Of a stretch of DNA of 64,000 bases, positions 1-64,000 are shown one piece after another. This DNA comes from Antechinus flavipes (lineage: Eukaryota), in the NCBI RefSeq assembly GCF_016432865.1, contig NC_067399.1:251534001-251598000 (forward strand), read 5' to 3'. A program made the position numbers and the translations under genes. Within the stretch, counting starts at the first letter, position 1. Every line of letters starts with the position of its first letter. Below the pieces are notes generated by a model. It had not been told where the DNA came from and ran no database searches. It worked only from the letters and a program-made list of their open reading frames with translations.

Positions 1-209
1 AATTCTGTGAAAGAGCTCATAGTCCTAACTTGTTTGATAGATGACAGGTCAACAATTGTCTCTCCTTTCAGTTTATTGAGTAGGCAGCTCTTCTTGTTCC
101 ATAGCCAATCCTCTTTGAGGTGTACCTCCCATATCCAGACATAGGATCCAAAGGACATACAATAAACGTGTCTATGCAAGACCTTGAGCAATAGAAAAGG
201 AAAATTACT

Positions 210-310
210 TCTCCTTCTTTCCTCCTCCCTCCTCTCTCTTTCCCTTTTCTTCCCTTAACCCTTCTCTCCTCCCCACTTTCCCTCTCCTTTCTCTTTTACT
301 CTCCCTTCCA
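210..310. repeat. CT-rich low-complexity tract
   Basis: Directly visible. Confidence 0.85.
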
Positions 311-359
311 CATTATTTTCGTCAGAGAATCTATTTTATGTCCCACTCTAAAACAGGGT

Positions 360-570
360 AGTAGATTGAGTACTGGAAATGAATAAAAAAAAATTATAAA
401 TTTACATCTTGCCTCTATAGTTATTTGCTTTGTGACCACAGGCCAGTCATTTAACCTTTCTGAATTTCAGTTTCCTCATCCAAAATATGGGAATATTACC
501 TGTATTAGAATAATTTCATAAGGTTATTATGAGAATTAAATTAGATAATGGGTGTAAAGCATCCTATGTA
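360..570 (+). mobile_element. MIR
   Basis: GTGACC..GTCATTTAACCTTTCTGAATTTCAGTTTCCTCATC CORE. Confidence 0.75.
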
Positions 571-619
571 CTCAGAAGCATTATATTAATGTTATTATTT
601 CCTACACAGTTTGTAAATA

Positions 620-790
620 ACATTAGCTTATATTTCTATACAACTTTATGGCTTTCTTCAAAACAACTCTGTAAGCTGAATATTACAAGTGTTTCCATTT
701 TATAGATGAGCCAGTTGAGGCACAGAGAAGCTACACATCTGAACTACTTTGGGAAAGGGTTAGAAATTGAATCTAAATCCTCTAAATTTC
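620..790 (-). mobile_element. MIR
   Basis: CCATTTTATAGATGAG..TTGAGGCACAGAG. Confidence 0.65.
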
Positions 791-1014
791 CACTACTTCC
801 ATAAAATACTTAATTGCCTTAATTCCTTCTAGGAGGTTTTGCATTTTCTTCAGAGACTTTTGAATACAAAATAGTAATCTATACTCAAAGAAATAAACTT
901 CTAATAGTGGAATTTCAGGAATAAAGATAAATAGTGGGAGACATATTTTTTTTGGTCTTGGGATGAGAGAAGAAAGGATATAATATTTCTTACCTACTCC
1001 TATAGTAAAAGTTG

Positions 1015-1225
1015 TCATTTATATAAGACTTTAGGGTTTATAAAATTCTTTTCACATTGTCTTATTTGATCTTTATGACTAGTAGATGATACTGGTATTA
1101 TTATCTCCATTTTGTAGGTAAGGAAACAAGGTCAAGATGCTAGTGGCTTATAACCACAGTGCAAATATCACAGTTAGGATTTGAAAATCCTGATTCTAAA
1201 TCCAGAGCTTTCTACTATACTATAC
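1015..1225 (-). mobile_element. MIR
   Basis: ATTATTATCTCCATTTTGTAGGTAAGGAAAC..GATTCTAAATCCAGAGC. Confidence 0.7.
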
Positions 1226-3419
1226 TATAGATTGTTTTACACCTTGCTTTACAAGGAATTCATCTCCTTGGAGATATTTTGCTATAGTCAGAAAAGGTTG
1301 TTCCCAAGTCCAAGTGAACTCTATTTTAAACAGGACTCCACTTTTCTGATGCCCACACAAAAGGCATTTAAGTGTTCTTAGGATTGTGTGGTTAAATAGT
1401 GTCATTTGCTACAGAGAACAGTTGCAGGAACAATTTGGTAGAAAACATAGCAACTCCTAAAAGGAACAGAAGCCTTAAGGTATAGGAGATCTTGGAGAGT
1501 TAAGAAGGATGATTCTCCAAGCCCTATTCAGAAGATATCCCTTTTACAAAGCTGTATCTGGGATCCTCAGGTTTAAGATCCTTTTCCTATGTGTTACACT
1601 CATACATATTATGCAGATCCGTTTAACTGCAGACAGAACTTTCTACCTTCAAAAGCCAATAAAATCCCATCAAATGACCCTTGATTGGTCAAGTCAAATA
1701 CATTGAGCTATGTATCATTTTCAAGATGTTTTTGCACTTAAAGCCAAGAAGTGCATAAGATACAAATGCAAACCTGGTATGCAAATGAAAACCTTTGGAT
1801 CATTTGTAAAGAATGTCCAGGTTTTGGCTTCAAGAAAGATTCTTGCACGGCATTTGATCAATCTCTTCTGAAACATTTAGAAGTGGTGCAGGTCCAGTTA
1901 ATGTTCAAGCTCACCCTTACAAAGAATACCTGAAGGCAATGAAGATATGCAATTATTTCTTCTAATTCTTTACTTTCAGTAATATACACCCACTGATCTG
2001 AGGATAAACAGATCAGGGTGGAAGGTGTACCTATTAGCTAAAGTTACCAATAGGGTCAAATCCTAACATCATCATTTGTTCTAGGATTTTATTTTCCTTT
2101 TTTAAAATGTTATTGTTATTGGGTTGTTTTTTTTTTTTACTTAAGAAGCTTGGGGAGAAAAACATGATCAAGCATGCTACTGATGTAAAATCCTATTAAA
2201 AGGAAGCACACTGAAAGGGGTGAATTCCTGGAAATGAAGAAGAAGGTAGCAGGTCCATTCAGGTCCTCTCTGATCACTGCTGCAACACCCAGCACTAGTC
2301 CACAGAGACAAATGAAAGAGCTGCCTCTGGCTGGCCTCCTGGCAGAACAGAGAGTCTCCTGAGCCCAGTTTTTCTCCCATTCTCTTTTGAGCTTGGTTCC
2401 CCATTAGGAACATCTGGTCCCTGGTTCTAACCCCCATGCTTCAGGGAGAACTGCCAGCAACATTTTCAGGCTCCAAACATTAATCTAAGGCTAATCCCAC
2501 CCAGCTCCTTTGCTACCTATTTCCCTCCCTCAGGAAAAGCATGATGCCAAGCAATTCAGTTGAGGAATTCCTGCCGAGGTAGCTCTCTGGCCTTCTTCCG
2601 TTTCCCTCAGGAAGCTGTAATTATTTTTCAGTTTATTATAAAGTGAAGCTGCAGGTTTCAACACCATCAGAGCTGCCCTCATCGTATTGAAGTGTGAAAT
2701 TGACAGCAAACCATGGACACTGGTGTTGAATAAATTTGTGGTAACACAAATCCTCTCCCTAAATCACTAAATCTGGCTAGCTTTGCACTGATACTGCAAC
2801 ATTTGATAATGTGAACATTTATTTTTGCCTTTTCCGCTGCTGAAAAGTATCTGTGGTTCTTAATGTTGTTTCATCTGCCATACTCTGAATATGACTGTAA
2901 TCCTATTGGATAATGAAATGAAGAGGACTTGTCACTAGAGAGAGTATATCCCTTCCCCATCACCCTTGTCTTTTTTAGCGTGTATATGTGACACATATAA
3001 TCCAATTGCACTGTGTAGTGATTCTGAATTATAGCTGTTTGAAGAGACAAGATATTACAAAGACTGCTAACATGGTGGGAAATTATATTAAAGTAAGACA
3101 AGACCAAGTTGATTATATGCTATTCTGTTGTTGATAGGTCTGGCACTTATGTATGAATATCAATTATTCCAAATGTAGTAACCAGTATGATAGCTTTCTG
3201 AACTTATTAATTTCATCATGAACTATACTTCTGTTTATACCTCAGTTCAATCACATAGCATTTTTTCTTAGATGATTGATGAAAAAGTGATGATGAAAGG
3301 GGGTGAGATAGTCTCAAAAGTCTTTGCCAGTTGGGCTTTTGTGGAAATTATTCTAATCCAACTCCCTCTAAGTCCTCCTTTACTTCTTTGTGGTATGGAG
3401 GTGACCCTGTGGTATCAAA

Positions 3420-3635
3420 GGAGAAGCCAGTGGTCTACAGTTCCTTCTACTAAGCTGCACTTATCACATTCTGCCTTGCATCTTGACTGGTTTCCTTAGA
3501 TTGGAAACTATAAGCTCCTTGAAGATAAGAGCTATGTTTTTTTTTTTTTAATATGTGTATTACTAGTACTTAGTACAGACTTTTAACATGTAGTAAGCAT
3601 TTAATAAGTGTTCATTGGATTGGATTGGAATGACT
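3420..3635 (+). mobile_element. L2 3' end
   Basis: TAAGCTCCTTGA...CTTAGTACAG..TAGTAAGCATTTAATAAGTGTTCATTGGATT. Confidence 0.7.
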
Positions 3636-3859
3636 ATGACTTTTCTGGAAGCCCATAGCTAGGTAGTAGCATTCTTAATAGACCTAGAGAAGTGACCATT
3701 CAAAAGTAGGTATGAGATTGTTACAAGTTATTCTCTTATTCTTACCACATACTTTAGTGCCTATTACCAAGTAGGTACTTAATACATACTGCTCAACTGA
3801 TGTATTAATTGAAATGATAGCTGTCTATAAATGCTAATGGTGTATTCAATGTAACCAAA

Positions 3860-4128
3860 TGTAATGATAGTGCATGTTTCTATAGCACTTACTGTGAGTT
3901 GGATACTGTATTAAGAACTTTCTCAATTATCTCATTTGATACTTAGATCAACCTTAAGGAATAGGTGTTATTATCATCCCCATTTTATAAGTGAAGAAAT
4001 TAAGGTAAGAAAAGGTTAAGTGATTTGCCCAAAATCACAGAGATAAGAAGTTTCTGAGGTTGGATTTGAACCTTGACTTTCCTGACTCCAGGTGTAGCAC
4101 TCTATCCACTGTATCACCGAGCTGCCTC
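3860..4128 (-). mobile_element. MIR/MAR1-type CORE-SINE
   Basis: Reverse CORE (CATTTTATAAGTGAAGAAA..TGATTTGCCCAA) and tRNA-like head ending GCTGCCTC. Confidence 0.75.
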
Positions 4129-4651
4129 AGTTGAAGAGGAGTAAGGCCAATGAATGAAAGTTCTAAGATGTAGCAAACTTCAGGCTTGGTAAACCTTTCT
4201 AATAATGAAAATTATTCACAAGTAAAATAGAATGTTATGAATGTTAGATGAAGTTTAGTGGGTAAAATAGCTAGACTGGGAGTCAGAAAGACTTGAGTGC
4301 AAATCCTGCCTCAGACACTAGTGTGACACTGTGCAAATCACTTAACTTCTCTCAATCTCAATTCCCTCATCTATAATTTAAAAAGGATGCTAAGAACACT
4401 CACTGCATTGGATAGTTTGAGGATCACAAGATTATCTAAGCTTAAGAACTAGAAGAGATCTTAGAGATCATCAAACTGTTATTTTTAAATCAGGACAGAT
4501 ACATGAGTCGTTGAGACCCCACAAGGAACCTGGAGATGGACCAGAATTCTGACTCCAACTCCAAGGTTCTTTCTATAACACTGTGAATGACACTTGTGAA
4601 AGCTCACTAATAAACTTCTCTGCACAGCAATGGAAGATTTTGTTATGATAA

Positions 4652-4885
4652 GAGTAGCTGGGTGGGCACCATAGTACATAGAGAAAGACTCCTCCTTCTC
4701 AGTTCAAATGTGACTTCAGACATTTACTAACTGTGTGACTCTGGGAAAGCCACTTAACCCTTTTTGCCTCAGTTTCCTCATTTATAAAAGGAGTTGGAAA
4801 TGGCAAACCACCCCAATATCTTTGCCAAGAAAACCCCAGATAGGGTCATGAAGAGTTGCACACAAGTGAAAAATGACTGAACGGA
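4652..4885 (+). mobile_element. MAR1-type CORE-SINE (tRNA head, CORE, RTE tail)
   Basis: CORE motif followed by GGAAATGGCAAACCACCCCAATATCTTTGCCAAGAAAACCCC RTE-type tail. Confidence 0.8.
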
Positions 4886-5056
4886 ATTGTCATGATAAAC
4901 AGAGTCTTCTTTCGACTTTGTTGACAGTATGCTTCAATTAATCATAATAATTCCTTATCCTTATATAGCTCTCTTTAGTTCACATGGTGCTTTCATATGT
5001 TCTCTCTCATTTGACCTTTCATAACAACCTTCTGAACATGAATTATTGTCTCTATT

Positions 5057-5240
5057 TTGTTGTTGTTTGTCCTTCATTCTTGAAGAGTACCAAGACATCA
5101 GGGAAATGATGCCATGACATGCAAGTGAATTAGATTTAAGTGAGGGAGGACTATACAAGGTCATCTGCCTCACTTTCCTCTCCAGAGCCATTTGGGTTTA
5201 GAATGGCAACATACAGATAGAGATGAGTGGAGAAAACTGA
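5057..5240 (+). mobile_element. Marsupial RTE-associated SINE-like repeat (WALLSI-type; name from recall)
   Basis: Shares GTGAATTAGATTTAAGTGAGG with copies at about 17.2 kb and 63.7 kb. Confidence 0.6.
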
Positions 5241-5389
5241 GGTGTTTTTACCATGACAAGCCTTGGTCTCCTAATTACAAATCCTATGCACTTTCCTCAA
5301 GGCCAAAATGAAAAGATGCCTCAGGATAAATAAAAGTTACCTGGATATCTCCTGGGGGAAAATTTCCTATTTAATGACAGTGATGAACA

Positions 5390-5649
5390 AGGTGGTATAT
5401 TAGAAAGAGGGCTAGCTTTGGAGTTGGAAAACCTAGGGTTCAAATTTCATCTCTGCTATGAATTACTTCCATAACCTGGGACAGGAATAACTGAGGAGCA
5501 GTGGTGAGAGCACTCGACTTGGAATCAGGAAGATAGAGTTCAAATTCCACCTCAGAAACTTAATAGCTGGTTGTGTGGCTCTGGACAAGTCATTTAACTT
5601 GTCAGACTCAGTTTCTTCAATTTTAAAATGGGCAAAAAATAGCACATAT
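5390..5649 (+). mobile_element. Two adjacent MIR fragments
   Basis: GGAGTTGGAAAACCTAGGGTTCAAAT; GGACAAGTCATTTAACTTGTCAGACTCAGTTTC. Confidence 0.7.
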
Positions 5650-6159
5650 TGTAATGTCAGAGAAAATGAGGCAAGATAGAGATTAGAAAATTTTTAATAT
5701 TTTATTTGGATTTCTGAGAGAGATTTTCTGGGGCCAAAGGATCCATTTTGGTCCCAGGGCTGATGTTTTAAAGCATTCAGCATCAGCATCAGCATTGAAT
5801 CTGAGATTCCAATGATTTCTATATGTGGTTCCAAGATCAGGGAGAGTGGAGTCTGAAGACTGGTAAAACTCGGAAATTTCCAGAAATACACCATCAATCC
5901 GGTTCTGACAGGGTGGAAGGTGAGGACCATAAATTCTTGATAACTTAGGAGGACTTAGGAGCCAGTTTGTCTGAACTCCCTCTTTGGGATTATATATTTA
6001 CAGTTTATGACTCTTTTGGAATCTCAGAGTGGCCAGATCTCCATAGCCCTAATTTTCTCAGTTCTAATGAAAAGGAAAGGAACACTGTAACCAGGAGGAT
6101 TAAGGCAGAACAATTAAGGGAATTGAGGCAAAACAATTTAGGGAAACTGAGGCAAGACA
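5650..6159 (-). mobile_element. Probable ERV solo LTR, about 510 bp
   Basis: TG...CA termini, AATAAA about 50 nt from the minus-strand 3' end, TATA-like box near 5990, three approximately 20-bp repeats at the U3 end; no clean TSD. Confidence 0.6.
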
Positions 6160-6189
6160 TTCTATGATGATCAACCATGATAAACATAA

Positions 6190-6510
6190 CTCTTCTCAGG
6201 AACATAATGATCCAAAACAATTCCAAAAGACTTGGGATAGAAAAATGTCATCTGAATCCAGAGAAAGAACTATGAAGTCTGAATGCAAGATTAAAACATA
6301 ATATTTTCATTTTTTATTTGTTTTTTTCCTTCTTGTAGCTTTTTCTTTTCTTCTGATTCATCTTTCACAACATGACTAATATGGAAATATGTTTAACATA
6401 ATTTTATATGTATAGCCTATATTGGATCGCTTGCTATCTTAAAGAGGTGGGGAAAGAAGGAAAAAAATTTCGAACTCAAAGTCTTACAAAAATGAACATT
6501 AGAAACTAAA
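6190..6510 (+). mobile_element. Old L1 3'UTR fragment
   Basis: CCAGAGAAAGAACTATGAAGTCTGAATGCA...CATGACTAATATGGAAATATG. Confidence 0.8.
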
Positions 6511-6519
6511 ATAGAAGGT

Positions 6520-6790
6520 ATAGATCATTCCTATAAAAAGTCCTTCTTATAGAAGTCTTAAAGGGAAGCCACAGGGCAGGAAATGAAAAAAAGAGAGCAT
6601 TTCAGATGTCACAGGTCAACTAGCGGAAAGGCATGATATTGGGAGAGAGATGGCCAATGTAGCTGGATCTTACTGTGGGGACAACAATAAAAAGTAAGAA
6701 TATTAGGGTGTTAGGAAGGGGTTAGGATGTATTGGGGTTTAAACACCAAAAAAGAACATTCTATAGTTGATCCAGGAAGTAATGAAAGAC
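6520..6790 (-). mobile_element. L2 fragment
   Basis: Purine-rich L2 antisense signature (GAGAGCATTTCAG..GCCAATGTAGCTGGA). Confidence 0.6.
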
Positions 6791-6859
6791 ACAAAAGCAT
6801 CAGGCTGATCTTGCCTTATTTTAATTGTAGCCCAGGAAATCATGACTATCTCTTACAAA

Positions 6860-6935
6860 AATAAATGAATGAATGAGTAAATAAATAAATAAACAAATGA
6901 ATGAATGAATAGATTAACAGATAAATAAATAAGTG
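6860..6935. repeat. (TGAA)n/(TAAA)n microsatellite
   Basis: Directly visible. Confidence 0.85.
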
Positions 6936-6996
6936 GAAGATATCTCCAAGTTGTATGACAGTTGTTAGTTGCACAATACAAATGCTCTTCCTAAAG

Positions 6997-7190
6997 CAGA
7001 GTTTCTTTACTTTTGTGGGGCATGGGACCCCATTGTAGTTGGCTAAAGTCTATGAACCTTTTCTTAGAATCAGCTTTTTAAGTGCATAAAATAAGATATA
7101 CTGGACTACAAAAAAAAAAAAACAATTACATTGAAATGCAGTTATCAGAATATTTTTAAAACATTCACAGACCCAAGATTAAGAACTCTG
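6997..7190 (+). mobile_element. Charlie4z-like hAT MITE
   Basis: TIRs CAGAGTTTCTT / AAGAACTCTG; degenerate 8-bp TSD TCCTAAAG / CCTTAAAA; internal GCATAAAATAAGATA...GTTATCA. Confidence 0.75.
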
Positions 7191-7720
7191 CCTTAAAATG
7201 TATAACAGCATATTTGGGGAACCATTCCCATCATCAGGAAGAAGACCAGATTACTTTATCTTTGAGGAGCTCGTTCATAAGGTACATTACTGTTGACAAC
7301 GTCTGGCCTTTTGAAAAACACTTCTTATGTTGTATCCCAATCCAAAAATGCACCTTTAGGTGTATGTAGTATCTAATCCTTGCTGCTTATCCTGACAATT
7401 GGACCACAGACTGTTGCCCTGGCATAAGACCAAGAGGAAGACTCAGAAATCTCTTTAAAATAATACCTTAGAACAGCACCAGGGGCTATAGCCAGAAACC
7501 CCACATGGACCAGTGGGCAATGATGACAGGTTCATTGGCAGGGAGCCTGAAACAAGTAGTAGGTTTTCTAAGGCTAAGGGTCTATTATCACTAGATAGAA
7601 AGCAGTTGGATACAAAAGCAAAAATGAGGTTTATGTAAGATCTGTAAATAAAAGTCTGAAGGTCAGGAACACTGCAAGCCAAAGGAAGTATGGCCACAAA
7701 TCAAGGCCAATGGTTTAGCT

Positions 7721-7905
7721 CAGGGTTCTTAGCCTGGGGTCCAGAAACCCCCTTACATCCATAGATCAATCCTGTGGACATGAATAGGAAAAATTATATA
7801 TCTTATTTTAACTAACCTCTAAGAGAAATTTAGCATTGTCTTCAATTATGAATTAAAAAACACAATTCTGGAAAGGGGTCCATAGGTTTAACTAGGACTA
7901 CCAAA
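7721..7905 (-). mobile_element. Charlie4-type hAT fragment
   Basis: CAGGGTTCTTAGCCTGGGGTCC terminus and GAAATTTAGCATT internal motif. Confidence 0.65.
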
Positions 7906-7909
7906 TACA

Positions 7910-8335
7910 AAGAGACAGACACTGAGAGACAAAGCAAGACAGAGATAGACAGGGATGTGGACAGAAAGAGACAGAGACAAAGATAGGGAGACAGAAACAT
8001 TCAGAGAGAGACACAGACACAGACACAGAGACAAAGAAAGAAAGACCTGTATTCAAATTCCACCTGTGTAATTTATTACCTACTTACCCAATCACCCTCT
8101 AAGTGAGTCACTTAATGTCAAATGGCCTGTTATTCATCTCTAAAATAAAAGGGTTAACCTCAAGTGGTCCTTAAGCCTCTGAACCTAGAATCAATCTCAA
8201 GGCTCCCTGAGGATAGACTCAGGGTATACTAATGTGTCTATCAGCTAAAGAGCAGACAGACACAGAGACAAAAAAACAGAGAGACAGAAAGACACAGAGA
8301 CAAAGACAAAAGGACAGAGACAGAAAGGGAGAGAG
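7910..8335. repeat. (GAGACA)n-like simple repeat split by duplication copy 1
   Basis: GACAGA/GAGACA-rich tracts at 7910-8043 and 8256-8335. Confidence 0.85.
8044..8255 (+). repeat. Local duplication, copy 1 (MIR part plus unique sequence)
   Basis: Roughly 85% identical by eye to 9186-9395. Confidence 0.9.
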
Positions 8336-9185
8336 ATTAAGAACTCCTCTCTAGTCTAATATGTTCTAATATTCTGCTTGGTTTCAATTGTGTATAGTGC
8401 CCTCTCAATATGAGCTTGGCTTATTCAGTAAACAGATTCACAGGACCCAAGATAATGTATCTTTTAAAAAGTGACTGAAAAGTTCTCTTGTCTGAGCTTA
8501 GTATATGGATAGAGTGGTAGAGTGAGCTTTAGAGGACTTTGTTTTGAATCTAAGTTATCTGTGTGACCTTGGAAAAGTCACTCTTTCTGAGCCTCAGTTT
8601 CTTCACTTGTAAAATGTGAGGGAGTGGATTGGATACTTCTGGATCCCTTTTAGCTCTAAATCCAGAAGCTCTTTTTTACTCTCAGAAGCTGTTGTGTTTG
8701 TAATTCAGACTACCACTCTTTTTACAAAGCAGAAATCAGGACTACTGACTGTGAAATGGGATTTTTTAAAATGAAATTAAAATGTACAATTCAAATATTC
8801 AGAGAATACTAGGCAACATTTTAGATCTCACCAAATGAGCTAGAAACTGAAATGTCTATGTGTTGTATCCTCCGTGTGAATGAGGGATTTTTTTTCCCTT
8901 TTTTAATTAAGCCATCTCACATGTTTAACGTCAAGAAGCAGCCGCTTTGCCTAAATAAATAAGTGATATCCTTATGCTGTTTTTTCATCTCTGGTCAAAG
9001 GATGGCAGCAAAAAGGCTTGATGAGGAAAACATAAGATTTTTGCAGCCATCTCCTCAATACTACAGCACAAAAAGCCTCTTCTGATTCTTCATCGTGAAA
9101 TTATTGTGATCCTTGGGCCTCAAAGACAATGGCAGTAGGCAGAACAGCTTGCTGGGAAGAATAAAGGACTAAATTAAAGTCAGAT

Positions 9186-9395
9186 GACCTGTATTCAAGT
9201 TCCACCTGTGTTATTTACTACCCACTCACCCAGTCACTAAGTGAGTCACTTAACATCAAATGGCCTCAGTTATTCATCTCTAAAATAAAAGGATTGAACT
9301 CAGTGGTCCTTAAGCCTCTGAGCCTAGAATGAATCCTAAGGCTACCCTGAGTATAGACCCAGGGTGTACTCATGTGCCTATCAACTAAAGAGCAG
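9186..9395 (+). repeat. Local duplication, copy 2
   Basis: Roughly 85% identical by eye to 8044-8255. Confidence 0.9.
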
Positions 9396-9922
9396 CAGCC
9401 TAGCTAAGTAGGGACTGGTTGGTCATTAGAAAGGTCACTACTTGATGGATTTGGGGAAACAAACAAAGGCAGGAAGAGGTTGGAATTCATGTTAATGCAT
9501 CAGTGAATCCATAGCTCTTTCAAAGTAAATTCATAAGATCAAGATAGCATAGGGTACAGAGATGGAGGCACCTTAAAGCTAAAATAATCCATTCCCCTTC
9601 TTATAAAGTTGAGTAAACTGAGAGGCAGAGAGGTTAAGCAAAATTCCTGAAGTCCCACAGCTAATAGACAACTAAGTTGGAACTCAAACCTCCAGGTATC
9701 TATCTGTAAATCCAGTGTCCTTTCTACTAAATCATACAAATTGTGAGTAATGTACAATATATATGGAACTTCATCATAGAAACACATTGCATTTGTAGAT
9801 ATGCTAATTTTATGTTTCACCATTTAATTCTTAGGAACTTATAAATGCTTGTCAAATTATGTTAGAACTGGACCTGAAGAAGAGAAGTATTGTTGGATAT
9901 CCAGAAAGATATAATTAGATAT

Positions 9923-10177
9923 GGGGCAACTAGATGTTACCATAAATAGAACACTAGGCCTAAAGTCAAGAAGATCCATCTTCTTGAGTTTGAAACTAGC
10001 CTCAAATACTTGTTAGCTGTGTGACTCTGGGCAAGTCTTTTAACTCTGCCTCATATCTTCACCTGCAAAATGAGCTGGAGAAGGAAATAGCAAACTATCT
10101 GGTATCATTTGCCAAGAAAACTCCAATAGGGATAATGACAGTCAAACATGATTGAAATGAATGAACAACAACAAAAA
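9923..10177 (+). mobile_element. MAR1-type CORE-SINE
   Basis: GGGGCAACTAG head, CORE, RTE tail ending GAACAACAACAAAA. Confidence 0.8.
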
Positions 10178-10589
10178 AACTAGATATAGGGGAAAAGGGA
10201 GGAGGAAATGGATGCCATCAAAAACTAAACAAAACACAAGATCCCAGGATTCAGAATTAATATGTACCTGATAGGTTATATAGTCTATCTTTCAAGTTTT
10301 ATAAGTGAGGAACTTGAGGCCCAGAGAGACCAGGTGGTTTACCTAATGTTACATAAACAGTAGGCATCAACACTGGGATTGGGACCTAACTCATCTGCCT
10401 CTTGGGGGGGGGGGTTGCAAATTTTTGGAATCAAATTGCCTCGCAGGGAAATTAAGACATCTGTATGGACAGCCAGCCCTGTTCTTCAAAATAGCTCACT
10501 GGAGTTCAAAATGCCACACTTTTATTTAGTTGTTGTTGTGGGGGGGTGGGGGGGAGAGGATTGTATGTAATGGGGCTGGGGCAGGGGCA

Positions 10590-10780
10590 GGGGAGAGCTA
10601 TATTTTCTTTTCAATATGACTTATAGAAATGTTCTGTATACTTGTGCCTTCTCAATGTGGGGAATGGGAAGGAAGGAAGGAAAAGAATCTAGAATTCAAA
10701 GTATTAAAAATAAATGTTAAAAAGTGTTTTTCATGTAATTGTGAAAAATAAAACATTAAATTAATTTTTTATAAAGAATA
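10590..10780 (+). mobile_element. Old L1 3' end
   Basis: GGAAGGAAAAGAATCTAGAATTCAAA..TTTTTCATGTAATTGTGAAAAATAAAA. Confidence 0.7.
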
Positions 10781-11009
10781 ATTTAAAATTAACTCTCACA
10801 GAAATAGGATTTAACACAACCTCCCAAGGAGTTCAGACCAAAAGTAAATCTGTTGATCATACAACTGCAGTTTACACTAATCTGGAAGCTGATAGGGAAG
10901 AAAAAGATTACCATCACTGAAATCCTCTAATTTGAATAAAAGTAAGTGATTCATCCCAACAAAATTGGAACCAACTATTCTGAGCAACTGCATCAAATTA
11001 CTATACCAT

Positions 11010-11120
11010 ATTTTCTTTATTTCTTTAGCTTTTTCTTTCTTTCTCTTCTTTCCTTCCTTCCTTTTTTTTCTTTCTTTCTTCTTTCCATCCTTGTTTCTTC
11101 CTTTCTTTCCTTCTTTCTTC
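11010..11120. repeat. (CTTT/CCTT)n low-complexity tract
   Basis: Directly visible. Confidence 0.9.
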
Positions 11121-12114
11121 CCAGTTGGAGACCAAACACAGAATAAAGGGATTCAAAGCTGGTTTCACCAGCAGGTTTGATTTGGGGCACTAAAGGTAGT
11201 TAGACTTTTAGCACACTTCATTGCAACTCCCTGGGAACAGGATGAAGAAGTAGGATCCTACTGAGCTGGTTGGAAACAATATTAGATATTCTTTTCTGAT
11301 AAGTTATCCAGAAGCTTGCCCTGGGCTTTAGGCATTGTTCTTTAGGGGGAGATAATGGAAGTTACAAGACTTAAACCACAGGGATTCAGTCTGGGTATAG
11401 ATGCAGTTTTTCTAGGTTAAATTTTGTTGCTTCCATTTGGGGTTTGAGAACTCAGTTCAAACTGCCCTAGTTTCTCCCCCCACCCTCTGCCCAGTGCCCT
11501 CCATAGGGTCTGTTCCTTATGGTAAAAAGCTATGGAATGATAATACTATCACTACTGAATAACTTTTCCTTTACTCTTCTTCCTTTACCCAGAATGATCT
11601 GGTGAGAAGCCTTTGGTAAATGATGTTCAATGGCAGAGAATAAAAGTTTTTTTTTTAATAATTGGAGAAATAAAAAGGACAATATCTTTTTCTGCTTTCA
11701 ATAAGTAGCATCAGCAGTTGTCACTGCTCATTGTCACTAAAAAAAAAGTATATTGGGGACCTTAAGCAGTTCCTTCAATGCAGTACTCAGCTTGGTAGTG
11801 ATAGACTTAGCCTAGCCTCAAAAGTTATTGCCCATTCTACAAGCAAAGATGGCCTCTGGACTTAGAGCCTCGCTGTGCCAGGGGAAACTAATTTTAGTCT
11901 CTGCAAGAGCTACCACTTGATTCCTGGGGAAAATCCACAAATTGGAGCCATTTCTCAAATGGGGGCCAACTTGTCTTGATTTTGCTGAAGAGCTTGACAA
12001 CTGAATTTGAAAAATAGACATAGCATCCTTTTTCTTCTAAAATAGTCCTCCTCTTCTTCCCTCTCACCCACCAACAAAATCATAAGGGTGTTTTTTTTTT
12101 TTCCCAAGAAGGGA

Positions 12115-12120
<6 letters not shown>

Positions 12121-12166
<46 letters not shown>
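12121..12166. repeat. (AC)23 microsatellite
   Basis: Perfect dinucleotide run. Confidence 0.97.
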
Positions 12167-12168
<2 letters not shown>

Positions 12169-13319
12169 TAGAGGCTTCTTTTTGATTCCTGCTTCCTGTT
12201 TTGACAGTGTAAGTCATACTTGGGCAGGGGGAAAAAGCCCACAAACATAATTGCAACCATGTCTAATTAGGCAGAGCTATGTAAATTTAGCGTTTCTACA
12301 TGATTATAAATGTCAGGAGAGACTTAGCTACGACATGAGAGTTTTGAGTATCTCTTGTGTACCTAGTCTAAGATGTCCTCATCGCTAATCCTATTCATCT
12401 CGAGTTGCTTCCTAATTAGAATATTTATAGACTAATAAGAAGGTGAACAAGACACTCCAGTTCTATTCTAAAGGTGAGAGTAGGGAGTCATTAGGCGCAA
12501 GGGCTCTGTTTTGATTGCTGTACAGTGTAATTAACATTGTGCTACATGATCTTCTTAGATTTACCTCCTAAACATTTCTTGCTGGAAGTTTATGTAGGTA
12601 CTAGAAACTTGTTTTAACAGAGCAGGCCTTCAGAGTGAGGAGTGACTGCTGCCTCATAGCTTTTGTCTAGAACAGAATGCTTCTCCAGGCAAGATTTGAA
12701 AATGGATTGAATTAATTGGGCCACTCATTTCTGAGGGTTTTCAGGAAAAGTAAAACCATTGTTTTAATGAAATGTCCCAAGGTTCCTCAGCCTAAGTTGC
12801 AGTCATACAAGATGATTTCATGGATAGGGATAAATATAGCCTTGTTCCACTTCTGATGAATTCCATTATCACCATTATCAACTTTAATTAATATATTCAC
12901 ATTATTTAAATTCAGGTAGAAAATGTTCTTTTGTGACAAGACCAGTATCTTTTCTCTGTTACTTGAGAAATATCATATACCATATGGGACATTTTGAAAA
13001 TAAATTACACTAAGGAATGGGTTTCATTGTAATAGGTATTGCAAGCTATCTCTACTTGACTTTTATATTACAGAATGGGAGAAATCTGTTGGAAGATAGG
13101 GTCAAATAACTCTCAGACTTTGGCTTTTACATATATTTCAGTAAAATCCAATTTGATCCCATACATCAGTGTCCGTGATTGCTAATTTTTTTTTAAAAAG
13201 TGATTAAAACAAATTTACCATTAATTAAAACCAAATTAGATTTTGACTTTTGAACTTTTAGTTATCCAACAGTGATCTAAGGCAAAGGAGAGAAAGAAAA
13301 AGAAAGGATACATAGAATC

Positions 13320-13640
13320 ATGAATTTAGAATTGGAAAAGACTATTTAGCCCAATTTCCTTACTTTACAGTTGAGGAAACCAAGGCTTAGCAAGGTCACA
13401 TGACATATCAAAATTCGCAAAGGTAATAAGTGGCATAGTTACTTTTTGAACCCAAATTCTCTGACTATAAATTAAGTATCCTTCCCCTTACACAGGATCT
13501 AGGGTCATTTACACATAGGGAAACTGGGGCATAAAAAGGTTAAATGGCTTGCTCAGAATCACAGAACTAATCAATATCTGTAATGAGATTTGAGGCTGAG
13601 TCCTGGGGACTTCGAGTTTAATGCCCTATAAATTATGCCA
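13320..13640. mobile_element. MIR3/MIR fragments
   Basis: CATAGAATCATGAATTTAGA..TTTACAGTTGAGGAAAC; second CORE at about 13510. Confidence 0.7.
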
Positions 13641-13759
13641 TACTGATTCTCAAGATAGAAGAGAGAGATGTCTTTCATTTCCACCCATTTCAAAACAAGT
13701 TTTAAACACTTGCAGTATGCCACAAAAAAAATATAAAAATGTCTAATAATAGCAACAGC

Positions 13760-14140
13760 CCAATTTATGAAGTTCTTATTGTATGCAAGGCACTTTGTTG
13801 ATCTCTTAGGATACAAAAACTCTAAATGGCAGTTCCTCCTGTCAAAAAGGTTACATCGTGGAGAAGAAAAGGGATAACTTATGGTTCTTGTTTTGAAGAA
13901 ATTTATAATTCAAGAGGAGAGATATGAATGACATGAAGATAATCAATTATTCAATCATGTATTAAGCACCTATTATGTGTCAGACTCCATGCTAAGGACT
14001 GGATATTTAAAGACAAAAGTGAAACAGGTCCATGCCCTAACTGTATGTACCTATATAAGTGAAATGAATACAAGGTAACTTGGAACAATGTAACAAGGAA
14101 AGGAGAGCTTTAGCAGCCAGGATATTCATGAAAAGCTTTA
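13760..14140 (-). mobile_element. L2 3' fragments
   Basis: TATTAAGCACCTATTATGTGTCAGACTCCATGCTAAGG...GGTCCATGCCCT. Confidence 0.7.
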
Positions 14141-14149
14141 TGGAAAATT

Positions 14150-14434
14150 TGTTGTTCAGTCATTTCAACTGTGTCCAGCTCTTTGTGATATCAATATGAC
14201 GGTTTTTTGGTGGGGTTTTTTTGGTTTTGGTTTTGGTTTTTTTTTTTGGCAAATATACTGGTTTGCCATTTCCTTCTCCAGCTCATCTTACAGATGAGAA
14301 AACTGAGGCAAAAAGAATTAAGTGACTTGCCCAGGTTTACACAGCTAGTAAGTGTCAAGTGTTTGAAACCTGATTTGAATTCAGGTCTTCCTGATTCCAG
14401 TGCCAGTGCTCTATGTCCTACCTAAATGCACCTC
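14150..14434 (-). mobile_element. MAR1-type CORE-SINE
   Basis: TTGTTGTTCAGTC tail, GGTTTGCCATTTCCTTCTCCAG, CORE and head on the reverse strand. Confidence 0.82.
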
Positions 14435-14599
14435 AGGACACATTTGAACTCAGGACCTTGAGTCCATCACTATATCAATTGCACCAACTAGCAACCTCTG
14501 AAGAATAAGGGTTCTTTACTCTGCGGCTTTAAACCTGCTTTGAAAAATAGTTTTATGTGGAATGTAAATACATTTGATTTTCTCTCGCGTCCTGTGCTT

Positions 14600-14692
14600 T
14601 TAAATCATTATTCTCACATTATTTGTGAGCTTCACCAGCCTGTCAAAAGTAATCCATGACAAAAATGGATTAAGGACTCCTTATATCCAAAG
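14600..14692 (-). mobile_element. Charlie4-type 5' end fragment
   Basis: GCTTCACCAGCCTGTCAAAAG..CCATGACAAAA..TTAAGGAC resembles the reverse complement of the Charlie4 left end. Confidence 0.5.
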
Positions 14693-14859
14693 TCACATTT
14701 AAAACTGAGTGTTGAAGGGATCCAGGGATTCCAAGAGGTGTAGGTGAGGAGAGAGGTGCAGACTAGGTGTTAAGAACAGTTAATAGTACAAATGCACCAA
14801 GAGAGGAGATGGAGCATTACATGTACAGAACGGGAAGTAGGACAGTTGACTAGGTAATA

Positions 14860-16030
14860 GAGTATATAGAGAGGGAATAATAAGTTAGAAGACTGAAAAA
14901 ATGAGAGAGAAATAGATTATGAGAATCTTTAAATACCAAACAAGCTTATTAGCAATGTTAGAGTTAATAAGGAGCCAGTAAGGTTTACTAAGTGAACAAT
15001 TAACATGATTAGTCCTATATTTTAGGATAAATGTGTAGAGAAGATAGGTTAGAAAACAGAAGAGTCTGAAGGAGAGAAATCAACTAGGAAGCTATTGCAA
15101 TAATCTAGGTGAAAGGAAATAAGACTTAATGGAGGCAGGGAGGAGAACATGACTGTGTGGATGGAGAGAAAGGGACAGATATGGTGGATATTGTGGTGGA
15201 AGTAATGGAATACTTGTCAACAGATTTGAAATTTGGAGTGTGTGATAATGAGAAGACAAAGATGGCCCTGAAGTTGCAAACCAGGATGAAAAGAAGAATA
15301 TTGTTGTCCTCAATAGTAAAAGGGAAGCTCAGAAGAAGGGTGAGTTTGGGGAAGAAAATAATGAGTTCAATCTTGTGCCCAATGAGTTTGAGATGCCTGT
15401 CAGACAAACATTTCTAAAGGCCTAATAGCAGTAGGTGATGAGGGCACTAGGTCTTGAAAAACAAGATAAATTTAGATATATAGATCTAGAAGTCACGATG
15501 AAATAATAATTAACTCATGGCAGGGCTGATGAGGTCACCAAGAGAGATAGATGTCAAAGATAAGGGAGATCAGGACAAAGTTTGAGGAGCTATCCAATTA
15601 GTGATTCTGGCAAGGATGATCAACCAGTGGTCAGGCAGGAAGGAGAGGATATAAAAGAGAACAATGTCATGAAAACTAAAGAGGAGTGAGTATCCAGCAG
15701 AGTAGTTTAGTCACCAGTGTCAAGTGCAGCAGAAATGTCAAAAAGGACAAGAATTTAGAAAACCTCAGAATTTAGAAAATCCTAGTAGAACTATCAATTA
15801 AGAGATCATTAGTAACTTTGGAAAGAATAATTTTCCACTGAATGATGAGGTCAGAATTCTGTGTATAAAAGGTTTAACAGAGAGGAAGAGGACAGGAAGT
15901 GGAGATATGTAATGTAAAGAGCTTTTTCTTTTTCTTTTTTTTCCCCAAGAAGTTTAGCTGGGGGGAAAAAAGAGATGTAGAACAATATCTAATAGGAATG
16001 GTATGATCTAATGAGGGTGTTTAAAGAAGG
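14860..16030 (-). mobile_element. L2 LINE fragment (ORF2 C-terminal part)
   Basis: Track ORF 15126-15407 MSDRHLKLIGHKIELIIFFPK resembles L2 WMSNRHLKLNMSKTELIIFPPK. Confidence 0.88.
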
Positions 16031-16749
16031 AGAAATAGAATAATTAAATAATAACAAATGGCATTTAGATTTTTTCTCATTTCCACCTCACAATGGCCCT
16101 GTGAGATTCAGATATTATTATACCTATTTTTTTCAGATGAAGAAACTAAAGTAAATGACTTTCCCATTGTCATACAGCTAGTATATGTGAGAAACAGGAT
16201 TTGAACCCAACTGCCAGACCTTCCTGACTCTGAGTCCATTATACTACACTATCTTTCTTCTCCTGAGACTTAAAAGACTTAACTAAGGCAGAACAATTAA
16301 AAATATTCCTCCTTTTGCTCCTACAGAGAAAGGAGTCTCTAGTCTGTGAGATTCAAAGTCAAACTGAATATTTCCTATGTATTCTCCCCCAGTGACATTT
16401 AAACTAAGGTTTAAAGAAATAAAAACAGTTTTCCCCAGAATCACAAAACTAAAATGTAAATGTCAGAGCTATGACTTGAACTAAGGATCTTCAAAGTACA
16501 GTATACATTGTATTACATCTTACTGTAGACTAAGTTGTCTACAATTCAATGACTGATGATCTTCTTCAGAAGTGGGCATTATCTACATCAAATACATGAA
16601 TATTTTATCTTTCTCTTTTGATCTTCAGTAGAATTTACTATCTATGGCATTTATCTCATGTTGTCTTGAAATAGTCTCTGTTTCATATTTGTATCACAAC
16701 TAGATCATCAGCTCCTTGGGGCAAGACCATATTTTCTGATACTTCCTTT

Positions 16750-17270
16750 TTCCCCAAAGTGAGAGTTGAGTATGAGGCAAACACCAAAGGGAGATGAGCA
16801 CATCTGAAAGGGGGTCAGCAAGCCCTCACACCAAAGCTCTAGTCTTTAATGAACATGTCATGCACAGTGGCCACAACCCAGTAAACCATTTTGGCAGATG
16901 TGCTAAGTCAGGCTGAGGGGAACTGATGAGCTTCAGACCTGTTTGCTGAGTAAAGAAAAGTCTACACCAACCTCATAGTTTCCCAGTGGAATGCATCAAC
17001 GAGAACAATTTGTTCCAATGGCCATGAAGGTGACTGGAACAAGAGCTATGGTGCATTTAAAGCTTGGTCAGATATTGAAGACAAGATGTCAAGGTCATTC
17101 ACTGCATTCTCCATCATCACCAGTGATCCTAACTTTTGTCTTGCCACTAGACTAGAGAGTGAGGTTGACAACTTTGTACAACTGTGTCTCTCACTTAAAT
17201 CCAATTCACACAAGAATCAAGAAATCACTCCTTGATATCATTGATCATCTTTAAAAACAAGGGACAAATT
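16750..17270 (-). mobile_element. Marsupial RTE-associated SINE-like repeat (WALLSI4-like)
   Basis: CACTTAAATCCAATTCAC and CTTTTGTCTTGCCACT motifs, reverse of the 5057 copy. Confidence 0.6.
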
Positions 17271-17319
17271 ATATTCCTTAGAGTGCCTAATACATAATGA
17301 GACCTTGATGAACATTTCC

Positions 17320-17620
17320 ATTGATCACTGAACATTTATTAAGCACCTACTGTGTGCCAGATACTGTGCTAAGCCTTGGAGATAGAATTAGAGGCAAAAG
17401 ACAGTTCCTGTGGGCTCAAGAAGCTTATAATCTAATGGGAGAGACAATATACAAATTGAAAATAATTAAAAGAGGGAAGGTTCTTGGGAGAGATCTAAAA
17501 AAGCCTCTTATAGAAGATGGATTTTAGCTTGGACTTAAAGGAAAAGGAGGTCAGTGTTCAGTGGTGGAGGAAAAGTATACCAGGCATAAGGGACAGCCAG
17601 AGAAAATGCTAAGAGATTCA
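17320..17620 (-). mobile_element. L2 3' fragment
   Basis: CATTTATTAAGCACCTACTGTGTGCCAGATACTGTGCTAAG. Confidence 0.8.
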
Positions 17621-19109
17621 TTGAAGATGAAGCAAAAATGTACTTTTGAAAAATATGAAGACTTAAATAAGTATAAGCAATTATTTCAACATATGAGTGA
17701 AAGTAATTATTACAAATATCATTTAAATCATTGATTTCATAGCCTCTGGACTAGTCATAAACCCAAGGATTTTTCTGCCTATCTGTGGCTGTCTTAAATG
17801 ACTATATGATACTCACTTTTAGAATGTTGGCTTCTGCCCCCTGGAAAGCTATGTCTTCATGGAAATAGACATATATTTTCTTCTCATTAGCTGATGATGA
17901 GAAGAAATCAACTTTAAACATAGAAAGGAGGAAAATGTATTGGGTATAGATAAATGATTCTCAGTCCTTAGAGATGAGTAGATGCACAACTTTTGATAAA
18001 AAAAAAAAAAAACAAATGCATTTCACAGACTTATATTATTCTCTCCAGACTATGAATCTCCAACCACAAACTTTAAGTTTGTCAGTGCCTAAAAACTTCT
18101 CCTTTAGAGGGAAACAGGAATGGACCTTAAATCTTTATGTTTCTCCCAGAAACCAGAGGCTCTCAAAAGGGTCAGAGCAGAGACAATTCAGACAGAGCCT
18201 GTTGCAATGAGCATTGTGGTTCCTGTTCCCACAACTTTCTTGGGTACAGTGATAGCCAAAGAGGGAAGAAGAATTCAACATCTGATTCACCAAAAGGCCA
18301 GCAATCATCAATAGGAATTATTAAAGAGGTTTTCAGAAACATAGAGAGAGGACCACCAAGCCTTTAGGGCTGGGATAGTGAAAAGATTCCTGAAGATATG
18401 ACATGTTTCTTAAAATTTCTGAACCAGACTCATTAATTCTTCAGCATGGTGGGAACTTGGATTCCAGAGCACAAAATATGTCTGGGAGAAAGGATGAGGG
18501 GATAGCTCTGAGGTTTGAATGGATTTTCTTTAAAATACCTCTGCCTGCTCTTGACAAAATTGTGAATAAGTTGGAGTTTGCTTGATACCATCCTATCTCA
18601 ACTCAATTCAAAACAACCAACATTTGTAAGATACTTAATGTGCACTGTAGTCTGGAGAACCAAAGATGAAAAGAAGATACATTCTCCTAACTTCAGGAAA
18701 CTTTCAGTTTGGTAGAGGAATGATACACACTTAAAATTATGATATAACGTAAAAGAGTATAAGGTGGCAGACTAATGCAAGGGGGAAAACAACAAGAACA
18801 CTTATCCCCATGTCAAGAGATCTATGTTCAAATTCTGCCACTGATATTTATAATTTATGTAACCTTGATCAAATTGTTTAATTCCCCTGATCCTCAGTTG
18901 CTTCATTTGGGCTTGATCTTTAAAATCCCTTTCAATTCGCAATCTAAGCTCTTATGATTCTAAGTACACGAAAAGAGGTTATACAGAGAAGTTTCGAAAA
19001 GAAGAATCTCACTTGAGAATGTTTCTAAAGTGAAAGATTCAAGAGAAGGATCATCTCAAACTAGGAGGCTCACAGATAGCCTCATGGTATGAGGGGCAAT
19101 TGATTTCGA

Positions 19110-19790
19110 GTTTTAATCAGTAAGTAAATATTAATTATCTACTATGTTCCAGAAACTATGCTAGGTGCTGGGAATACAGAGACAAAAATAATTTAAATAG
19201 TCTCATTCCTCAAGGAGCTTACATTCTCTCTGTGGTGATAACAAATATGCATATAAACATATAAAAATATAAAGCATTTAGGAGAGAGCTCCTCATATCT
19301 AAAAGGATCAAGAAAGGCTTTATAAAAGAGATGGCATTGAAGTTGAAGTTTAAGGAAAATTGGGGATTTTAAGAGGTAAAAGTAAAAAGGTACTGCATTC
19401 CAGTCATCAAAAGACAGCCTATACAGAAACAAAGAAAATAGACATAGAATTTCATGGTTGATAATGCCATTTTGGCCAGTCCAAAGACCATATGAAAAGA
19501 AGTGATCTATCAAATGTGAAAAGATACAAAGCTGTAAGGGCCGATTAGAAGAATTTTTATTTGATCCTAAAGGTAATGAGGAGCCTTTGGAGTTAATTAA
19601 GTTTCATGGTCAGATTTGAACTAAAGGAATATATTTTTGGTACTTATATAAAAGGTAGACTGGAGTAGGAAACGATTTGAATCAGGGAGTCCAATTAGGT
19701 CCATTGCAATGATCCAGGTTATAGGTGAATGAGAGCCTACATTATTAGGGTGGAGGCCATATGAATATAGAAAAGAGGATTAATATGAGA
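19110..19790 (-). mobile_element. L2 fragment
   Basis: L2 3' end and downstream internal motifs (GAGCCTTTGGAGTT, ATTGCAATGATCCAGGT). Confidence 0.75.
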
Positions 19791-20524
19791 GAAGTGATAA
19801 ATCTAAAACACAGAATGAAACATAAATTTTTGGACATGGACAGTGTGGGGATTTTTTTTACTTGTTTACATATATTTGTTATAAAATTTTTGTATATTAT
19901 AATTTTTATTACTTTTCATTTTTCTAGTTTTATACAAATTTTGACATTTTCTCTAAAAATGTAGGTGGTCTAACTATACAGAGAACTGGTTCTGAAATAA
20001 TTCTATTATCATTGACAAGTGTGCTAAAATATGACCAATCTCATAGTAAATATAGTTATAATAAGCAGTACTGAGCAATGTTCAGGCATTCAACTAAGCA
20101 CTGGAAATGTAAATACAAGAAGAAATAAATATAGTCCCTGTATGTTATAGTCTAATGGGCAAAGTCAGTACATAAATAAAGCTAAAAAAAGAATAGAGTA
20201 TTGAAAGAGGGAAAGCATCCAGATAAAGCATCTTATAGAGAAGATCTGAAGAGTCAGGAATAGAAGGTGGAAAAGAATGAAGACATGGCTGACCTGGACA
20301 TTTTCCCTAAAATGGTGGTTCTGAGAGAAACAAACCAATCAGAATAAGAGGCCATGGGTACAGAGTGTAATTCCATTCTGAGAAGTCCAGAGATACAGCA
20401 AATATCCAGGTTGAGGAGGCCTCTGTAGCATGATAGAAAAAGTCAGGAATAAAGTCAGGAATCGGTTTTGAAGAAAATGAAGTCTTGGCTGACCTTTGAG
20501 GAGGATTTTTCAAATTTCCTTTTT

Positions 20525-21080
20525 TGTAATGTTATTTGGGGCTTGCTATCTAATCAGCTTCTACTTATTCCTTTCCCCAAAAAAGAATTTATAATGTAGA
20601 GTTGTTAAGTTTCTGATTAGCCTACAAGCCTTTCATAACCTGTGTTTTCTCAAAATTTCTTGTCATCCTCTCTGTTCTTACCCTTTGTTTTAAGAGTCAC
20701 AAGAATCTAAACAGAAGTTGATTTAATTTTGATGATCTTATTTAGTCACTCATAGATTTCTAAATCTATGTTAGCAGCATTACTATATAAACTGGAATGA
20801 CTTTCTTAGCCTCTCCTTTTATAAACACGTAAACTTATTACTATAACAACTACAAGATGGGCAAATGTCTCATTAACTGATATTTCTTACTGTGTTTAAG
20901 TACATGATAAAATCAACTTTGTCTCTTTATTTGCCCATTCCTTCAATTTAGCTACAACTTCCTTCTTTCTTCTAGTTTCATTTACAACAAGAATGTCATG
21001 ATTGATACCCTGTACTGTATTTATTCATCAATCACTGGATAAAGATCATTTAGAGTTCCAACAGCCAAGTTAAAGTTTAT
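20525..21080 (-). mobile_element. Decayed RTE-clade LINE, endonuclease region
   Basis: Manual minus-strand translation gives remnants AVGTLN, HDILVVNETRRKK and VDF, corresponding to the APE motifs xTxNV, DILxxxETR and GVGF. Confidence 0.62.
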
Positions 21081-21529
21081 AGACACTCTAACAGCTATGT
21101 GATAATTATACATCTTTGCTTATCTTTCTACCACTTCAGAAGCAAAAAACATTGTACAAGACAGAGTCATAATGTAAAGTATTAATGGCTGATAACAGAT
21201 AGTTATTACACCATGATGGGGTGATTTGAGGTTCAAGGAAGACTCTTAAAGACTGGAAAAACTTTCAAATTCCAAATAAATATGCCAATAACAAGTCACA
21301 AAATGATCAAATTGATATAGGGCAAGACATGTCCAAACTCTTCTCAAAAAAATTAAAAGGATGATATGTCCAAGTTTTCTCATTAGGGGTATGAGGAGGA
21401 GAAAAAGTCACACCTCAGAATTTCTTTCCTTGAGCTATCCAGTTCTAGGTTGTATCCATTATTCCTGTGATGTTGAAAAAGTAGAAAGTTAGCATAGTGA
21501 TTCCCAAAGATTCCAACACATATACTTTT

Positions 21530-21922
21530 GTGTTTTTTTTCAAATATATGCAAAGATAGTTTTCAATATTCACTCCTGCAAAATCCTGTATTCCAAATTT
21601 TTCTCCCTCCCTCTCCTCTAGACAGCAAGAAATCTAATATAGGTTAAACATGTGCAATTCTTCTAAACATATTTCCATATTCATCATGCTGTGCAAGAAA
21701 AAATAGATCAAAAGAAAAAAATGAAAGAGAAAGAAAAACAAGCAAACAAACAACAAAACAACGAAAATACTATGCTTTGATTAACATTCAGTCAATACAA
21801 TTCTCCCTTTGGATACAGATGATACTTTCCATCACATCTATTGGAATTGCCTTGAATCATCTCATTATTGAAAAAAGCCAGTTCCATCACAGTTGATCAT
21901 CACACAATCTTGTTGTTGTTCC
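21530..21922 (-). mobile_element. Old L1 3'UTR fragment
   Basis: Same subfamily motifs as 45911-46287 (TTGGAATTGCC, CACAGTTGATCATCAC). Confidence 0.82.
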
Positions 21923-22179
21923 AACATTGATACTTGCTGAGGTTTATCTGATGATAACATAATTATAATGTCACATCATCATCATCATAAGAAAACTATT
22001 TTAAGCACATAGAGACTTCATGATATAGTAAAAAAAGAACCCAGGTATTAGAGTCACATGATCTTGTTTCATAATCTTGCTCTGTCATTTATAAAAGTAC
22101 AAATTTGGATAAGTCACATAACATCTCTGATAGTTGATTATCTCATCTGAAAAATAAGACAATTGGACTACATCATCAA

Positions 22180-22920
22180 TCAATTTAGCAAGCATTTTTA
22201 AGTACTTAATGTATTTCAGCTACTGTTATAAACAGATATACCTCAAAATGAAACAAAAACAATCCATGCCCTCAAGATCCTTATATTCTAATGAAGGAAA
22301 CAACATGTACTTTAGTAGAGAATGCAAGATAGAGAGTATTTGGGAGATAATCATAGAGAATAAGGTTCTAACCACTGGTAGAACCAGGTAAGACTTCCTG
22401 CAAAAAGCAACAATTAAACTGAGTCTTTTTTTTTAATCAAAAGGAATTTATTAAAATACTTCAAGTAATTCAAGATGATTCCACCTTTTATTGATAACCT
22501 TCATTAATGAGATGAAGACAATTCAGATAGGACCATGTCAGTAAAAGGGGATGCGATATTGCATCTCAGCTCCTCCCTAAGATAGCAAACACATAATGTT
22601 TAACTGGTAGATATGTGACAAAAAAAAAAAAAAGCAAGTAATACAAAAGCTGTAGACTAGGTGACACCTCCCCCAAAAAAGTCTTCCCCAAAACTGACTG
22701 ACAAGCAGGGCACTGAATCAGCATAGTCTTCAAAAATTCCCCCATTTGATGCTATATCTGTCAAAAAATTGAAAGATAAAACAAAATGTATGTTTCAGCA
22801 CCACATTTGGTCCTATATCATTCCTTTTTCCTCAACTTCATCATTCTAATTTCTTTTAAACTGAGTCTTAAAAGAAGTCAAATATTCTAATAGATTGAAG
22901 TGAAGAGGGAAAGTAATCCT
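22180..22920 (-). mobile_element. L2 fragment interrupted by the retrocopy
   Basis: L2 sequence reads through when 22428-22869 is removed (..AAACTGAGTCTTAAAAGAAGTCA..). Confidence 0.72.
22428..22855 (-). pseudogene. 5'-truncated processed retrocopy of an unidentified mRNA 3' end (mostly 3'UTR)
   Basis: 14-bp TSD TTAAACTGAGTCTT (22414-22427, 22856-22869), T-run tail, AATAAA 12 nt from the tail (22447-22452), target TCTT/AAAA; interrupts an otherwise continuous L2. Confidence 0.8.
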
Positions 22921-24165
22921 AAATTCTATTATCCTATGATCTAAATCAGGTCATGACAAAAAAGCTTTATTAAGTGTTGGCTATCTGCCAGAATTGGTGC
23001 TAAGTGCTGAGAATATAAATACAAGCAGAAATATATGCATGCCCTCAAAGAGCTTATGTTCTAGTGAGGGATAACAATGCCATAAAGAAGCAGAAATGGG
23101 GAAAGGGTAATGAAAAAAGAAAAGATACTTGGGCAGGAGGCTGACAGAGATGAGAGGAATCTAGAGAGGAAAAAAGACATCACACAAAGACATCCTCCTT
23201 AAAATTTAGTTTCTTAGAGGAGCCAGAATCAGAGGATGAGGCTGCAGAAATAGAAGGTATTTCCAGTGTGGGAAGTCCAAAGGTAAAAACTTACAGGATC
23301 AAGACATTTCTGTGGCATGCATGGTAGGGTAAATTTGAAGGATCAGAAAAGCCTAAAGACTTAGGAGTGCAGTCTGTTTAAGGAGGGAGAGATTTTCCTT
23401 GCAGAAATAAAAAGACCCTATAATTTCAAAGTAGTACAGAATTATTCAGAAATAGCATAATCAGTTATCATTGGTCAGTTATGTATTTTGTGTTACAGAT
23501 AAACAATGAGAGTAATAATGTCCATATTAAGGGAAAACAAATTCACAATCATTCTGACACAATTCTATTAGGAAAAACAATTGCTTTGTTGTCTTAAGAA
23601 TACTTACCTTGATGAAAGTAGAAAATCTTAGTTATGAACCACAGGGTATTAAATTTAAATTCATTTGGGTGAAGTATTGAAAAGATTTTTATTCATAAAT
23701 GAACACTTGAATGAATGGAGGATCTCTTACTAAAAATTATCAACTGACTACCTTACTTGTCAAATATCTGATGAATTTGCTCATTGTTCTTATTTGATCC
23801 TGTTTAGTCTTTAGACATGACACATATACAGCTTGAAAATTGAACCAAACAATTTATAAGAATGTCACATATATATCTAAACTGCAAAAGTATAGTGGGC
23901 TCTTTGAATACCCATGCTGAAATTAACTTAGTAGAAACTTTGGGTCCAAGAAAATACTATGCTACAAATGTTTGAAGTTGAATATCACTGATTCCTTTCT
24001 AAGTCCCGGTAGTAAATATCTTTAAATATTTTTTTATTTTTCCAATTATATGTGAAAACAATTTTAGCATTCATTTTTGAAAATTATAAATTCCACATTT
24101 TCTCTCTTCTGCCCCTCCTCCTTCATTGAGAAGGCAAACAATTTTGATATAGGTTACACATGAGG

Positions 24166-24390
24166 TATCTGGTAACCCGGTGAGTAGATTATTGGGTCTG
24201 GAGTCTGGAAGACATAAGCTGAAATCCACATTACTAGCTGTGAGGTCTTGGGCAAGTCAGACTCCAGTTGCCTGACAAATGGATCCACTGGAGAAGGAAA
24301 TGGCAAAGCATTCCATTATCTTTGCCAAAAAAAAAAAAAAATAGGGCCACAAAGACACAACTAAAACTACTGAGAGTCCATGTATAGTCA
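24166..24390 (+). mobile_element. MAR1-type CORE-SINE inserted in the HAL1-like 3'UTR
   Basis: GGAGAAGGAAATGGCAAAGCATTCCATTATCTTTGCC tail; L1 3'UTR continues on both sides. Confidence 0.75.
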
Positions 24391-25513
24391 TACAAAATAT
24401 ATTTCCTGCTGTGAAAGAAAACAGACAAAAATAAAGTTTGCCTCAATCTGCATTTAGATTCTTTCAGTTCTTTCTCTGGGTATAGATAGCATTTTTCATC
24501 ATAAGTCCTTCAGAATTGTCTGGGATTACTATATTGCTGAGAATAGTAAGTCATTCACAGCTTATCATCTTTCAGTATTGCTGTTATTATGAATACTGTT
24601 CTCTTGGTTTTATTTTGTATCACTTTTTTACATGTATTCCTATAGATAGCATTGATTTCTTCATACCCTTTGACCATTTATTAATTGGGAAATGACTTGT
24701 ATTCTTATCAATTAGGCTTAGTTCTCTATATGTTTGAGAAATGAAGCTTTTATTAGATAAACTTGCTGTAAAATTTTTTCCACAGTTATAATTATTTTGT
24801 ATTTCTTTCCATCTTATTTTCCCCCATCTATCCTTCTCTTTCTCTTCTTGCACCCTGCCCCTCCTAGCCAGTGTTTTGTTTCTAGCCATTACTTCTTTCT
24901 ATACACTCTCAATCCAATGTTCTCCATTCTCTTCTCCCTTTTCCCATGTATTTCTCTGTAACATAAATTTCTATACCCACTTGAGTATGTAAGTTATTCT
25001 TTCTTTGAGCCTGCCAATGAGATTAAGGTTCGAGCATTGTCTCCCACCATCATCCACTTTTCCCCTCCTTTGTAAAAGTCTTTTTATGCCTCTTTTACAT
25101 GAGACAGTTTATCCTATTCTATCTCTCCTTTCCCCTTTTCCTTAGTGCATCCCTCTTTCTCAGCCTTTAATTTTATTTTTTTAGATATGATTCCATTATA
25201 GTTGACACATACCCATGTCATCTATCTATGTATACTGCTCCTAATTGTCCTGATAATGATAAAAGTTCTTAGAAGTTACAAGTATCATCTTTCCATATAG
25301 CACAGTTTAACCTTATTGAACCATTATTATTTCTCTTTCCTATTTACCTATTTATGCTTTTCTTCAATCCTATATTTGAAAATCAGTTTTTCTATTCAGC
25401 TCTGGTCTTTTCATCAGAAATACTTGAAAGTTCTCTATTTCACTAAATGCCCATACACATACATACATACATGCATACACACACAATACTCAGTTTTGTG
25501 GGTGAGTGATTCT

Positions 25514-25674
25514 TAGTCTTCTTAAACTTTTTTCACTGTCAACCCCTTTTCACCTGAGAAATTTTACATGACCCCAGGCATATAGATATATAAATCAAAT
25601 ATTTACTAATAATAAACTATAATTTCACAATCCCCACATTCAATTATGGTCACAAACTAGAATTTAAGAGGCTG
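25514..25674. mobile_element. Short non-autonomous hAT/Charlie-like DNA transposon inside the HAL1-like element
   Basis: Degenerate TIRs (AGTCTTCTTAAAC / TTTAAGAGGCTG) interrupting ORF1 remnant; TSD not recoverable. Confidence 0.55.
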
Positions 25675-27689
25675 GCCCCTAGGATATCATATTCTAAGCC
25701 CTCTGATCATTTAATACAGAAGCTACTAAATCTTATGTTATCCTGATTGTGGCTTCACATATTTGAATTGTTTTTATTTGGAGGCGAGGTTTCTGAATGT
25801 TTAAAGTATTTTCTCATGGTGGGGAGCCATGAAATTTGATACTAATATTTCTGTTAGTTTTCATTTCAAGATCTTTTTCAGAAAGTGATTGCTAGATTCT
25901 TTCAGTTTGTATTTTACCTTCCTAGTGCACTTGTGTCCTTCCTTTTTACCCTGTGACCAAGCATGAGCAATGTAACAAAGTCCTGTACCTAGTGCCAGCA
26001 AAGGGTTTCTTGTAATCTCTTTCAGACCAGTTGTCTGATCCCCTTACTATCTGTGGGCTGAGAGCTCCAAAAGCTCACCCTGCCAATTCATATGCCCCCC
26101 AAGACCTGGTGCTGGGTTGCTGGCATATGGCCTGCACTAACCTGGATTGTGTTCCTTTCTCGCCCCAGGGAGACAGATTTTTGCTGCTGACCTTTTAAGT
26201 CTTGGGCTGGAAAATTATTTCACCCCATCCGCTTGTTGATTTTGCCATTCAGAATCTGTTTTGAGATATTATTTTAAATTTATTTGAAGAGGAATTTGGG
26301 GGACCTCAGGCAAGTCCCTGACTTTATTGTGCCATCTTGGCACTTTATTGTGCCAAGTAAACAGTTTTTTTTAATTGCATACATTTTCATATGGAGAGAG
26401 ACAGATTATAGCACTGAATTTTTCCTGCCCTCTCAGATTTCCCTATAGTCCCTCTATCTTTTCTACTGCAATTTAATGAGCAGTCACTGATAAGTCAGTC
26501 CAAGTCAAGGCACTAACATACCCAGAGTCCACTAACAGACAGGAAAGCAATGGACTCTGTCAATTTTCATTTTTATTGACAGCCTTGGAATCAAACTTCA
26601 GGGCAGCTGAGCTATTTGTGAAACATACCAGGTTTCTACAGAGAAATTTAAGGAATAAAATGAAGTTTTAAAATCCTAAAAGCCTTCCTGGAGGCTGAGG
26701 GCTAAGATACCTCTATTGTGTCACTACCTGAATTATATTTCACATTTTTCAACTCTGGGCCAAGTTTCTTGGAATATCTTGGGGCAATGTAAAGAAACTC
26801 AGTATTTTAAGGAACAACACATGCCAGTGGCCTGTACAGGTTACCCCTGTAGGCAATAATGTACCTCAATCAAATGAGCCCTGCATGCCAGGCATCTAAG
26901 CCGCCTTTGACATTTGCAAAGAATCTGTGAATTCCTCCAATGACAAAAAGCATGGAAATTAAATGCTGACTGATTAAGGTTCTGATCTTAGAAAATTAAA
27001 TTCTACTTTGAATTATTTAAATGGCTCATGGCTACTGCTGGATCTTCATTTTGCACACAGTCATGGAAGGGGGCCAATTTGTACAACAAAAAGTTTCCCT
27101 TGAATGTGGGAAATTTTAGGATTAAAGGGAATCAATCCAGTTTGGTTTCCTTCTTTGCATTCACAATGACTGCTCATACTTGGCTACCTTAATAGTATAC
27201 TTTATTTTTTTTAACCTAACTGCTTCCATGCCCCTACTACTCTGCATACACTGGTGGCATAGGGTGAAAAGTTAGGATCCTGTGACCTTGATACTAGTCA
27301 TAATCTCTGCCCTGTAGCCTCTCAAAGGCATCTTACTGACAAGTATCACCTAATAGGAGAAACGGCTTAACCTTGGATACAAACTACAATTACAATACTT
27401 TGATGCTCTGATGGAGCCATGATCTCATCAATTTCATCGTTTCCTCAAAACAGATAGGCTATAAATTATATAAATTACCCAATCTTTGTAACTCTTGTTA
27501 TTTTCTCACCCTCATCCCAGTAGGTTTGCCATAGCAGGAGTGAGGGAGGCATTTCTGCCCATTCTACTATAACATCCTACTTCCTTAATTTCTCTTAACA
27601 TCACAAAGATATCAAAGAACAGTTAGTTGATCACTGATAATCCCTTGCTTTTAGTACGTGACTAGACCATCTGTTTCTTGCATACATTT

Positions 27690-28860
27690 CCTTGGTGACA
27701 CCCTTTCAACAATTTCTTGTTCTCCTCCTGTCTAACCATATCTTCTCTCTATCTATATTGCTGAATCATTAAACATATCACCTCCCCTAACTGAAGATAT
27801 GCCCCAAAACTCTGTCCTAAATTCCCTGTTCTTTTCTTTCAATAACTCTCTCATTTGAGGGTTTTATCTGATCCCATAAATTTCATGATCATCTTTACAT
27901 GGATTCTCTCTCAAGCTCCAGTCATGCCTATATAGCCAACTGCCTAATGGACATTTCAAAATAAATATCCTGGAAGCATCTCCAATTCCATAATTTATCC
28001 TCCCCAAACCTACCTTCTCCAGCATATCCCTATTTTTATTGAAATCACTACTTTTCTTCCAGTCAACCATGTTTGTGGACTCACATACTAGACTCATTGT
28101 CTCACCTTTTACATCCAATCTCACTCACCCAATATAAATAATCAGTTACCAAATCTTGTCACTTTTATTTCAGCATTTACCACTTTTATCACTTTTTTTT
28201 TCATCCTTATATCACCACTTTAGTTCAGGCTCTCTATAGCTCTTGACTAAATGATTATAATAATCTCATCACTGACACATCCTCCCAAGTCAATCCATTC
28301 TTCGCATTGCTACCTGAATGATTTTCCTAAAGAACAGAACTCACCATGTTCCTACCTTTCCCAATAAAATTCTATGGTTCCCTTCTTTGATTAAATAGAA
28401 ACTCATCTATTTGGTATTTAAATCTTATTGTCACCTGGCTTCATCTTATCTTTCTAAGCCTTATGACATATTCTACACATAACTTCTCTAAGAATGATAA
28501 TGTTTTTCATCCAAGACATTCCATTTCTCCATATTTCTGCATTGTTTGGGTTCCATTCCTTCCCAGCTTTCATTTTAGTCATCTTCAAAACTCAACTCAA
28601 GCACTACCTTCTACATGAAATGTTACTTAATTTCCCACCACTAGGTGCTACTCCTCTCCCCCAATTACTTTGCATGTATTTTAAATATATATGTAAATAT
28701 ATGTGCACACATATAAACATGCATGTTATATTATATATGCATAATACATATGTGTATACATACACACACATATATATGGGTTCTTTGAGGGTACAGGATG
28801 TCTTTGTATCACTAACACCTAGTATAGTATATTACTCCATACTTGTTTATTGATTGAATA
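27690..28860 (+). mobile_element. L2 LINE fragment (RT region to 3' end)
   Basis: Decayed HLYxD RT motif region, AACTGCCTAATGGACATTTC, CAGTTACCAAATCTTGTC and L2 3' end. Confidence 0.82.
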
Positions 28861-29149
28861 TCAACATCAGTAAAATTCACTTGCAGACTCATCTAAGAGA
28901 ATAAAACTGTTTTAAATTATACCTGTTTATTCATTAAATATTAAATTTTCTTTTTTCCTATTTTTTATTTTTCCATAGTTTAGCTTTTGTTGCTGCTGTC
29001 ATTGTATTCTTTCTCCCAAAAAAATTTTGTAAAGTACTAAAAGCATATTGATAAATATTTGACAACTAGATCTCCAGGGGAAAACAAAATATGACAACAC
29101 ACTCTAATTTTAATTTCTATTATTAACACTTTCTTTATCCCTTTCTCAA

Positions 29150-29620
29150 TCTAGATAATCAACAAAACAATGAATCAAATGCCATTGGTAGCCTTTTCTG
29201 ATTTCCAAAGTATGTATGCTCAATCTGAAAATTTGTCAGTCATCCAATATGATCGGGCTTCAACACACTCCTAAGTGTTACCTTCTCATGCTTCCCAGAA
29301 ACCTTTCCTTTGCCTTTGTAATGATCCTTGAATATAGTTCTTCAGAATTGTCGAGCTCCATAATTCACAGTCATACAATGCATTAGAATAATAATAGTAT
29401 AAAAAAGATGGAACTTTGTTTTAGGAGAAACCTTAGGATCATTCAAAGAATTTTTCACTTGCCCCCAAATAATCCAGGTTTCTCTCCTTTTCAGTTTTAG
29501 GGCATACCTCATTTTCAATTTGCATTTTCTTTCTAAAATATATAAATTCTGATGAATGATCTCTATATATATTGTCCTCCTTTGTTTTTAACTGTCATTT
29601 CCAGATCCTCTATGAACACC
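29150..29620 (-). mobile_element. Decayed RTE-clade LINE, post-RT region
   Basis: Manual translation LKRRETWIIWGQVKNSLNDPKVSPKTKFHLFYT resembles RTE RRxxAWxxFGKL..KxxLFN. Confidence 0.55.
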
Positions 29621-30819
29621 TCTAAAACTGGGATGTTTAAACCAAAATCTGGTAGTTCCACTATCCTTGGTGTTGAAAAGAATTTTATAGTGCTATGGGA
29701 AAACTACACTCCCTCCCAAATTTCTACCATCTTTTGATTATGTTTATTATTAGAAAAAAAAGAGTCTCCTGGTACAAACAAATAAGAGAAGTTCTGACTG
29801 ATGGCTAAAGCCCCAGGAAGCTATATACTTCTAAGGATTCATAGACCAAATATGACTATTTAAATATTTCATCAAACTTTCTTTAAACTGATATTTCATT
29901 TTACTGCTTTTCACTTATTTGTGGGATGATGGGAATAGGGGAAAGGATTAGGATTATTATGTTATTGGTACAAGGAGTTTCAAGGTGAAGACATTCACTC
30001 TACCACAGCAAGATGAGTCTTTTCCTGCAACTTATGGTCTTAGAGAATGAGCTTGATCACTGAAAACATTAAATGACTTGCCTAAGTTCTCAAAAACTTT
30101 ATGTTTAACAGGCAAATCTTGAGCCCAGGTTCTTCTGTTGTTTAGGCTGACTCTCTATTTTATGAAGTGATACTGCTTATAATTTTCATTGTTAGTCTCA
30201 ATAAAATCTTAGAAATGAATAAAGGAAAATAATATTTGCTTTGGTTGCCATAACACTCTCTCTCCACTTGGCAGGTAGAAATTGGGGTAAGGGAATGGGC
30301 TCATGGCACTAATTTACAGTGACTAAATTTCTAAATAAACTTATCATCAGGATCAATGTCTTAACCATCCATTTCCCAGTTTTGCATCAATAACTTGCTT
30401 AAATGCATCCAGTTAAAACTGTCAAATAAATGCTGTATTTCTCTCTTATTTATATTCTTTCTAATAGATTTTTTATTACTTTTGATCTTTGCTCCAATGA
30501 GTGGTAACAAATAAAACAAACATTTACTTAACCAGCTATTATATGCAGAGGTCATTGCTAAATACTAATGAAGATCCAAATTTTATATAAGATAGTCTAT
30601 ATCCATATTCTTTCATTAAAGTCTAGAAAAGGGACAAAATATCACCAACAATAATAATACAATGGACTATAATAACAACAGTACATAATTAGCAAAATAA
30701 GTAGTTGCAGGACAAAAATGATTGTAGAGTTCTGGAAAGTTGATACTGATGCTGACTTGGATACAAGAAAGGCTGAATTTGGGGGAAGGAATTTGTTTTA
30801 CCCCAGTGATAAGTACTAA

Positions 30820-31090
30820 GTATGTCAGTCAATAAAAAATTATAAAGCACCTATTATATGGAGGAACTGTGCAAAATTCTGGGTATTGAAGGGAGAAAAG
30901 GCCAAAAGATAGTCTTTACCCTCACAAACTGTTCACAGTCTATTAGGGAGAGACAATATACTAAAAACTATGGACAAACAGGGAAGGACAAATTGGAAAC
31001 AGTCAACATGACAAAGGCATTGGAATTAAGAGGGGTTGGGAAAAGCTTCTTGTAGGATGTTGGATTTTAGTTGGGAAGTGAAGGAGGCTA
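30820..31090 (-). mobile_element. L2 3' fragment
   Basis: AAGCACCTATTAT...AAGGCATTGGAATTAAGAGGGGTTGGGAAAAGCTTC. Confidence 0.75.
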
Positions 31091-31549
31091 GAAGACCCTA
31101 TTAACATCTTTTGGTAAATATAAATTCCCTACTCCAACCATTTGTATAGCCCCAGACAGAAAGGATAGTTACAATTCCTGTCTGTCATTCTTTACAGATA
31201 CTTAAATACAAAATTTCTGAGAGTGCAACAAAATTGACCAACCTCTTTACATAAATATTAAATGCATTAAAAGAGAAACAAAAGAGCTACACTTCTCCAG
31301 AAATCATTTGCTCATCTATATCATGAAGAAACCACTCTTGTTACACTCTCTCCTATCATCCAAAACATATAGTCCCGAGGAAAAATGATAGCTAGGCTAG
31401 TTATAACTAGGTCCCTACAGGCAAATCCCCTACTGCATATCCACTAGTGTCTCTCACCTCTGGGTTACCCCTATCTAATGTATTCCCCCTTCAACTGGGT
31501 CAACCCATTCTTGGTGTCACCCCCTCGAGAGTACAGATTTTGCTTTGGT

Positions 31550-32270
31550 ATCCCAAAACCACAAATCTGAGGCTGTATTTTTTTTAGATTGATAAAAGAG
31601 GTTTATTATTAGATAAGCAAAGTTAAAGTATAGGCGAAGGTAGAGATAAGGAGGGCACTGGACAGAGGGTCCAGTGGACAGAGGGTCCTCACATGGTAGC
31701 CATGTTTGGAATCTCTGCCATCTGAGGCTGTATTAATAGGAATCTAGTATTCAAAATGAGAGATATGATAATTCCATTGTACTTTACTGGTCAGAACACA
31801 CCTGGAGTTTTGTGTTCAAGAGAATAATGACTGAGACATCTCAAAACTACGTCTCATGTTTAGATGAACAGTTAAATGAGGGTAAGAAAAAAATTTTAAT
31901 TTTAAAAAAGAAAGAAATAAAGGTGAAGAAGAGAAGACCTAAGTCATGAGAGCCTTCTTAGAATATATGAAAGGTTATCAAATAGAAGAGAGAGTTGACT
32001 TACTCTGTACTCCTCCAAAGGGAGCAAATTTTGGCTACTGCCTACTGGTTTCAGTTAGTATGAAAGAGAATATTTTCATAATCAGATCTGTGCAATAATG
32101 GAACAGACTTCTCTATAAAATATTGAGTTTCCTGTCACTGAAAGAGTTCAGTCAGAGACTGGATGAAAATTTTTCACTTGCTTCAGAAGATATTCAGAGA
32201 CTAGATGACTTCCTCCTCAGAGATGTTGCAAAAGAGACTCTTCTTACGGTGGGAAATTGACTTGGATCAA
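31550..32270 (+). mobile_element. L3/CR1 LINE fragment (interrupted by the LTR-like retrocopy)
   Basis: GGCTGTATTAATAGG..CCATTGTACT..GGTCAGAACACACCTGGAGTTTTGTGTTCA resembles CR1 GCINR..PLY..VRPHLEYCVQ; CR1 3' end near 32270. Confidence 0.72.
31580..31719 (-). mobile_element. Polyadenylated LTR (U3-R)-like fragment inserted by L1-type TPRT
   Basis: 15-bp TSD ATCTGAGGCTGTATT (31565-31579, 31720-31734), T8 tail, AATAAA at 31602-31607; insert ends ...AATAATAAACCTCTTTTATCAATCT-(A)n, which I recall as a marsupial ERV LTR R region; interrupts an L3. Confidence 0.72.
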
Positions 32271-32759
32271 CTATAGGATCCCTTCTTATCTTAAGAGTCT
32301 AATGATTCTAAGTTGTGCTGTAGGGAGACTTCTGGAGAAGATGTGATTAAGCACTTATTATTCCTTGTGTGTCTTCAGGGAGAGTGGGAAAATTGGTATT
32401 TTCTGATAGTAGGCTTCTTTTAAAAACCCAGATGGAGACAGATTTTGGGGATAACTTTTGTTAATTTTGATTCATTTTGGAAATGCCCAGACCTTTCTCC
32501 CCTCAATGAACTGTTGTCTAGCTATTTTTCACAAGTGACATTATTTTTTTAATCTAAGTATAAGACTTTTTGCTTAATCCCATTTAGTTTCATTTTATTA
32601 GATTTGGCCTATAATTCAATCCAGCTAATTTGGGAAGGATTGCCTGAAGACAAATATCATAATTCTTCAAAGTCTTTTCCTTCTCTAAGCTCTAGTTTTT
32701 TTTTTTCAATTGATCCATGGATAGCCTAGTTTCCATTTTCCCTCCTCATCTTGTTCAAC

Positions 32760-33390
32760 TTTCTATTTTTTTTCCTTTTTAAACTTTTTTAGGTTATACC
32801 TGTACATTCGTTTTTGAATATATTTCCATATGAGTCATGCTAAAAGAAAATAATCAGAACAAAGGGTGAAAATCATGAAAAAGAAAAAACAGAAGAAAAA
32901 AGTGATAACAATATTCTTTAATCTATATTCAATATCCATAGTTCTTTCTCTGGATACATATAGCATTTTCCATCCAAAGTTTATTGGAATTGCCTTGGAT
33001 CACTGAATTGCTGAGAAGAATTAAGCCCATCACAGTTGATCATCACATAATTTTGCTGTTTTTGTATATTGTATACAATGTTCTTCTGGTTCTGCTCCGT
33101 TCATGTTATTCTTTCTAGGCTTTTCTGAAATCAGTTTGTTCATCATTTCTTATATACTATTACTTTCATATACCACAACTTATTCAGCCATTCCCTAAAT
33201 GATTCCACTCATTTTCCAATTCTTTGCCACCACAAAGAACTGCTATAAACATTTTTGCACATGTGGGTCCTTTTCCCTCTTTTATGATCTCTATGGGATA
33301 CAGTATCAGTAGTGAGACTGCTGGATCACAGGGTATGCACAGTTTTATAGGATAGTTTGTGTATAGTTCCAAATTACTCTCCAGAATGTC
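32760..33390 (-). mobile_element. Old 5'-truncated L1 (ORF2 C-terminus and 3'UTR)
   Basis: Track ORF 33184-33372 CIPCDPAVSLLILYPIEIIKEGKGPTCAKMFIA aligns to the ORF2 C-terminus of the young L1. Confidence 0.88.
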
Positions 33391-33474
33391 AACCTTCTAT
33401 TTTCAAAGAAAACCATACCTGCCATAGCAAGTAAAATCTCCTGATTTTATTTTCTATATTGATTTTAAGGACAT

Positions 33475-33610
33475 CCTACCCATGGAGTGATGGTTGATAA
33501 AGCACCAGGCCTAGAGTCAGACAGAGTCATCCTCCTGAGTGCATATCTGGTCTCAGATACTGACAAGCTGTAGGGCCCTGGGCAAGTCACTTAACCCTTT
33601 TTGCCTCCAA
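33475..33610 (+). mobile_element. MAR1/CORE-SINE 5' part
   Basis: tRNA-like head and CCCTGGGCAAGTCACTTAACCC CORE. Confidence 0.7.
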
Positions 33611-33900
33611 ATAATTGAAGGATGACCATACAAAAGAAGAATTAAATTTGTTCTGCTCAGTCCTTGAGAGGACAAGGAACCAAGGACGAGAGTTTCAGGG
33701 AATCTGATTTCAACTCAATGTAAGGAAATGGAAAGAAATGCTTTGAGAGGTAGTGAGCTCTCCATCATTGAAGGTTTGCAGTTAGAGATGGGATCATCAC
33801 TTGACAAGAGTACCAGGCAACATGTTCCTATTTGGATGCAATCTGAAGTACATTTCCTTTGAGGTCTCTTCCAGTTTTCAGGTTCTGTAATTCTAAGATG
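33610..33900 (+). mobile_element. L3/CR1 3' end
   Basis: GAGGTAGTGAGCTCTCCATCATTGAAGGTTT...GAGGTCTCTTCCAGTT..TCTGTAATTCT. Confidence 0.72.
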
Positions 33901-35756
33901 GTGGGGGGAATTCTCAAAATGCTCTCTCCACCAGCTGTAGCCTCTTCTAAGCAGTTTCTTGCTCTTTCTCCCAGGAGGGGGTCCCAAGGACAGTACCAGT
34001 CAGAATCTTTCTCAGATAACCATCCGAGAAAATCAGTGTCTACTGACAAATAATGGTGTTAAGCAAACCTTTGGGGAAATTGGAGAACTTTACATTAATC
34101 TCTGTTGAGTTATTTAACTGCTTTTCACTAACCTTTCATTCTGTTGAGTTTAATTAAATCTGATGCTTTCCCCAGCCATAACCTGTTCATTAATTCTTCA
34201 GATGTTCTTTTACATTCATCACTCAAGTATTGGCATATGTAATGGGGAGATATGCATTTAGCAAAAAGCAAGGGCATAGGTAATAGAAGCCAAATGAAGC
34301 TATTTACCCCAACTGAAGTCATTCTAAATATGAAATAATGAATTGCACCAGGTTTTTCAGCAACATAATTAGTTTACTAAGAACTAACTGTCAAGTCAAT
34401 GTGCAAAGAACTCCACACTTCTTTTGGTGCACGAGAATGAAGGCACCCTGCATGCAGACACCCCGGGGTAATGATAACACAAAACAATGTAAATTTAGGT
34501 GTTTAAAGCTTTCCATAATTTGACAGCAGCTTACATTTCTAATTTCATTCCTTTGTTTTATTTATCCTCTTACACACACTCTTGTGTTCCAACCAAATTC
34601 ATCTTTCCTCTGCAACCTTCCTAAAGTCCTAGAATATATGTCTCTTTCTTGTCTCCACCTATTGAAATCTTCTCAACTCAGGTGTGACCACCTTAATGAA
34701 GCACTTCTAAATTCTTCCAGCTGAAAATACTCATTCTTGTTCTCTTTCTTGTCCCTAATGATAACAGTCCCAAGTAGCACTTTAACATTTTCAAAACACT
34801 TTGTCTCATTTGATTATGACAATAATCCTCGAAGACAAGATATTATTATTCCCATTTTATAGATGAGAAAACTGAGACTGAGAGCTATTAAGTTACTCAC
34901 CTGTGATCAAACAATCACTGAGTCCAGTTGTTTCAGTGATAGAAAAAGATACTGGAGTGATTTGCCATTTTCTTCTCACTTTTTTACAGTGAGTATTAGA
35001 TGAAGAATTTAAAGCCTTCTTCTTGATTCCAATCACAATTATGCCATGCTCTCCTTTTCCATTCTATTTTTCTTGGCATCAGGGACTATGCAATTTTTCA
35101 TTATTTTTCTTCCCAACCCTCAACACAATGTCTGGTTCATAATAAACACATTAAATATTTTTTTGAAAACGAAAGACCACCATGCTGGCTCAAATTCAAG
35201 GACCAGCATTTTCTCTGATGAAACACTGTATTCATGTTATTCTCTCTCCCATTACTGCAGTGAATCTTCATTTGCCTTTCCACCTTCTCCTGCCCTAAGA
35301 ATCCATTCTAAACCCACTTGATCTATAAAATTCCAACCTTCCTTCAGAGACCTAGAGATTGAGAGCTAGAAGGAAACTTTCTAAATTGCCTGTCCTCTGA
35401 ATTCTTGCAGTAGTGTATTAACTTGTATTTGTACAGAAGTTTAAGGTTTGCAAAGTACTTCCCTAACAATAGGCTCCTACTAACTAAATGAGAATTATTG
35501 TCACCATCATATAGAGGAGGAAAATAAGGTTCAAAAGAGAAGTTACTTGTCTGAAGACACATTGCAATTAAAAGCTGAAGTTAGTACTCAAATGTAGCTC
35601 CAAATCCAGTACTGTCTATTCAGTCTACTAGGGTATACAGTCTACTAGTGATAAAAGAGATCCCAGCATCCATTTAGGCTAGTGCCTCCAATGAGGAATT
35701 TGAAGCTTAGAGAAATCAATCAACAAGTCTTTATTAAGCACCTCCTGTGGGAATAC

Positions 35757-35997
35757 TTATGTGGTCACAGTGGTAGAGCACCCAGCCTGAAGTCAGGAAA
35801 ATCTAAGTTCAAATCTACACACTTGCCAGCCATGTTACCCTGGGCAAGTAACTTATAAATCCTGTTTGTCTCAATTCCTCATTGGTAAAATGGGGATGCA
35901 CTGGAGGAGGAAATGGCAAACCACACCGGTATCTTTGCCAAGAAAACCTCATGGGGTCATAGAGTGTCAGATACTATTGAACTACTGAACAACAAAT
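35757..35997 (+). mobile_element. MAR1-type CORE-SINE inserted into an L2
   Basis: Head, CORE and RTE tail (GGAAATGGCAAACCACACCGGTATCTTTGCCAAGAAAACC). Confidence 0.8.
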
Positions 35998-36271
35998 GGA
36001 TAAGGCATTGTATTAAACAATGACAACACAAGGACAAAAAATGAGTATGTTCCTATATATTATCTATATATAGAATATATTTCCTTTATATTCTAAAATA
36101 AGTGACTTGTCCAAAATCATACTAGTAGAGCAGAGTCAAGAATCAAATTTAGGACCTGTGATTCTCATTTCAGTGTTCTATCCACCATATCACACTGTTT
36201 CTTCCTAGATTGTATATTATACAACTACAGTGTATGTTTTCCTATATTCATCTCATACACACACTTTGGGT

Positions 36272-36286
36272 GAATAGGCAATTATT
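36272..36286 (+). repeat. L1 target-site duplication, left copy GAATAGGCAATTATT
   Basis: Identical to 42699-42713. Confidence 0.95.
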
Positions 36287-36300
36287 TTTTTTTAAATTTT

Positions 36301-36306
36301 TTTATT
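36301..36306 (-). terminator. L1 polyadenylation signal AATAAA
   Basis: TTTATT on + directly adjacent to the T-rich tail. Confidence 0.8.
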
Positions 36307-36633
36307 TAATAATTACATTATATTTACACTCATTTCTGTTCCGATTTTTTTTTCCCCTCCCTCCCTCCACCCCCTCCCCTAGATGGCAAGCAGTCCTTTA
36401 TATGTTGGATATGTTGCAGTATATCCTAGATACAATATATGTTTGCAGAACCGAACAGTTCTCTTGTTGCACAGGGAGAATTGGATTCAGAAGGTATAAA
36501 TAATCCGGGAAGAAAAACAAAAATGCAGATAGTTCACATTCGTTTCCCAGTGTTCTTTCTTTGGGTGTAGCTGCTTTTGTCCGTCATTTATCAATTGAAA
36601 CTCAGGTCTCTTTGTCAAAGAAATCCACTTCCA

Positions 36634-39600
36634 TCAAAATATGTCCTCATACAATATCGTTGTCGAAGTGTATAATGATCTCCTGGTTCTGCTCATTTCA
36701 CTTAGCATCAGTTCATGTAGGTCTCTCCAAGCCTCTCTGTATTCATCCTGCTGGTCATTTCTTACAGAACAATAATATTCCATAACATTCATATACCACA
36801 ATTTACCCAGCCATTCTCCAATTGATGGGCATCCATTCATTTTCCAGTTTCTAGCCACTACAAACAGGGCTGCTACAAACATTTTGGCACATACAGGTCC
36901 CTTTCCCTTCTTTAGTATTTCTTTGGGATATAAGCCCAATAGAAACACTGCTGGATCAAAGGATATGCACATTTTGATAATTTTTGGGGCATAATTCCAG
37001 ATTGCTCTCCAGAATGGTTGGATTCGTTCACAACTCCACCAACAATGCATTAGTGTCCCAGTTTTCCCGCATCCCCTCCAACATTCATCATTATTTTTTC
37101 CTGTCATCTTAGCCAATCTGACAGGTGTGTAGTGGTATCTCAGAGTTGTCTTAATTTGCATTTCTCTGATCAATAATGATTTGGAACACTCTTTCATATG
37201 AGTGGTAATAGTTTCAATCTCATCCTCTGAAAATTGTCTGTTCATATCCTTTGACCATTTATCAATTGGAGAATGGCTTGATTTCTTATAAATTTGAGTC
37301 AGTTCTCTATATATTTTGGAAATGAGGCCTTTATCAGAACCTTTAACTGTGAAAATGTTTTCCCAGTTTGTTGCTTCCCTTCTAATCTTGTTTGCATTAG
37401 TTTTATTTGTACAAAGGCTTTTTAATTTGATGTAATCGAAATTTTCTATTCTGTGATCAGTAATGGTCTCTAGTTCATCTTTGGTCACAAATTTCTTTCT
37501 CCTCCACAAGTCTGAGAGATAAACTATTCTATGTTCCTCTAATTTATTTATAATCTCGTTCTTTATGCCTAGGTCATAGACCCATTTTGATCTTATCTTG
37601 GTATATGGTGTTAAGTGTGGGTCCATGCCTAATTTCTGCCATACTAATTTCCAATTATCCCAGCAGTTTTTATCAAATAATGAATTCTTTTCCCAGAAGT
37701 TAGGGGCTTTGGGTTTGTCAAACACTAGATTGCTATAGTTGACTATTCTGTCTTGTGAGCCTAGCCTTTTCCACTGATCCACTAATCTATTTCTTAGCCA
37801 ATACCAAATGGTTTTGGTGACTGCTGCTTTATAATATAATTTTAGATCAGGTACAGCTAGGCCACCTTCATTTGATTTTTTTTTTCATTAATTCCCTTGA
37901 GATTCTCGACTTTTTATTGTTCCATATGAATTTTGTTGTTATTTTTTCTAGATCAATAAAATATTTTCTTGGAAGTCTGATTGGTATAGCACTAAATAAA
38001 TAGATTAGTTTAGGGAGTATTGTCATTTTTATTATGTTCGCTCGGCCGATCCAAGAGCACTTAATATTTTTCCAATTATTTAAGTCTGACTTTATTTGTG
38101 TGGAGACTTTTTTATAATTTTGCTCATATAATTCCTGACTTTCCTTTGGTAGATAGATTCCCAAATATTTTATGGTATCAACAGTTATTCTGAATGGAAT
38201 TTCTCTTTGTATCTCTTGCTGTTGGGTTTTGTTGGTGATGTATAAAAATGCTGAGGATTTATGGGGATTTATTTTGTAGCCAGCTACTTTGCTAAAATTA
38301 TGAATTATTTCCAATAGCTTTTTGGTAGAATCTCTGGGGTTCTCTAGGTATACCATCATATCATCTGCAAAGAGTGATAGTTTGGTTTCCTCATTGCCTA
38401 CTCTAATTCCTTTTATATCTTTCTCGACTCTTATTGCCGAGGCTAGTGTTTCTAATACGATATTAAATAATAATGGTGATAGTGGGCAACCTTGCTTCAC
38501 TCCAGATCTTACTGGGAAAGGTTCCAGTTTTTCCCCATTGCATATGATGCTTACTGATGGTTTTAAATATATGCTCCTGACTATTTTAAGGAAAAGTCCA
38601 TTTATTCCTATGCTCTCAAGTGTTTTTATTAGGAATGGATGTTGGATTTTATCAAATGCTTTTTCTGCATCTATTGAGATGATCATGTGGTTTTTGTTTG
38701 TTTGGTTATTGATATAGTCAATTATGCTAATAGTTTTCCTAATATTGAACCAGCCCTGCATTCCTGGTATAAATCCTACTTGGTCATAGTGTATTATCCT
38801 GGTGACAATTTTCTGTAATCTTTTTGCTAATATTTTATTTAAGATTTTAGCATCAATATTCATTAGGGAGATTGGTCTATAATTTTCTTTCTCTGTTTTC
38901 AGCCTACCTGGTTTAGGTATCAGTACCATATCTGTGTCATAAAAGGAGTTTGGTAGGACTCCTTCAATCCCTATTTTTTCAAATAGTTTATATAACATTG
39001 GAGTTAATTGTTCTTTAAATGTTTGGTAGAATTCACATGTAAATCCATCTGGTCCTGGGGATTTTTTCTTAGGGAGTTGATTGATAGTTTGTTCTATTTC
39101 TTTTTCTGAGATGGGACTGTTTAGGATATTTACTTCTTCCTCTGTTAGTTTGGGCAAGCTGTATTTTTGGAGGTATTTTTCTATTTCATTTAAGTTGTCG
39201 AATTTATTGGCATAAAGTTGGGCAAAGTAACTCCTAATTATTGCTCTAATTTCCTCTTCGTTAGTGGTGAGTTCTCCCTTTTCATTTTTAAGACTAACAA
39301 TTTGATTTTCCTCTTTCCTTTTTTTAATCAGATTTACTAAGGGTTTGTCTATTTTGTTGGTTTTTTCATAGAACCAACTCTTAGTTTTATTAATCAATTC
39401 AATAGTTTTTTTACTTTCAATTTTATTGATCTCACCTTTTACTTTTAGAATTTCAAGTTTAGTGTTTGACTGGGGGTTTTTAATTTGTTCCTTTTCTAGC
39501 ATTTTTAATTGCAAACCCAATTCATTGACCTTCTCTTTCTCTATTTTATACAAATAGGCCTCTAGAGATATGAAATTTCCCCTTATTACCGCTTTGGCTG

Positions 39601-40465
39601 CATCCCATACATTTTGGTATGATGTCTCATTATTATCGTTTTCTTGGGTGAAGTTATTAATTATGTCTATGATTTGCTGTTTTACCCAATCATTCTTTAG
39701 TATGAGATTATTTAGTTTCCAATTATTTTTTGGTCTACTTCCCCCTGCTTTTTTGTTGAATGTAATTTTCATTGCATCGTGGTCTGAAAAGGATGCATTT
39801 ACTATTTCTGCCTTACTACATTTGAGTTTGAGGTTTTTATGTCCTAATATATGGTCAATTTTTGTATAGGTTCCATGAACTGCTGAAAAGAAAGTGTATT
39901 CCTTTCTGTCTCCATTACATTTTCTCCAGAGATCTATCATATCTAGCTTTTCTAGTATTCTGTTTACCTCTTTGACTTCTTTCTTATTTATTTTCTGGTT
40001 TGATTTATCTAATTCTGAGAGTGCAAGGTTAAGATCTCCCACTATTATAGTTTTACTGTCTATTTCTTCTTGCAGCTCTCTTAGTTTCTCTTTTAAGAAT
40101 TTAGATGCTACCCCACTTGGTGCATATATGTTTAATATAGATAGTGCTTCATTATCCATGCTACCCTTTAGCAAGATATAGTGTCCTTCCTTATCTCTTT
40201 TAATTAGGTCAATTTTTGCTTTAGCTTGATCTGAGATCAGGATGGCTACCCCTGCTTTTTTGACTTCACCTGAAGCATAGTAGATTTTGCTCCAACCTTT
40301 TACCTTTAACCTGCATGTATCTCCCCGCTTCAGGTGTGTTTCCTGTAAACAACATATTGTAGGATTCTGGCTTTTAATCCATTCTGCTAACCGCTTCCTC
40401 TTTATGGGGGAGTTTACCCCGTTCACGTTTATGGTTAGAATGACCAATTCTGTATTACTTGCCAT
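36634..40465 (-). pseudogene. ORF2: L1 ORF2p (APE endonuclease, RT, CCHC), single +1 frameshift at 37876-37885; 1276 aa if one base is removed
   Basis: Track ORFs 37868-40465 and 36634-37782 join without stops when A10 becomes A9 ([39 protein letters not shown]). QETH, GDLN, IDH, SDH, DAEKAFD, QGCPLSP, FADD and CWRGC..HCWWSC are intact. Confidence 0.97.
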
Positions 40466-40986
40466 CTTGTTAACCCCGGTTTATGCTTTCCTCCCTTCTT
40501 TCCCCTTTCCCCCCCTTCCAAGTATTAAGCTTGTGAGCACCCCTTGCTTCTCACAGCCCTCCCTTTTTAGTGTCCCTCCCCCCGCCTTAGAGTTCCTCCC
40601 CCTATCTTACCCCTTTCCCTCCCAGTTCCCGTATTCCCTTCCGCTTAGCTTATTCCTTCCCTTTCCACTTTTCCCTTCTCACTTTTCAATGAGATGGGAG
40701 AAGTTTCACCATAGATTGAATATGTCTTAAGATTTTTCACTTAAAGCCAATTCTGAAGGCAGTAAGATACCCACTATATTCATCCCCCTCCATTCTTTCT
40801 CTCAGATATAATAGGTTTCCTATGCCTCTTCATGAGATGTACTACCCCCACTTTACCCTTTTTCTGGTACAATGTCCTTTCCACATCAATTTCTAGAACA
40901 AGGTATACATGTATTCTTTATACATCTATATAGTCAAAATATAGTTCCCAAGATTAATCTTTACCTTTTTAGATTTCTCTTGAGTT

Positions 40987-42090
40987 CTATATTTGTAGAT
41001 CAAACTTTTTGTTAAGTTCTGGTTTTTTCATCAGAAATAGATGAAATTCGCTTACTTCGTTGAATGTCCATCTTCTTCCCTGGAAAAAGATGCTCATTCT
41101 CGCTGGGTAAGTTATTTTTGGTTGCATACCAAGTTCCTTAGCCTTTCGGAATATCATATTCCAGGCCCTTCGATCTTTTAATGTGGATGCTGCCAGATCC
41201 TGGGTGATCCTTATTGTGGCTCCTTGATACTTGAATTGGGTTTTTCTAGCCGCTTGCAATATTTTTTCTTTCACCTGAGGGTTCTGGCATTTGGCCACTA
41301 TATTCCTTGGTGTTTTGATTTTAGGATCCCTTTCAGTGGGTGATCGATGAATCCTTTCAATGTTTATTTTTTCCTCTGTTCCTATGACTTCTGGGCAGTT
41401 CTCTTTGATAATTTCCTGGAAGACAGTGTCCAGGCTCTTTTTTTCATCATGTTTTTCTGGGAGTCCAATGATTCTCAGATTGTCTCTCCTGGATCTGTTT
41501 TCCAGGTCTGTTGTCTTCCCCAGAAGGTATTTCACATTTTTCTCCATTGTTTGATTTTTTTGGATTTGCTTGACTGATTCTTCTTGTCTCCTCGAGTCAT
41601 TCAATTCCACTTGTTCAATTCTGATTTTCAGTGAAGTATTCTCTTCACTCACTTTTTTAAAATCTTTCTCTAATTGTCCAATTGAGTTCTTTTGTTCTGT
41701 GGAATTTTTTTCCATTTCGCCAATTTTGTTTTTTAGAGAGCTGTTTTCTGTTTCCAGTTCACTAATCCTATTTTTCAAGGATTTTACTTCTTTATCCACT
41801 CTCTCTTTAACTTTCTCCAGGCTCTTTTGCCAAGCCTCCCTCTCCTTTTCCCAAGCTTCCCTCTCCTTTTGCCAAGCCTCACTCTGCTTTCCCCATTTTT
41901 CTTCTAGCTCCCTTGTGAGAGCCTTTTTAATCACTTCTATGAGGTTCATCTGTGCTGAGGAACAGACGATCTCCTCCTTTGGGGAATCACCTGGGGACTG
42001 CCTGTTTTTAGTCTCCTCAGGATTTAGAGTCTGCTCTCTATCTGTATAGAAGCTGTCAAGGGTTAAAGTCCTCTTCAGCTTCTTGCTCAT
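40987..42090 (-). CDS. ORF1: L1 ORF1p, 367 aa (coiled coil, RRM, CTD), uninterrupted
   Basis: ATG to TAG open frame; DLENRSRRDNLRIIGLPE, ERIHR, DRRAW and ITYPARMS motifs typical of L1 ORF1p. Confidence 0.98.
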   Translation of the reverse strand: MSKKLKRTLTLDSFYTDREQTLNPEETKNRQSPGDSPKEEIVCSSAQMNLIEVIKKALTRELEEKWGKQSEAWQKEREAWEKEREAWQKSLEKVKERVDKEVKSLKNRISELETENSSLKNKIGEMEKNSTEQKNSIGQLEKDFKKVSEENTSLKIRIEQVELNDSRRQEESVKQIQKNQTMEKNVKYLLGKTTDLENRSRRDNLRIIGLPEKHDEKKSLDTVFQEIIKENCPEVIGTEEKINIERIHRSPTERDPKIKTPRNIVAKCQNPQVKEKILQAARKTQFKYQGATIRITQDLAASTLKDRRAWNMIFRKAKELGMQPKITYPARMSIFFQGRRWTFNEVSEFHLFLMKKPELNKKFDLQI

Positions 42091-42698
42091 TCTGTCTATT
42101 AATCAGAGACAAACTACCAAAGAAAAACAGAAAAAACTGGAGTCTTTCTTTGGGGGGGGGGGGGGGGGCCTGGGTGTGTTATCGAGCTTCCTCTACAGAC
42201 TGCAGGGGGCAGCAGTGAGGCACTAGCAGGACTGTGCTGCGCCTGCGCTCTGAGATCCCAAAGCGTGCTGAGTCACTGAGGGGAGGGAAGGGGGGGGGGG
42301 GGGGCAGGTCCTGAGAGACTCCAGCTGTTTGCGGTTGTATTCTTCAGCCCCGGTGTTTTTAGCTTCTCTGCTGGGCTGTTGACTTGCTGCAGGTTCCAAA
42401 CCTGTAGCGAAGCTCTCCCCGCAGAGACGGCTACGATCACTCCCCACCCCCTCTCAGCTCTGCTCCCGTGCTCTCACTGCCGCTGCCCTCAGCCTGCGCC
42501 CGATCTAAAACCGCCCCAGCCCTCCAGTAAAGACAGACCTTTCTTGGCGGATCTCAAGGATGGCTTCTCTTGGTAACTATTTGTGAGTTTTTTTTCAGTC
42601 AAGCATTGATTCAGAGGCTTGTAATGAAGTGGATAGTGAGAGAAAGCGCGGAGCTTATGCAACTGTGAGCCTCCTCTCTGCCATCTTAACCGGAAGTC
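42091..42698 (-). promoter_or_regulatory. L1 5'UTR internal promoter
   Basis: About 20 CpG in about 520 bp (manual count); ETS-type ACTTCCGG and YY1-like AAGATGGCAG at the extreme 5' end. Confidence 0.85.
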
Positions 42699-42713
42699 GA
42701 ATAGGCAATTATT
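42699..42713 (+). repeat. L1 target-site duplication, right copy GAATAGGCAATTATT
   Basis: Identical to 36272-36286; followed by AAAG, giving an endonuclease-type site. Confidence 0.95.
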
Positions 42714-42850
42714 AAAGAGAAATAGTATTTGAATTAAGAGAGGTTAGAAAAGTTTCCTGTAGAAGGTGAAATATTTTAGTTGGAACTCAAAAGAATTCCA
42801 GGAGGTCAGTTGTTGGAGCAGAGAAGGAAAAGTATTCAGAACGAGAGTAA
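42714..42850 (-). mobile_element. L2 fragment, host of the young L1 insertion
   Basis: GAATTAAGAGAGGTTAGAAAAGTTTCCTGTAGAAGGTG matches the L2 at about 31.0 kb. Confidence 0.65.
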
Positions 42851-43019
42851 GAAGGAACTATGTTTGGTACTTTTGTCTTCTCACACTTTTGAATCTAAGT
42901 GAACAATAAAGTGTCCAGACCATTACAACAAACTCAAAGTGTTCATCTAAATTCTTTTATTATCTTATAATTTTTCTGTCTTAAATATTACTAAGAGTCA
43001 TTGACATGTTTAAAGATCA

Positions 43020-43362
43020 TTAGAATACAATAATCTAAGGCAATCCCAAAGGACTCTTGATGAAAGATGCTATCCAACATCCAGAGAAAGAACTGATGGA
43101 GTTTCCATGCAGATAGTAGCATACTATTTTTTATTATTTTTTTCATGAGCTTTTGGGAGGACCTATTTTTCCATATGTCTAATATGGAAATTTGTCTTAC
43201 ATGATTGTATATATATAACTTTTAGCAATTTGCTTACTATCTTAGGGAAGATGGTGTGAAGGAAGGAGAGACAAAATTTGTAATCCAAATTTTTAAGTTA
43301 ATGTTTAAAACTGTCCTTACATTTAATTGGAAAAATTATATGAGGGGAGCAAAAAAAAAAAA
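43020..43362 (+). mobile_element. Old L1 3'UTR fragment with A-tail
   Basis: ATCCAGAGAAAGAACTGATGGAG...TAATATGGAAAT; A12 tail. Confidence 0.8.
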
Positions 43363-44394
43363 CATTATTGATATAAATCTAGAAAGGGATATTAGAGGTC
43401 ATCTAGTCTAGCTCCTTCATTTTACAAATGAGGAAACTATATCCCAGAGAAGCTAAATGTTTTAACCCTGGTCATACAGTATTAGAAGAGCAGAGATTTG
43501 AACCAAATGTAGCCCTCTTTCTATAGCAATGTAATGGTCTTTATGTCATGCAGAATTCTCATTGTTCTATGTGTTACTGATGCTTACGGCAGTGTGTTGT
43601 CATAGAAATAATACACAATTGGCACTAGGGCTCTGCTGTGCAGGAGGCAACAAGTCATTTCATCTCTCTAAGCCTCAATTTCCTCATGTGCCAAAAAATT
43701 GATAATAATCATTGAATGTCTTAGTTTAAAAAGGCATAAATTTTAAGCCATAAAGCAACCCTAAAAATCTTCTGTTCTAGTGTAGATTAGTATACTAAGG
43801 CCCAGAAAGTTGAAATGTTTCCTGAATAAGTCAATTAATCAATAAGCATCCATTCGATGCTTGCTATGTGCCAGGTACCTCACAGCTACCTCATGGAGTT
43901 GTTAGGGGAAAAATCTCTTTTTTTGTAAGCAAAAAGTACAAGTTCATATCATTATCAGTAATTATGGTGGAATTTCAGTAGCTCTTTGCTTAAGTGAAAA
44001 AGAAGGGAAAGGATATATCAGGTAGGGGTGAGAACCAGAGCAAATATGCAGCGGTGGTATCAGACATGTCTTAAGGGATGGTGAAGGGACTGATAAACTT
44101 TACCAGAAATTTTGAGTAAGGGAGTAATGAGAAATAAGATCCAACTCCTATTTATCTATGGAACAGAATGGTAGAGTGATTGAGAAAAGGGCTAAGTAGA
44201 GCAAGGAATTAAAAAGCTGAACTTGATATCAGAAAAACTCTAGTTTAAATGCCACTTCAGACACTTAGTAGTGTGACCGTGAGAGAATCACTTTATTTCT
44301 GTATGCCTCAGTTTCCTCAACTGTAAAATCTGAATAATCATAGCCCCCTACCTCATGGGGGATTGTAGTAAGGTTCAAATAAAATAAAGGCTTG

Positions 44395-44520
44395 TTTCCT
44401 CCCTTTTTTCTACTTTTCATTTCTCCTTTCCTCCCCTCTTCCCTCCCTTTCTTCCTTTCCTTCATTCATTTTATTCCTTCTTTCTTTTTCTTTCTTTTTT
44501 TCTTCCTTCCCTTCTCCAAC
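44395..44520. repeat. CT-rich low-complexity tract
   Basis: Directly visible. Confidence 0.85.
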
Positions 44521-45760
44521 AGTTGCCTCTCAGATATGAGATGTCTACAAATGGCCCAGAACAATCCATCTCTTGATAGGACCTTATTTAACATTTTGGA
44601 TGGGGAGAAACAGATCTTTCTAATACATATCCACACTTCTTTTTCCTGGTCTTTAAAATGTTTAGAAGAGTGGGCTGCAACCTTTTCCTAGCAATGCATC
44701 TGTGCTCCCTCTGCAGCCAGGAGAGGAACTGAGAAAGAGAAGTGTCAAATATTATAATCTTTCATTGCTCTAGATTTATGAACTAAAAAATAATCTTTGC
44801 TGTCTCTCCTTGCTCCCACCCCTTTCCCCTAGGCAGCTAGCCAGAGGAGCTAGTTCTATCTGAGAGTATAAAGTAGCTAGAATATTTTGGATCAAAGTCA
44901 ATGCAGGAGAAAACAAATCAAGTTAAAAAGAATGGGGGGAGGAGGGTCAGGAAGGACTGAAAGGAGGAAAACTAAGATTTACAGAACAAAGAACTGTAAT
45001 AGCCAAAAAGTCAGAGAACAAAGAGGAAAAGCAGATTTCACCATGCAGTCAAATTACAGGCTGTTTTTCAGATTTCAAATAATGTTCTGGATTTTTAGAC
45101 ATAATTTGACATAATTATTATATTATTATTATATTAGCAACTATTTTTATTGTTGTTGTTACTGGAATAGTATAGCTTCATGGACAAAAATCTGGTTTTC
45201 AAATCAGGCAGACGTAGGATCTACTCTTACCTCTCTCACACACTGTGGCTATGTAATACTGAGTAGTCTGCTTACCATCTATAGTACCCCTATATAACCC
45301 TTAAAAGTATAAGCTTTAAATAACATGATCTACATTGTTCCTAGGATCATAATATCCCCATAACTTTAAAGACAGAAGAGATCTTAGAAGTCTAGGCATC
45401 CTATTCCCTAATAATTTTACTGATGAAGAAATTGTAAGTGACTTGTCCAGAATCACATAGATGAAGCCAGTGCCCCTACCATTGGAATTCCCTCTGCCAA
45501 AAAAAAAAATCAAAGAAATCTGGGATCTAGTCAAAAGTAACAATAATAATAACAACCAACTAACCATGCATTAATTGCCTACTCTGATAATGCATCAGAC
45601 ACTCTGCTAAGTTCTGTGGATGCAAAAACAAAATGAATCAATTCCAAATTTGCAGAAACAAGGGGTATAAAATTGCTATGTGCCAGGTAGCCAGACAAGA
45701 TTTTAAACAATCCTAAGGCATAAGGTTTAGGACAGAAAGGGCTGTAGAGATCCTCTAATC

Positions 45761-46344
45761 TGGGGGGTTCTTGATCTTTTCTGTATTGTAGACCCTTTTG
45801 GTCATAAAATGAAATCTATGGACCCTTTCTGGGAATAACATTTTTAAATGCATAAAATAAAATACATAAATTTACAAAATAAACAAATTATGTCAAAATG
45901 TAATTATCAACTCAAGAATGAGGTTATTCAGGCCAATTCCAATAGACTTGTGATGGAGAGAGACATCTGCATCCAGAAAGAGAACTATGGGGACTGAATG
46001 TGAATCACAATGTAGCATTTTCACCTTTTTTGTTGTTTGCTTGCTTTTTTCTTTCTCATGTTTACCTTTTTGATCCAGTTTTTCTTGTGCAGCAGGATAA
46101 ATGTGGAAATATGGATAGAAGAATTACACGTTTAACATATATTAGATTGCTTGCTGTCTAGGGCAGGGGATGGAGGAAAGAGAGGGAAAAAAATCTGGAA
46201 TGCAAAGTTTTGCAAGGGTAAATGTTGAAAACTACTTTTGCATGTATTGGGGAGAAGCTATTATTAGGAATTTAAAAAAAAAGAAAAGCAGTTATCAAAA
46301 TATTTTCTAAAAATAAATTTTAGACCCCAAGTTAAGATCCCCTA
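45761..46344 (+). mobile_element. Charlie4z-like MITE split by an L1 3' fragment
   Basis: TIR remnants GGGGGTTCTT / AAGATCCCCTA; 8-bp TSD CTCTAATC / TTCTAGTC; same internal sequence as 6997-7190. Confidence 0.75.
45911..46287 (+). mobile_element. 5'-truncated old L1 (3'UTR) nested in Charlie4z
   Basis: L1 3'UTR motifs, A-rich tail, degenerate about 16-bp TSD AAAATGTAATTATCAA / GAAAAGCAGTTATCAA. Confidence 0.8.
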
Positions 46345-47379
46345 TTCTAGTCCAAATCCCTTAGAAAAGTATATGACTTCAGCTAGAGCATCTCCTGCCA
46401 ATCATTATCTGATGTTAAGGACCATTGTCATATAATGCTTAAAAGTTTGTAAAGCACATCCCTTGGTGGAAACAGTCCATAATTGGGACTCAATAAATCC
46501 CCTTTGTTGTTGATAATAATAGCACAGTACTGATTGGAAAGGCAGTAGAAAAAGTTTAATGTTCCCCATCTGACTCAGCTTGATGAAGAGGCATATGTTG
46601 TGAAAGTGCAGAAGTTTTTCTAGGACATCTAGAGGCCCAGTGTACATTATTGATAGATGTTCTGCAAAATTTAAATGTTGAGCTTTAGGGAGAAAGTTAA
46701 AACCCAAGAGACAATGAACTTGAGGTTTTCTTCTCTCTTCTTGAACTTGAAAATAGCCAGATCACTTTTTAATGAATTTCACTGCAGCCTAGTTGCTGAT
46801 TCTATGATTCACTCCAAAGCAGAGGTCAGGCTAAGCTCTATATACCCCTTCCTTTGGAGAGGAGCCCCTTAGCCAGGAGCAACAGGGTCAGGAGAGAAGA
46901 AATATGTCAATTCAGGGGTATTACTGACATGAGAAAAGATTCTTTGAACTTTACTTCTTCTCCCTTGATCAGCAGCCCATTGTTTTTCAGCAGAAGTGGC
47001 TTTTGAGAGGAGTGGGATCCTAAAAAGATTTTAAAATTTAAGCTGACCTCCTCTATCCATTTCTAAGCATCTCTCTCTTTCTCTTCAGATTAAATAAATA
47101 TGAGAGTCTATGGTTATCTAGAAATGAGAGAGAAAAACTTTTTTAATCATACTATTTATAAAGATAAACTATTTTTCTTACCTTCAAAACAAGAGGGAAG
47201 AGGCTAACCAAACATTGGTGATTAATGTACAAATAAAAATAATTCAGATAAGTAGCTGGAGTTGTAGATAGAATAGAGAACCAGACTAGGATTTAAAAAG
47301 AGCTGAATTTGAGTCCTGATTCTTACTCAAGATACCAGGTGATCCCAAGTAAATTATTTAACCTCTAAATAATACCATG

Positions 47380-47625
47380 GATAGAGTGCTGGCACCCTGG
47401 AATTAGGAACAACCATGTTCCATTACAGCTTCAGACACTGACTACCTGTGTGATCTTGGGCAAGCTATTTTAACCTCTGCATGACTCAGTTTCTTCAACT
47501 GTAAACAGTTGTAACAATTATAAAACTGTAAAATATTAGTACCTACTTCCCAGGACTGTTGTGCGGATCAAATGAAATAATGTTTATAAAGCACTTAAGG
47601 TATAGTAGATGCTTAAAAAATGTTT
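47380..47625 (+). mobile_element. MIR
   Basis: CORE plus CCTACTTCCCAGGACTGTTGTGCGGATCAAATGA tail. Confidence 0.78.
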
Positions 47626-47769
47626 ATTGTCTTCCTTTCCCTTCTCAATAGACTCAGAGGGTAGTTTAAGGCTAAGAGCTGAAGAGCAGGTACCAACATT
47701 GGTGAAGGAAGATTTTTTCATCTTTGCCAATGAATAAAGTCCCATTGAAAATGGATAGGTCAATAGCAC

Positions 47770-48995
47770 ATTTAGTCTAAAGCAAGAGTTAGAGACAATA
47801 ATAAAAAATAAAATATATAATTCTGATTACATAAATTTGAAAGGCTTCTGCATAAACAAAATATACCTAGGAAATAGGAAAAAATCTTTATATCAAATTT
47901 TTCAGATATATAAGATATCCATATGTATATGTATAATATGTTTATGTCTTTAAAAGTTGCTATAAATATTTTTCATATTACTTGAAGAGAATATATATAA
48001 TGTATACACAAATATACATACATATATGTATACATACATACACACATATGGGCATATATATATATATATATAGGTTTATACATATGTGTATATATGACCA
48101 AAAGTCATTCCCCAATATCTAAGCAGTAAAAGCATATGAAAAATTCTTAAAAGAATTGTAAACTATTAACAAGCATATGAAGGAATGTTCTGAATCACTA
48201 ATAATTTGAAATGCAAGTCAAAACAACCAACAAATTGGCAAAAATGACAAAAGGTAGGAATACTCGGTGTTGAAGAGATTGTAGGAAAATAAAAACTTTG
48301 CTGGTGGGAGGCATGAATAAGTACAACCATTTTGGAAAGCAACTTGAAATTATGTTAATAAAGTAAGTAATATGGTCCTATATTCTTTGATCCAGAAATT
48401 CCATTATTAGGCTTATGCCCCACAGAAGTCATTGATAAGAAAAAAGTCCCTATATATATCAAAACATTTCAACCAGCATTTTTGTGGTAGCAAGAAACTG
48501 GAAATAAAGCAGGTGCCCATTGAAAGATGGATGACTAAACAAGTTGCGGTCCATGAAAGTAATGGAATAGTATTGTCCTGTAAGAAATGACAAATATTAT
48601 AAATACAAAGAAGCATGGGAACACATGAAATGACAAAGATAAGCCGAATCAAGATAATAAGTTATACAATGTTTATAATAATGTAAATTAAAAGAACAGC
48701 AACCACAAAATAATCAAAAACAAATGCTGAAAAATTACAAAAAACAAAAAGATAGATGAAGATATGTGAGAGGATACCTTTCTATTATTCTTATCTGCAA
48801 TGGTAGTTCACAATCACAACATATTGCATATATTTTCAGACTTTTTCAATGTATTTATCAGTTTTTCTGATTTTTTTCCTCTTTTAAAAAAAATTATTAT
48901 ATTGGATGGTTCTATGGGAAGTAGAAGGATTCTGGGAGAAATTTAGGTGATGCGAAAACAAAGGATAGCAATAAAATTTTATTTTAAGAAAGAAA
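47770..48995 (+). mobile_element. Old L1 (ORF2 C-terminus and 3'UTR) with internal (TA/CA) microsatellite
   Basis: GATTACATAAATTTGAAAGGCTTCTGCATAAAC, CAACCATTTTGGAAAGC, TTTGATCCAGAAATTCCATTATTAGG. Confidence 0.85.
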
Positions 48996-49059
48996 AATTG
49001 CTATGTGACTTTTACATTAATTTCATTGTAATCTGGTTGCAAATTCTGTGTTGTCCAAT

Positions 49060-49540
49060 CAGAAAGAAAAAAAAGAATTATTCTTAGCTGAACTCCAATC
49101 AGCTTAACCTTAATATATTTAATATACTATCTCCTTCCAAGCTTCCCCATTACTATCAAGGACACCACATTCTCCTAGTCACCAACCTTACAACTAAGGT
49201 GTCAAACTGAATTCTTCACTCTCTCATATCTTCATATCTAATCTGTTGCCAAGTGCTGTCATTTTGACCCTTATAACATCTCTAGTATATGCCCTTTTAC
49301 CTCCTCTGATACTATCACTACAGGGGGGGGTCAGCCCTCATATCTCACACTTTGATTATTGAAAGAACCCATTAGTTAGTCTCCATGCCACAAGTCTCCC
49401 CCCACCCCAAATCCATCCTCCACTCAGTTATTAAAGTTATCTTCCAATAGTGCAGTTCTAACCATGTCACCTTTCTATTCAATAAACTCCAGGGGTTCCC
49501 TAACAACTCCAGAACCATATTTAATATTCTCCCTTTCAAA
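49060..49540 (+). mobile_element. L2 fragment
   Basis: CTAATCTGTTGCCAAG...CCACTCAGTTATTAAAGT..AACCATGTCACC. Confidence 0.75.
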
Positions 49541-49724
49541 ACTTCCCCAACATTTTTCAAGGTTTCTTACATATTATCCCCAACATCATGTCTTTATTAA
49601 TATCTTTTGTTTTTGCATCATCTTGATGTTCCAAACTAGGGGAAGATTCTCTCTTAGGGAAAACTGGGCTTAATCTTGAAGTACCAAAGGTACTGAGGCA
49701 CCCATGCAGGGAACATATGGGGGA

Positions 49725-49880
49725 GCTATATGACACCATGAATGGAATGCTGGCCCTGGATTCAGGAAGAGCTGAATTCAAAATTGGCTTCAGATATTTA
49801 CTAGCTATGTGACTCTGGACAAGTCATTTAACCCTGTTTACCTCCAATCTGGAGAAGGAAAGGGCAAACATTTTTAGTTT
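49725..49880 (+). mobile_element. MAR1-type CORE-SINE, partial
   Basis: Head, CORE and start of RTE tail (GGAGAAGGAAAGGGCAAAC). Confidence 0.7.
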
Positions 49881-50599
49881 ACTAAGCATAGTACTTCTCC
49901 TTTTATTCTCCAACTTCAGATAATTGCCTGGTAGAGTACTGTTGCAAAGGGGTCCAATTACATCCTGGATAGCATAGTAATCAGCATGTCTGATGCAGAG
50001 AAACCTGATAACCAATTAACTACAAATCATTAGAACATGTTAAATGATGTATTGAGAGAGGGGATGTTGTCAGGGCAGTAGATTTCTGACCATGAATAGT
50101 GAGGAAGTCCACAGGTTTGGGGAATAAAATGAAGTGTCCATTTCAGACATTCCTGGGCTTTTCTAGGATAGGAAGGAAGAGTTACCATCTTCTAAATATG
50201 TGGTCTTCAAATTACATACCTTGCAACATAGGCTAAAAAGACTGAAAAGCCTTCTGTTAAATATGAGCAAAGGTTAAATGATTTGCCTAAGTTAACATAG
50301 CTAGCAAGTGGCAGAGCCAGTACTTAAAGACAAGACTTATTTCCAATCACCCAAATAACCTCCCAGTGTCCCTGAACTTTGTTTTCACCATCCTTTCATT
50401 AAAAATTCACTTTTCTCTTGTGTTCCCAATGCCGGCTTCTTCTTGTGTTGAGTTGGTCTGTTACTTCCCAGAAGGAAGCAAGAAGACACTCACAAAATAG
50501 AATTTGCTCTAAAATGAAAATTAATCCCATTTTTGACTCTTCATTGGACTATTAATACTTGTTATCTCATCCTGTAGTCCATTATGTGTGATATTCTAT

Positions 50600-50990
50600 G
50601 TGCTACCTACTTGCCTCTCCACAAATTGCCCTTCCTACCTTAATTGAAATGCTCTTTCTGTCCTTACATTCATACTTAGAATCCCTAGCTTCCTTTAATG
50701 CTCATTTCAATTTCTACTTTCTTCAAGAAATTTTTTCCTAATCTCTCTAGTTCTTATTATTAGTTACTAGTGTTCTCTCCTTCACCCCCAATTTACTTTG
50801 TATAATTGTATGTATATTTCATTTTTATTTATTTTTACGCTTATTGTTTTGCATCCATTCACCCCTAGCAGAATGTCAGCTCCTTGATTGTTAATTTTTC
50901 TTGTTATTGTCTTTGCATCACCACATTTAGTAGCACTCCAACACATCATATGGATTTTATCAAATGATTATTGAACTAAATTACAACTGA
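50600..50990 (+). mobile_element. L2 3' end
   Basis: TTGAAATGCTCT...AGAATGTCAGCTCCTTGA. Confidence 0.65.
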
Positions 50991-52294
50991 AGGGTGACTG
51001 GATATCTTTTCCTTCCTTATGAAAAATCAGGGAGTGAAAACCATGAGCTCTAGACCTAATTCATATCATAAGATATCTGGTGAGATCTCCTATGGACCAG
51101 ATCATGAGCTAAGTAGAATAAAAATGAATAAGACCTAAGCATTTCGGATAATGATAACAACTTGTGAATCTATAGAACTTTGAATTTTATAAAGCATTTT
51201 CCTTCCAATATCACTAGGTTAAACAAGAATTATTGTCCTTTTCCAGATGAGGAAACAGACTCAGAAAGTTTAAATGACTTGTCTGAGGTCACATAACTAG
51301 TAAGGAGCAGAGCTAGACTCCTAAATCACAGATCTCAAGTTGAAAGGGACCTCAGAGATCATCTGGTCCTTTTTATTTCACAAATAAAAAGAGCCCAGAA
51401 AAGTTCATTGGCTTATATAGGCTTACACAGCTATAGTAGTAAGTTTAAGCTACTAAAACTAGTCTTCCTTTGGGTATAAGTAAATGAGTCTGCAGGATGG
51501 GCAGCTCCCATATAAATGAGAATGTTTCCACATATGTGCCAGAATATGTTGACTCTTAGGAATACTGAAATATTTGGCAGAAAAAATGTTAAGATTCCTA
51601 ACTCCTACATTTTGGATTGAATGTCTTTGATTGTTTCTTTCCATGCTTTATTTATTCCCTAATCAAAGAAGAGAAACTCACAGTGCCTGCCCACTGATTG
51701 CCTTCTAATAACCAGCTTTTCCATTTGGTCAATAAACAAGTCTGCCACTGCTGCCATTAAAGGCAGCTGTATATCTTCCAAGGAAGTCCTTCCCAATACA
51801 GATTTGCAGTTTAAAAAAAGACTGCGTGTGAGGAAGAGAAAAGTTACACTGGGAGGAAGGGAAATAAACAGAAACTTGACCAGTACTTTGGGAACTTACA
51901 GATTCATGGGGAAATAGAGACTAAGAGAGGGAAAGGGGCTTTACACTAGCAAAATTATTCATTGTGGTTGAGTTTTTGTGCATTTTTTACTTAAAGCCCA
52001 CTTTTACTTAAAGGTCCTGGCTGAGCTTTATCTCATAGCCTACTGGAAGCCACACCTTTGTCAGAACAGTCTTACCCAGAAGCGAAGAAAAAAAGCCACT
52101 TGCCAAGATTTGTGTGAAAGGAACTAAAATTCCCAACTACTTAAAACATATTTCTGACTAGTTTGCTATAATGCTGAAGATATATAGTAGGTATTTAATA
52201 AATACTTAATAAATAAATAATAGATACTAAATAAATACTTAGTACATCAATACTAGTTGGGGGATACAATATGGCATAGTAGAAAGAGAGGTAT

Positions 52295-52525
52295 CCAGAT
52301 AGCACAGTAAATAGAACACTCCTGGTATCAAGAGTCATATTCCTAAATTCAAATCTGGCCTCCAATACTCAGTTGTTGTATGACTCTAGGCAAGTACTTA
52401 ACCTTATTTGCCTCAGTTCTTCATTTATAAAATAATCTGGATAAGAAAATGCAACCCACTTCGGTATCTTTGTCAAGAATACCCCAAATGGGGTCACAAA
52501 GAGTTGGACACAGCTGAAACAAGTC
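52295..52525 (+). mobile_element. MAR1-type CORE-SINE
   Basis: CORE and tail GGTATCTTTGTCAAGAATACCCCAAATGGGGTCACAAAGAGTTGGACAC. Confidence 0.8.
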
Positions 52526-54629
52526 TTCTTTACCAAATAAGGGTCATGTATGGTCTAAGCTCTTCCCCCATGGTGGATGTTTCATAACCACTACTAAAAG
52601 GAGGAAATCTTACTTTGTACAAAGTAAGAAAAAATTGGAAGGAAAATGAAAAAGATGTTTTCAAAGTTAAATGCTGGTCTTCTTTCAGAGGATCTGATTT
52701 ATCTGTGGAAATTTTCCTTGAGGGGAGGGAGTTTGCCATGAGTGATCCATAGACCAAAGTCAGCTAAAACTGGAAGAGAGCTGACATGGCCTACATCTGG
52801 TACACACAGCATGGGTGTGGGTGTGTCACATAGATAAAACAACTCTTTCCCCAGAGGCTACCTGGAATGCTGAGAGTTCACATTCAAGTCTGCATGACAA
52901 GGTCACAAGCCTAACAATTGGTGTTGACACGAACCCAAACCTGATTTTTCTGTGTCTCCAGCTGGTAGAAAAGAAGTAAGACCAGTGCTGTGAGCAATCC
53001 CTGTAGTCCTCCATCACTTCAATGGAGAAAGCTGTGAATCATGACCTCCAGATCCAGTGGCTGTGGATAAGGTCAGACAGCAAAGAAAGTAGAAAGAGGA
53101 AAATGGAAAGAGTGTAGGAGAACTGGGAATTAGAGGTGGGCCTTGTTAGCCTTTCCATAGATGAAAACAAAAGAACATCTTACTTTTCTTGGGGTCTTGA
53201 TGTTCTGTGCCTCTGAAAATTCCCTCCCACCTCCACCTCCCCCACCCCCATCCATGGCCCACATTGGAAAGACCAAACTACAATTCACATCACGGCTTTC
53301 TGTACTGGTTTAACCTTTTAACTATTTCTTTATGTCTCCCTATTTCTGACCAAGCTGAAATAAATGCATTTTTAACAATAAGCAGGTAGTGTTCACTCTT
53401 TGTCTGGAAAGATAGTATCTTTTTTTTTTTACTAGCTAATGTCAGCATCAGTTATTGGATATTGTTAACATTCTCTAGATAGTGCAGAATGAAGTATGTT
53501 ATAAATTAAGGAAACCTGGCTTCTTTCTCTGTCTCTCCCATTAAGTTATTTTACGATCTTAGGTAATTTATACAACTTCTCTGTGCCTCAGTTTCCACAT
53601 GATGCTCAAATAGCATATTGAATGATATTCATCTTCCCAGTTCTTATTAACTTGTATTGAAGATCAAACAAAGAATGTAAAAATTCTTGGGTAATTATGG
53701 ATGAATCAAAAAAGCAATTATTAAGTACTTCTAATGGGCCAGGCAAATGGGGTTTGTGAGGAGGATATGCTCAGTGGAATGGCAAGGAGAGAGCTGAGAA
53801 ATGGAGTAATGGGTCTAGTTCCAGGCAAAATAAGGTAAATGTTCCTATGAATCTAGAAATTTATTAATATAGCCTTGATTTTACTTTGGCTTTTGCATAC
53901 TTGCTTGGCTAATTGTCTCTTATGTAGTTTTTAACTTTGACCATCATTCTTATTCTCTATATCTCTGTTCAGGCAATGCTCTTCACCACATACTCATCAT
54001 CCCCAACCTTTCCAGAAATCTTGATTGCCACACTTCCTATCTCTCCAGTTAATTAATCTCATTGCAAGAATAATTCATTAGGTGAGCTATGGGGGGGGAA
54101 GGGGGGTTCCTGCTCCTCTACTAGTCACCTGACACCTGCCTCTAGAGAGTTCTCTTAAGAGGATAATTAGTATAACATGATGAGGAGCTAGTGTGGGGTA
54201 GCATCCCAGAAAGCTGATAATGGGATCCCAGGAGTCAGTGCTCCCAAAATCAGCAGGATCTAGCATGTGATGTGGCAAAATGCCAGATTAGCCAGGTAAG
54301 GGTCACAACCAAGGAAAACATTGAGAGATATCTCAGAAATAGTGTAATATGGTAGAAGGGACATGATGATATTACCTTGATCAGGGAGACAGGACAGTTG
54401 AACTGGGAAAGCAGGAAGGCAGAAGTCCCTAATATCCTTAATGAAGGCATTAGCCTGTCCTTCAAATGAGATGCTGGCTATCTTTGGGCAACATAAAAAG
54501 CATCTTCAGGGAAAACTAAGGCCTGACTAGAATAAACCAGCACTTATAATGCAAGTGTGGTATTGTGTGTGTTGCCAAGTATGGAAAAACTGGAGAACCC
54601 GGTAAAACATTGTTGTGCATGACTTTTAT

Positions 54630-54770
54630 GGAAATATTATGCATAATTTCACATGCAGTTTCTTAAATGGGCTGGGATAAGCGAGAGAATCTAGAACTCA
54701 AATTTTTTTTAAATGTAAAGTAGTTGTTTTAAGTGTAACTATGGGAAATATTAAATAAATAAATAAGAAA
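54630..54770 (+). mobile_element. Old L1 3' end
   Basis: GAGAATCTAGAACTCAAA..AATAAATAAATAAG. Confidence 0.6.
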
Positions 54771-56419
54771 ATAGACACTGGGGAGCCATTATACCTGGGT
54801 GATTTCCTGTATCTATCTGTTTTGCGTTTCCCTATGCCATATGAATTCCGAGCAAAGTCTTATGCACTGGGGATTAAGGTGCTCCCAAAGTCTCGGACAC
54901 AGAAACCATCCTTAGACAATGATTGCATGTTACAAAGTCATTGATAGCTGCATCTGTGATAATACCTTTTGAGCCCCAAGTTATTTTTTTCATATGTGCC
55001 TATATAGAGAAGGATAATTGATAAAGTAGGTCAGTAGAAGAAAAAGGAGAGTCATTTATTCTTCTACACATTTAGTTTTCTATCAGTACAATTATGGAGA
55101 ACTGATTATGGCTATTTAATTTGAGGTTCTCTACTCTAGCACTTTTGAAAGTTCATTCCACATAATCAATTCCCAGAGCTCATTAACTGATCAAATCAAA
55201 TAAGGACGTTGGGGTTCTACTTTGTAGGAGCAAGCAGTAGAAATCATCCAAGCATAAAATGTATTTCTTCCTCAACCTCAAGTGAACAATGCCTAATTTG
55301 GTATCCAGATACAAAAGAAGAAGCTTAGTGATTATAAGCAACTTGGGAAATGTAGTGTGGTAAATAGAGCTTGTTATAGTCTGACTTTCCCTATTATTTC
55401 TTATTTAACCTCTTTTTCCTCATATGGACTGATGAATCATTGCATAGAAGAGAAATCAAGAAAACATCTCTGTAACTGGTTTGCTCATTGTTCCCTCAGC
55501 CCATCATGCATGTTTTCATACCTATATTTTTACCAGAATGACTTCTTCACTTTTACTTCTATCTACTCTTCCAAATCCTCCCAATTATTCAAGGCCTATA
55601 TAAAGCCCATCCACTTTCATGTAACTTTCTCTGACCCTTCACCCCATATGAATCAACCTATCTCTTGAACTTCTATCCACTTTGGAATGGAATAGACTAG
55701 AATAGCTGCACCTTGTGCAACATTTTTAAAGTTTCCAACGTGCTTTATGTATGTAATCTCATTACATCATCAAAATAATCTTGAAAGGTTATTGTTATAA
55801 ACTGGGACTGAAAGTTTAGGAGTACCACAAAAGAGACTTACTTCACATGATAGATATGGTACTAGAAAACTTGAAACTGCTTCCAATACCTCCTACTTGC
55901 ACAGTCCAGGGCAGGTCCTTTAATCAATCTCATTTTCAGATTCCTCATCTGCCAAAAAAAAAAAAAAAAAACTACTACTTACTTAGTAGTGGGAGGCCAC
56001 CAAACTCCCTAAAGAAGGGATGAACCATTCCAGGTCAAAAATGAAATAGACCCAGTCTTATCAGTGGTGGGATTAGGCCCATGAGTGACTTCTGTACTTC
56101 TAACCTGCAAAATAGGGAGATCATATCTCTCCCCAAAAAAAGAAAATGGTGTACTATGGAACTACAGAAAAAACAAGCATACTAATGTGTTTTTGGTGGA
56201 GCTATGAATCTCAAATTTTCAGAAATTATGCAAGAAGAATCAATTTAAATTCATTTAAGTTGACCCAGAGATATCATTACTGACAATATACTCCAAGGAG
56301 GTCAAAGAAAGAAAGAAAGATCACATATGCGTGTGTATATATGTATAAATGCATATATAAACATATATTCATGCACATTCTTATACATACATTTATATAT
56401 TATAAGATATTCATAGGTA

Positions 56420-56680
56420 AAAATAATGATAACTAGCATTTATATAGCACTTTAAGCTTTGCAAAGTAATTTACAAATATTATTTCATATGATCCTCACA
56501 ACAAGCTTCAGACATTGATTTTATTATTATCCTCATTTAACAGAAGGGGAAAACTAGACTGAGAAAAGTTAACTAACTAACTCACCCAGTATCTCATAAC
56601 TAGGGAATGTCCAAGGATCGATGTGAACTCAGATCTTCTTGACTTCAGGTTAAGTTCTCTATCCACTGTAGTGACTTCCT
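56420..56680 (-). mobile_element. MIR
   Basis: ATAATGATAACTAGCATTTATATAGCACTTTAAG..GATCCTCACAAC. Confidence 0.8.
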
Positions 56681-56729
56681 TTTTAAGCTGCATTACAGAA
56701 CTTTTTGTAACCTAAATTAATAAAAAGAC

Positions 56730-56734
<5 letters not shown>

Positions 56735-56786
<52 letters not shown>
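56735..56786. repeat. (GA)26 microsatellite
   Basis: Perfect dinucleotide run. Confidence 0.97.
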
Positions 56787-56788
<2 letters not shown>

Positions 56789-56789
56789 T

Positions 56790-56950
56790 AGAAATAATAT
56801 CTGTGGCCATCATTTGGGGAATAGTTGAACAAATTGTGGTATATGAATATAAATATTATTGCACCTTAAGAAAAAAAATCAAATATGAGCAATTTCAAGA
56901 AAAATTAGGAGACTTGTTTGAATTGATTCAAAGTACTGTAAGCAAAACCA
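56790..56950 (+). mobile_element. Old L1 ORF2 C-terminal fragment
   Basis: TTTGGGGAATAGTTGAACAAATTGTGGTATATGAAT (GEWLNKLWYMN-like). Confidence 0.7.
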
Positions 56951-57006
56951 GATATCACTAAATATCTGATTTCACTAATCACTAGTTATCACTAGATATC
57001 ACAAAA

Positions 57007-57138
57007 NNNNNNNNNNNNNNNNNNNNNNNNNNNNNNNNNNNNNNNNNNNNNNNNNNNNNNNNNNNNNNNNNNNNNNNNNNNNNNNNNNNNNNNNNNNNNN
57101 NNNNNNNNNNNNNNNNNNNNNNNNNNNNNNNNNNNNNN
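57007..57138. other. Assembly gap, 132 N
   Basis: Run of N. Confidence 1.
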
Positions 57139-57350
57139 AGGAAAAGAGGAAGGGAGAGAAGGAAGAGAGAGAGGGAGGGAGGAAGAAAGGAGGAAACAAG
57201 GGAAGGAAGGGAGGGAAAAGGGAAGGAATGAAGGAGGAAGGAAAGGAGGGAGGGATGAAGAGAGGAAAGGAAGGAAGAGAGGGAGGGAAGGAAGAGAGAG
57301 AGAGGGAGAGACGAGAGAAGGGAGGGAGGAAGGCGGGAAGGAAGGACTTT
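57139..57350. repeat. (GGAA/GGGA)n purine-rich low-complexity tract
   Basis: Directly visible, abuts the gap. Confidence 0.92.
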
Positions 57351-58885
57351 AACAGATAGAGATTGTGGTTAAGTTCATTCCAGGCATACTACATATTATG
57401 AAGGTAAGTTTTAAAGAGAGAAAATGATGAATCCTCTAGTTTGTCCTGAGCATAAAGCATATGAAAAGAGTATAAATCAGGTCTCTCTCCAGAAATGCTA
57501 AGATTCTTGAGGGCAGAAACTGTGGTTCTGCTGCTACTGTTTTTCTCTCTTCAGTACCTAACATAGGACTCAGACATTTATTGGTGTTGATGATACTGTA
57601 TCAAGTTCATAGGGGTTAGAGAGTTTAAATGGTTGGGAAGCACCCTGTTCCCCTAATTCCTTTGAGATCAAATATTATTCACTGAGAGATATTTCCAAAG
57701 CAGAGGAGAGTCCTATTCTTTGACAGAACCAACTTGGAATTACTCTTTTGCCAAATCCTAAATTTCTCTTTGAAAAATGATTTGGGAAAATAAAGGATAA
57801 GGAAAAGTATACTGGTATACAGGTGCTTTTATTTAGAAGACACCTTAATTCTTTAGTGCTACAGAAAAATCCAGCCCTTTAGTCCATTATGAGCTCAAGG
57901 TTCAAGGTTGACCAGACTCATTTTTCAACCATTAATCTGGAAAAGGTATGTGGAAAAACCTAGATCTTTTGAGCTGAGATGGAAATTTAGTCTTAATGTA
58001 CTCCAAGTGAGGGTTAGAAGGAGAGGAAAAGTAAGAATTCTTCAATGCCTAATAAAATACATTCATTTCATCAAGGTTTATTTGCTTTTTAAAAATCACA
58101 CCTGTGCCTGAATGCTAACTGCTCCTTCAGGATGAAGTTTTCAAACAGAAATTGTACTTGGCTCTTTGCACCTGCAAGAAAAAGGGGACAGGTTGATATT
58201 TGGAAGCTGGTAGGGGATTGTGGGGTTTAGATTTTTTTTTTGTTTTAGGGTTCTATTTTCTTTTACATTTCTGACCTGAACTGAATTTGGACAGGCTTAA
58301 AAACCAAAAAGGACATTTCTTTCAGAGAATTCCCAAGACAATAACTATAGATTTTCTACCTAGCTTTGCTGATTTCCTCAAAAAAAAAAAAAATCAGCTA
58401 AGTTGTTGAGGCTTTTTCAAAGAGAATACAAAATCTGAGTTCTACAGTGTTCACCACTCAGTTTCCAGACTTCTTTTGGTATTCTAGCTTTGGTCTATGA
58501 TATATTAAGAATACACTTCTTACCCAGCATACCATACCATGCTTCCCCTATCTTGACCTTACTTACTACAGTTAATCAAATAAGATAATATTTGTAAAGA
58601 GCTTAGCACAGTGGCTAGCACATAGTAGGTACTATATAAATGCATATTCCCTTCTCTTCCCCTCCCCAAATGAATGAGATTGTCCTTCAGAAAGGAAACG
58701 TAATCAGGGAGAGGCTTATTAAGAATCTCTACACTTTTAGGTCAAACCACATGAACAAGAAATGTCTTTCCTGAGCCCCATTCCATGGAATATTTTTCTT
58801 TGTGAAAGCTCAACACTAACAAACAAAATGAACTGGACTGATTGGATTTCCCCTTCCCTCTCCCCCCCCCCCCTTTTCTTTCTAG

Positions 58886-59047
<162 letters not shown>

Positions 59048-60814
59048 TGATGCATGGATGAGCTCTGTGTTTGTTATTCATGGACGTTGGATATGGCTTG
59101 TCTCTGTTTCCCTGTTTGGCAGATAGAAGGGACTTGATAGATAACAGTATAACAAAGACTTGGAGCAAGAAAGGAGAATGATTCATGAAGCAGCAAAACT
59201 CTAGGGCCACCAGTACCTCTGCAGCGTGGAGGGGAGTAAGAGACGGGGCTGAGGAGACGGGGATCTGATTGGGGCAAGGCAGATCGGACGCTTTGCTGGG
59301 ATTGGTAGCTAACCTAGTGGCGTTTGTCACACATGAAGGATGGCTGGAGACCGGAGTTGTTCCTGGGATAGAGTGCCTTGGATACTATTTCAGAAGCACA
59401 AATAGTTTGAGCGGTGATGTTTGGTTTGCCGGAGCAATGAGGATCTCACACAATGTTTATCAACTGTGCGTGATAGTTCTGCGCTTGTGTGGGTCTGGGA
59501 GTGCGTAGGATAGATACGGGGGAACTCTGGCCAATGGAATTTTAGCCACATATTCATAGAAAGGTAATTACCTCTCCAGGATATGTCCTCTGGCTGGCTA
59601 GCTGGCCAAGAAAAACTGCAGGAGACTGATGCCTGCTCTCTGGTTTCTTTAACCTTCAGAATCTGCCACCCCTTGATCAGGCAGACCATATTTTCACTTG
59701 TTTCTCTGCCTCCTACCCTGATCTATTGCCTGGGACCTGGGGGAGTCAGATTAACCAAAAAACAAACTTCTTATAGAAAATGATAATCAGACATCTGTAT
59801 AATCCACTATTGATATAAATATTATAATATATTTAGTATTTAGTGATATAAATATTATATATTATATTATATTTCCAGAATAATATATATTCTGGAAAAT
59901 AGGAAAGGTAGGGATAGAGGAGAAAGAAAATATAGAATGATCTTGAATATACAGCAAACTTTTTAAAGTGTCTACCCTCATGGCCATGGTAATGGACAGT
60001 TAGCTACATCAAGGAGCAAAAGGGAAATAGTCAATAGATTTATTAAGTGCCTACTATGTGCCTGGCACTGTGTTAATTATTTCTGTGTGGGCTACAAGAC
60101 ACCTGAATATCTACATCCTATTTGCTAGCTATGTGACCATAAGAAAAATCATGCAAGCTTACTCAGTTTCAATTTACCTTCTGTAAAAGTAGGAATCTTA
60201 CCTAAAGGCTCTCAAAAAGCTAACATTCCATGATCCTCTTGGTATATCTATGGAGAGTAAGTTCAAAGTTTTGGATTAAAGGGAACAAAGCTCTTTTGGA
60301 TGAGACAGAGACCTAGAATCAACCACTCAACTCACAAGCAATTAAGTTCCTACTATATGCTAGACACTAGAGATACAAAAACAAAAATGAAACAACCCTT
60401 TCCTGTAAGGAGTTTACATTCTACAAGGAGTCCTTGTCCAACACCACCATTTTATAGTTGGGGAAATTGTCAAATGGCAGATAATGTCAGGAGAATCAAA
60501 AGAAGGAGGAGAAGGGGGAGAAACAAGAGGAAGAGAAGAAGAAAAGAGGAGGAAAACAATGGTTTGAATCCAATGTCTGTCCATTATGACTTGTGTGACC
60601 TTTGGTTAAGAGAAAAGAGCCCAGGTTTTGGAATGAGAAGACCTGGCTTCGAACAAAACTCCTGTCAATTATTACTACTGTGACCTTGGAAAAACTGCAT
60701 CATCTCTCTAGATTTCATTCTCTTTAACTATCAAATGAGGTATTTGGCTTAGATGGCTTCCTTCTAGCTCAAAATCTATAATTTAACTTCTTTGAGACTC
60801 AGTCTCCTGAGTCA

Positions 60815-60990
60815 AATACTCACTTGTTATGTGACCTTGGGCAAGTCACTTAATCCTGTTTGCCTCAGTTTCCTCATCTGCAAAATGAGCCAGAGAAGGA
60901 AATGGCAAACTGATCCAGTATCTTTTCCAAGAAAACTCCAAATGAGATTAAGAAGAGTCAGACATGGCTGAAACAACTGAGCAAAAACAG
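60815..60990 (+). mobile_element. MAR1-type CORE-SINE 3' part
   Basis: CORE and RTE tail ending CTGAGCAAAAAC. Confidence 0.8.
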
Positions 60991-61179
60991 CAGTAGTAAT
61001 GGTGGCAGTAGTGGTGGTGGTAGTAGTAGTAATGATAGTTCACATCTCAGTAATTTACAAAATACTTTTCTCTTGACAGCCCAGTGAGTCAGATAGTATT
61101 AGTATTATTAGCCTCATTTTAGAAGAATAGATTGAGGTTTAAAGAGGCAAGGAAAGCTGTTCATGATCATACAATGTTC

Positions 61180-61470
61180 TCCTTTCTCATCTCTTCCTCC
61201 TGGTTTCCTGGCTTCCTTCAAGTCCCCACTAAACTCTGATTTTCTCCAAGAAGCCTTTCGCAGCCTCTCTTAATTCTAACAGTCTTCTCTCTGTTAATTA
61301 TTTCCTACTTATTCTATATGTAGTTTATATGTATGTTTGCTTTTTATCTCCCCTCCCCCCACCCAAAAAATTGTGAGATCCTTGAGGACAGGAACTGTCT
61401 TTTGCCTCTTTTTGTTTCTCTTTTGTGTTTCCTAGCACATAGTAGATGCTCAATGGGTGTTTATTAACTG
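61180..61470 (+). mobile_element. L2 3' end
   Basis: CCTGGCTTCCTTCAAGTCCC...GAGATCCTTGAGGACAGGAACTGTCTTTTGCC..CCTAGCACATAGTAG. Confidence 0.8.
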
Positions 61471-61800
61471 AATAATTAATAAACATAAGAGTAGGGTTTC
61501 TGAATCCAAGTCCAGGTGTTTTCTTTCTTTCTTTTCTTTTTTTATTACTCTACATTACCTTGCAACTTTAATCTCTATTTCTTGGAGGAGAAGTTCCAGA
61601 ACTTCTTGTGGAAGAAGTTTCCTCAAATAAAAATATTAAATTCTACATGTGATGTGTGGAAGATATATCCTACCCAGAGCACAAAAGCTGTGTATAACTT
61701 AGTGTGGGGGGCAAGTGTATTCTTGAAGTCTCAGGTGTGAACCCATCACTGGACGTCTTATGACAACCACCGTCTTCTGTTAAGCGTTTGAGTGAAAAGG

Positions 61801-61819
61801 GAATGCCATCTAGTGGGGA
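61801..61819 (-). promoter_or_regulatory. CTCF motif
   Basis: Minus strand TCCCCACTAGATGGCATTC; core CCACTAGATGGCA fits CCACYAGRKGGCR with no mismatch; lies in unique, CpG-retaining DNA. Confidence 0.6.
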
Positions 61820-63184
61820 AATGGTGAATCATCCAGTTGTGGAGCCCTGAGATTCCTCTGGAGTTGGCCTAATTCAGATCCCACAAAACAGTGGCAGCCT
61901 GAGGGGATTGTCCGTCTTGGCCCCAGCACCTGAGGCTTTCAAGAGTGGGAGGAGACGAGGCGTTGGGAGACTAATCTTTTACATAAAGCTAGCTCTGAGA
62001 AGCTCAGTCTGAGCTTGCATCAGACCCATGAAAATGGAATCAGCCAGAGAATCAAGTTAAATGGTTTGGAAAATGTTGATCTCCCCCTACTTGAAGACGT
62101 GTTTTTTATTTGCTTTTCCTCTAATGGGGAAAAAGCAGGAAAAGGAAAGCAGGATTGACTTCTTAAAGCTGAGATCCCTGAGGGCATAACTTAAATGGTA
62201 GGGGATTTACTGGGCCATTATCCTAGGGCCTTCTGGAAAGTGACCCTTCTAATTTATTCCAGGGGGCAACAGAATCTCATCTCAGGCAGGTACAGAAATC
62301 CCATCTGGGCCTTTTCCCCATGACTGGCACAGGTAAAAAGTTTCCGCTTGTTAATTCACTTTAAATAATGAGACGGAGCTGAACAAGATTTCTACACTTT
62401 CTACTTCTTGGCCTCTTTGGGGCCTGAAATGCATTTTTATGCCCTGGGAAATGGCCCAGAAAAAAAAAAATAAAAAACAAACTGGCACTGCACTGAAACT
62501 CATTGCGTTTTTAAGGTTAAAATATGATGATTCAAGAACAAATGCCATCCGCATTCAAAAATCCACATTTTGGATACAAAAGCAAAACAGCCATTCAGCT
62601 CATTATAAAAAAAAAGGGGGCTACACTTGGAAAGTTGCCAGGACAGCAGGAGAGAAAATGAGGATTTTCTTCCCTGGTGAAGCACACCAGCTCATCCCCT
62701 TCAGGGGTTCTTAATTCCTTGTCATTCAAAGGGAGAGTTCCTTGGGCTCCCTGCAGATAGTCCCTCTCCCTTCCCATCCCCAACTCTTGGTCCTTGCTGA
62801 CTTTTCTTGATTCCACTGTCAGGCTGCTCACCCCCAAGGAGAATGTTCTAGCCTAGCAGGAAGTAAGAAAGATTATAGCAGATCTGTGAGGATGGGAGAT
62901 TGTCGTTGGTAAGAAAGAAATGAATTTGCTTCTCCTTCTGAGATGACAGGCCTGTCTCTAGGGCAACAGTAACTTCTCAGTTACTTTAGTGCCCAAGTCC
63001 AGGCTTTTACCAGGTTTGTTTTCATCAGTTTGATTTTGGCAAGGAAAGACTTAGGGAGGGGGACTAAAGAAGAAATTAAAGAGGATAAAATCAGAAAAAC
63101 ATACTGAGAAATAATAAATCTGAGAAAGAAATCTACAAGGCAAGATAGTGGCTCCTCTGCCTCTGACTCCAAAACCATCTCCTT

Positions 63185-63365
63185 TTTTACAATAAAATTT
63201 TATTGTTGTAGTTTGTTTTTATAACATCTATTATTTCCCAATGTATTACCACCCCCTCCCTCTCCCAGAAAACTAACCTTTATAATCAAAGTATAAAAAG
63301 GGAAGAGGAAAGTACAACAGATTAATAAATCTGTTCCAGAAAGTCTGATATTTGTAGTGTTTTGG
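63185..63365 (-). mobile_element. Old L1/HAL1 3' end
   Basis: AATAAAATTTTATTG...CCCCTCCCTCTCCCAGA 3'UTR signature. Confidence 0.55.
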
Positions 63366-63384
63366 AAGGCTCTTTTTCAATTTA

Positions 63385-63520
63385 ATTCAATTCAATAAAC
63401 ATTTATTAAGTGCCTACTATGTGCCAGGCACTGTGCTAAGTGCTGAAGATATTTTTAAAAAGGACAATCATTGCCCTCTAGGAGTTTACAATCTAAAGTG
63501 GGGATACAATAAAAAGAAGC
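63385..63520 (-). mobile_element. L2 3' end
   Basis: TTCAATTCAATAAACATTTATTAAGTGCCTACTATGTGCCAGGCACTGTGCTAAG. Confidence 0.82.
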
Positions 63521-63599
63521 TGAAAAAGTGGGGGCTTCTGAAGGGATGTTAAAACCAAGCAGAACTCCTCATGGAAAATGGAGTTATCTGGAAAGATCT

Positions 63600-63860
63600 G
63601 TTGTTCTTCCTTCCTTCTGAAGAGGACCATGACATAGAGAAAGGCATTGTCCTGACCAGCAAGTGATTTGGATTTAAGTGAGGCAGGGTTGCTCAGAGTC
63701 TGCTCTTGAAGGCTTTATTGCTCCACCCTCCAGCCCTTCAATCAGATGGAAGAAACTTTGAATACCAAAAACTAAGTCAATCAATTTGATGAGATTTCAG
63801 GTGATCAGCTTATCTAAGGGGAGAGTGACATTTCTTTGATTTGAAACTAAGCAGAACCAC
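63600..63860 (+). mobile_element. Marsupial RTE-associated SINE-like repeat (WALLSI-type)
   Basis: GAAGAGGACCATGACAT...GTGATTTGGATTTAAGTGAGG. Confidence 0.55.
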
Positions 63861-64000
63861 TAGTGAAAAAAGTGGAAAATTCATATTTCTTCTATGGGTG
63901 ACAGGATTTTGCATTATTCACTTCTAATTACTTTGTTGTTATTATTCTTCCAGGGTGCTGGGTGGACAGAGATATAATGAAGGAAAAGATAGGAGGGATA

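What the first reader, a model, noticed from the sequence alone, without database searches (positions are those of the whole stretch)
36272..42713. Full-length L1 one base from intact, inside CDH4
Seen: both termini, perfect TSD, CpG-rich promoter, intact 367-aa ORF1, and all EN (QETH, GDLN, IDH, SDH), RT (DAEKAFD, FADD) and CCHC motifs; only one frameshift in 3.8 kb of ORF2 and no nonsense codons. Inference: very recent insertion, possibly polymorphic, and potentially a source element if the frameshift is an assembly error. From recall: L1 was once thought inactive in the Tasmanian devil and later reported somatically active in devil facial tumour; relevant only if this is a dasyurid genome.
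Basis: partly seen in the sequence, partly recalled or inferred. Interest (0 to 1): 0.72.

Follow-up and report, generated by a model that had tools for sequence, protein, structure and literature searches.

The report
Young near-intact dasyurid L1 retrotransposon
This is a real, complete and evolutionarily young copy of the L1 jumping gene in a carnivorous-marsupial genome. Its only visible defect is one reading-frame change inside a run of ten A's, a spot that breaks in many related copies and is also prone to assembly error. It is an ordinary member of a known family, and I could not decide whether it is alive.

Summary
A 6,412-nt L1 lies on the minus strand at 36287-42698, between perfect 15-nt target-site duplications. 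ORF1 is intact (367 aa). ORF2 has no stop codon and one frame change, confined to 37871-37885, which is an A10 run plus five bases.

New here:
- The 5' end matches exactly that of two full-length dunnart L1s.
- The architecture, including the 521-nt spacer, fits the dasyurid family L1-1_SH.
- The A run is an indel hotspot. Copies in dunnart, devil and opossum break at the same place.
- The sequence after the break shows the same purifying selection as the sequence before it, so the break is recent.
- The break maps to the thumb-wrist junction, so the ORF2 product as assembled lacks the wrist and the C-terminal domain.
- ORF integrity implies less than about 0.4% decay since insertion.

L1 competence in devils is already published, and this scan noted a fully intact L1 elsewhere in this genome. 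Verdict: a new member of a known kind, of moderate to low interest.

The parts
42699..42713 (-). 5' target-site duplication, 15 nt
   Evidence: Identical to 36272-36286. The L1 body starts at the next base, 42698.
42091..42698 (-). 5'UTR, 608 nt, with a conserved 5' terminus and a GC-rich core
   Evidence: The first 23 nt are shared with the starts of two dunnart full-length copies. They hold ETS-like and YY1-like motifs, identified by recall only. GC is 55% and CpG observed/expected is 0.41. C15 and C17 runs lie at 42290-42304 and 42152-42168.
40987..42090 (-). ORF1, intact, 367 aa: coiled coil, RRM and C-terminal domain
   Evidence: PF02994 at 1.9e-12, PF17490 at 7.4e-07. One search aligns it to human ORF1p structures 2ykp and 2yko.
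40466..40986 (-). ORF1-ORF2 spacer, 521 nt, purine-rich towards ORF2
   Evidence: It aligns to the dunnart copies at 73-74%. The L1-1_SH consensus has a 509-nt spacer (PMC4408412).
37868..40465 (-). ORF2 first piece, 865 aa: endonuclease, tower and RT through the thumb, ending at a TGA in the wrong frame
   Evidence: RVT_1 at 1.5e-47, Exo_endo_phos at 4.3e-21. One search aligns it to human ORF2p residues 3-865.
37871..37885 (-). Interval that must contain the single frame change: the A10 run 37876-37885 plus five bases
   Evidence: Both frames are open only here. It is the only homopolymer of 8 or more in the 4.9 kb of coding sequence. Its length varies among the dunnart copies.
36634..37884 (-). 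ORF2 second piece, 416 codons plus the stop: wrist and C-terminal domain, with the CCHC motif at 37030-37083
   Evidence: One search aligns it to human ORF2p residues 863-1265. dN/dS against the dunnart copies is 0.14-0.15.
36287..36633 (-). 3'UTR with AATAAA at 36301-36306 and a short A tail at 36287-36293
   Evidence: Read directly. The tail is only 7-9 A long.
36272..36286 (-). 3' target-site duplication, 15 nt
   Evidence: The reconstructed target reads TTT/AATAAT on the L1 sense strand, close to the L1 endonuclease preference TT/AAAA (preference by recall).

Best explanation
This is a young, full-length L1 of the dasyurid L1-1_SH-like lineage. It inserted by target-primed reverse transcription, antisense, into an intron of a classical cadherin gene.

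Shown:
- Complete anatomy: authentic 5' terminus, 5'UTR, intact ORF1, the 521-nt spacer typical of the family, an ORF2 with every catalytic motif, AATAAA, an A tail and a 15-nt TSD.
- One frame change inside an A10 run at the thumb-wrist junction of ORF2.

Inferred:
- The insertion dates from roughly the last few million years.
- As assembled, ORF2 yields an endonuclease-RT protein that lacks the wrist and the C-terminal domain. This copy therefore could not mobilise itself.
- The A run is a built-in fragile site of marsupial L1 ORF2. Copies in three other genera break there independently.

Whether the break is in the animal or only in the assembly is undecided. I lean 55:45 to a consensus error of a PacBio-CLR assembly. 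If that is right, the true allele would be a candidate source element.
For: - Anatomy.
- Domains: Pfam. Human ORF2p structures are collinear with both pieces, and ORF1p with its structures.
- Authentic 5' end and family architecture: two dunnart full-length copies align from window base 42698 onwards. L1-1_SH features come from PMC4408412.
- Lineage under selection: dN/dS against the dunnart copies is 0.13-0.24 for ORF1 and for both ORF2 pieces. The piece after the break gives 0.14-0.15.
- No private change at invariant columns in the first ORF2 piece.
- Youth: a stop-free and otherwise indel-free 4,926 coding nt gives a joint probability below 5% once neutral divergence exceeds about 0.4%. 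CpG is retained 5-13 times better than in the flanks. The other L1 debris in the window is 21-31% diverged.
- Hotspot: ten dunnart copies fall into four length classes at the run. Eight of nine long alignments have a gap event there, against 0.069 expected per 16 nt elsewhere. Devil protein P0121 is 829/862 identical and leaves the frame at the same run, into the other wrong frame. Opossum P0123 and P0124 also end there.
- Consequence: wrist (863-1061) and C-terminal domain are required for retrotransposition (PMC10830420).
- Lean to assembly error: if this is the Antechinus flavipes reference, as scan notes say, it was built from PacBio subreads with wtdbg2 and polished by pilon with 100-bp reads (PMC9290055). 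Such polishing works poorly inside young repeats (my inference).
Against:
- No sibling copy from the same genome could be compared, so the age rests on ORF integrity and on assumed mutation rates.
- The A tail is only 7-9 nt, which is short for a very recent insertion by human standards.
- Two residues after the break differ from all 23 placental, opossum and dunnart sequences at otherwise invariant columns: codons 37414-37416 (L where the others have F) and 36961-36963 (S where the others have P). These may be private damage or a trait of the subfamily.
- The 5'-terminal YY1-like motif has lost two CpGs relative to the dunnart copies.
- The species, and therefore the assembly method, comes from other agents' notes. 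I tested it only by consistency.
Confidence: 0.85

Rival explanations
1. The frame change is real. The copy either arrived already broken, through slippage of the reverse transcriptase in the A run, or slipped in the germline soon after insertion. It is a dead, non-autonomous relic that only looks one step from intact.
For: The run is a true mutational hotspot in independent copies from assemblies of other species. Two unusual residues lie after the break. The A tail is short.
Against: At 0.4% decay or less, the rate of length change estimated from the dunnart copies predicts only a few per cent chance of a real change. That figure is my rough inference. A long-read assembly without accurate polishing errs at such runs at least as often. 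The part after the break has no stop in 416 codons and dN/dS of 0.14-0.15.
Confidence: 0.42
2. The element is older and fixed, and has kept open frames by chance or by gene conversion from younger copies.
For: Thousands of full-length copies are expected in a dasyurid genome (1,948 in the devil), so a lucky survivor could be picked out. The A tail is short.
Against: The joint probability of no stop and no other indel falls below 0.4% at 0.75% divergence. The TSD is perfect at 15/15. CpG is retained far above the level in the flanks.
Confidence: 0.06
3. The frame change is tolerated. Polymerase or ribosome slippage on the A run restores the frame in a fraction of molecules, so frameshifted copies of this family can still make some full-length ORF2p.
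For: The three best-preserved dasyurid ORF2s I could examine (this one, devil P0121, dunnart L002) are all out of frame at this run. A fold starting right after the run has z = -2.4.
Against: There is no conserved structure and no covariation across six copies: consensus energy is -9.5 kcal/mol, the covariation term is 0.03, and there are no compensatory pairs. The copies leave the frame in different directions. Half of the dunnart copies belong to a length class different from both out-of-frame classes. The opossum majority protein P0122 (252 members) reads straight through without a long run. A plain hotspot explains all of this.
Confidence: 0.03

Closest known systems
L1-1_SH, the youngest L1 family of the Tasmanian devil (Repbase; described in PMC4408412)
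   Same: Overall size: 6,412 nt here, against copies of 6,432-6,762 nt. A long ORF1-ORF2 spacer: 521 nt against 509 nt. TSDs of 5-15 nt. A devil ORF2 fragment (P0121) is 96% identical over 862 residues with no gap.
   Different: The host genus differs, by scan notes. The best ORF1 match in the devil is only 83%. The published consensus annotation gives a 1,158-nt 5'UTR and a 756-nt ORF1, against 608 nt and 1,104 nt here.
Retrotransposition-competent devil L1 source elements, for example chr1:516.59 Mb in mSarHar1.11 (bioRxiv 10.1101/2022.05.27.493404)
   Same: Full-length dasyurid L1 of about 6.4-6.6 kb. It is the same kind of element whose activity was shown by somatic insertions and 3' transductions in DFT2.
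   Different: Those elements have demonstrated offspring. This one has an ORF2 frame break as assembled, and it has no tested offspring, expression or polymorphism.
Human L1 (L1HS / L1RP ORF2p, PDB 8sxt, 8uw3, 8c8j; ORF1p 2ykp)
   Same: Domain order and all catalytic motifs. The alignment is collinear over residues 3-1265, apart from a few one-residue gaps. ORF1p has the RRM and C-terminal domain.
   Different: The spacer is 521 nt here against about 63 nt in human (by recall). The 5'UTR is unrelated apart from a YY1-like motif near the start (by recall). Human ORF2 has no long A run at the thumb-wrist junction (by recall of the human DNA; no human DNA was examined here).
Opossum L1-1_MD
   Same: 74% identity in the first ORF2 piece. 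Some opossum copies also break in the lysine-run region (P0123 and P0124).
   Different: The opossum family is known to have hundreds of intact copies (PMC4408412). Its majority sequence, P0122, lacks the long homopolymer at this site.

Membership tests
LINE-1 (L1 clade non-LTR retrotransposon) | ORF1 with the L1 RRM (Transposase_22) and C-terminal domain | tested here: met
   PF02994 at 1.9e-12 and PF17490 at 7.4e-07. Aligned to human and mouse ORF1p structures.
LINE-1 (L1 clade non-LTR retrotransposon) | ORF2 with an APE-type endonuclease, a reverse transcriptase and a C-terminal CCHC motif, in that order | tested here: met
   PF03372 and PF00078. Collinear with human ORF2p. CCHC motif at 37030-37083.
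LINE-1 (L1 clade non-LTR retrotransposon) | Marks of target-primed reverse transcription: an A tail after a poly(A) signal, a short TSD and an A/T-rich nick site | tested here: met
   15/15 TSD. AATAAA and a 7-9 nt A tail, with target TTT/AATAAT.
Dasyurid L1-1_SH-like lineage | Spacer of about 0.5 kb between ORF1 and ORF2, and a shared 5' terminus | tested here: met
   The 521-nt spacer aligns to dunnart copies, against 509 nt in L1-1_SH. The 5' terminus is shared with two dunnart copies.
Dasyurid L1-1_SH-like lineage | Nucleotide identity to the L1-1_SH consensus within subfamily range | not testable with these tools
   No Repbase sequence or devil genomic DNA was on hand. Look-ups of devil proteins P0001 and P0121 found no locus.
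Retrotransposition-competent source L1 | Both ORFs intact | tested here: not met
   ORF1 is intact. ORF2 as assembled changes frame within 37871-37885. Whether this holds in the animal is unknown.
Retrotransposition-competent source L1 | Evidence of offspring (3' transductions), of insertion polymorphism or of expression | not testable with these tools
No collection of dasyurid genomes can be searched by DNA.

The most novel reading that the evidence does not exclude
The A run at the thumb-wrist junction is more than a fragile site. Copies that are out of frame there still yield a little full-length ORF2p, through polymerase or ribosome slippage on the run. Such copies would stay mobile, and sequence-only censuses of 'intact' dasyurid L1s would undercount the active ones.
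Probability: 0.03. Interest if true: 0.75.

Novelty: new member of a known kind. Interest (0 to 1): 0.33.

Why it matters
Dasyurid marsupials were proposed to have lost L1 activity (PMC4408412, PMC5010896). That view was overturned for the devil by somatic L1 insertions in DFT2 (10.1101/2022.05.27.493404).

A young, structurally complete L1 in another dasyurid genus adds to the evidence that the lineage stayed active well after the genera split. I found no paper on L1 activity in Antechinus in the library.

The practical lesson is about method. The only lesion lies in a homopolymer that is both a true mutational hotspot and a typical long-read consensus error. Counts of 'intact ORF2' in such assemblies can therefore be wrong in either direction.

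On its own this copy is one of probably many, and the scan has already noted a fully intact one in the same genome.

Tried and rejected
The frameshift, the filled or empty site, and expression were not examined.
- Sibling copies: the window holds none. The best other L1 fragment is 79% identical.
- ORF1p has no relative above 83% identity in the protein collection, so an exact-sequence look-up of it was pointless. Look-ups of devil proteins P0001 and P0121 found no locus.
- Programmed frameshift: a single-sequence fold looked mildly stable, but the six-copy alignment shows no conserved helix and no covariation. Rejected as unsupported.
- Relaxed selection after the break: rejected. dN/dS is 0.14-0.15 after the break, against 0.13-0.24 before it.
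- CDH4 label: only cadherin-2 is available among solved structures for that exon. My motif scan found no 'LDRE' motif in any of the six frames of the window. I ran no further search on the host gene's name.
- Orthologous empty site in other marsupials: not obtainable. Genes longer than 100 kb come without DNA, and no DNA search of marsupial genomes is offered.
The run length that would keep the frame is deliberately not stated.
Full report
**What is there.** The element lies on the minus strand. The repeat finder returns a perfect 15-nt direct repeat at 36272-36286 and 42699-42713, so the L1 proper spans 36287-42698 (6,412 nt). Read 5' to 3' it has these parts:
- A 608-nt 5'UTR, 42698-42091.
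- ORF1, 42090-40987, 367 aa.
- A 521-nt purine-rich spacer.
- ORF2, from the ATG at 40465 to the stop at 36636-36634.
- A 3'UTR with AATAAA at 36306-36301, then a short A tail at 36293-36287 that abuts the 3' TSD.

The reconstructed target reads TTT/AATAAT on the element's sense strand. From established knowledge of the L1 endonuclease preference, TT/AAAA, this is a typical nick site.

**Proteins.**
- ORF1p matches the L1 RRM and the dsRBD-like C-terminal domain and aligns to the human ORF1p structures.
- The first ORF2 piece (865 aa) matches Exo_endo_phos and RVT_1 and aligns to human ORF2p residues 3-865.
- The second piece (416 aa) aligns to residues 863-1265. The two alignments contain only a few one-residue gaps. 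Nothing is missing, and there is exactly one change of frame.
- The two frames are both open only across 37871-37885, which is an A10 run (37876-37885) plus five bases.
- That run is the only homopolymer of 8 or more in 4,926 nt of coding sequence.
- In human ORF2p the wrist domain starts at residue 863. Wrist and C-terminal domain are both needed for retrotransposition (PMC10830420). The product as assembled would therefore stop at the end of the thumb and should not support autonomous mobility (inference).

**Whose genome and which family.** The best database match of the first ORF2 piece is a Sarcophilus harrisii protein, 829/862 identical with no gaps. ORF1p is 83% identical to a devil protein and 60-70% identical to Sminthopsis proteins.

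Five Sminthopsis crassicaudata loci fetched through annotated ORF1-like proteins carry L1 copies. Two full-length copies are 83% identical to the element, and their alignments begin exactly at window base 42698. This establishes the true 5' terminus.

By region, identity to these two copies is as follows:

| Region | Identity |
|---|---|
| 5'UTR | 68% |
| ORF1 | 77-80% |
| Spacer | 73-74% |
| ORF2 | 89-90% |
| 3'UTR | 72-74% |

The long spacer, the overall size and the TSD length agree with the published description of L1-1_SH: a 509-nt spacer, copies of 6,432-6,762 nt, and TSDs of 5-15 nt (PMC4408412).

Other follow-up notes of this scan identify the genome as the yellow-footed antechinus reference. 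My data are consistent with that. The host is a dasyurid, nearer to the devil than to the dunnart and identical to neither. I did not verify the species independently.

**Selection and age.** Against the dunnart copies, dN/dS is as follows:

| Segment | dN/dS |
|---|---|
| ORF1 | 0.19-0.21 |
| ORF2 before the break | 0.13-0.24 |
| ORF2 after the break | 0.14-0.15 |

The segment after the break evolved under the same constraint as the rest, so the break is recent and not an old trait of the lineage.

Under a simple neutral model, 5.25% of random substitutions in these ORFs would create a stop. With an assumed indel-to-substitution ratio of 0.1, the joint probability of seeing no stop and no other indel is 0.105 at 0.3% divergence and 0.023 at 0.5%. 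Using stops alone, the 5% level lies between 1.0% and 1.5%. At commonly assumed mammalian neutral rates this means at most a few million years.

CpG observed/expected is 0.41 in the 5'UTR, against 0.03-0.08 in the flanks. The other L1 debris in the window is 21-31% diverged.

Some points argue against extreme youth:
- The A tail is only 7-9 nt.
- Two codons after the break carry residues found in none of 23 placental sequences, the opossum or the dunnart copies: 37414-37416 and 36961-36963.
- The first ORF2 piece, by contrast, has no such private change at invariant columns.

**The break sits in a hotspot.**
- Ten dunnart copies that span the site fall into four length classes.
- Eight of nine long ORF2 alignments have a gap event at the run, against 0.069 expected for a 16-nt window elsewhere in ORF2.
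- One of the two full-length dunnart copies changes frame at the same place.
- Devil protein P0121 ends with the six residues that the window encodes in its third frame just after the run. It therefore left the frame at the same run, but in the other direction.
- Two opossum proteins also end there, while the large opossum cluster P0122 reads through.

The lysine run at the thumb-wrist junction is thus a fragile point of marsupial L1 ORF2, and the breaks are independent events.

If the genome is the published Antechinus flavipes assembly, it was made from about 100x PacBio subreads. The reads were corrected with canu and assembled with wtdbg2. The assembly was polished with pilon, using 100-bp BGISEQ reads (PMC9290055). 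Length errors at homopolymers are the typical residual error of such assemblies, and short reads polish poorly inside young repeats (established knowledge plus inference). Two unverified first-reader notes in this scan also suspect homopolymer frame errors elsewhere in the assembly.

On the other side, the hotspot makes a real change plausible too. My rough weighing is 55% consensus error, 42% real change and 3% tolerated slippage.

**Slippage idea.** Several well-preserved copies are out of frame at the run, so I asked whether a frameshift signal could be conserved there. A fold of the 111 nt from the run onward has z = -2.4. An alignment of six copies gives a weak consensus of -9.5 kcal/mol, a covariation term of 0.03 and no compensatory pair. 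The copies also leave the frame in different directions. I found no support for the idea.

**Context in the literature.**
- Gallus et al. found no functional L1 in the devil and proposed reduced L1 activity across Dasyuromorphia, while warning about assembly artefacts (PMC4408412, PMC5010896).
- Ivancevic et al. listed the devil among candidates for L1 extinction (PMC5203782).
- Stammnitz et al. then annotated 1,948 full-length L1s in mSarHar1.11, found hundreds of somatic insertions in DFT2 and identified 35 source elements (10.1101/2022.05.27.493404).
- I found no paper on L1 activity in Antechinus.
- This scan has noted a full-length L1 with both ORFs intact elsewhere in the same genome (s1-208961; unverified).

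**Host gene.** A classical-cadherin EC2 exon lies at 58889-59017 on the + strand, so the L1 is antisense to it and 16 kb upstream. The best solved-structure match is cadherin-2. The N run at 57007-57138 was left untouched.

The broken ORF2 was always handled as two separate pieces. I do not state which run length would keep the frame.

**Verdict.** This is a new member of a known kind, and interest is moderate to low unless reads show an intact, polymorphic allele.

Noticed in passing
window 41824-41895: ORF1 contains three tandem 21-nt (7-aa, heptad-length) repeats at 90% identity in its coiled-coil region (EAWQKER-like units). Dunnart ORF1s differ in length (373 and 417 codons open). This suggests length variation of the coiled coil, as is known for mouse L1.
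   Followed up: partly
window 42152-42168 and 42290-42304: Runs of 17 and 15 C (sense strand) lie in the 5'UTR. Their assembled lengths are as doubtful as that of the A10 run if the assembly comes from noisy long reads.
   Followed up: no
   Followed up: partly
L002:7355-7400 (Sminthopsis crassicaudata): This full-length dunnart L1 starts with a tandem duplication of its first ~22 nt (the GGGACTTCCGGCCAAGATGGCG unit, twice). That doubles the ETS-like and YY1-like promoter motifs.
   Followed up: no
protein P0017: An L1 ORF1 protein 53% identical to this one is deposited as a hypothetical protein of a 'Bacteroidales bacterium' MAG on a 2.5-kb contig. This is almost certainly host (marsupial) DNA contaminating a metagenome bin.
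   Followed up: no
window 24660-25775, 33152-33388, 48298-48633, 56804-56873: Old L1 fragments, 69-79% identical to the young element. They give the background age of L1 debris in this intron.
   Followed up: partly
window 11300-11900: Another note (s1-184926) places a CDH4 micro-exon next to an 'LDRE' motif here. My six-frame motif scan of the whole window found no LDRE, and the ORFs listed there look non-coding.
   Followed up: no
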